Below, piece by piece: positions 1 through 16,924 of a stretch of DNA of 16,924 nucleotides. The position numbers were made by a program, and so were the translations under genes. Source of the DNA: a virus (Duplodnaviria > Heunggongvirae > Uroviricota > Caudoviricetes); the IMG/VR virus record IMGVR_UViG_2778261457_000004. One strand, 5' to 3'. How positions within the stretch are numbered: the stretch's first letter is position 1; every line of letters starts with the position of its first letter. The notes under the pieces were generated by a model. It saw nothing but the letters and a program-made list of their open reading frames with translations. It did no database searches and had not been told where the DNA came from.

Positions 1-9115: not shown

Positions 9116-9727
9116 TCAAAGAGAAAAGCTAAAGCCCAGAAGGGAAGCCAAAGAACTTGAGGATTGGTTAAACGTGCTGTGCAATGCGAAGGTCATTGGG
9201 AATGACTTAAATTCAGTAACCTGATCTCGCGCATAGGTGACATCGCCGGTAGTGACCGGGAATACCGTCATCTCATTTTCCAGTTTGGTTAAGCCGGAAG
9301 ACAGCAACCGATAAATACGCACATTGAGCAAATATTTAGACGGTATATTCCCGGTACCGTCCGGATTGATTACCCGACTTTTTGCCGTCTTAAACCAGTC
9401 CAAAACGAGGCCATCAACGGTATCCCTGACCATCATTGTTATCTGCCCTGGCGAACGCTCCGTTGGTTGAAGGATATTCCCTCCACCGATTTTCATCGTT
9501 TCATATTCGATGCTGTAATCGTGGTAGGTAATATCTTTGGCAAAGAAGTCTGCCCCTTCCAGTCCATCAACTTCGACAGAGAACTGCCATCCTTGCGCGA
9601 ACAGCATTTTGTTCATGATGATTGACGTCAGCTTACCAACTTCCCGTTCACCAACGCCGGAGCCAAATAATGTCGTCGTTAATGCCGAAGATACATAAGA
9701 CTTTACTGAAGCAACATTAAACCCCAT
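9116..9727 (-). CDS. Putative tail tube / major tail protein, 203 aa
   Basis: ATG at 9725-9727 with GAGGG SD 10 nt after the upstream stop. Size and position two genes upstream of the tape-measure-like gene fit a tail tube protein. No motif verified. Confidence 0.55.
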   Translation of the reverse strand: MGFNVASVKSYVSSALTTTLFGSGVGEREVGKLTSIIMNKMLFAQGWQFSVEVDGLEGADFFAKDITYHDYSIEYETMKIGGGNILQPTERSPGQITMMVRDTVDGLVLDWFKTAKSRVINPDGTGNIPSKYLLNVRIYRLLSSGLTKLENEMTVFPVTTGDVTYARDQVTEFKSFPMTFALHSTFNQSSSSLASLLGFSFSL

Positions 9728-9737
9728 ATCAGCCCTC

Positions 9738-10347
<610 letters not shown>

Positions 10348-10457
10348 GTCATTTGTTACCGGTCAGTCTACACATTTCAGATGCTGCGTTAAAAAACCCA
10401 AGTACTTCAAGTAGCACATCGTCATCAACACCCAGCCCCAAGATACGGTGATAAAAT

Positions 10458-11492
10458 TCAAGCCTTAAGAGGCTTTGTGTATGTTCGTGTAATCCATCCA
10501 GTAATAAACTCGTCCCCTGATTTAACCTGCACGAAAAGCCATTGGCGATCTTTTTTATCTAAAACAGCCACTATAGTATTTTTGCCAATGCATTCAATCA
10601 CCTCACTATTTATAGAAGGACTGACGTGTAATCTTACGTTCTCACCAGTTATAAAACGAAAACCATTGAGATCTTCCCAACTAATTTCTTTGTTTTCTTT
10701 AATTAATTGTTGTTTTGATATTGGTTTATCCTCAAACAGAGATATAAAATATGATTCTGCCTTGTGTATTCCCAGCAAGGTTTTCTCTTTTCCGTAATCA
10801 ATAAAAGCACCAAACACAACTTGAGAAAATATAACCATTAGTAACCATTGCAGTGGATAAGGAAGCTCTTTAAATGAATCAACAAACTTTGAGCTAGGTT
10901 TATTTAATCCTTTGTTTTGAACATTACTTTTGGTGTGTGATGTTTCAGTAGCACCTTCAGCATAAGCCTGCGCAATAGATGAAATCCCCTGCTCTATTAT
11001 TTGATGTAATGAAGCATTTCTTGTTCTAGCATAGTGATCTAGTACTTTCTTTATGTCTTGGCTTACATCTATTTTATAACTTGCACTTTGTTGTAATTCT
11101 TTAAGTATCGCTTGCATGTTATTTAAACCAGCTTGCTTATTAAGCACCTCAAGCTGTTTTCGTAATGGCATAGCTATTTCGGCCTGTTTCCTTAGCATTT
11201 GAATATATCTATTTGCGTCATGAGGGAAAAGAGCCTGAGGATGTTTCTGTAAAATCGCGATATGTTCACGATACTTGCTGCCTATTCCAGCCAAGTTCGG
11301 CATACTAGCCAATTGTTTTCGAAGAGAGTTACTAATTACAGCTTGTCTATTCAATCTTGTCATATTTTGAAAAGAATGTTTTTCTATTCCTAATTGTTTT
11401 TGCAAGATCACTACGTGATCTTTGTATGATGGAATGAGCGCTGGCTGTTTATACAGTAACTTCAACTCATTAGAATTAGTAATTTTTGTCAT
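10458..11492 (-). CDS. Bitopic membrane protein with cytoplasmic tandem-repeat region and C-terminal SH3b-like domain, 344 aa
   Basis: AT-rich ORF. ATG at 11490-11492 preferred; the ORF track's TTG at 11525 would add 11 codons. TATAAT-like sequence directly upstream. Internal imperfect repeats (HVVILQKQL…LRKQLASMPNLAGI / HIAILQKHP…LRKQAEIAMPLRKQLEVLNKQAGL). One predicted TM helix (LQWLLMVIFSQVVFGAFIDYG). C-terminal ~75 aa has the SH3b pattern (…VRLHVSPSINSEVIECIGKNTIVAVLDKKDRQWLFVQVKSGDEFITGWITRTY). Confidence 0.7.
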   Translation of the reverse strand: MTKITNSNELKLLYKQPALIPSYKDHVVILQKQLGIEKHSFQNMTRLNRQAVISNSLRKQLASMPNLAGIGSKYREHIAILQKHPQALFPHDANRYIQMLRKQAEIAMPLRKQLEVLNKQAGLNNMQAILKELQQSASYKIDVSQDIKKVLDHYARTRNASLHQIIEQGISSIAQAYAEGATETSHTKSNVQNKGLNKPSSKFVDSFKELPYPLQWLLMVIFSQVVFGAFIDYGKEKTLLGIHKAESYFISLFEDKPISKQQLIKENKEISWEDLNGFRFITGENVRLHVSPSINSEVIECIGKNTIVAVLDKKDRQWLFVQVKSGDEFITGWITRTYTKPLKA

Positions 11493-11566
11493 ATTATTCC
11501 ATTTATATAATAGAATATTACGCAACCAATGTTTTATTGATTGCGTTAATCTTTAACACAGAAAGA

Positions 11567-12043
11567 TCATTTGCCTCGTTTAATACATCCATCCATTTTG
11601 GCTTGTTGATACAACTTACTTAGCCCAGAAAGAGGGAATGTAGCAATTTTTTCATTATCAACATAAGCATCAATCATATTAGCATTTGAATCTGCTGCAT
11701 CTTGCCAAAAGGCATACCACCAAGAATCTCCAACCATTGATCCAAGATTGCTAAAAGGATATTGCTCACCATCTATAGTTAATACTATTTTATTCTTGTC
11801 AGCATTATACTCTTTTTTATTATTCGACGAACTTAGCAACAAGCCTAAACTACCTGCACTATCTGGTGAACCATACATGAATCCCATATCACATAAAAAA
11901 CTTATCTTATCACCATTATGATTATGGATTGTATATTCTCTCCCCCCTCTCTCTTCAATTACATTCCATTGTAGAGGATCTATTTTTGCAAATGTTCCTG
12001 CTGAAACTAACGATACAAATAATAAAAACCATCTCATATTCAT
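11567..12043 (-). CDS. Secreted/periplasmic protein with Sec signal peptide, 158 aa
   Basis: AT-rich ORF; N-terminus MNMRWFLLFVSLVSAGTFA|KID is a typical signal peptide with an AxA-like cleavage site; two Cys residues; no recognisable family. Confidence 0.7.
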   Translation of the reverse strand: MNMRWFLLFVSLVSAGTFAKIDPLQWNVIEERGGREYTIHNHNGDKISFLCDMGFMYGSPDSAGSLGLLLSSSNNKKEYNADKNKIVLTIDGEQYPFSNLGSMVGDSWWYAFWQDAADSNANMIDAYVDNEKIATFPLSGLSKLYQQAKMDGCIKRGK

Positions 12044-12065
12044 TCTTTTCGCTTCTTATCTGTAA

Positions 12066-12416
12066 TTATTCTGCAATATCATTTGCCCATTGCACGGCAG
12101 CAAAATGAGTACCCAAACCACTCAGGAAAGCAATTACCCCCAAAACAATACTTGCTGCTGTTGATTCAAACAAAGTACCAATACTATAGCCAATAGCTCC
12201 CCATACTAAGCTAAATACAATCATCAATGGTATTGCCAGAAATTTTATTCTTAAACTAAAAATCAGTCCAAGAAAAGAACCGCCAAAGGCCCACCATGAT
12301 TTAGACATTAAACCTATCAGTATTGACAGAATTCCTATTTCAATAAAGAGAATATTAGATTGCTCTTCATTGAATTTCGCATTTGTTACACCTTTACGAA
12401 CATGTTCAGATGACAT
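12066..12416 (-). CDS. Small polytopic inner-membrane protein (about 4 TM helices), 116 aa
   Basis: AT-rich ORF with ATG at 12414-12416 and AGGAG about 11 nt upstream. Four hydrophobic segments (ILFIEIGILSILIGLM, WWAFGGSFLGLIFSL, IPLMIVFSLVWGAIGYSIG, ASIVLGVIAFLSGLG). Confidence 0.65.
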   Translation of the reverse strand: MSSEHVRKGVTNAKFNEEQSNILFIEIGILSILIGLMSKSWWAFGGSFLGLIFSLRIKFLAIPLMIVFSLVWGAIGYSIGTLFESTAASIVLGVIAFLSGLGTHFAAVQWANDIAE

Positions 12417-12562
12417 GATTAACTATCTCCTGCCACAGATAAAACGCCTTAAAATAACATTTTGTAGCATAAAGTTTCACCATGCAATGGTCAAAATCTT
12501 TGACCCATATCAATTAAACTCATACATTTTAGTTACCAGAGAAATAATTCACATGGTTGCAA

Positions 12563-12579
12563 GTTGCTCTAATTATTTT
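12563..12579 (+). promoter_or_regulatory. P1 C1-repressor-type operator (Op51-like) upstream of the immunity region
   Basis: GTTGCTCTAATTATTTT matches the asymmetric 17-bp C1 operator consensus ATTGCTCTAATAAATTT (recalled) at 14 of 17 positions. It shares the exact 10-bp core TTGCTCTAAT with two further sites in the window. Confidence 0.5.
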
Positions 12580-12651
12580 ATTTTTTTAGCTTCATATGCT
12601 ACATTAACTTGCTTTAGTGCTAATGCATTTTCGGTTTATCCTAAACAGGCA

Positions 12652-12728
12652 TCTTAGTAAAACGGATGCCGGGATTGGAACCCCGGATAATGCAAAAGGC
12701 GACACAGACGCCAAAAGCGTCTTTTTTT
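12652..12728 (+). ncRNA. Candidate c4-like antisense repressor RNA (boundaries approximate)
   Basis: Stem-loop CCGGG-ATTGGAAC-CCCGG (12669-12686) followed by a terminator-like hairpin. Segment 12669-12700 is an imperfect inverted copy of 12810-12841, which lies just upstream of the icd-like ribosome binding site. Position between a C1-type operator and an icd-ant pair mirrors the P1/P7 immI organisation. Confidence 0.35.
12707..12728 (+). terminator. Intrinsic terminator-like hairpin with U-run
   Basis: GACGC (12707-12711), loop CAAAA, GCGTC (12717-12721), then TTTTTTT (12722-12728) on the plus strand. Confidence 0.5.
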
Positions 12729-12809
12729 GTGTCATGCCATCGCACAGCCATACGTAGCACATAGCTCCGAGATCAATGGTAGTGCTGGCTGGGCTGCCGA
12801 AAGGCAGGC

Positions 12810-12871
12810 CGGTTCCCTTTTGCGCCGGTAGTTCCAACCCAGTCAGTGCTACCGCCATTGAGATTGGAACC
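12810..12871 (+). promoter_or_regulatory. Antisense target / leader region of the icd-ant operon
   Basis: CCTTTTGC (12816-12823), CCGG and GTTCCAA (12831-12837) are complementary to GCAAAAGG, CCGG and TTGGAAC in 12669-12700. GATTGGAACC is directly repeated at 12672-12681 and 12862-12871. GCTACCGC (12848-12855) and GCGGTAGC (12876-12883) form an 8-bp inverted repeat. Confidence 0.4.
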
Positions 12872-12913
12872 TCACGCGGTAGCTCCTTAAATTAGCAAAA
12901 GGAGGCTGCCATT

Positions 12914-13135
12914 GTGGCTACTATCCCTACCCCTACTCATCCTGAATTTATCTGGCGCTTTTACTCCTGCCAAAAACAACACTATCACTTCGTTATCGCA
13001 GCAACTGAAGACGAAGCACGCTCTCAATTGCCTGATGGCCCCTGCATTTTTACTGCCCGTTTTTCTACTAACTCGCGCAATTCACTTAGTTACTGGAACC
13101 TCCCCTTCTCTGCCGACGTTCAGGGGGTTTTATGA
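12914..13135 (+). CDS. icd: Small icd-like protein, 73 aa, translationally coupled to the antirepressor
   Basis: GTG start at 12914 eight nt after a GGAGG SD. The stop TGA overlaps the antirepressor ATG (ATGA at 13132-13135). Architecture matches P1 icd; the 73-aa length of P1 Icd is from memory and sequence homology is not verified. Confidence 0.5.
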   Translation: MATIPTPTHPEFIWRFYSCQKQHYHFVIAATEDEARSQLPDGPCIFTARFSTNSRNSLSYWNLPFSADVQGVL

Positions 13136-14520
13136 AAAAACCTCTCGTCACCCGTAATGAAATTGCCGAAGCGTTCGCTTTGCATACAACCTGTATGCCG
13201 ACACGGGAGATCCCCGGCGCAATTGCCAACTATTTCATGATAACCAGGCGTTTTTATACCCGAACAGATAAGGCTGTGATCAACAGGCTACTGATAGCCG
13301 AGATCAGGGATTATTTGATTGAACAAGGACGTCTACGTTACGCAACAGTGGCAGCAGAAATGAGAAAGGAGGCACATAGAATGACCGGTAATAATTTGAA
13401 TGTTGAAAAACCAGCACCTGTTGCTTCAGCTACGCCATCACCAGCTGTGAATGTTATCTCCAACACTGGAGACACAATCGACAGCCAGACACTGTTAAAG
13501 ATGGTCAATGAAGCGCGTAAGTTATGTGGGGAACCAGCGGTTCGGAACAACAAATTCATCGAAAAAATACTCGACGAATTAGAAGGTGAGGACGGTTACA
13601 CAAAAAGTGCAACCGTGCCACCAGGTGGCGGTACGCCTATGGTTGTCATAACCATGACCTACAAACAAGCCCTGCGAGTTGCCGCGCGCGAGTCAAAAGC
13701 GGTCCGCCGTTCGCTACAAACCATGATTCAGGCATTGGAACCTATAAATGTTGAAAATCAGCCTGATGAAATTCCCGTTCTGGAATGGCAGGGAGTACGC
13801 GTCGTGACAACCGAGACTCTTGCTAGAGGGTATGACACTACACCTATTCGTATTCAGCAGAACTACAATCGCAACGAAGAACGATTTGTAGAGGGTAAAC
13901 ACTTCTTTAAAATCAAAGGAGATGAGATAAAAAGTTTGCGACTATCTTTTAGCGAGTTGCAAATTTCCCCCAAGACCAGATCCTTAATACTCTGGACCGA
14001 ACGCGGAGCGGCACGCATGTCTAAGATCGTAGACACAGAGCAAGCGTGGGCATTCTTTGAAAAACTGGAAGACAGCTACTTCCGGCAAAAAGAACAGCAA
14101 CCGGTCACAATCCCCCAAACATTACCAGAAGCCTTGCGCCTGGCCGCCGAGTTGGCAGAACAGAAAATGCAGTTGGAACAACAGCTGGTGGCCGCAGCCC
14201 CTAAAGTCGATTTTGCCGACCGGGTATCAGTGGCTAATGGAATCCTGATCGGGAACTTTGCAAAGGTCGTTGGACTTAAGCAAAACGCCCTTTTCTCATG
14301 GTTGCGCCAGAATGGCATTCTCATGGCTTTTGGAGCGCGCAAAAACGTACCGCGCCAACAGTACATCAACGCCGGGTATTTCACGGTGAAAGAAGTGGTG
14401 CTGGATGATGAAAATGGCTACCAGATACGGCTGACGCCCCAATTAACGGGTAAAGGCCAGCAGTGGTTAACTCGCAAGCTACTTGATGCTGGTTTGTTAA
14501 AACCAGTAGCAATAGGTTAA
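13132..14520 (+). CDS. ant: Phage antirepressor (Ant) with C-terminal KilAC/AntC domain, 462 aa; possible second product from an internal in-frame start
   Basis: ATG at 13132 with AGGGGG SD. Middle region resembles antirepressor ORF6N/AntA-type domains (…WQGVRVVTTETLARGYDTTPIRIQQNYNRNEERFVEGKHFFKI…LILWTERGAARMSKI…). The C-terminus (…LPEALRLAAELAEQ…APKVDFADRV…GYFTVKEVVLDDENGYQIRLTPQLTGKGQQWL…) is the KilAC-type antirepressor domain. An internal in-frame ATG at 13381 follows a strong AAGGAGG SD. Confidence 0.85.
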   Translation: MKKPLVTRNEIAEAFALHTTCMPTREIPGAIANYFMITRRFYTRTDKAVINRLLIAEIRDYLIEQGRLRYATVAAEMRKEAHRMTGNNLNVEKPAPVASATPSPAVNVISNTGDTIDSQTLLKMVNEARKLCGEPAVRNNKFIEKILDELEGEDGYTKSATVPPGGGTPMVVITMTYKQALRVAARESKAVRRSLQTMIQALEPINVENQPDEIPVLEWQGVRVVTTETLARGYDTTPIRIQQNYNRNEERFVEGKHFFKIKGDEIKSLRLSFSELQISPKTRSLILWTERGAARMSKIVDTEQAWAFFEKLEDSYFRQKEQQPVTIPQTLPEALRLAAELAEQKMQLEQQLVAAAPKVDFADRVSVANGILIGNFAKVVGLKQNALFSWLRQNGILMAFGARKNVPRQQYINAGYFTVKEVVLDDENGYQIRLTPQLTGKGQQWLTRKLLDAGLLKPVAIG

Positions 14521-14532
14521 CAAAAGAAAAAA

Positions 14533-14557
14533 CCTGCCAGCAAACTGGCAGGTTTCT
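14533..14557 (+). terminator. Terminator-like hairpin after ant
   Basis: CCTGCCAG, loop CAAA, CTGGCAGG, followed by TTTCT; the U-run is weak. Confidence 0.4.
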
Positions 14558-14597
14558 GAGCAGATCATCCAACCCGATCTGGATCGAGTTAGAAAAA

Positions 14598-14614
14598 TTT
14601 GCTCTAATAAATTT
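14598..14614 (+). promoter_or_regulatory. P1 C1-repressor-type operator (Op53-like) upstream of kilA-repL
   Basis: TTTGCTCTAATAAATTT matches the recalled C1 operator consensus ATTGCTCTAATAAATTT at 16 of 17 positions, about 70 bp upstream of the kilA-like start. An 8-bp inverted repeat AATCACCA…TGGTGATT lies at 14633-14656. Confidence 0.6.
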
Positions 14615-14683
14615 CGTTTTCTAAGTGCAAAGAATCACCATTTCGAGCTGGTGATTGAAGGTTGATGCAAATTTGGAGAAAAA

Positions 14684-15484
14684 ATGCAACAAACATTCAA
14701 TGCGGATATGAATATATCAAACCTTCATCAAAATGTCGATCCTTCAACCACTCTGCCTGTTATTTGTGGTGTTGAAATTACGACCGACCACGCTGGCCGT
14801 TACAACCTTAATGCTCTACACAGAGCGAGCGGACTCGGTGCCCATAAAGCGCCAGCTCAATGGCTAAGAACGCTGTCAGCCAAACAGCTCATCGAAGAGC
14901 TTGAAAAAGAAACTATGCAGAATTGCATAGTTTCGTTCGAAGGCCGTGGCGGCGGCACTTTTGCCCATGAATTGCTCGCTGTGGAGTACGCAGGCTGGAT
15001 TTCTCCCGCGTTTCGGCTGAAGGTAAACCAGACATTTATCGACTATCGAGCCGGAAGATTACAACCTGCTATTCCGCAGAGTCTCCCTGAAGCTCTCCGT
15101 TTGGCTGCCGACCTGGCAGAGCAAAAGCAACGGCTGGAGCAAAAAATGCTTATGGATGCACCTAAAGTCGAATTCGCCGAACGCGTTGCTACCGCCAGCG
15201 GGGTTCTAATCGGCAACTATGCCAAAGTGCTCGGTCTGGGCCAAAACTATCTCTTCACCTGGTTACGTGATAACGGAATTCTGATCGCAACCGGTGAACG
15301 CAGGAACATCCCCAAACAAGAATACATATCCCGTGGGTATTTCACCCTTAAAGAAACCGTGATCGATACAAGCAATGGAAGCAGGATTTCTTTCACGACT
15401 CGTATAACCGGCAAAGGTCAGCAGTGGCTGATGAAGCGATTGCTTGATGCTGGTGTGCTGGTACCTGTCGCGGCAACGCGCTAA
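14684..15484 (+). CDS. kilA: KilA-N domain protein with C-terminal KilAC/AntC domain, 266 aa
   Basis: ATG at 14684 with GGAG SD. N-terminal KilA-N-type region (…NLNALHRASGLGAHKAPAQWLRTLSAKQLIEELEKE…HELLAVEYAGWISPAFRLKVNQ…). C-terminus is paralogous to the Ant C-terminus (…LPEALRLAADLAEQ…APKVEFAERV…GYFTLKETVIDTSNGSRISFTTRITGKGQQWL…). Length equals my recollection of P1 KilA. Confidence 0.8.
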   Translation: MQQTFNADMNISNLHQNVDPSTTLPVICGVEITTDHAGRYNLNALHRASGLGAHKAPAQWLRTLSAKQLIEELEKETMQNCIVSFEGRGGGTFAHELLAVEYAGWISPAFRLKVNQTFIDYRAGRLQPAIPQSLPEALRLAADLAEQKQRLEQKMLMDAPKVEFAERVATASGVLIGNYAKVLGLGQNYLFTWLRDNGILIATGERRNIPKQEYISRGYFTLKETVIDTSNGSRISFTTRITGKGQQWLMKRLLDAGVLVPVAATR

Positions 15485-15513
15485 CAGACGTAGTAAGAAC
15501 CACCAGCATTGTA

Positions 15514-16359
15514 ATGCTGGCTAAAGTCACTTTCCTGAGCTGTATAACGATGAGCGATTTTACTTTTTCTGGCTATGAATTGGCCTGCTTTGTAACACAC
15601 TCCGGTCTATCCCGTAGCGCCGGGCATATCCTGTCGCAATGTGCAAATCTAGCGGCAACAACCAGTGAATACTTCATTCACAAGCCTCACCGCCTGATCG
15701 CGGCAGAAACTGGTTATAGCCAATCAACCGTCGTTCGTGCATTCCGTGAAGCTGTAAACAAAGGAATTCTGTCTGTAGAGATTGTTATCGGCGATCACCG
15801 TGAACGTCGCGCTAACCTGTACCGGTTTACACCATCCTTTTTGGCCTTCGCACAACAAGCCAAAAATGCGCTGATTGAAAGCAAATTAAAGATCTCTTCA
15901 GCGGCAACCAAGGTTAAAGCTGTTCTCGCTAAGACATTGGCTTTATTTAATTTTTTATCCACACCCCCATGTCAAAATGATACCCCCTCCCCCTGTCAGG
16001 ATGACGTGGCAATAAAGAATAAGAAGTCACAAGTTAAAAAAACAAAAAGATCAGTTTCCGGCGGTGCCGGAACGACCAGACTCAAAAAATTGACTTCATG
16101 GATCGCTGAGGCAAAAGCAAAGGCTGACAATCTGCGGTTATCCAAAAAACGCACTCAAAAACATGAGTTCAAGCAGAAAGTAGAGGCGGCTGCGCGGAAA
16201 TATGCTTACCTGAAGAACAAGCGTTCGCCTGATATTGGCGGGATATCAAACTTCGATAACCTACCGCATTGCATGACGGTAAACGAAGCTCTTAATGCGG
16301 TTTTAGCCAAAAATAAAGATAACGAACAATGGGGTATACCGGCAGGATTCAGAGGGTAA
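15514..16359 (+). CDS. repL: Lytic replication protein RepL-like, winged-HTH with lysine-rich C-terminus, 281 aa
   Basis: ORF directly after the kilA-like gene. HTH-like segment …IAAETGYSQSTVVRAFREAVNKGILSV…; basic C-terminal half. Length and position match my recollection of P1 repL (the oriL-containing lytic replicon gene). The start is uncertain: ATG 15514 lies inside an 18-bp palindrome, and the alternative ATG is about 15550. Confidence 0.6.
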   Translation: MLAKVTFLSCITMSDFTFSGYELACFVTHSGLSRSAGHILSQCANLAATTSEYFIHKPHRLIAAETGYSQSTVVRAFREAVNKGILSVEIVIGDHRERRANLYRFTPSFLAFAQQAKNALIESKLKISSAATKVKAVLAKTLALFNFLSTPPCQNDTPSPCQDDVAIKNKKSQVKKTKRSVSGGAGTTRLKKLTSWIAEAKAKADNLRLSKKRTQKHEFKQKVEAAARKYAYLKNKRSPDIGGISNFDNLPHCMTVNEALNAVLAKNKDNEQWGIPAGFRG

Positions 16360-16362
16360 TGA

Positions 16363-16379
16363 ATTGCTCTAATTATAAC
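16363..16379 (+). promoter_or_regulatory. Third C1-type operator-like site, immediately after the repL-like stop
   Basis: ATTGCTCTAATTATAAC matches the recalled consensus at 12 of 17 positions, including the complete first 11 bp; it is followed by a perfect 8-bp palindrome AGTTTGCC-ATGA-GGCAAACT (16402-16421). Confidence 0.4.
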
Positions 16380-16527
16380 CATGCATACTTTCAACGCCTC
16401 TAGTTTGCCATGAGGCAAACTCATAGGCGTCCTGGTAAGAGGACACTGTTGCCAAAACTGGACGTCCCATTATTGCAATTAATAAACAACTAACGGACAA
16501 TTCTACCTAACAATAAGTGGAGTTAAC

Positions 16528-16924
16528 ATGTTGAACCGAAGAACATTTAATGTATTCTGCGATGAATCCTGTCACCTACTAAATGATCATAATAAAGTCA
16601 TGGTATTGGGTGCGCTTTGGTGTCCTGGCACTATCACAAAAAAAATTGCTAGAGACATCAAGGAATTAAAATTAAAACACAATCTAAAACCTGATTTCGA
16701 AATCAAGTGGACTAAAGTATCTGCGTCCAAAGTTGAATTTTACTTAGATGTCGTAGATTACTTCTTCAGCAACCCAGCATTGCGCTTTAGAGGTGTTGTT
16801 GTTCCTGATAAAGAGCAACTGGACCATGCTCGATTCCATCAAGATCATAATACTTTCTATTATAAGATGTTTTTTTATGTCTTAAAAAACATAATCGAAA
16901 GTAACAACACATACAATATCTACC
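16528..16924 (+). CDS. AT-rich accessory protein of unknown function, N-terminal 132 aa (runs off window)
   Basis: ATG at 16528 with GGAG SD, open to the window end (MLNRRTFNVFCDESCHLLNDHNKVMVLGALWCPG…). Composition is much more AT-rich than the replicon genes. The N-terminal …FCDESCH… motif is reminiscent of DUF3800-type proteins, but that assignment is from memory and uncertain. Confidence 0.55.
   Translation, partial: MLNRRTFNVFCDESCHLLNDHNKVMVLGALWCPGTITKKIARDIKELKLKHNLKPDFEIKWTKVSASKVEFYLDVVDYFFSNPALRFRGVVVPDKEQLDHARFHQDHNTFYYKMFFYVLKNIIESNNTYNIY

What the first reader, a model, noticed from the sequence alone, without database searches (positions are those of the whole stretch)
10458..12416. 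AT-rich three-gene accessory module between the tail operon and the immunity region: 4-TM membrane protein, signal-peptide periplasmic protein, repeat-TM-SH3b protein
These three minus-strand genes are visibly much more AT-rich than the flanking tail and immunity genes, which suggests horizontally acquired cargo. They have promoter-like AT-rich leaders of their own, including a TATAAT-like box before the 344-aa gene. All three products are envelope-targeted. The largest has an unusual architecture: a cytoplasmic domain with imperfect tandem repeats (LRKQ-containing units, also visible as a DNA-level repeat at about 11245-11280 and 11395-11430), one TM helix and a periplasmic SH3b-like domain. 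P1 carries its sim superimmunity locus in the equivalent slot, next to c4, and Sim is a processed signal-peptide protein (from memory). Here the genes point the opposite way to c4 and none matches a family I recognise, so this may be a different, undescribed exclusion or defence module.
Basis: partly seen in the sequence, partly recalled or inferred. Interest (0 to 1): 0.7.

Follow-up and report, generated by a model that had tools for sequence, protein, structure and literature searches.

The report
Mosaic envelope-protein cargo in P1 sim slot
Three real, AT-rich genes for envelope proteins replace the sim superinfection-exclusion genes of a P1-like phage-plasmid; they are separately mobile cargo rather than one fixed system, their function is untested, and the largest belongs to a widespread uncharacterised repeat-membrane-SH3 protein family.

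Summary
Three minus-strand genes (116, 158 and 344 aa) at 34% GC sit between pmgC and the c4 immunity region, which are at 47% GC. This is exactly where P1 carries simCBA.

Two details are wrong. P1's sim genes also point away from c4. Promoter-like sites are no commoner than chance.

The trio is not one fixed module:
- The 4-TM protein and the secreted protein travel together, and also occur with a DUF4760 gene in place of the SH3 gene.
- The SH3 gene also occurs behind a 28%-identical paralogue of the secreted protein.
- The 4-TM protein has relatives on Anoxybacillus and Moraxella plasmids.

The secreted protein belongs to the YfjT/YkfB family. Its confident model matches no characterised fold.

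The 344-aa protein belongs to a large unnamed family (410 cluster representatives). Members have variable N-terminal tandem repeats, one membrane segment and a conserved C-terminal SH3b domain. Remote members stand alone, beside integrases, McrBC, a retron, restriction genes and prophage packaging genes.

No known defence or exclusion family matches. The slot is a published low-GC variable region, and every inspected cassette encodes envelope proteins. Prophage-expressed exclusion or defence at the envelope is the best guess, but it is inferred only.

The parts
10367..12600 (.). Low-GC (0.34) cargo cassette that replaces P1 simCBA, between pmgC with its late promoter and the immI (c4) region
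   Evidence: Composition. Identity to P1 ends at about window 10357-10366. C4 RNA and immI lie from about 12.65 kb. P1 map.
12066..12416 (-). A116: 116-aa small inner-membrane protein with four hydrophobic segments and a basic N-terminus; phrog_15014, unknown function
   Evidence: dN/dS 0.08-0.15. Relatives at 45% identity on an Anoxybacillus plasmid that carries terminase and portal genes, and at 32% on Moraxella bovis plasmids.
11567..12043 (-). B158: 158-aa secreted (signal peptide, predicted cleavage after A19) periplasmic protein of the YfjT/YkfB family (PF27224), with a conserved Cys51/Cys153 pair
   Evidence: AF2 model pLDDT 82. No characterised fold match. dN/dS 0.10-0.20.
10458..11492 (-). 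C344: 344-aa protein with an N-terminal helical repeat region, one membrane segment and a C-terminal SH3b domain (alternative TTG start at 11525)
11151..11435 (-). Region of C344 encoding the duplicated ~52-aa units (aa 20-114; YKDHVVILQKQ / YREHIAILQKH and LRKQL motifs)
   Evidence: Self-comparison against shuffles. This region is hypervariable in repeat unit and copy number across the family.
10791..10856 (-). Hydrophobic membrane segment of C344 (aa 213-234), only moderately hydrophobic, preceded by the conserved LPxPxQ motif
   Evidence: Its position, about 108 aa from the C-terminus, is constant in 131 family representatives.
10479..10640 (-). SH3b (SH3_3) domain of C344, aa 285-338; the most conserved part of the family
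   Evidence: Pfam 1.1e-5, 26 bits against a gathering score of 27. All 131 relatives match SH3_3, best 6e-13. Invariant columns cluster in aa 239-340. No non-synonymous change against L104. Nearest solved relative is the 2kq8 cell-wall hydrolase SH3.
11520..11546 (-). Hairpin in the 74-nt AT-rich (24% GC) B-C spacer; terminator-like but with a weak T tract
   Evidence: In other cassettes the B-like and SH3 genes abut or overlap.
12466..12494 (-). Best sigma-70-like match upstream of A116 (TTGACC-17-TATGCT); not statistically distinguishable from chance
12563..12579 (+). C1-operator-like site (GTTGCTCTAATTATTTT, 3 mismatches) in the divergent A116/c4 intergenic region, at the position of P1 Oc4
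10336..10354 (-). Homologue of the P1 late promoter LPsit, downstream of the cassette, so the cassette lies outside the late tail operon
   Evidence: 98% identity of window 10300-10357 to P1 46572-46629, with the P1 annotation of LPsit at 46608-46626.

Best explanation
The region is accessory cargo in the sim hotspot of a P1-like phage-plasmid. It consists of three separately exchangeable genes rather than one obligate system.

Shown:
- A116 is a small 4-TM membrane protein.
- B158 is a secreted periplasmic YfjT/YkfB-family protein.
- C344 has the features of a bitopic protein. Its variable repeat-containing N-terminal part would face the cytoplasm, and its highly conserved SH3b domain, of the type found in cell-wall hydrolases, would face the periplasm.

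Inferred:
- The genes are expressed from the plasmid prophage independently of the late tail operon.
- They act at the cell envelope to stop other phages, as P1 Sim, T4 Imm/Sp and P22 SieA do. This would be either a block on passage of incoming DNA or ejection proteins through the periplasm and inner membrane, or a response to wall damage.
- The most likely working model for C344 is that the SH3b domain fixes the protein to peptidoglycan (or to an incoming tail component). The fast-evolving cytoplasmic repeats would then provide the specificity or effector contact.
- A+B form a second, separate unit.
For: Position:
- The cassette replaces simCBA exactly, in the same orientation, upstream of LPsit.
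- P1 sim genes are dispensable for lytic growth (PMC10695390).
- The sim region is one of eight low-GC hypervariable regions of P1-like phage-plasmids (PMC9603915).

Slot census of 80 IMG/VR pmgC loci, of which 68 had a complete slot:
- There were at least seven alternative cassettes. All those inspected encode secreted, lipoprotein or membrane proteins.
- They include a lipoprotein with a weak TraT-like match and a membrane-anchored DUF559 nuclease.

Mosaic structure:
- A+B occurs with the SH3 gene (6 slots) or with DUF4760 (2 slots).
- The SH3 gene occurs behind a 28%-identical B paralogue plus full-length SimA (7 slots).
- B occurs without the SH3 gene in 18 slots.
- In PLSDB, about 51 plasmids carry A, about 56 carry this B type and 27 carry this C type.

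The genes are real: dN/dS is below 1 for all three.

C344 family:
- It has 410 cluster representatives. The C-terminal part after the membrane segment is a constant ~106 aa (~108 aa by the segment definition), and 46 of 131 members have strong tandem repeats with periods of 12-53 aa.
- Basic residues favour the N-terminal flank of the membrane segment in 85 members against 17.
- Remote members have no conserved neighbour. Among 73 genes within two positions of them are integrases, resolvases, terminase with portal, McrBC, a retron reverse transcriptase, a type IIG restriction enzyme, Abi_alpha and Mrr.
Against: - There is no experimental evidence and no homology to any characterised exclusion or defence protein.
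- Expression in the lysogen is not shown, and promoter matches are at chance level.
- The membrane segment of C344 is only moderately hydrophobic, and its structure model is poor (pLDDT 40). The topology is therefore inferred.
- In P1-like slots the SH3 gene always follows a B-family gene (14 of 14 complete slots). This could mean B and C do work together there.
- The defence and mobile-element neighbourhood of remote relatives rests on about 28 independent short metagenome loci, without a matched background.
- Some neighbours are housekeeping genes.
- Sim itself is poorly understood, so 'same slot' is a weak guide to function.
Confidence: 0.45

Rival explanations
1. The three genes form one obligate three-component envelope system. 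A sits in the inner membrane, B in the periplasm and C spans both, and they work only together.
For: - The genes share a strand and are tightly packed: the A-B gap is 22 nt.
- A is always found with this B type in P1-like elements.
- The SH3 gene is always preceded by a B-family gene in 14 of 14 complete P1-like slots. In other cassettes the two genes abut or overlap.
Against: - C is replaced by DUF4760 in about half of the A+B plasmids (counts).
- A is replaced by a full-length SimA-like protein in other SH3 cassettes.
- A-family genes occur alone in Anoxybacillus and Moraxella plasmids.
- 31 remote C-family loci have no B-family neighbour and no conserved neighbour at all.
- In this window B and C are separated by a 74-nt spacer with a hairpin.
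Confidence: 0.2
2. The genes are lysogenic-conversion morons that benefit the host envelope (stress tolerance, serum or bacteriocin resistance, surface exclusion of plasmids), not phage exclusion. Lambda bor and lom and plasmid traT are examples of this kind.
For: - All products are envelope proteins.
- An alternative cassette in the same slot has a lipoprotein with a weak TraT match (23 bits).
- YfjT/YkfB paralogues sit in K-12 cryptic prophages next to a lipoprotein and a small membrane protein, with no known phage phenotype.
- The carriers are mostly clinical and animal E. coli.
Against: - There is no homology to any virulence or resistance factor.
- The P1 occupant of the slot is an exclusion function.
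- Remote C-family members sit beside restriction, retron and Abi genes rather than virulence genes.
Confidence: 0.2
3. The genes serve the phage's own lytic cycle, for example lysis control, tail assembly or help with its own DNA injection.
For: The genes are adjacent to and co-oriented with the tail operon. An SH3b domain is typical of cell-wall-acting phage enzymes.
Against: - They lie upstream of the late promoter LPsit.
- They are present in only about 27 of the 403 matching PLSDB plasmids and are freely replaced by unrelated cassettes.
- P1 sim genes are non-essential.
- No catalytic domain was found.
- tblastn of C344 found no match in 50,697 phage records.
Confidence: 0.05
4. The ORFs are decaying or spurious reading frames in AT-rich junk DNA.
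For: Low GC, no characterised family, and a poor structure model for C344.
Against: - dN/dS is 0.08-0.40 with intact frames across dozens of plasmids.
- B158 gives a confident model.
- Divergent homologues keep the same architecture.
Confidence: 0.03

Closest known systems
P1 sim locus (simA-simB-simC; superimmunity / superinfection exclusion)
   Same: Identical genomic slot and orientation between pmgC/LPsit and c4. Low GC. It also encodes signal-peptide envelope proteins and is dispensable cargo.
   Different: No sequence or profile similarity of A, B or C to SimA, SimB or SimC. The architectures differ: a 4-TM protein, a YfjT-like protein and a repeat-TM-SH3b protein. No phenotype is known.
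YfjT / YkfB of E. coli K-12 cryptic prophages CP4-57 and CP4-6 (PF27224)
   Same: B158 is a homologue, with the same size, a signal peptide and a conserved Cys pair. In K-12 the gene also follows a small membrane protein gene (ypjK) and an envelope lipoprotein gene (yfjS).
   Different: About 26-28% identity. The K-12 neighbours are not homologous to A116 or C344. The family has no assigned function, so membership explains nothing mechanistically.
Bitopic peptidoglycan-binding membrane proteins: cell-wall hydrolase SH3b domains, TIGR04211 YgiM-type 'SH3 and anchor', and SPOR proteins such as DamX or FtsN as a topological analogy (the analogy is from my own knowledge)
   Same: The C-terminal SH3_3 domain is of the cell-wall hydrolase type. 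There is a single membrane segment, with a predicted cytoplasmic N-terminus and periplasmic C-terminus.
   Different: There is no hydrolase domain. The TIGR04211 match is 10.6 bits against a cut-off of 65, and that family has the opposite domain order. The hypervariable N-terminal tandem repeats have no counterpart.
Inner-membrane or periplasmic exclusion proteins of other phages (T4 Imm and Sp, P22 SieA; PMC11436027, PMC10883804)
   Same: They are prophage- or phage-encoded small envelope proteins that would act on incoming phage at the periplasm or inner membrane. This is the proposed mode of action only.
   Different: No homology was detected; the PHROG and PADLOC scans give only unknown-function families. 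No phenotype has been tested.

Membership tests
P1 Sim superimmunity proteins | Sequence homology to SimC (or SimA/SimB) | tested here: not met
   blastp all-against-all gave no hit. hhalign of the B-family profile against SimC and SimB gave probability 0.6%.
P1 Sim superimmunity proteins | Location between pmgC and c4, transcribed away from c4 | tested here: met
P1 Sim superimmunity proteins | Post-adsorption exclusion of superinfecting P1 when expressed | not testable with these tools
   Needs plating and DNA-entry assays.
YfjT/YkfB family (PF27224) - B158 | Significant sequence match to family members, including K-12 YfjT | tested here: met
   Precomputed PF27224 on the cluster. The profile of P1-type members hits YfjT at 53 bits and 8e-18 in a 4-sequence test set; blastp gives 8e-7 to 8e-11 against the session's 22-protein database. 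RefSeq product name. The NCBIfam release 20 scan itself gave no hit.
YfjT/YkfB family (PF27224) - B158 | Signal peptide and a conserved pair of cysteines (periplasmic protein) | tested here: met
   M1-A19 signal sequence. C51 and C153 are invariant across nine sequences including YfjT.
Bacterial SH3 domain (Pfam SH3_3) - C344 | Match to PF08239 at or above the gathering score | tested here: inconclusive
   C344 itself scores 26.0 bits against a gathering score of 27 (E 1.1e-5). All 131 relatives match, best 6.3e-13, and the precomputed hits list PF08239. The domain assignment is sound at family level.
TIGR04211 'SH3 and anchor' (YgiM type) | Equivalog score of at least 65 bits, with signal peptide-SH3-anchor order | tested here: not met
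   10.6 bits. The domain order is reversed.
Known anti-phage defence systems (PADLOC-DB v2) | Match of any of the three proteins to a defence-system model | tested here: not met
   No family at E <= 1 for A, B or C.
Ribbon-helix-helix DNA-binding proteins (considered for C344 aa 141-168) | RHH match that recurs in homologues | tested here: not met
   Only weak single hits (Pfam E 0.098; PHROG Arc-like 0.004). RHH is not among the families shown as matched by two or more of the 131 relatives.
Periplasmic lysozyme / transglycosylase inhibitors (Ivy, MliC/PliC, PliG) - considered for B158 | Fold similarity to a solved inhibitor | tested here: not met

The most novel reading that the evidence does not exclude
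C344 would represent a widespread, so far unnamed family of single-gene anti-phage proteins anchored in the envelope. In this reading a peptidoglycan-binding periplasmic SH3b domain positions the protein at the site of phage entry, and a rapidly expanding and contracting cytoplasmic tandem-repeat array determines which phage is blocked or triggers the response. The P1 sim slot would then be a swap-site for many mechanistically different envelope-level exclusion cassettes, with A+B (a small membrane protein plus a YfjT-like periplasmic protein) as a second new type.
Probability: 0.25. Interest if true: 0.8.

Novelty: new variant of a known kind. Interest (0 to 1): 0.55.

Why it matters
P1-like phage-plasmids are common in clinical and animal E. 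coli and carry resistance genes, so what they exclude shapes which phages and plasmids can enter those strains.

The work turns a vague 'hypothetical proteins' block into three defined, testable units. It also shows that the sim position is a cassette-exchange site that appears devoted to envelope proteins.

It further identifies a large uncharacterised repeat-TM-SH3b family whose remote members sit in mobile and defence contexts. If that family is anti-phage, it would add a new envelope-level mechanism and give a function to hundreds of proteins now annotated only as 'SH3 domain-containing'.

It would also give a first functional lead for the E. coli K-12 y-genes yfjT and ykfB.

Tried and rejected
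- RHH or Arc-like DNA-binding motif in C344 (aa 141-168). The weak hits did not recur in 131 relatives, so this was rejected.
- Remote homology of the B family to SimB or SimC. None was found.
- Structure of C344. The AF2 model had pLDDT 40 and was unusable for fold search. Profile searches against the PDB gave only an SH3 hit.
- The afdb50 fold library was unavailable.
- Scan of genome contigs with the B-family alignment. An alignment including YfjT was too divergent for pattern design.
- Scans of viral contigs. The Citrobacter relative P0079 gave nothing, and A116 gave only near-identical P1-like contigs.
- tblastn of C344 against 50,697 phage records gave no match.
- Literature. Nothing was found on DUF4760, DUF5384 or PF27224, and nothing functional on yfjT or ykfB. 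The P1 genome paper is not held.
- The crude hydrophobicity-sum test of the C344 membrane segment was not decisive. The control signal peptide scored similarly.
Full report
WHAT THE WINDOW IS

The window is part of a P1-like phage-plasmid. Megablast of 10300-12700 against phage records matches only the first ~60 bases, to the pmgC end and late promoter LPsit of P1 and P7. Against PLSDB, 403 plasmids match some part and 27 match the whole stretch at 97.6-99.5%. Among complete E. coli genomes, 37 of 5,426 carry the whole stretch, and almost all matching places of any length lie on plasmids.

The P1 annotation shows that simC, simB and simA lie between pmgC/LPsit and the C1 operator Oc4, c4 RNA, icd and ant. 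All three sim genes are on the strand opposite to c4. In the window, Rfam places C4 RNA at 12772-12859 on the plus strand. The finding therefore occupies exactly the sim slot, in the same orientation as sim.

CHECK OF THE OBSERVATION

The three ORFs exist at 12066-12416 (116 aa, here A116), 11567-12043 (158 aa, B158) and 10458-11492 (344 aa, C344). C344 could also start at a TTG at 11525.

GC is 0.344 for 10366-12600, against 0.471 to the left and 0.46 to the right, with sharp edges.

- A116 has four hydrophobic segments.
- B158 has a textbook signal peptide.
- C344 has one hydrophobic segment (aa 213-234) and a Pfam SH3_3 match at 285-338. That match scores E 1.1e-5 and 26 bits, one bit under the gathering score.

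C344 has a real internal duplication of about 52 aa. The best 12-mer pair scores 40 and the second 32, while the maximum over 200 shuffles was 32, so only the first pair exceeds every shuffle. Five L(R/Q)K(Q/H) motifs are present.

Promoter-like matches (8) are no more frequent than in shuffled sequence (9.6 +/- 3.5), so the 'own promoters' claim is not supported statistically.

All three genes are under purifying selection when compared with diverged plasmid copies. dN/dS is 0.08-0.15 for A, 0.10-0.20 for B and 0.40 for C. Within C, the SH3 part has no non-synonymous change, and the divergence is concentrated in the N-terminal part.

THE SLOT IS A KNOWN VARIABLE REGION AND A CASSETTE-EXCHANGE SITE

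A published comparison of P1-like phage-plasmids lists simC-simB-simA as one of eight hypervariable regions and notes its low GC (PMC9603915). A CRISPRi essentiality map of P1 scores simA, simB and simC as non-essential (PMC10695390).

I fetched 80 IMG/VR loci through the conserved neighbour pmgC and classified what lies between icd and pmgC. The sample is not dereplicated. Of the 80 loci, 68 had a complete slot:

| Slot content | Complete slots |
|---|---|
| None of my reference families | 19 |
| Full-length SimA-like protein + 158-aa B-family protein (37% identical to B158) | 16 |
| P1-type simA (truncated) - simB - simC | 15 |
| A + B + SH3 (the arrangement in this window) | 6 |
| SimA-like + 168-aa B-family protein (28% identical) + SH3 protein (61-77% identical; one further slot has a partial match) | 7 |
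| A + B + a DUF4760 gene on the other strand | 2 |
| B-like + SH3 + a fragment of this window's B type + DUF4760 | 1 |
| SimA-like + a 34%-identical SimC relative | 1 |

I inspected two of the 19 slots that lacked every reference family, L013 and L040. Both carry a 173-190-aa lipoprotein and a 179-aa DUF5384 protein. L040 has in addition a 419-aa protein with an N-terminal membrane segment and a DUF559/REase_MTES_1575 nuclease domain.

Annotated plasmids show the same variants. Every cassette I inspected encodes secreted, lipoprotein or membrane proteins.

THE TRIO IS A MOSAIC, NOT ONE FIXED MODULE

- A116 is always found with this window's B type in P1-like elements. PLSDB holds about 51 plasmids with A and about 56 with this B type.
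- Only 27 of those plasmids carry this C type. In annotated examples and in the census, A+B is otherwise followed by DUF4760 at the same sub-position, between B and pmgC.
- The SH3 gene also occurs with a different first gene and a very divergent B paralogue.
- In P1-like slots the SH3 gene is always preceded by a B-family gene (14 of 14 complete slots). In those other cassettes the two genes abut or overlap. B occurs without the SH3 gene 18 times.
- In this window B and C are separated by a 74-nt, 24%-GC spacer with a hairpin.
- C344 lacks the ~45 N-terminal residues of its longer relatives. This fits a recombinant junction.

WHAT EACH PROTEIN IS

A116
- It matches only phrog_15014, which has no known function. 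It has no Pfam, NCBIfam or PADLOC match.
- tblastn finds a 45%-identical gene on an Anoxybacillus caldiproteolyticus plasmid that also carries terminase and portal genes. It also finds 32%-identical genes on Moraxella bovis plasmids. Neither has B- or C-like neighbours.
- A116 is therefore a widely travelled, self-contained small membrane protein.

B158
- It carries the precomputed Pfam family PF27224, and RefSeq names it 'YfjT/YkfB family phage-associated protein'.
- A profile of the P1-type members hits E. coli K-12 YfjT at 53 bits. Two cysteines (C51 and C153) are invariant across the family, including YfjT.
- In K-12, yfjT follows ypjK (a small membrane protein) and yfjS (an inner-membrane lipoprotein) in the cryptic prophage CP4-57. 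The arrangement is similar, but the neighbours are not homologous to A116 or C344.
- The AlphaFold model is confident (pLDDT 82, pTM 0.77) and shows a beta-rich fold with two helices.
- It is not related to SimB or SimC, and no lysozyme-inhibitor fold appears in the lists.

C344
- Its close relatives (48 clusters) come almost all from contigs up to ~90-100 kb, the size of P1-like elements, or from short fragments. They occur in Escherichia, Salmonella, Citrobacter, Pseudocitrobacter and Yersinia.
- Their alignment shows an N-terminal region built of tandem repeats that differ in unit sequence and in copy number, even between close relatives. All invariant columns lie in aa 239-340, which is the stretch after the membrane segment plus the SH3 domain.
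- An exhaustive profile search of 1.84 billion representatives found 410 relatives, 139 of them at E <= 1e-10.

The sequences I read have the same plan as C344. It consists of striking N-terminal tandem repeats, a linker that is often acidic, one hydrophobic segment, and a C-terminal SH3 domain ending GW(I/V)xRxYT. Among 131 representatives:
- 105 have a hydrophobic segment at the threshold used.
- The part after the segment is a constant ~106 aa.
- The N-terminal part has a median of 223 aa.
- 46 have strong tandem repeats with periods of 12-53 aa.
- All 131 match SH3_3, and no other Pfam domain recurs beyond related SH3 models.

The nearest solved sequence relative of the domain is a cell-wall hydrolase SH3 (2kq8). 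Basic residues are more numerous on the N-terminal flank of the hydrophobic segment in 85 members against 17. Together with the lack of a signal peptide, this supports a cytoplasmic N-terminus and a periplasmic SH3 domain. The segment is only moderately hydrophobic, so this topology is inferred and not shown.

Named members come from chromosomes of Citrobacter, Pantoea, Kluyvera, Brenneria, Proteus, Methylomonas and Alloalcanivorax, and from a Latescibacterota MAG. All are labelled only 'SH3 domain-containing protein'.

CONTEXT OF REMOTE C-FAMILY MEMBERS

A metagenome scan with one remote subfamily returned 31 loci.
- There is no conserved neighbour and no B-family gene.
- Among 73 genes within two positions there are two integrases and two resolvases.
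- One locus (L125) has a terminase and portal pair.
- One locus (L126) has McrB and McrC directly downstream.
- The set also includes a retron-type reverse transcriptase, a type IIG restriction-modification enzyme, Abi_alpha, Mrr_cat and DUF4365.
- It also includes plain housekeeping genes.

This looks like a gene that lives in mobile and defence islands. The sample is small, contains a few duplicates and has no matched background.

HOW IT MOST LIKELY WORKS

Shown: the genes are real, envelope-directed, horizontally exchanged cargo in the sim slot. They lie outside the late tail operon, because LPsit is downstream of them. They assort as separate units.

Inferred: they are prophage-expressed and act at the envelope against incoming phage, as the slot's P1 occupant does. 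Other phages use small envelope proteins in the same way, for example T4 Imm and Sp and P22 SieA (PMC11436027, PMC10883804).

For C344, the conserved periplasmic SH3b domain most likely tethers the protein to peptidoglycan or to an incoming tail component. The fast-changing cytoplasmic repeats would carry the specificity or effector contact. I put about 0.45 on this overall reading. The structural part (mosaic cargo of three envelope proteins) is much more certain than the functional part.

RIVALS
- One obligate three-part system: 0.2.
- Host-benefit envelope morons unrelated to phage: 0.2.
- A role in the phage's own lytic cycle: 0.05.
- Junk DNA: 0.03.

NOVELTY

The variability and low GC of the sim region are already known. 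These points are new here:
- the resolution of the block into separable units;
- the link of B158 to YfjT/YkfB;
- the finding that P1 SimA is a truncated remnant of a longer secreted protein;
- the recognition of a broad repeat-TM-SH3b family.

No function is demonstrated. I therefore class the finding as a new variant of a known kind (prophage envelope cargo in an exclusion hotspot), with moderate interest.

Noticed in passing
L002 6341-6499 (P1 simA) against L006 1802-2449, L007 1924-2415, L005 3682-4320: P1 SimA (52 aa) is about 90% identical to the first ~40-50 residues of 163-215-aa signal-peptide proteins ('simA domain protein') in other P1-like plasmids. The P1 gene therefore looks like a truncated remnant of a longer secreted protein, left when simB-simC were inserted.
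   Followed up: partly
L013 4856-5377 and 5381-5920: The commonest class in the IMG/VR slot census (19 of 68 complete slots) matched none of my reference families. The two slots of this class that I inspected, L013 and L040, carry a 173-190-aa glycine-zipper lipoprotein with a weak, sub-threshold TraT match (23 bits against 31), plus a 179-aa secreted coiled-coil DUF5384 protein.
   Followed up: partly
L040 4611-5870: One P1-like contig has, in the same slot, a 419-aa protein with an N-terminal membrane segment, a proline/lysine-rich repeat stretch and a DUF559/REase_MTES_1575 nuclease domain (weak PADLOC PDC-S37 and Hhe matches). This is a candidate membrane-anchored nuclease at a phage-entry-related locus.
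   Followed up: partly
window 12649-12727 (+) and 12772-12859 (+): Rfam finds an IsrK-like Hfq-binding sRNA (58.5 bits) immediately upstream of the C4 antisense RNA (76.7 bits). The immI leader here aligns poorly with that of P1. In a near-identical RefSeq plasmid, a 39-aa 'ash family protein' CDS is annotated on top of the C4 RNA, which is probably a mis-annotation.
   Followed up: no
L010 3995-4345 (Anoxybacillus plasmid pBstUI51); L011 4001-4360 (Moraxella bovis plasmid): A116 has a 45%-identical homologue in a thermophilic Bacillota plasmid that also carries terminase and portal genes, and 32%-identical homologues on Moraxella plasmids next to a tail-anchored coiled-coil protein. This is a cross-phylum spread of a tiny membrane protein on mobile elements.
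   Followed up: partly
L009 8446-9616 (E. coli K-12 CP4-57 ypjK-yfjS-yfjT): The K-12 homologue of B158 sits in a trio of small membrane protein, inner-membrane lipoprotein and YfjT. This echoes the membrane-plus-periplasmic pairing seen here, although the partners are not homologous.
   Followed up: partly
window 13132-14520 (+): The Ant1-like antirepressor is 462 aa here, against 347 aa in P1 and in the closest RefSeq plasmid. The extra ~115 residues are an internal insertion.
   Followed up: no
window 14598-14614 (+): A near-perfect C1 operator (TTTGCTCTAATAAATTT, 1 mismatch) lies upstream of the kilA homologue and corresponds to P1 OrepL/Op53. A weaker operator-like site at 12563-12579 lies between A116 and c4.
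   Followed up: partly
alignment A3, rows P0066, P0067, P0069, P0070 (Citrobacter relatives of C344): Close relatives differ mainly in the number of copies of a 19-aa unit (SVSLSERITKLAQGSTIAD), giving lengths of 384 to 481 aa. The repeat array therefore expands and contracts on short evolutionary timescales.
   Followed up: partly

Follow-up and report, generated by a model that had tools for sequence, protein, structure and literature searches.

The question raised by this locus is what a 10-bp sequence, TTGCTCTAAT, does at three places, 12564-12573, 14599-14608 and 16364-16373, in the window (the whole stretch of 16,924 nt analysed here). A preliminary description, made from the letters alone, had listed these three exact cores in the same orientation and compared them with operators of the phage P1 repressor C1; we reproduced the positions, all on the plus strand, and found no other copy on either strand of the window. 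We conclude that the three 10-mers are very probably the cores of asymmetric 17-bp C1 operators, counterparts of Oc4/Op51, OrepL/Op53 and Orlf/Op55 of P1 (called w1, w2 and w3 below), which would work in the circuit described further below. The features are collected in Table 1.

Table 1. Operators, promoters, RNAs and genes around the three copies of the repeat (positions in the window; bits from the C1 operator matrix unless Rfam is named).
Feature	Position	Strand	Remarks
Promoter-like site TTGACC-17-TACATT	12500..12528	+	Second promoter-like site, 35 nt upstream of w1
Promoter-like site TTCACA-17-AATTAT	12548..12576	+	9/12 match; spacer and -10 inside w1
w1, GTTGCTCTAATTATTTT	12563..12579	+	Probable C1 operator, P1 Oc4/Op51 equivalent in a non-P1 ImmI leader; 17.9 bits
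isrK-like small RNA	12649..12727	+	Rfam RF01394, 58.5 bits (gathering score 50); opens the leader
C4 antisense RNA	12772..12859	+	ImmI secondary repressor, D6-type allele; Rfam RF01695, 76.7 bits
icd	12914..13135	+	Cell-division inhibitor, 73 aa; ORF, Icd-like annotation in relatives
ant1/ant2	13132..14520	+	Antirepressor, long variant, 462 aa; Pfam ORF6N and KilAC
P53/PkilA promoter	14580..14608	+	Coordinates transferred from P1; -35 TGGATC with Dam site
w2, TTTGCTCTAATAAATTT	14598..14614	+	Probable C1 operator OrepL/Op53; identical to P1 49810-49826; 23.4 bits
kilA	14684..15484	+	Pfam KilA-N and KilAC; P1 annotation
repL	15514..16359	+	Lytic origin oriL inside; P1 annotation
w3, ATTGCTCTAATTATAAC	16363..16379	+	Probable C1 operator Orlf/Op55; identical to P1 51575-51591; 17.1 bits
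rlfA, 5' part	16528..16924	+	The AT-rich gene; Pfam DUF3800; P1 annotation

Judged by its sequence, the window is part of a P1-family phage-plasmid, i.e., a P1-like plasmid prophage. It is 97% identical to P1 36972-52136, and its best match among phages, plasmids and complete E. coli genomes has 98.2% identity over 96% of the window. The 16.9-kb window stops short of the ImmC region and carries no c1 gene; presence of the repressor is known from close relatives only. In NZ_JBSJZL010000003.1, the complete replicon closest to the window (98.2% identical), all three operator sites recur, and the C1 encoded there is identical to P1 C1 at 281 of 283 positions (the gene adjoins a coi-sized gene). 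The search for a c1-like repressor and the scan of a full replicon proposed in the preliminary description were carried out on this relative, where 21 operator-type sites of at least 13 bits were found in total, dispersed and at P1-syntenic positions. Together with the 97% identity, the comparison with P1, in which w2 and w3 match P1 operators base for base, bears out the earlier placement of the element in the P1 regulatory family.

Recurrence of the 10-mer is far above expectation (0.07 copies per window), and three copies were reached in 0 of 200 dinucleotide-preserving shuffles, in agreement with the earlier remark that such a triple repeat is very unlikely by chance. The majority consensus of P1's 20 annotated C1 operators is ATTGCTCTAATAAATTT, the sequence also given for the 22 dispersed C1 operators of P1 (PMC8546580), so the consensus used in the preliminary description, with 16 of 17 matches at the second site, was correct. 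Each of the three sites is an asymmetric 17-bp match containing the conserved core TGCWCTAAT; w1 agrees with the consensus at 14/17 positions, w2 at 16/17, and w3, which is identical to Op55, at 12/17. With a scoring matrix built from the same 20 operators, the three sites score from 17.1 to 23.4 bits and the rest of the window at most 8.8 bits; most P1 operators score 14-27 bits, a range that includes w1, w2 and w3 (Oc1b is lower, 5.1). The core does include a -10-like hexamer (TCTAAT) and lies in AT-rich intergenic regions, as expected if an AT-rich 10-mer, or three such hexamers with no repressor, had recurred by chance. This explanation is refuted, and we leave it practically no probability, given the shuffles, the identity of w2 and w3 to annotated P1 C1 sites, the binding and repression reported for Op53, and the near-identical C1 of relatives.

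The second site, w2, 70 nt upstream of the kilA start codon, overlaps a sigma-70 promoter, as judged from an operator, -10 and -35 that are the same as those of P53 in P1, a promoter defined by experiment; the -10 (TCTAAT) is inside the operator. The 17-mer, the overlap with the -10, the -35/Dam site, the downstream genes and the distance to kilA are all as in P1, which differs in two spacer substitutions just upstream of the operator (the only two in the 20-nt flanks) and in its upstream Ant1 gene, of which the window has a longer variant; over 14110-16924 the window is 98.9% identical to P1. In P1, Op53 overlaps P53 and C1 binding there represses kilA-repL (PMC9948254). Exact copies of the w2 17-mer were counted in 63 related loci and single-base variants in a further 2; the loci that reach far enough upstream number 64. 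The site had been called Op53-like from its place before kilA-repL, and its sequence is indeed that of P1 OrepL/Op53.

The first site holds the position of P1 Oc4 ahead of c4-icd-ant, 193 nt upstream of C4 and 335 nt upstream of icd. The order known from the P1/P7 ImmI operon (C4 antisense RNA, then icd, then ant1/ant2) is found here, so that position and content both agree with the earlier reading of w1 as Op51-like. P1 Oc4/Op51, with its promoter P51a (P2c4), likewise heads the ImmI operon in the same orientation, with an identical core, TGCTCTAAT; it differs from w1 at 4/17 positions, and both flanks of w1 are non-homologous to P1, so that the operator is the only stretch common to the two leaders. 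The geometry also differs, since the 3' end of the P1 operator overlaps the -35 of P51a, whereas w1 overlaps the spacer and -10 of its candidate promoter and is in this respect Op53-like.

That candidate, TTCACA-17-AATTAT, may be a C1-repressible promoter of the ImmI operon, with the reservation that promoter-like sites in the w1 region are no commoner than in shuffles; most relatives have TTTACA as the -35, and the two diverged ones TTTATA. The upstream site TTGACC-17-TACATT is possibly a tandem promoter, in which case w1 would act from about +28. It is largely conserved in relatives (its -35 is TTGATC in the two diverged loci) and overlaps a weak operator-like 17-mer of 8.8 bits at 12513-12529. 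The w1 17-mer (or its A1 variant) is found together with this leader in 10 other loci, i.e., 9 IMG/VR contigs and the nearest complete plasmid. Two diverged leaders of the window type carry about 10 changes over the 30 nt that precede the operator and none in operator positions 2-17, and among IMG/VR contigs an Op51-type site heads at least three leader types and at least five left-hand modules.

The leader behind w1 is not that of P1. The first element is an isrK-like RNA with an intrinsic terminator at 12706-12727, where P1 has c4-a1b1 (RF03163, the P1-type leader with a1/b1 target sites for C4); RF03163 is present in P1 and RCS47 and has no match in the window. The C4 RNA of the window is near-identical to that of phage D6 and strongly diverged from P1 C4. 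Homology to P1 begins at 12941, within icd, and is absent again from the central segment of ant1/ant2 (13716-14109); upstream of the operator, three other genes stand in place of P1 simABC. The isrK-like/C4/icd/ant cassette of D6 is 94% identical to window 12648-12940. The order of elements also resembles the isrK-orf45-anrP operon of Gifsy-1 (Salmonella), in which a small RNA with a leaky terminator is followed by a processed RNA or small ORF and then by an antirepressor (PMC4825925). We looked for a C1-type operator upstream of the D6 isrK/C4 cassette and found none, and descent of w1 from D6 was rejected on this ground; in D6 a promoter of its own seems to lie directly before the isrK-like RNA, where the window instead has the operator-bearing sequence.

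The third site was described earlier as lying right after the repL stop and before an AT-rich gene; this holds, and the site turns out to be the catalogued P1 operator Orlf/Op55, which had not been named. w3 starts 4 nt past the end of the repL stop codon, and its own end is 149 nt ahead of the rlfA start codon; the GC content of rlfA is 34.5%, vs 45% for the whole window. There is essentially no difference from P1: the 17-mer, its place after the repL stop and the rlfA (DUF3800) gene downstream are all as in the window, with one substitution in the 20-nt flanks, 15 nt downstream of the operator. We infer from position that rlfA may be controlled through Op55, in which case it might, as the preliminary description suggested, be expressed only on induction. 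In the P1 record, 'controls expression of' is stated for Oc4 and OrepL and is absent for Orlf, which the record describes as a site of C1 binding, and a full-text literature search for Op55 returned nothing on P1. The predicted PrlfA of P1 lies about 95-120 nt downstream of Orlf with no overlap with w3, so repressor bound at the operator would leave this promoter uncovered; no promoter overlapping w3 was found at the threshold of the promoter scan, below which a TTCAGA-17-AATTAT (8/12) can be read by eye.

These observations leave some room for a different role, possible though in our view unlikely, in which w3 binds C1 without regulating rlfA and belongs to the lytic replicon, either as a roadblock that closes the kilA-repL/oriL unit on its 3' side or as a loop partner of Op53, 1.77 kb upstream, the two bracketing oriL. 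The place of the operator, 4 nt behind repL and 149 nt from the rlfA ATG, fits such a role, as do the missing statement of expression control and the distance of PrlfA; C1-mediated looping between operators in the P1 c1 region was reportedly described by Heinzel et al. in 1992. Anchored on repL alone, 63 of 64 loci keep the 11-nt core of w3 beside repL whichever module lies downstream, with homology ending exactly after the core, which is weak evidence because a perfect 27-nt match in repL was the selection criterion for these loci, whose identity is in any case about 97-99%. The complete Op55 is a minority form among relatives (14/85). In the other 71/85, the 3' half of the operator is swapped for non-consensus sequence (2.3 bits; junction ATTGCTCTAATCTGGAG), and only the core remains, ahead of a module (membrane-ORF/Hok-sok) with a membrane ORF of 81 aa and a Hok-like toxin. 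A regulatory role of Op55 is therefore not universal, and binding of C1 to the majority form is doubtful, which also counts against a role in the lytic replicon.

In many relatives, mosaic junctions fall exactly at operator cores. Where the leader is of the P1 type, sim or whatever replaces it as left-hand cargo abuts the Op51 core precisely on its 5' side; on the right, the cargo (rlfA/B or membrane-ORF/Hok-sok) abuts the Op55 core precisely on its 3' side. It is conceivable, if rather doubtful, that operator cores are the mosaic seams of the P1 family, either as micro-homology for module exchange or, for Op55, as a part of the lytic replicon kept regardless of cargo. Coincidence of junctions and sites could also be read to mean that mobile modules end or recombine at the repeats, which would then not be operators, the more so as homology is lost in many relatives at 16373, where the w3 core has its final base, and as the Op51 17-mer of P1-type leaders varies in its first 2-3 nt along with the left-hand module. 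A junction at this position is, however, compatible with an operator. Identity among the three copies ends after 10-13 nt, with the 40-nt flanks at chance (9-16/40), unlike the terminal repeats of an insertion sequence or transposon; all copies are direct, 1.8-2.0 kb apart and have no inverted partner; the motif occurs at the 21 dispersed sites of the full replicon matching P1 operator positions; and in RCS47 the neighbouring ISEc46 lies inside the alternative module and not at the operator. The mobile-element end, named in the preliminary description as what would speak against operators, is thus largely refuted and very improbable. A specific variant, insertion of an IS200/IS605 element at 16373 (RCS47 has the ISEc46 tnpB just downstream), was rejected because most relatives share the junction and continue with the membrane ORF and Hok-like toxin, with no IS.

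With the three sites taken as C1 operators, the circuit would be as follows. In the lysogen, C1 made from the distant ImmC region would bind all three sites, aided by Lxc and opposed by Coi and Ant1/2. At w2, by analogy with P1, where this step was shown experimentally for an identical operator and -10, C1 would cover the P53 -10, block kilA-repL transcription and so block lytic replication from oriL. At w1, where the operator lies over the promoter-like spacer and -10, we infer from this anatomy and the Op51 precedent that C1 would limit transcription of ImmI (isrK-like RNA, C4 RNA, icd and ant1/2). w3 is very probably bound by C1 because its sequence is identical to Op55, and an effect on rlfA may be supposed. 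Once C1 is inactivated, all three units would be derepressed together.

The C1 operator system of P1 is already well described, and the earlier reading of this locus is correct. Its main value is annotation, in that the lytic replicon and the antirepressor operon would be wired to C1 in the classical way in a P1-type phage-plasmid. Beyond this, control of rlfA through Op55 is a supposition, and most relatives retain half of that operator. If the seams are real, the short, conserved, multi-copy cores would serve module exchange among phage-plasmids, or the Op55 core would be a roadblock or loop anchor. A further addition is that C1 control of the ImmI operon appears to have been kept although an isrK-like/D6-type C4 cassette has taken the place of the whole leader, an argument that the link between C1 and ImmI may be under selection.

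The 16,924-bp window contains three copies of the 10-bp core TTGCTCTAAT (at 12564, 14599 and 16364), all on the plus strand, and none on the minus strand. The preliminary description held three exact cores in one orientation to be improbable by chance, and this is borne out: the expected count is 0.07 and 0 of 200 dinucleotide-preserving shuffles contained three copies, which excludes chance recurrence. It had also matched the second site, w2, to an operator 17-mer at 16 of 17 positions; we reproduced this count (w1, the first site, matches at 14 of 17), and the 17-mer, ATTGCTCTAATAAATTT, is the majority consensus of the 20 aligned C1 operators annotated in P1 (PMC8546580 quotes the same sequence and gives 22 dispersed C1 operators in P1). 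Both window strands were scored with a log-odds matrix derived from these 20 operators (the table lists the scores), and besides w1, w2 and the third site, w3, no position on either strand scored above 8.8 bits; most P1 operators score 14–27 bits, Op55 being intrinsically among the weaker ones. Identity between the copies ends after 10–13 nt and their 40-nt flanks agree at just 9–16 positions, so these are short sites rather than the termini of a longer repeat. Mobile-element ends, the alternative raised at the outset, are ruled out by this lack of extended identity together with the dispersed, regulon-like distribution of the sites.

By megablast, the window is a P1 family member (97.4% identity over P1 36972–52136, AF234172), the matching span running from tail-fibre gene S, sit, tub and pmgC to icd-ant, kilA, repL and rlfA; hundreds of plasmids of E. 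coli, Salmonella and Klebsiella also match it. Pfam domains are ORF6N and KilAC in Ant1, KilA-N and KilAC in KilA, and DUF3800 in RlfA. The Op51-like and Op53-like assignments hold in this comparison, and the sequences support w1, w2 and w3 as the equivalents of P1 Op51, Op53 and Op55. Sites w2 and w3 are identical to catalogued operators (OrepL, with two substitutions in the 20-nt flanks, and Orlf, with one), and w1 is an Op51 variant in a swapped leader. What is seen here is the textbook regulon of P1 C1 and its operators, already known. We note that P1 Omat (2628–2645 of AF234172) is annotated on the minus strand, yet CATGCACTAATAAATAT, its operator sequence, is read from the plus strand, and that the feature is 18 nt long instead of 17. 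Window positions 1–700, in the S region, lack a close counterpart in P1, which fits the variable C-terminal, host-range part of S.

Features of the window and the corresponding P1 operators
Feature	Position	Strand	Remark
ORFs replacing simABC	10458-12416	-	355 aa (weak SH3_3), 158 aa, 116 aa (membrane-bound look)
Promoter-like TTGACC-17-TACATT	12500-12528	+	35 nt upstream of w1
Weak operator-like ATTAAACTCATACATTT	12513-12529	+	8.8 bits
Promoter-like TTCACA-17-AATTAT	12548-12576		spacer and -10 within w1
w1	12563-12579	+	17.9 bits
isrK-like RNA with intrinsic terminator	12649-12727	+	Rfam RF01394, 58.5 bits
C4 RNA	12772-12859	+	Rfam, 76.7 bits
ant1 central segment	13716-14109	+	no match to P1
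GC-rich hairpin, 13 bp	14528-14557		between ant1 stop codon and Op53/P53
w2	14598-14614	+	23.4 bits
w3	16363-16379	+	17.1 bits
P1 Oc4 (former Op51)	P1 48140-48156		P1 record: monovalent C1-controlled operator
P1 OrepL (former Op53)	P1 49810-49826		P1 record: monovalent C1-controlled operator
P1 Orlf (former Op55)	P1 51575-51591		P1 record: monovalent C1-controlled operator

The window ends short of ImmC, the region encoding c1, and the databases contain no identical record, so the repressor was examined in the nearest complete replicon, the 96-kb plasmid NZ_JBSJZL010000003.1 (98.2% identity over 96% of the window), which has the three sites too. Its 'phage repressor protein C1' is identical to P1 C1.100 at 281 of 283 positions, so that the absence of a C1-like repressor, which would have spoken against C1 control, is contradicted as far as testable. 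The proposed whole-replicon motif scan gave 21 sites scoring 13 bits or more, in synteny with P1 operators (dmt, ban, 26, ppp, pmgR, pmgT, lpa, c1/coi, cre, ref, mat and ssb).

P1 homology ends at 12941, within icd, and 10300–12940 is a different module from that of P1, found at 98–99% identity in at least 27 E. coli plasmids. In it three minus-strand ORFs (34% GC) stand in place of simABC, the superimmunity genes of P1. The sole significant BLAST match of the leader (12417–12941) to the P1 leader is a 23-nt stretch, the operator itself. P1 and RCS47 have c4-a1b1 (RF03163) plus C4; in the window an isrK-like RNA (Hfq-binding type) takes the place of c4-a1b1, between the C1 operator and C4. The C4 of the window is the allele of phage D6 and is far removed from that of P1, and the specificity of ImmI (the c4-icd-ant operon) probably differs from that of P1 and P7. 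D6 shares the isrK-like/C4/icd cassette, yet lacks a C1-type operator ahead of it; thus the operator-bearing segment would plug the cassette into the C1 regulon.

The promoter-like site overlapping w1 (-35 TTTACA or TTTATA in relatives) resembles Op53/P53 in geometry, unlike P1 Op51/P51a, where the operator abuts the -35; we infer that C1 represses this candidate promoter. With the upstream promoter-like site, which a weak operator-like 17-mer overlaps, it may form a tandem arrangement like P51a/P51b of P1. In its order (isrK-like, C4, icd, ant) the region parallels the Gifsy-1 isrK-orf45-anrP operon, and by analogy with Gifsy-1 isrK (PMC4825925) transcripts from the candidate promoter would partly end at the isrK-like terminator and partly read into c4-icd-ant. 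In related plasmids a RefSeq CDS for a 39-aa 'ash family protein' (L005 41255–41374, equal to window 12776–12895) lies over the C4 RNA gene and is probably an annotation artefact. Further downstream, the central segment of ant1 adds an ORF6N domain (window Ant1 is 462 aa vs 347 aa); IMG/VR contigs of both leader types show the same length polymorphism (~365 bp), with the operator placed at about -3430 or about -3795 relative to the repL end.

According to the P1 annotation, the w2 operator contains the P53/PkilA -10 hexamer (TCTAAT), and a Dam site lies in the -35 (TGGATC). In P1, C1 bound to Op53 blocks P53 and hence kilA-repL expression and lytic replication (PMC9948254, crediting Eliason and Sternberg 1987 and Velleman 1987). 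Because operator, -10 and -35 are identical, this mechanism transfers directly: C1 at w2 would shut off P53, and with it kilA-repL, blocking lytic replication. The hairpin upstream of w2 is terminator-like on the minus strand by scan and may serve as an insulator between the ImmI operon and the lytic replicon.

C1 very likely binds w3, given its identity to Op55. The site begins 4 nt past the final base of the repL stop codon, and 149 nt separate its end from the rlfA ATG; by position only, it is a putative rlfA operator. In the P1 record the name Orlf comes without any 'controls expression' statement, with a predicted PrlfA ~95–120 nt downstream; by eye, a weak TTCAGA-17-AATTAT frame (8/12), analogous to that at w1, surrounds w3. 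A live alternative to an rlfA operator is that w3 acts as a roadblock or loop anchor for the lytic replicon, the only rival reading worth keeping.

Conservation was assessed among P1-like contigs gathered from IMG/VR. Almost every locus whose upstream sequence reaches far enough has an Op51-type site; the leaders to its right are of three unrelated kinds, and the modules to its left of at least five. The Op53 17-mer is exact in 63 loci, with two single-base variants (64 have enough upstream sequence). Anchored on the repL 3' end alone, the Op55 core is ATTGCTCTAAT in 63 of 64 loci and ATTGTTCTAAT in one, a count that is weak evidence because these loci are near-identical. In the two diverged window-type leaders, ~10 of the 30 nt upstream of the operator differ while operator positions 2–17 are unchanged. 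Together, these sequence comparisons argue that C1 control of ImmI is under selection.

In P1-leader loci the first 2–3 nt of the Op51 17-mer change along with the left-hand module, whose junction coincides with the 5' edge of the core. Among 85 loci found with the Op55 core included in the search pattern, the 3' half is TATAAC... (P1/window type, with rlfA) in just 14 and CTGGAGTCACC... (2.3 bits) in the other 71, which lead into a module with an 81-aa membrane ORF, a Hok-like toxin and sok RNA; RCS47 additionally carries ISEc46 tnpB downstream of the core. Homology ends right after this core (16373/16374) in 71 of 85 contigs (L024, L006 and 69 others). These comparisons also show mosaic junctions at operator cores; the sim and rlf regions were already known as variable, low-GC hot-spots (PMC6906374). 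The residual interest lies in an ImmI leader with isrK-like RNA and D6-type C4 that would be under C1 control, in the putative role of Op55, and in the coincidence of junctions with operator cores.

Follow-up and report, generated by a model that had tools for sequence, protein, structure and literature searches.

The window, that is, the whole stretch of 16,924 nucleotides analysed here, carries sit, pmgB, tub, pmgC, three ORFs of non-P1 type, a cassette of structured RNAs, icd, ant, kilA and repL in this order. The GTG start codon of icd at 12914 is preceded by the Shine-Dalgarno (SD) sequence AAGGAGG at 12899-12905, and from residue 8 onward the product shares 94% identity with P1 Icd. The stop codon of icd overlaps the start codon of ant in the sequence ATGA at 13132-13135, and Ant shares 84-85% identity with P1 Ant1 on either side of an inserted ORF6N domain. 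Ahead of the RNAs, the sequence GTTGCTCTAATTATTTT matches the consensus ATTGCTCTAATAAATTT of the C1-repressor operator at 14 of 17 positions and aligns with the annotated Oc4 of P1. A second operator-like site is found at 14598-14614, before kilA, with 16 matches out of 17 (one mismatch). The hexamer TATCCT is aligned column for column with the annotated -10 sequence TATAGT of P1 (L001, 3219-3224) and lies 7 nt ahead of the point where the isrK match begins, the -35 sequence of this putative promoter being weak. The gene content matches that of a coupled icd-ant operon, which would be controlled by c4 behind a C1-controlled promoter. The features are listed in Table 1.

Table 1. Predicted features of the RNA cassette and the downstream genes (positions in the window)
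Feature	Position	Strand	Basis or remark
C1-repressor operator-like site	12563-12579	+	equivalent of P1 Oc4/Op51
-10 hexamer TATCCT, likely constitutive promoter	12637-12642	+	equivalent of P1 P1c4/P51b, by homology
IsrK-like leader RNA: a1/b1 element (two hairpins and linker) and intrinsic terminator	12649-12727	+	Rfam isrK
a1 box TTGGAAC	12675-12681	+	8-nt loop of hairpin 12670-12685; exact complement of a'
b1 box GCAAAAGG	12692-12699	+	in linker; exact complement of b'
Rho-independent terminator, AGACGC-CAAAA-GCGTCT then T7	12706-12727	+	terminator scan
c4 antisense RNA, predicted mature form	12778-12856	+	ends from alignment to the annotated 77-nt P1 c4
b' recognition element CCUUUUGC	12816-12823	+	loop of c4 hairpin 2
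a' recognition element GUUCCAA	12831-12837	+	single-stranded joint of c4
a2 target box TTGGAAC	12864-12870	+	loop of hairpin 12859-12874; exact complement of a'
Third element GCGGTAGC	12876-12883	+	complements 3' strand of c4 closing stem (12848-12855)
b2 target box GCAAAAGG	12895-12902	+	exact complement of b'; overlaps icd SD
icd, GTG start, 73 aa	12914-13135	+	P1 Icd homology; NCBIfam phage_ICD_like, 51.5 bits
ant, antirepressor, 462 aa	13132-14520	+	Pfam ANT/KilAC and ORF6N domains

Two adjoining matches to Rfam covariance models are found on the plus strand, isrK upstream and C4 downstream. The isrK model (RF01394) is matched over its full length (positions 1-77) by 12649-12727 with 58.5 bits (cut-off 50), and the C4 model (RF01695), likewise over its full length (1-87), by 12772-12859 with 76.7 bits (cut-off 45). 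The P1/P7 system is represented in Rfam by C4, by c4-a1b1 (RF03163) and by the clan CL00128. The c4-a1b1 model, which was built on P1-like sequences and gives 51 bits for P1 itself, scores 18.1 bits at 12636-12689 in the window, below its cut-off of 46.7. In P1, Gifsy-1 and Klebsiella phage 020009, the c4-a1b1 match overlaps the isrK match. Because of this overlap elsewhere, and because the position and the a1 hairpin correspond, the element of the window is homologous to c4-a1b1 in position and function, but too diverged for RF03163. The leader is predicted to fold into three hairpins, the last of which is the intrinsic terminator; the T-run of this terminator is invariant in all 16 aligned loci, P1 included. 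It sits where the P1 record annotates 'putative a1/b1 target sites'. As expected of an isrK member in a locus of the Gifsy-1 type, it lies upstream of a complementary c4 RNA and an antirepressor gene, and the upstream second copy of the targets that accompanies members of the C4 family is present as a1 (12675-81) and b1 (12692-99). With the C4 match, the part order of P1 and the homology of Icd and Ant, the stretch 12563-13135 is very probably the immI RNA immunity cassette of a P1-like phage-plasmid, and the preliminary description of this DNA was right in placing it in the c4-icd-ant system of P1/P7 type.

The minimum-energy fold of the predicted mature c4 (-46.6 kcal/mol, z = -5.3) is the same as the Rfam structure, in which a 17-bp closing stem surrounds two hairpins; the loop of the second hairpin carries b', and a' lies in a single-stranded joint. 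In the alignment of 12 loci, the closing stem contains 8 compensatory pairs with 100% of cells paired, and all three helices of c4 are 100% paired with 13 compensatory pairs. The CCA (12855-57) after the 17-bp stem is a tRNA-like feature. P1 c4 was reportedly recognized as an RNA by Citron and Schuster in 1990 and 1992, and Hartmann and co-workers are said to have described its processing by RNase P in 1995. By analogy with P1, the c4 RNA of the window would be cut from a longer precursor by RNase P and would repress ant in trans.

The a2 and b2 boxes are placed as the annotated a2 and b2 of P1. The cost of opening the structure is at most 1.4 kcal/mol for each of a' (0.01), b' (0.97), a1 (0.01), b1 and a2. 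For b2, part of which is hidden in a local hairpin covering the SD, the cost is 6.4 kcal/mol, and thus a model of simple occlusion may be incomplete. The helix that could be formed between 12848-12855 in c4 and the third element at 12876-12883 has 8 pairs, 4 of them changed on both sides, with 95.8% of cells paired. The third element pairs with the 3' strand of c4 in an alternative fold, and is a part of the SD-covering hairpin at the energy minimum.

The segments 12669-12700 (CCGGGATTGGAACCCCGGATAATGCAAAAGGC) and 12810-12841 (CGGTTCCCTTTTGCGCCGGTAGTTCCAACCCA) are complementary in three blocks, as had been noted in the preliminary description: TTGGAAC at 12675-81 against GTTCCAA at 12831-37 (7 nt), CCGG against CCGG (4 nt), and GCAAAAGG at 12692-99 against CCTTTTGC at 12816-23 (8 nt). 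The direct repeat GATTGGAACC, at 12673 and again at 12862 close to the SD, is also present, and a second direct repeat had been missed: GCAAAAGG recurs at 12895-12902, on the SD. In the 16.9-kb window, GCAAAAGG occurs on the plus strand only at 12692 and 12895, and its complement only at 12816 and 912. From the complementarity, the upstream RNA (12652-12728) had been taken as the c4-like repressor, with loops pairing just upstream of the ribosome binding site of icd. The complementarity is real and can form a helix in cis, and the upstream element has the folded structure and the terminator of a small RNA; its homologue in Gifsy-1 acts in trans. Nevertheless, this assignment of roles is contradicted by the sequence and is very improbable. 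It is the downstream element that is recognized by the C4 model, whereas the upstream one matches isrK and is the a1/b1 element. The complemented segment 12810-12841, which had been regarded as leader sequence just upstream of the ribosome binding site, holds the b' and a' elements of c4 itself and lies 73-104 nt ahead of the start of icd. The loops of the upstream element carry the very sequences of the boxes at 12864-70 and 12895-902 instead of their complements, so that a1/b1 can pair only with c4 and not with the ribosome binding region of icd. Furthermore, the homologous RNA of Gifsy-1 activates, rather than represses, antirepressor translation. The alignment to the c4 region of P1, suggested in the preliminary description, brings the window into register with P1 part by part in the same order.

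The conservation of the complementary boxes was assessed in 19 loci: those of P1, P7, D6 (two), RCS47, JL22, SJ46, 673R5 (two), phiP27 and others, the rest being from five Stx/lambdoid phages, Klebsiella 020009, Yersinia YpM_41, an Acinetobacter phage, Gifsy-1 and the window. A C4 match is found in every locus collected, and directly upstream of it isrK or c4-a1b1 reaches the gathering score except in P1, locus 2 of 673R5 and the Acinetobacter phage; in P1 itself, c4-a1b1 is detected only via an E-value search. The a' and b' elements were taken by fixed position in the C4 match, and their complements were sought upstream and downstream in the same locus. Such complements are present on both sides of c4 within its own locus. 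The boxes are diverse, with 9 types of a and 12 types of b in 16 combinations among 17 loci. In these 17 loci, 60 of the 68 own sites are exact and the inexact ones pair via G-U wobbles, whereas permutation of c4 among loci gives 7.5 exact sites on average and never more than 30 (0/100000). Pairs were counted in a 12-locus alignment of the loci outside the P1 group, since the P1 group is misaligned in the loops and boxes; this group was assessed instead by position-based exact matching. Changes on both sides were found in 6 of the 7 pairs of a1:a' (98.8% of cells paired), 6 of the 8 pairs of b1:b' (89%), 5 of the 7 pairs of a':a2 and 6 of the 8 pairs of b':b2. When the 3' partners were slid by 1-3 columns as a control, 33-52% of cells were paired in the two structures tested. 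The three copies of each box co-vary across 17-19 phage loci.

Whether the complementarity is better than that of shuffled controls, a question raised in the preliminary description, is answered differently by two measures. Exact boxes in the proper order were found in 0 of 20000 dinucleotide shuffles for each flank, the expected joint chance of both boxes being about 3e-6 per flank, whereas whole-sequence RNAduplex energies between c4 and either flank, in which intramolecular structure is ignored, were no better than those of shuffles (z = -1.4 and -1.2). Exact-match and accessibility tests were used instead of RNAduplex because of this blindness to intramolecular structure. The duplex energies are what would be expected if the repeats and complements were a product of chance or functionless remnants of duplication. 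The shuffle counts of the exact boxes, the three-way co-variation in 17-19 loci and the scores of both elements above the Rfam gathering thresholds leave such an origin with a negligible probability, and it was rejected on the basis of the shuffle counts and the permutation test (0/100000).

The c4 region has also been read as a coding sequence. In the records of plasmids identical to the window in this part, PGAP gives a CDS for an 'ash family protein' at the same place (12776-12895), and a translated upstream ORF might alternatively control icd. The 39-codon ORF (translation of 12776-12892) matches Pfam Phage_ASH (PF10554) with 33 bits (cut-off 26). In Gifsy-1, 'orf45' has been detected with a tag, and its translation is needed for antirepressor expression (Hershko-Shalev et al., PMC4825925). 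However, the corresponding ORF has 8, 14, 28, 31, 39, 41 or 45 codons, or is fused in frame downstream, among 17 loci, and nucleotide changes in the c4 region preserve the base pairs of the RNA. The ORF has no match in NCBIfam, and c4 of P1 is annotated as an RNA. In the window, the ORF ends 19 nt before the start of icd without overlap, unlike in the anrP locus of Gifsy-1, which is without icd and where the ORF across c4 overlaps the start of the antirepressor gene. A coding role for this region is quite unlikely, and the protein-coding reading was rejected because the length and frame of the ORF are not conserved while the changes keep base pairs.

The GenBank record of P1 gives Oc4, P51a/b, a1, b1, c4, a2, b2, icd and ant1/2, and the order and spacing of the parts in the window are the same. 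A terminator-like hairpin likewise lies between b1 and c4 in P1 and P7, where the c4 fold, the lengths of the recognition elements (7 and 8 nt) and their positions in the fold are all shared with the window. The genomic position between pmgC and kilA-repL is also shared with P1. On the other hand, the backbone of the RNA cassette is not of P1 type. Homology to P1 at the nucleotide level is missing between 10358 and 12940 and comes back 27 nt into icd, and P1 is absent from the blastn matches of the window cassette. Between the terminator and c4 the window has about 21 nt more than P1, Ant has the extra ORF6N domain, and three other ORFs take the place of the sim genes. The recognition sequences had been suspected to differ from those of P1 and P7, and both boxes do: the a box is TTGGAAC in the window, TTGACAG in P1 and TTAGCAG in P7, and the b box is GCAAAAGG, GTTAGTGA and GATTGTGA, respectively.

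A second c4 locus of D6-like prophages has been noted (PMC6799933). The second c4-icd-antirepressor locus of D6, RCS47 and JL22 is 92-95% identical to the RNA cassette of the window in nucleotide sequence, with the same backbone, JL22 and D6 being the 95%-identical relatives. Its a box, TTGAGAC, differs from TTGGAAC of the window at two positions, and the difference is coordinated in all three copies. The b box in the second locus of D6 and JL22 is that of the window (GCAAAAGG), and that of RCS47 is also different (GTCAAAGG). In D6, RCS47 and JL22, the cassette constitutes an extra locus next to ref or pacB, whereas in the window it occupies the canonical immI position and is fused to icd-ant of P1 type. 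Since the cassette is close to the second locus of D6, JL22 and RCS47 and the homology to P1 comes back within icd, the window is a mosaic of an RNA cassette of D6-locus-2 type and protein genes of P1 type at the canonical immI position.

The arrangement in the Salmonella prophage Gifsy-1, the type locus of IsrK, is as in the window: isrK, an overlapping c4-a1b1 match, C4, a2/b2 with the SD, and the antirepressor gene, with the boxes TTGGCGT and ATCACCG. Termination in Gifsy-1 makes the short IsrK, the read-through mRNA is translationally inactive, IsrK activates antirepressor translation in trans, and a processed RNA, STnc1160, is found downstream of IsrK (PMC4825925). That paper does not call the downstream RNA c4, although the C4 match falls on STnc1160 and 'orf45'. 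Counted from the start of IsrK, a1 spans U26-U32 and a' spans A158-A164. The compensating mutations G28A/C162U and G31A/C159U (Hershko-Shalev et al., PMC4825925) therefore alter two a1:a' pairs, G28:C162 and G31:C159, both of which are included in the minimum-energy fold of Gifsy-1 nt 1-180. The complementarity noticed in the window has thus been tested already in a homologue. As the c4 and a1/b1 of P1 and the IsrK and STnc1160 of Salmonella represent one RNA architecture, two literatures are joined, and the mutational data from Gifsy-1 become applicable to P1-like elements. Accumulation of an IsrK-type RNA, Hfq binding and activation in trans are known for Gifsy-1 only, and may apply to the window by analogy.

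When a1:a' and b1:b' are forced in the read-through RNA of the window, one interrupted helix is formed, which is the same as the 7+4+8 blocks of the preliminary description. This fold has -110.2 kcal/mol, as against -113.0 kcal/mol for the c4-folded minimum. The c4 fold is thus lower by 2.8 kcal/mol in the window, whereas the cis-paired fold is the predicted minimum in Gifsy-1. Given this small gap and the precedent of the compensatory mutations in Gifsy-1, the proposed pairing of the upstream stem-loop with 12810-12841 in the same transcript is energetically plausible. RNAcofold, applied to c4 together with either the leader or the IsrK-like RNA as the co-folding test proposed in the preliminary description, gave just 3-bp end contacts, since a nested model cannot represent loop-loop pairing.

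In P1, c4 is reportedly processed, binds a2/b2 and blocks icd, as credited to Citron and Schuster, Biere and co-workers, and Hartmann and co-workers. Rho-dependent polarity also reportedly operates in P1. By homology with these systems, transcription in the window would start near 12649, downstream of the C1-operator-like site, and the first ~79 nt would make the IsrK-like leader, with a1 in a hairpin loop, b1 in the linker and the intrinsic terminator at the end. Transcripts reading through the terminator would contain c4 (~12778-12856), which would be excised by RNase P, by analogy with P1. Mature c4 would offer a' and b', and their pairing with a2/b2 in the leader of icd would block translation of icd. 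As ant is translationally coupled to icd, this block would also stop Ant synthesis, by which the prophage would be kept repressed. Besides coupling, polarity presumably prevents Ant synthesis, as judged from the GenBank annotation of P1 and reviews. The upstream a1/b1 is a target mimic rather than the regulator: in cis, it could zip with a'/b' into the alternative fold without c4, and the terminated short RNA could pair in trans with c4 or with the read-through RNA, like IsrK in Gifsy-1. From the case of Gifsy-1, we infer that the a1/b1 leader counteracts c4 by competing for a'/b'. The family matches, the fold with its exposed a' and b', the complementarity to a1/b1 and a2/b2, the co-variation and the gene context are direct results of the analysis, and the processing of c4, repression by it, and the role of a1/b1 as a decoy or switch are all suggested here by homology.

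The role of a1/b1 is the point on which homologous systems disagree, being an activator RNA (IsrK) in Gifsy-1 and, in P4, a seqA where termination is triggered by the antisense RNA. The immunity system of the satellite phage P4 (seqA, CI RNA and seqC) and the secondary immunity of phage N15 (CA RNA) can be likened by description to the window in having a processed small RNA between upstream and downstream copies of its target. The cA region of N15 shows a weak blastn match to a related cassette. The IsrK authors name P4 seqA as structurally homologous and compare their system with seqA/CI, and the outcome in P4 is premature transcription termination, not a translational block (PMC4825925). The a1/b1 element of the window might accordingly be mainly autoregulatory in a P4-like fashion, c4 bound to nascent a1/b1 raising termination at 12706-12727 and thereby limiting synthesis of c4 and icd-ant. 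The terminator follows b1 directly and is conserved in all loci, and the IsrK authors, pointing to the P4 seqA homologue, raise such a possibility (PMC4825925). In Gifsy-1, however, a constitutively expressed c4-like RNA left the IsrK-dependent growth arrest unreduced, and the arrest was stronger (PMC4825925). A P4-like termination role is rather unlikely and nonetheless a live alternative, decoy and termination not being separable by sequence alone.

Returning to competition for a'/b', a more extended version is put forward tentatively, as a fair possibility that falls short of being the probable one. In P1-type phage-plasmids, the a1/b1 sites, long listed as 'putative', may be active as both an IsrK-type terminated RNA and a cis switch, which titrates or unfolds c4 through two nearly isoenergetic folds of the read-through RNA, stabilised by a third co-varying helix (the 3' strand of c4 with 12876-83), and thereby sets the threshold for the antirepressor. 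The a and b boxes may reassort as a two-part immunity code, and the window may be a recombinant of an a box of phiP27/Klebsiella type, a b box of D6-locus-2 type and icd-ant of P1 type.

Neither the architecture nor the two RNA families are new, and the a1/b1 motif was described by Weinberg et al. (2010; PMC2864571). What is specific to the element of the window is an uncharacterised combination of a and b at the canonical immI site: the a box TTGGAAC, which is also that of phiP27 and Klebsiella 020009, is joined to the b box GCAAAAGG, which is also that of locus 2 of D6 and JL22, and this combination was found in no other phage sampled. As the boxes are distinct from those of P1, P7 and D6, a separate immI specificity is plausible, in line with the suggestion of the preliminary description, and it also fits the co-variation of the boxes. 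The boxes predict which co-resident P1-like elements the plasmid prophage would keep silent via immI, and this prediction is relevant to how the many P1-like plasmids of E. coli coexist. The value of the present analysis is mainly in annotation, as it puts right which RNA regulates and which sequences are targets. In the records of identical plasmids the RNAs are unannotated, and the gene for c4 RNA is labelled there 'ash family protein'. In PLSDB, the 276-bp cassette is found with 100% identity in two E. coli plasmids and with at least 99% identity in 19 plasmids.

The 'ash family protein', as the 39-codon ORF lying across c4 is labelled in identical plasmids, is the c4 antisense RNA read as protein. 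Its match to the Pfam family Phage_ASH (33 bits) exceeds the cut-off of 26. Across the 17 loci compared, the ORF over c4 ranges from 8 to 45 codons or is fused in frame to the antirepressor, and thus several phage records carry a CDS over the RNA. The 'orf45' described for the Salmonella prophage Gifsy-1 (PMC4825925) is the counterpart of the ORF in the window.

Features of the window discussed in this part
Feature	Position	Strand	Remark
Three ORFs replacing sim genes	within 10358-12940	-	355 aa (SH3 domain), 158 aa and 116 aa
39-codon ORF	12776-12895	+	ATG at the 5' end of c4
GCGGTAGC	12876-12883		between a2 and b2; complement of the 3' strand of the c4 closing stem (12848-12855)
icd Shine-Dalgarno sequence, AAGGAGG	12899-12905		within the hairpin region 12878-12910
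TTTGCTCTAATAAATTT	14598-14614	+	one-base difference from the P1 C1 operator consensus; precedes kilA

The pairing of GCGGTAGC with the c4 3' strand is retained in most loci, with changes on both sides at four of the eight pairs and 95.8% of the cells paired. In the predicted structures this helix is seen only in an alternative fold in which the upstream boxes a1/b1 are paired to a'/b' of c4, and it may constitute a third element of a conformational switch. The segment could alternatively be a simple mirror of the c4 5' strand. In the minimum-energy fold, its bases belong to the hairpin that covers the icd Shine-Dalgarno sequence. There, an anti-Shine-Dalgarno sequence, CUCCUU (12883-12888), is predicted to sequester the Shine-Dalgarno sequence through a hairpin of 11 bp, also when c4 is absent, and the computed cost of opening b2 is 6.4 kcal/mol. 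The situation is similar to that in Gifsy-1, where the read-through mRNA has been called 'translationally inactive' (PMC4825925).

Nucleotide homology with P1 is interrupted from 10358 to 12940 and is regained 27 nt into icd. Within this interval, simA, simB and simC of P1 give way to three minus-strand ORFs, and the immI RNA cassette of P1 is likewise replaced. Downstream, the antirepressor is 462 aa long, whereas P1 Ant1 has 347 aa; relative to the latter, an ORF6N domain is inserted at 13716-14109 (residues about 212-290), between the P1-like N-terminal part and the KilAC part. The C1-operator-like site before kilA is the equivalent of OrepL/Op53 of P1.

A C4 match (58 bits) is also found at 595-681 of a contig of Acinetobacter phage MD-2021a (locus L013), with a P1-type a box and with a1/b1 upstream; a2 pairs only via a G-U wobble. 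It is flanked by rutF-like and TetR-family genes, and no antirepressor is annotated within the stretch of the contig examined around the match. In several phages of the P1-like and D6-like kinds, namely D6 (loci L002/L011), RCS47 (L003), JL22 (L019) and 673R5 (L009/L017), the complete c4 cassette is present twice, with differing a/b boxes; one cassette is at the canonical immI site, and the other adjoins ref or pacB. How the two boxes are combined varies from phage to phage: in locus 1 of D6, for example, the a box is that of P1 but the b box is not, and SJ46 joins the a box of P7 to the b box of D6.

Follow-up and report, generated by a model that had tools for sequence, protein, structure and literature searches.

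A probable ant1/ant2 pair with two in-frame translation starts in the immI operon of a P1-like plasmid-prophage

Introduction

Does the antirepressor gene of a P1-like plasmid-prophage specify one protein or two? In the window analysed here (the whole 16,924-nucleotide stretch of IMG/VR record IMGVR_UViG_2778261457_000004), the ant1 reading frame at 13132..14520 (+ strand; 462 codons plus stop) encodes a long product of 462 amino acids and 52.0 kDa. A first-pass annotation had noticed inside it an AAGGAGG motif followed by an in-frame ATG, and had proposed that it gives two nested products like P1 Ant1 and Ant2, of which the longer could carry a separate N-terminal domain. Ant has been described as an Ant1-Ant2 heterodimeric antirepressor under C4 RNA control (PMC8546580; PMC8198154). 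We asked what the locus is, how well the internal start is conserved, and what lies on either side of it.

Results

Identity and layout of the locus

The window matches P1 at 97.4% identity across 78% of its length with a shared gene order, and by this comparison it is a P1-like (Punavirus) plasmid-prophage. The 462-codon frame lies in the gene context icd-ant-kilA-repL, as in P1, and alignment identifies it as the orthologue of P1 ant (ant1): the two proteins are 91% identical in aligned columns, with homology in the N-terminal extension, in the conserved N-domain and in KilAC, and nucleotide identity to P1 ant is 90.8% over nt 1-584 and 98.1% over the last 411 nt.

Its surroundings have the layout of an immI region, with C1-operator-like sites, a leader RNA, C4 RNA, an icd-like ORF and ant, and then a KilA-N/KilAC protein downstream. 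At the head of the operon, in the position of P1 Op51/Oc4, a C1-operator-like site (12563..12579, + strand) reads GTTGCTCTAATTATTTT, with 3 mismatches to ATTGCTCTAATAAATTT; P1 Oc4 is equivalently placed, and a promoter scan places a promoter-like site (12548-12576, + strand) over it. The leader RNA element (12649..12727, + strand; Rfam isrK, RF01394, 58.5 bits) holds upstream a1/b1-like copies of the C4 targets, TTGGAAC at 12675-12681 and GCAAAAGG at 12692-12699. The C4 antisense RNA gene follows at 12772..12859 (+ strand; Rfam RF01695, 76.7 bits, where the gathering score is 45, E 8e-14). As read from the sequence, its loops CCTTTTGC (12816) and GTTCCAA (12831) are complementary to GCAAAAGG and TTGGAAC, respectively, which recur in the predicted C4 target sites a2/b2 (12864..12902, + strand; a2 at 12864-12870, b2 at 12895-12902); a2/b2 analogues are annotated in P1. 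The AAGGAGG at 12899-12905, which is the ribosome-binding site of icd, shares nucleotides with b2. Just past the ant stop codon lies a G+C-rich 13-bp hairpin (14528..14557) that has a terminator score on the - strand and, read on the + strand, no following T run. A C1 operator with 1 mismatch to the operator consensus (14598..14614, + strand), equivalent by P1 annotation to Op53/OrepL, precedes kilA-repL.

The upstream part of the region departs from P1: the c4 region of the window does not resemble that of P1 upstream of position 12941, and the recognition sequences of C4 are different. Phage D6 has an isrK/C4/icd region 88% identical to that of the window, and the specificity of the C4 antisense RNA is predicted to be D6-like. 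In D6, too, icd is coupled to the downstream antirepressor gene (orf83-orf82) by overlapping stop and start codons, but that antirepressor is of an unrelated Rha/Roi type, with neither the N-terminal extension nor an internal start.

Two translation starts in one frame

The icd-like gene (12914..13135, + strand; 73 aa, GTG start; NCBIfam phage_ICD_like 7.4e-14; phrog_1426 2.6e-45) ends in the ATGA at 13132-13135, where its TGA stop overlaps the ant1 ATG. This overlap agrees with the earlier description of 13132 as a coupled start, and is predicted to allow icd-ant1 translational coupling. The ribosome-binding site of ant1, GGGGG (13123..13127, + strand), pairs with the anti-SD sequence at -10.1 kcal/mol and is predicted to take part in a 9-bp hairpin with codons 2-5. 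The internal ant2 site, AAGGAGG (13366..13372, + strand), is separated by the 8 nt CACATAGA from the ATG at 13381-13383, which is codon 84. Since 13381 lies 249 nt, or 83 codons, beyond 13132, this ATG is in frame, and the predicted short product, ant2 (13381..14520, + strand), has 379 amino acids (42.3 kDa). All coordinates of motif, start and frame in the first-pass annotation thus proved correct, as did its estimate of a product of about 380 residues.

Strong pairing to the 3' end of 16S rRNA is found at 2 of the 34 in-frame ATG, GTG and TTG codons, namely 13132 and 13381. The value at 13381 is -11.6 kcal/mol, equal to that of the icd start, and the remaining candidates in the ORF score -8.4 kcal/mol or weaker. 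Around 13381 the RNA has less structure than shuffled controls do (z +1.15 and +1.5), and a + strand scan found no promoter-like site between the two starts.

The same arrangement is annotated in known phages. GenBank records of P1 (AF234172, X15639), P7 and RCS47 all start ant2 at +249 nt, and in all three phages that start follows the same ribosome-binding site at the same spacing; X15639 also annotates the AAGGAGG as a ribosome-binding site, 8 nt upstream of that start, the AF234172 note speaks of an 'Ant1/Ant2/C1 complex', and the P7 note describes ant2 as 'contained within ant1 and translated in the same frame'. P1 shares with the window the locus, the gene order, the ATGA coupling to a 73-codon icd, the AAGGAGG, the 8-nt spacing and the in-frame ATG at codon 84. 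P1 Ant products of 42 and 32 kDa have been described, with N-terminal sequencing. Because the internal site and ATG coincide with the known P1 ant2 start, the nested starts seen here are already known biology, in a P1-type gene with one extra domain.

The protein body after codon 84

Three modules follow the internal start. The first is a conserved antirepressor N-domain (about residues 113-200; 13468..13731, + strand), recognized by tblastn, alignment, phrog_1726 and phrog_12199 and common to free-standing antirepressors of Stx, P22-like, APSE and Erwinia phages. Next come an ORF6N domain (residues 216-299; 13777-14028, + strand; Pfam PF10543, 5.6e-20) and a KilAC/ANT domain (residues 349-451; 14176..14484, + strand; Pfam PF03374, 1.5e-30), so that residues 216-451, in the C-terminal portion of what is here a longer chimera, have the ORF6N-KilAC antirepressor pattern. 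P1 Ant, in contrast, joins the N-domain directly to KilAC. By blastn segment boundaries, a 394-nt segment (13716..14109, + strand) that includes ORF6N stands in place of 49 nt of P1 ant, and the predicted products are 462 and 379 aa in the window versus 347 and 264 aa in P1. P7 and RCS47 likewise lack ORF6N: their body is of the two-module P1 type (344-348 aa), and their C4 specificity differs. The additional ORF6N makes the window gene a variant in architecture, not a separate system; its absence from P1 and the RefSeq labeling of the identical sequence as two partial pseudogenes mean, however, that activity could differ from that of P1 Ant. The whole 462-aa protein has no sequence relatives in the PDB, and a single-sequence AlphaFold2 model of its full length was unusable (mean pLDDT 40.7) and was excluded from the fold search.

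Free-standing antirepressors (Erwinia phage Midgardsormr38 ORF19, JEP4 gp17, Stx2a_WGPS6_06 and the APSE-7 regulator) share the highly conserved domain of Ant residues 113-200 at 60-68% identity, and Midgardsormr38 ORF19 also has KilAC. They differ in that each has one start, measures 232-244 aa and begins where Ant residues 99-105 align, with neither the 83-residue extension nor a nested start. From these alignments, Ant2 would roughly correspond to a complete ordinary antirepressor, and Ant1 to the same protein with a leading 83-residue helical domain and a flexible linker.

Conservation of the internal start

The first-pass annotation had held that the case for two products would fail if the internal site were not conserved in homologues. 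A scan of genome contigs gave 3 loci only, so P1-type homologues were gathered from IMG/VR. In all 93 of these ant genes the AAGGAGG and its 8-nt spacing are invariant, the internal start codon being ATG in 89 and GTG in 4. This family has diverged little (about 4% pairwise, with 21% of sites polymorphic), and invariance of a 7-mer within it carries little weight by itself (p ~0.19); we therefore added a diverged paralogous family of 80 icd-ant genes (61% amino-acid and 66% nucleotide identity), between which and the P1 type synonymous sites are saturated (dS > 2). Its members are second or third icd-ant cassettes of P1-like plasmids, such as have been noted for pSvP1 and RCS47 (PMC6906374). 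These cassettes (family 'MRTSLVTREE...', e.g. P0015 and P0016) share C4 RNA, the 73-codon icd, the ATGA overlap and the 83-codon extension with the window gene; they differ in that the extension is only 61% identical in amino acids and the body past Met84 is usually ORF6N + KilAC (370-372 aa), without the conserved P1 Ant N-domain. All 80 have AAGGAGG-8 nt-ATG at codon 84. Across the two diverged families, then, 173 of 173 homologues retain the site, and the objection from non-conservation fails. Of 20 nt at the internal start, 19 are identical between the families; immediately downstream of the ATG, inter-family identity falls to 41%.

Could this site be a relic of gene fusion, in which an antirepressor gene was joined in frame to an upstream 83-codon gene and only the long protein is made or relevant? 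The free-standing homologues do begin near the Ant2 start, the extension is confined to the P1-type lineage, and differing bodies are joined exactly at that start; in one ENA-derived relative, P0009, a deletion takes out Met84, so not every copy needs the short form. A perfect site without use would be expected to decay, yet this one is invariant in 173 genes of two families between which synonymous sites are saturated. The sole start-codon change, ATG to GTG, leaves a start codon, the surrounding RNA is kept unstructured, and the P1 records and literature place both proteins in an active complex (PMC8546580; PMC8198154). We consider the fusion relic improbable.

A still less probable reading is that AAGGAGG is an internal SD-like sequence arising from Lys-Glu-Ala codons, or an elongation pause site, and that the ATG encodes an ordinary internal methionine. 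The motif does code for these residues, and RKEAHRM is retained in both families, so protein constraint could explain part of its conservation; however, the synonymous alternatives AAA and GAA never occur among the 173 genes, and the exact 8-nt distance to an in-frame start is retained whereas the spacer itself differs at 4 of its 8 positions among the 93 P1-type genes. By count alone the heptamer is unremarkable (3 in the window versus 1.7 expected). On the two strands of the 16.9 kb, AGGAGG-N4-10-ATG occurs twice where 0.81 would be expected; scaled down to one strand of the 1.39-kb ORF, the chance expectation is about 0.03, and about 0.01 if the ATG must also be in frame. A domain boundary and the ant2 start annotated in P1 both fall at the site. 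What decides the matter is homology and conservation, not single-window statistics. On these grounds the locus is very probably an ant1/ant2 pair, a single frame that has two in-frame translation starts, within the immI immunity operon of a P1-like plasmid-prophage, and the proposed likeness to P1 Ant1/Ant2 is well supported by orthology and by the ant2 annotations.

The Ant1-specific N-terminal domain

The 83 residues unique to Ant1 (13132..13380, + strand; phrog_63, 8.7e-26) are predicted to form a helical N-terminal domain, which occurs in P1-type cassettes only. A first protein homology search with residues 1-83 returned 10 short near-identical fragments only; an exhaustive HMMER search of 1.84 billion representatives revealed the 61% family, and all relatives that it found are P1-type. 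When the two families are compared, dN/dS over codons 1-83 is about 0.11, which indicates purifying selection. AlphaFold2 gives pLDDT 80-94 for residues 1-70 and predicts a compact unit of helices with a disordered linker after it. Searches of Pfam and NCBIfam with residues 1-83 gave no match, and Foldseek with the 1-106 model found nothing below E = 0.4 (BFVD) or E = 2.5 (PDB), which leaves an Ant1-specific domain without an assignable fold relative. The idea that residues 1-83 are a separate domain is thus partly supported, by selection, by the predicted fold and by their absence from free-standing homologues; the regulatory or targeting role suggested with it is conjectural. These data also make it hardly credible that the short ORF is the sole real gene and the 83 upstream codons an annotation over-extension that yields no functional domain: the ant2 site is indeed stronger than the ant1 site, and the automatic phage annotation MH445381 calls the short CDS alone, but the extension is constrained and predicted to fold, both families (93 + 80 genes) retain the icd ATGA overlap and, ahead of the first ATG, a GGGGG/AGGAGG site, and P1 Ant1 is an annotated, named product.

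Discussion

The sequence geometry, orthology, conservation, domain layout and RNA elements were established directly; production of two proteins, their assembly into a complex and their targeting of C1 would follow by analogy with P1. By orthology, Ant1 (462 aa) would be started at 13132 by ribosomes ending icd at the ATGA overlap, its modest GGGGG site being predicted to lie in a small hairpin, and Ant2 (379 aa) would be started at 13381 by other ribosomes loading directly on the perfect, unstructured AAGGAGG. Ant1 and Ant2 would then join in a complex that binds the C1 repressor and tips the prophage towards lytic growth, as reported for P1. In a lysogen both starts would be silent: C1 would repress the promoter, and the C4 antisense RNA, from the same transcript, would pair with a2/b2 over the icd ribosome-binding site. 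Two in-frame starts in one ORF, with both forms acting together, are also known from lambda S107/S105 and T7 gene 4A/4B, whose proteins and functions are unrelated to Ant.

More speculatively, and we think this doubtful, the codon-84 SD-ATG could be a conserved exchange joint at which a lineage-specific 83-residue adaptor, always icd/C4-coupled, has been joined to at least three antirepressor bodies (N-domain + KilAC, ORF6N + KilAC and, in the window, N-domain + ORF6N + KilAC), the three-module protein recognizing more than one repressor. A recent copying of the ORF6N segment from the paralogous cassettes was considered and rejected, as identity to them is only 74-77%. If the joint were real, it could link the two or three coexisting immI-like cassettes on P1-like plasmids, and could alter which resident or incoming phages are derepressed.

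Nested in-frame starts that give long and short forms of a regulator are easily overlooked by automatic annotation; PGAP names one product only for the ant gene. P1-like plasmid-prophages occur commonly in E. coli, frequently with resistance genes on board, and recognition of ant1/ant2 at this locus implies that they keep the full P1 immunity switch. The nested-start result itself opens no new question. It is a modest addition to what is known of P1 immI, an invariant start site with swapped modules after it, and it points to the contributions of the Ant1-specific domain and the extra ORF6N.

An ant2 start within the ant ORF

The ant ORF runs for 462 codons (13132-14520) and follows an icd-like ORF of 73 codons (12914-13135) that begins with GTG and whose TGA overlaps the ant ATG as ATGA. 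Within ant lies a ribosome-binding site, AAGGAGG (13366-13372), followed after 8 nt by an ATG at 13381 that is in frame 249 nt (83 codons) into the ORF and would give a 379-aa product. The first-pass annotation had drawn attention to this site, its in-frame ATG and the ORF, all of which are present in the sequence at those coordinates. The motif by itself is not striking across the window, where AAGGAGG occurs 3 times (1.7 expected) and AGGAGG-N4-10-ATG twice over both strands (0.81 expected). Within the ant ORF the internal site does stand out: scaling from the whole-window value of 0.81, about 0.01 in-frame occurrences are expected, and strong pairing with the 16S rRNA 3' end is found at only 2 of the 34 in-frame ATG, GTG and TTG codons, 13132 (-10.1 kcal/mol) and 13381 (-11.6 kcal/mol). 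The other plus-strand AAGGAGG (12899-12905) lies 8 nt 5' of the icd-like GTG, a spacing the same as that at 13381.

The window is 97.4% identical to phage P1 over 78% of its length (megablast), with gene order kept from the tail-fibre/sit genes to repL; megablast leaves some 22% (1-700 and parts of about 9000-12940, including DNA that lies 5' of the C4 region) unmatched to P1 or P7. The 2.1 kb around ant matches P1, P7, RCS47, SJ46 and other punaviruses as well as 766 plasmid records, mostly from E. coli. In P1 record AF234172, ant1 (48688-49731) and ant2 (48937-49731) are likewise offset by 249 nt, and both carry the note 'antagonizes C1 repression by formation of Ant1/Ant2/C1 complex'; in P1 record X15639 the ribosome-binding site (774-780) and ant2 (789) have the same 7 + 8 nt geometry as the window. 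The P7 and RCS47 records also annotate ant2 at this offset, that of P7 as 'contained within ant1 and translated in the same frame'. Judged by offset and geometry, the internal start is thus the ant2 start of P1, which supports the earlier proposal of nested, P1-like products, and we identify the arrangement as the already known ant1/ant2 pair in a close relative. Ant is described as an Ant1-Ant2 heterodimer, a secondary antirepressor of C1 restrained by C4 RNA (PMC8546580; PMC8198154; PMC8201110, which cite Heisig et al. 1989 and Riedel et al. 1993 for the original findings), and by analogy the window element would produce both proteins. One phage record (L009, MH445381.1) annotates at 1450-2244 just a short, ant2-length CDS, named 'KilA protein', so gene callers can favour the internal start.

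Conservation of the ant2 start

The 93 P1-type ant genes that we compared came from IMG/VR (80 loci), three genome contigs, plasmids and phage records. None departs from AAGGAGG or from the 8-nt spacing, while 4 of the 8 spacer positions vary; 89 have ATG as the ant2 start codon and 4 have GTG (IMG/VR loci L067, L069, L070 and L075), these 4 being intact 347-codon genes with Met84Val in Ant1. Pairwise divergence in this family is just about 4% and 21% of its sites are polymorphic, so seven unchanged bases, taken alone, count for little (p ~0.19). Searching exhaustively with HMMER for relatives of residues 1-83 recovered a paralogous family ('MRTSLVTREE...', 61% aa identity) that makes up additional immI-like cassettes, the second and third, of P1-like plasmids (577 plasmid records; 80 IMG/VR loci), each with its own C4 RNA, leader element, 73-codon icd and ATGA overlap. 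Over codons 1-83 the two families share 66% nt identity, with dN 0.27, dS about 2.5 and dN/dS about 0.11, which shows that the extension is translated and under purifying selection and that its synonymous sites are saturated. Despite this saturation, AAGGAGG-8 nt-ATG stands at codon 84 in 80 of 80 paralogous genes; the 20-nt stretch from site through ATG, identical between families at 19 positions, ranks among the top two 21-nt windows for conservation, and right after the ATG identity drops to 41%. Conservation in homologues had been proposed as a check on the two-product reading, and the site and its spacing are kept in all genes of both sets.

Many P1-like plasmids bear two or three C4-icd-ant cassettes. 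One source genome (IMGVR_UViG_2548876964) holds at least three complete ones with differing Ant bodies: paralogues of 370 and 344 aa (L142, contig 000015; L175, contig 000006) and a locus whose ant is identical to the window's (L018, contig 000024).

Operon elements and predicted control

All the RNA and DNA elements of the P1 immI operon are present: C4 antisense RNA (12772-12859), an isrK-type leader (Rfam isrK, 12649-12727) in the position of the P1 a1/b1 leader, the icd-like ORF directly upstream of ant, kilA (a KilA-N/KilAC protein) and then repL downstream, and C1-operator-like sites at 12563-12579 and 14598-14614. Both C4 target sequences recur in the leader, at 12675 and 12692; in the paralogous cassettes this position holds either isrK or an Rfam c4-a1b1 element. 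Rfam isrK is an Hfq-binding sRNA of Salmonella Gifsy-1. A 39-aa plus-strand 'ash family protein' called by RefSeq covers the greater part of the C4 RNA gene (related loci L010, L012 and L179, each 477-596; window about 12776-12895) and looks like a spurious protein on an RNA gene.

Ant1 initiation would probably depend on ribosomes terminating icd. Folding predicts a 9-bp hairpin in which codons 2-5 (AAAACCUCU) bind GGGGG (13123-13127), the ribosome-binding site of ant1, and the AUG occupies the loop, a model that fits such dependence; the fold of 13106-13150 is no better than shuffled controls (z 0.17). The P1 annotation calls icd 'apparently required for expression of ant'. Ant2 would initiate independently on its own strong, open site, and the RNA at 13381 is less foldable than shuffled controls (z +1.15 over 121 nt, +1.5 over 61 nt). 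Between the two starts we found no promoter-like site, so a single mRNA would serve both proteins. Silencing of the operon by C4 would rest on two predicted pairings: GTTCCAA (12831) with TTGGAAC (12864-12870), and loop CCTTTTGC (12816) with GCAAAAGG, whose position (12895-12902) overlaps the icd ribosome-binding site. In P1, blocked icd translation also leads to premature transcription termination before ant, and termination of this kind would shut off Ant2 even though it has a site of its own.

These C4 loops and targets differ from P1's (a2 TTGACAG, b2 GTTAGTGA), and upstream of 12941 the window resembles phage D6 (88%), not P1; together they predict an immI immunity specificity other than P1's.

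Module exchange at the ant2 start

Where P1 ant has 49 nt, the window has 394 (13716-14109), and the ORF6N domain gained in this way sets its allele apart from that of P1. This long form is the minority (8 of 93 sampled genes; 26 plasmid records; 28 of 5,426 complete E. coli genomes), and the window's exact ant allele occurs in two E. coli O111:H8 plasmids and IMG/VR contig UViG_2548876964_000024. RefSeq splits the uninterrupted 462-codon ant of one O111:H8 copy (NZ_CP077546.1; L179 833-2221) into two partial pseudogenes ('Ant, missing C-terminus' and 'KilAC protein, missing N-terminus'); the split is probably artefactual and due to the gene being a chimera of three modules. A recent copy of the ORF6N segment from the paralogous cassettes is ruled out by an identity to them of just 74-77%.

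The N-terminal extension (residues 1-83) has predicted helices at 8-18, 24-38, 47-65 and 70-86 (pLDDT 80-94 for residues 1-70), and yielded no family relative in Pfam or NCBIfam and no fold relative in structure searches of BFVD and PDB. It is followed by a Pro/Ala-rich, apparently disordered linker (88-106, to about 112; pLDDT below 50 for 88-106), a strongly conserved N-domain (about 113-200), an ORF6N domain (216-299) and a KilAC domain (349-451). After Met84 the body consists of N-domain and KilAC in P1 and in P0015, a protein of a P1-like plasmid cassette, of ORF6N and KilAC in P0016, the commonest paralogue, and of all three modules in the window. An Ant variant from an 8.6-kb ENA contig (P0009) joins the extension straight to the conserved N-domain (...AAEMRKEARKLCSEKPVRNN...) and lacks residues 84-128, Met84 included, a deletion that apparently arose via short KEA(H)R / EARK similarity.

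Free-standing antirepressors of Erwinia, P22-like, Stx and APSE phages (232-244 aa) open with Ant's conserved N-domain and begin at positions corresponding to Ant residues 99-105, so Ant2 is a roughly complete canonical antirepressor and Ant1 is Ant2 plus a lineage-specific domain. What the comparison adds to the known arrangement is that the ant2 start site does not vary in either of the two diverged cassette families and sits at the junction where protein modules are exchanged.

Follow-up and report, generated by a model that had tools for sequence, protein, structure and literature searches.

The window analysed here, a 16,924-nt stretch of viral DNA, ends inside rlfA, the leading gene of a low-GC module that spreads horizontally and also comprises rlfB and a small RNA gene. 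Phage P1 can dispense with this module, which it carries as cargo in a slot of variable content flanked by the lytic replicon (repL/oriL) and the baseplate gene bplB; the annotated C1 operator Op55 lies upstream of the module. An accessory RNA–protein module serving defence or addiction is the most likely identity of this cargo, and we assign a probability of roughly 0.55 to P1 rlfA being part of a mobile accessory conflict module made up of a nuclease (RlfA), RlfB and the small RNA. Because the window ends where it does, an earlier note, which read the same DNA without database searches, could not see that rlfA belongs to a conserved set of three.

The window derives from P1 or a P1-like phage-plasmid: it is 99.3% identical to reference P1 (NC_005856), from which it differs by a few substitutions and by stopping within rlfA, and it is 100% identical to the E. 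coli plasmid NZ_CP027575.1 over 16100-16924. The truncated open reading frame begins with an ATG at 16528 and runs for 132 codons to the window end; the truncation reflects the window boundary only. Its translation (MLNRRTFNVFCDESCHLL...VMVLGALWCPG...) matches the N-terminus of P1 RlfA with no differences and is 98% identical to the cluster representative P0001. The note had named rlfA as the P1 gene in this position, and the annotation of NC_005856 bears this out. P1 rlfA (P1_gp051, YP_006519.1) and P7 rapA are the same gene, with the same operator (Orlf/Op55) and the same position after repL. The features of the region, in order, are:

16363..16379, plus strand: C1 operator Orlf (former Op55), ATTGCTCTAATTATAAC, a protein_bind feature in NC_005856 (4464-4480 of the P1 locus, L001)
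16373..16374, no strand: left junction of the variable cargo slot, inside the operator, placed by the divergence of relatives
16395..16429, plus strand: imperfect hairpin from fold prediction, with an outer 5-bp stem (CGCCT/AGGCG) around the palindrome core
16402..16421: perfect palindrome AGTTTGCC-ATGA-GGCAAACT, the core of the 16395..16429 hairpin
16429..16444, plus strand: second short leader hairpin, GTCCT-GGTAAG-AGGAC, predicted in the fold of 16360-16530
16473..16501, plus strand: predicted sigma-70 promoter PrlfA (-35 TTGCAA at 16473-16478, 17-nt spacer, -10 GACAAT at 16496-16501), marked 'predicted' in NC_005856
16517-16522, plus strand: ribosome-binding site GTGGAG, at the start of cassette homology
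16518..16527, plus strand: where blastn similarity to chromosomal rlfAB cassettes begins
16528..16924, plus strand: rlfA codons 1-132 of 234 (the 5' 56%, encoding the N-terminal half of the DUF3800 / RNase H2-like protein), from the P1 annotation and Pfam

The flagged feature is ordinary as such: a non-essential P1 gene and its operator, both annotated, in a region whose variability and low GC had been described before. What the note had observed is confirmed at all four elements, each of which was already annotated or published; its interpretation is partly supported. The impression that the reading frame is much more AT-rich than repL holds on calculation (34.5% GC against 45.3%; kilA has 49.7% and the window overall 45.1%), and the composition is foreign. 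Of the equal-sized segments, just 8% have a GC content as low as that of the rlfA fragment, and all of them lie in the AT island of the sim region (10437-12735) or in rlfA itself.

Comparison with relatives delimits the cargo. RCS47-type and pMCR-1-P3-type elements share sequence up to ...ATTGCTCTAAT and then diverge (CTGGAGTCACC...). In PLSDB, the end of repL is matched by 516 plasmids, and around 400 of these matches end at query position 274, which is window position 16373. About 80% of the P1-like plasmids that keep repL lack rlfAB at this site; around 100 of the 516 have rlfA there, and others carry hokD (a type I toxin), IS elements or other reading frames in the slot. A blastn alignment of P1 with an Enterobacter ludwigii cassette starts at L001 position 4619, equivalent to 16518, which leaves the palindrome outside the mobile cassette. 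That the gene is accessory, as the note proposed, is in keeping with this patchy occurrence and with the published finding that P1 still plates with an efficiency of ~1, its plaque formation unaffected, when CRISPRi knocks down rlfA or rlfB (PMC10695390).

Beyond P1, an rlfB homologue lies directly downstream of rlfA in 80/80 genome loci, which span many phyla, and in most of them it overlaps the rlfA stop. The cassette has lower GC than its flanks in 63 of 71 loci, and some copies sit beside integrases at prophage or integrative-element borders. Immediate neighbours are rich in restriction–modification functions: the 76 genes flanking 38 loci include 11 type I HsdS proteins, all directly upstream and on the same strand, 10 ResIII proteins, four HsdR_N proteins, 12 matches to DNA methyltransferases and one KwaB. 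The prr locus, in which the anticodon nuclease PrrC is embedded in a type I restriction–modification operon, has a comparable layout, with 11 of the 38 rlfAB loci likewise placing a small module unrelated to restriction–modification between hsdS and hsdR. The likeness is architectural only, with no relation in sequence or fold between PrrC and rlfAB, and the P1 module stands alone.

PADLOC models assign RlfA to PDC-M04A (1e-95) and RlfB to PDC-M04B (1e-51). PDC-M04 is a bioinformatic candidate system of two adjacent genes, the arrangement found in P1 and in all 80 genome loci; judging by its two protein models, the small RNA gene falls outside the definition. Our literature search returned no mention of PDC-M04 and no functional study of rlfA, rlfB, DUF3800 or Op55. 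The label of candidate defence gene given in the note is therefore fair, in view of the PDC-M04 match and of homologous cassettes in restriction–modification operons, and a candidate label it stays: the defensive role of rlfAB is suggested through guilt by association.

Position within P1 might instead suggest a part in replication, the function after which the genes were named, with RlfA as an RNase H-type processor of the RNA–DNA hybrid or primer that arises when oriL (which lies inside repL) is activated by transcription, and RlfB assisting. The gene follows repL/oriL immediately and in the same orientation, no terminator-like site intervenes, a C1 operator marks the repL–rlfA junction, the predicted fold of RlfA is RNase H2-like, and the rlf genes were grouped and induced with repL early in P1vir infection (bioRxiv 10.64898/2025.12.28.696737). 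We nevertheless regard this explanation as improbable. No RepL homologue was found in the 80 genome loci carrying the cassette, so a link between cassette and RepL was rejected; the cassettes occur in restriction–modification operons or by integrases instead. The absence of rlfAB from most repL-keeping relatives and the normal plating efficiency after knock-down argue in the same direction, and low GC together with sharp homology boundaries marks the cassette as imported cargo.

The third part of the module, located immediately beyond rlfB and nearly always on the other strand, is a gene for an RNA of 65-75 nt with a promoter of its own and a Rho-independent terminator (both predicted). Conservation between loci is concentrated here, with 1,033 significant blastn pairs downstream of rlfB versus 45 for the upstream region. 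RNAalifold finds compensatory changes at 13 of 16 base pairs. Paired cells reach 95.8% versus 79.8% after shuffling, double changes number 169 versus 41, and none of 500 shuffles reached the observed values. Pairing also reveals the coding strand: read opposite to rlfAB, the structure contains 125 G-U pairs and 48 mismatches, whereas read along rlfAB it contains eight G-U pairs and 165 mismatches. Transcription from the rlfAB strand was rejected, since the 165 mismatches there turn into 125 G-U pairs on the other strand. A site acting at the DNA level, such as an integron attC, is unlikely given this asymmetry and promoters that are lineage-specific and set at a fixed distance. Among 82 loci, 44 have at least 9 of 12 matches to a sigma-70 promoter at that distance (1.5% in controls), and 22 have the Bacteroidetes-type promoter motif TAnnTTTG (0.7% in controls).

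A covariance model recovers exactly one copy per rlfAB locus (89/89) and no others across 964 kb; the copy in P1 has a score of 64 bits (L001 5795-5866, minus strand) and a fold z-score of -6.4. Viral contigs show that the linkage is one-way. The exact RNA core is present in 120 of them, and 99 encode neither RlfA nor RlfB, which refutes the idea that the RNA is exclusive to rlfAB; in 37 of the 99, a tRNA gene lies no more than 300 nt away. Cassettes thus have the RNA, whereas many phage copies of the RNA lack both proteins, and these orphans suggest that the RNA may have a role of its own. In viral cassettes, the RNA is co-oriented with rlfAB in 2 of 21 cases.

Structured RNAs associated with DUF3800 genes have been described before, although their discoverers said that they could offer no hypothesis (PMC5737381). 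The DUF3800-I to DUF3800-XI motifs of Weinberg et al. 2017 are likewise small structured RNAs adjoining a DUF3800 gene, with a terminator and in either orientation. The RNA described here is unlike the DUF3800 motifs in Rfam 15, where the RNA regions of P1 and 17 other loci gave no relevant match at E <= 10, including to RF02969 and RF02968. As the comparison was with Rfam models, it could be one of the Weinberg et al. 2017 motifs that never entered Rfam.

For RlfA, the note had offered a faint resemblance to DUF3800 proteins, and Pfam places the protein in that family (PF12686, gathering threshold 21 bits): the 132-residue fragment scores 27.3 bits (E = 6.8e-6) and full P1 RlfA 54.2 bits (E = 3.5e-14). 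DUF3800 proteins are marked by an N-terminal DE motif and a C-terminal QxxD motif (PMC7736814). The first (D12-E13) lies within the window as part of an invariant CDESCH motif (D12, E13, H16), and the second (Q178/D181) lies past the window end and was read from the P1 reference. Residues D12, E13, D134, Q178 and D181 are invariant among 36 homologues that are 52-99% identical. An AlphaFold2 model (pLDDT 86.9) predicts an RNase H fold of the H2-like kind, with D12/E13 at the end of strand 1, D134 at the end of strand 4 and D181 in helix 175-191, and this picture of fold and motifs agrees with the DUF3800 literature (PMC7736814, PMC10910872, PMC12669027). From the predicted structure we infer a metal-dependent nuclease of RNase HII/H2-like fold, in which D12, E13, D134 and D181 are the likely catalytic residues; the tetrad was placed by alignment and predicted secondary structure.

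RlfA is nonetheless distinct from the enzymes it resembles. It shares 8-13% sequence identity with RNase HII, RNase H2A and RNase HIII, has no Pfam match to RNase_HII and, unlike these enzymes, has additional invariant residues (C15, H16, H100 and H107). Family, motifs and predicted fold are common to RlfA and the DUF3800 accessory proteins of type VII retrons, Cas12a2/a3 and type VI-F CRISPR systems, and RlfA, like other DUF3800 proteins, is found with non-coding RNA and in defence loci. It differs in being a stand-alone protein of 234 residues with an obligatory partner, RlfB, and with no fused or adjacent reverse transcriptase, TPR domain or Cas protein. RlfA also retains an aspartate where the type VII retron proteins reportedly have a glutamate (PMC7736814).

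RlfB, whose start overlaps the rlfA stop, is a small partner protein that may weakly resemble RNases of the RelE/colicin-D type, on the basis of predicted structure. Sequence searches of Pfam, NCBIfam and the PDB returned no match, and PHROGs offers only an inherited label, 'replication protein'. An exhaustive profile search collected 1,770 single-domain relatives, and the 150 listed among them include no informative fusion. Foldseek returned nothing significant for RlfB and so lends a RelE-like fold no support.

An alternative is that the locus is a toxin–antitoxin or addiction system that stabilises the plasmid prophage or island. RlfB or RlfA would be toxic, and a constitutive, short-lived RNA would serve as antitoxin, much as in type III or type I systems. 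The RNA gene runs towards rlfB from its own promoter, and the two genes have a terminator region in common; hokD occupies the same slot in other P1-like plasmids; and orphan phage copies of the RNA would fit antitoxin mimicry. Simple antisense control is disfavoured, however, as the RNA is most conserved outside its stretch of complementarity to rlfB mRNA. Nor does the locus resemble type III systems such as ToxIN: the RNA has no repeats, is single-copy, downstream and usually convergent, and there is no toxin of the ToxN/AbiQ type. With the RelE-like fold of RlfB unsupported by Foldseek, and with P1 already carrying the phd-doc addiction module (PMC10879196), we consider this alternative rather unlikely, although it shares ground with our preferred explanation, as abortive infection is the mode of action of many such modules.

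That preferred explanation, a mobile RNA–protein conflict module, can be cast as a working model. RlfA, RlfB and the small RNA would act together in conflicts between mobile elements, and context makes the module a candidate for anti-phage defence, abortive infection or addiction. The sequence-conserved 5' hairpin of the RNA may be bound by RlfA, RlfB or both, and would thereby restrain or direct the nuclease activity. P1 rlfA would be expressed through read-through of the kilA–repL operon, from a weak PrlfA, or from both, so that expression would rise when C1 repression is lifted. A broader version, in which RlfA, RlfB and the 65-75-nt RNA form an immune or abortive-infection module across phyla, with the orphan phage RNAs, often placed in tRNA clusters, as decoys or antitoxin mimics that neutralise such modules, is more tentative, and we hold it to be possible but doubtful. 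Against the defence reading, it would be strange for a lysogen to be protected by a gene that C1 keeps repressed there.

How far the operator governs the module is a separate question. The C1-operator-like site reported in the note coincides with a site annotated in NC_005856 as 'monovalent C1-controlled operator Orlf; former Op55', which begins 3 nt past the repL stop and is named Op(rap) in the P7 record. An exact ATTGCTCTAAT occurs just once in the window, as the left 11 nt of this site. Compared with the asymmetric 17-bp C1 operator consensus ATTGCTCTAATAAATTT, Op55 matches at 12 of 17 positions; the left 11 are exact and the five mismatches all fall in the right half. The conserved half belongs to the P1 backbone, as it is kept in relatives with different cargo. 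The only annotated promoter is the predicted PrlfA, ~95 nt downstream of Op55, which fell below threshold in our consensus scan, so that no promoter was found there; neither inspection nor the scan found a promoter overlapping Op55. That Op55 does not overlap the weak predicted PrlfA counts against our best explanation. The description of rlfA as repressor-controlled is unproven: it rests on an annotated operator that stands clear of the predicted promoter and whose conserved half is backbone. The stretch 16466-16527 is invariant in nine distinct aligned P1-like sequences, bar single-base changes in three.

The perfect palindrome at 16402-16421 is real and starts one base before where a casual reading would put it. 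The note had rlfA starting right after the operator and palindrome, and both do lie upstream, but 148 nt and 106 nt from the ATG, respectively. The palindrome is perfect in the P1 lineage only, with one mismatch each in P7-like elements and in pMB06172, and it is not exceptional, because perfect 8-bp hairpins are common in the window (nine distinct versus 1.7 expected). It was rejected as a repL terminator: CATAGGCG rather than a U-tract follows the stem, and no terminator-like site was found on the plus strand in 16000-16924. The palindrome and leader were also rejected as the partner RNA of DUF3800, being specific to the P1 lineage, outside the cassette, unconserved upstream of other cassettes and broken in the stem in relatives; the stem of the second hairpin is broken in P7-like relatives (AGATGAC). 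Rfam matches in the window were limited to C4 and isrK.

Op55 and the palindrome may be backbone or chance features with no role in rlfA expression, with Op55 serving the kilA–repL operon or C1 looping and the palindrome being neutral, a reading that we regard as an even bet. Retention of the operator half beside other cargo, the distance to PrlfA, and a palindrome that is mismatched in relatives, lacks a U-tract, lies outside the cassette and is of a frequent kind all fit this account. Set against it, the 16360-16530 leader folds better than shuffled sequence (z-score -3.3), the outer stem carries a compensatory change between the window (G16396-C16428) and reference P1 (A-T), and the annotators of P7 gave the operator to rapA/rapB, the counterparts of rlfA/rlfB.

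DUF3800 proteins turn up among retrons, CRISPR loci and defence islands, and many structured RNAs are associated with them, but they have no established function or mechanism. The P1 module brings such a protein, its partner and an RNA together in the best-studied phage-plasmid of E. coli, and because its boundaries are clean and it is dispensable, genetics and biochemistry should be straightforward. If the RNA controls the nuclease and orphan phage copies counteract it, the module would represent a new RNA-based layer of conflict between phages and their hosts, and P1 would provide a convenient E. coli system in which to study why DUF3800 proteins partner with structured RNAs, long a puzzle.

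Judged by its near-identity to phage P1 over 15400-16924 (99.3% to NC_005856 and AF234172/3; 98.3% to P7) and its full identity over 16100-16924 to NZ_CP027575.1, a 96-kb E. coli plasmid, the window is P1 or a P1-like phage-plasmid. The truncated ORF and operator-like site singled out in the earlier note are an annotated P1 gene and an annotated operator, both already known. The P1 record gives the order kilA, repL (with oriL inside it), Orlf (formerly Op55), PrlfA, rlfA, rlfB and, on the opposite strand, pmgF. Its rlfA product is a 234-aa 'DUF3800 domain-containing protein; possibly associated with lytic replication', and Pfam DUF3800 is matched by both the full protein and the fragment in the window; the family and the gene name suggested in the earlier note were right. 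The identity, family and predicted fold of rlfA are established. With an offset of 11899 from the P1 reference locus (L001), the annotated features fall in the window as follows.

16363-16379: C1 repressor operator Orlf/Op55 (P1 annotation)
16473-16501: PrlfA, predicted promoter (P1 annotation)
16528: ATG of rlfA, which is cut by the window end after codon 132

A 72-aa ATG ORF at 16206-16424 (-), which overlaps the 3' end of repL and the leader hairpin in antisense, is probably spurious; it is a hypothetical protein in the annotation of vB_EcoM-813R1, where repL is mis-annotated.

The distinct composition claimed for the ORF was borne out by calculation: the rlfA fragment has 34.5% GC versus 45.3% for repL and 45.1% for the whole window, and the only stretches this AT-rich are rlfA itself and the sim region (10437-12735). 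Low GC of the 'rlfAB' variable region in P1-like plasmids was noted earlier (PMC9603915), and the sim-region island is, in published work, a further low-GC variable region of these plasmids. Features in and beside this second island are:

10437-12735: AT-rich island, GC 34-36%
10458-11525 (-): ORF
11567-12043 (-) and 12066-12416 (-): ORFs corresponding to superimmunity genes simC and simB
12649-12727 (+): isrK Hfq-binding RNA, Rfam match, 58.5 bits, above the gathering threshold
12772-12859 (+): C4 antisense RNA (P1 immI region), Rfam match, 76.7 bits, above the gathering threshold, just 3' of the isrK match

The emphasis placed on the palindrome, AGTTTGCC-ATGA-GGCAAACT at 16402-16421, was not supported. 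No U-tract was found after it, its stem is mismatched in P7, 813R1, two plasmids and pMB06172, and such hairpins are common here: the window has nine distinct perfect inverted repeats whose arms reach 8 bp or more around a 3-8 nt loop, versus ~1.7 expected from shuffles (3814, 4893, 6723, 11404, 14531, 14633, 14910, 16402 and 16868). The one at 14531-14554, between ant and kilA, has 10-bp arms. The leader as a whole is predicted to fold more stably than its shuffles (z = -3.3). Its outer stem pair 16396/16428 is G-C in the window, A-T in reference P1 and a mismatched A/C in P7-like sequences; the two bases lie opposite one another in the stem, so pairing is regained by either of two different single changes, and the exchange is one hint of selection. 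Op55 lies ~95 nt upstream of PrlfA, a weak predicted promoter. Early in P1vir infection rlfA and rlfB are reportedly induced together with repL (bioRxiv 10.64898/2025.12.28.696737).

The gene occupies a cargo slot between repL and bplB. In P1-like elements without rlfA the shared sequence extends as far as ...ATTGCTCTAAT (window 16373) and divergence follows, which places the junction inside the operator; this sequence, the operator's left 11 nt, has its sole exact copy in the window there, and one half of Op55 is P1 backbone sequence. Other occupants are an IS605-family element in RCS47, small ORFs in SJ46, and the hokD toxin with IS421 in pMCR-1-P3, in agreement with published descriptions (PMC6906374, PMC9603915). 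rlfA is present in about 100 of the 516 PLSDB plasmids that have the repL end, and the leader in 121 of 5426 complete E. coli genomes. Between P1 and a chromosomal cassette of Enterobacter ludwigii, DNA homology runs from only 10 nt before the rlfA ATG to ~68 nt past the rlfB stop, which makes the operator, palindrome and predicted promoter P1-lineage sequence outside the mobile unit.

RlfA is widespread, with homologues that number 5464 cluster representatives and keep 52-66% identity across Proteobacteria, Bacteroidota, Nitrospirota, Chloroflexota, Cyanobacteria and other phyla; D12, E13, C15, H16, H100, H107, D134, D137, Q178 and D181 are invariant in 36 homologues. Searching with the RlfA alignment gave 80 genome loci, and in all 80 the next gene in the same orientation encodes an RlfB homologue, its start in most cases overlapping the rlfA stop. 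Sequence searches of Pfam, NCBIfam and PDB found no match to RlfB (154 aa); its structure is predicted confidently (pLDDT 90.5), and an exhaustive profile search found 1770 relatives, nearly all single-domain proteins of ~150-180 aa among the 150 listed. In PADLOC the two proteins make up candidate defence system PDC-M04, of which our literature search found no mention.

In 63 of 71 loci the cassette is poorer in GC than the flanking DNA, and on E. coli and Enterobacter chromosomes it leads the cargo that follows the integrase in an integrative element or lambdoid prophage. Among 76 immediate neighbours in 38 loci were 11 type I specificity subunits, each encoded immediately upstream of the cassette and in its orientation (L005, L007, L008, L018, L019, L029, L045, L052, L053, L075 and L081), with an HsdR-like gene next downstream of the cassette in three (L005, L007 and L052); 10 ResIII proteins, four of them also with HsdR_N; 12 DNA methyltransferase matches; 5 SWI2/SNF2 proteins; and one KwaB. 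The position after hsdS recalls that of prrC within its type I restriction-modification operon. The historical 'replication-linked' reading is countered by these restriction-modification and integrase neighbours, by mobility, by the absence of an encoded RepL from all 80 loci, and by dispensability for plating, as CRISPRi knock-down of rlfA or rlfB did not reduce P1 plating (PMC10695390). Neighbourhood, RepL absence and knock-down together argue in favour of accessory, conflict-related cargo, for which 'defence' is a candidate label.

When loci were compared over the 200 nt downstream of rlfB, 1033 pairs were significant; the 200 nt before rlfA gave 45. The excess is due to a 26-nt core, which P1 and a Nitrospiraceae genome share with 100% identity. 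We assign it to a small RNA gene of 65-75 nt, immediately 3' of rlfB and convergent with it, that has a promoter of its own, a bulged hairpin of conserved sequence and a terminator.

L001 5795-5866 (NC_005856 52906-52977), - strand: small RNA gene of P1, covariance-model match, ~770 nt past the window end

On the strand opposite rlfAB the order is promoter, (A/G)N-CUC-A-UCUAC-CAUGU-GUAGA-AG-GAG, short linker, a GC-rich hairpin whose sequence varies, and a U-tract next to or overlapping the stop codon of rlfB. Of the 16 pairs predicted by RNAalifold, 13 show compensatory changes. For a 17-pair structure, 95.8% of cells are paired (79.8% in shuffles) and 169 carry double changes (41 in shuffles); none of 500 shuffles attains any observed measure, and sliding the pairing partners drops pairing to 54% or less. 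Non-Watson-Crick cells comprise 125 G-U and 48 mismatches read on the opposite strand versus 8 and 165 on the rlfAB strand, an asymmetry indicating that the RNA is made from the strand opposite rlfAB. A search with a covariance model gave a single copy at every one of 89 rlfAB loci, 22 of which were left out of model building, and no other copy in 964 kb, in P1-like loci without rlfAB, or in the window. The P1 copy scores 64 bits (fold z-score -6.4), at a site where the P1 record annotates nothing. rlfA is accessory and mobile, with rlfB as its obligatory partner and the RNA gene as its obligatory neighbour.

Promoters sit at a fixed distance and suit the lineage. At least 9 of 12 sigma-70 positions match in 44 of 82 copies (1.5% at random positions), and the -10 element stops ~6 nt short of the RNA; P1 has TTGAAA-17-TAGATT. 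The Bacteroidetes-type motif TAnnTTTG is present in 22 of the 82, apparently all Bacteroidota (0.7% at random). In nine loci (L018, L045, L053, L057, L067, L069, L080, L081 and L083) insertions of 12-90 nt, some self-complementary, take the place of the conserved hairpin's 5-nt apical loop, with the flanking stem kept. No Rfam 15 family matches the RNA at E <= 10. Eleven unrelated structured RNAs, several with terminators, associate with DUF3800 genes (PMC5737381); ours likewise lies beside one and, judged against Rfam 15, is apparently uncatalogued.

The RNA is found in every cassette, yet many phages have it without one, and its range is wider than the cassette's. At least 120 IMG/VR viral contigs (L097-L216) have an exact core match, and all 100 tested match the whole model (35-72 bits); some hold tandem copies (L106, L122, L128, L152 and L190). 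RlfA and RlfB accompany it in 21 of 120, 19 convergent as in P1 and two co-oriented, as in L097; the other 99 show neither protein even at E <= 1. A tRNA gene lies within 300 nt in 37 of the 99 versus none of the 21, and no one protein family accompanies the orphans. These orphans would fit either decoys or antitoxin mimics, or a separate, tRNA-linked function of the RNA.

RlfA, RlfB and the RNA would work together, and the sequence-conserved hairpin is a putative protein-binding site: some of its invariant bases are unpaired (the bulged A and first loop C), and the stretch that could pair with rlfB mRNA takes in only a minor part of the core. Such a module may serve defence, abortive infection or addiction. 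The lead worth following is the apparently uncatalogued small RNA just outside the window, which completes the rlfAB module.
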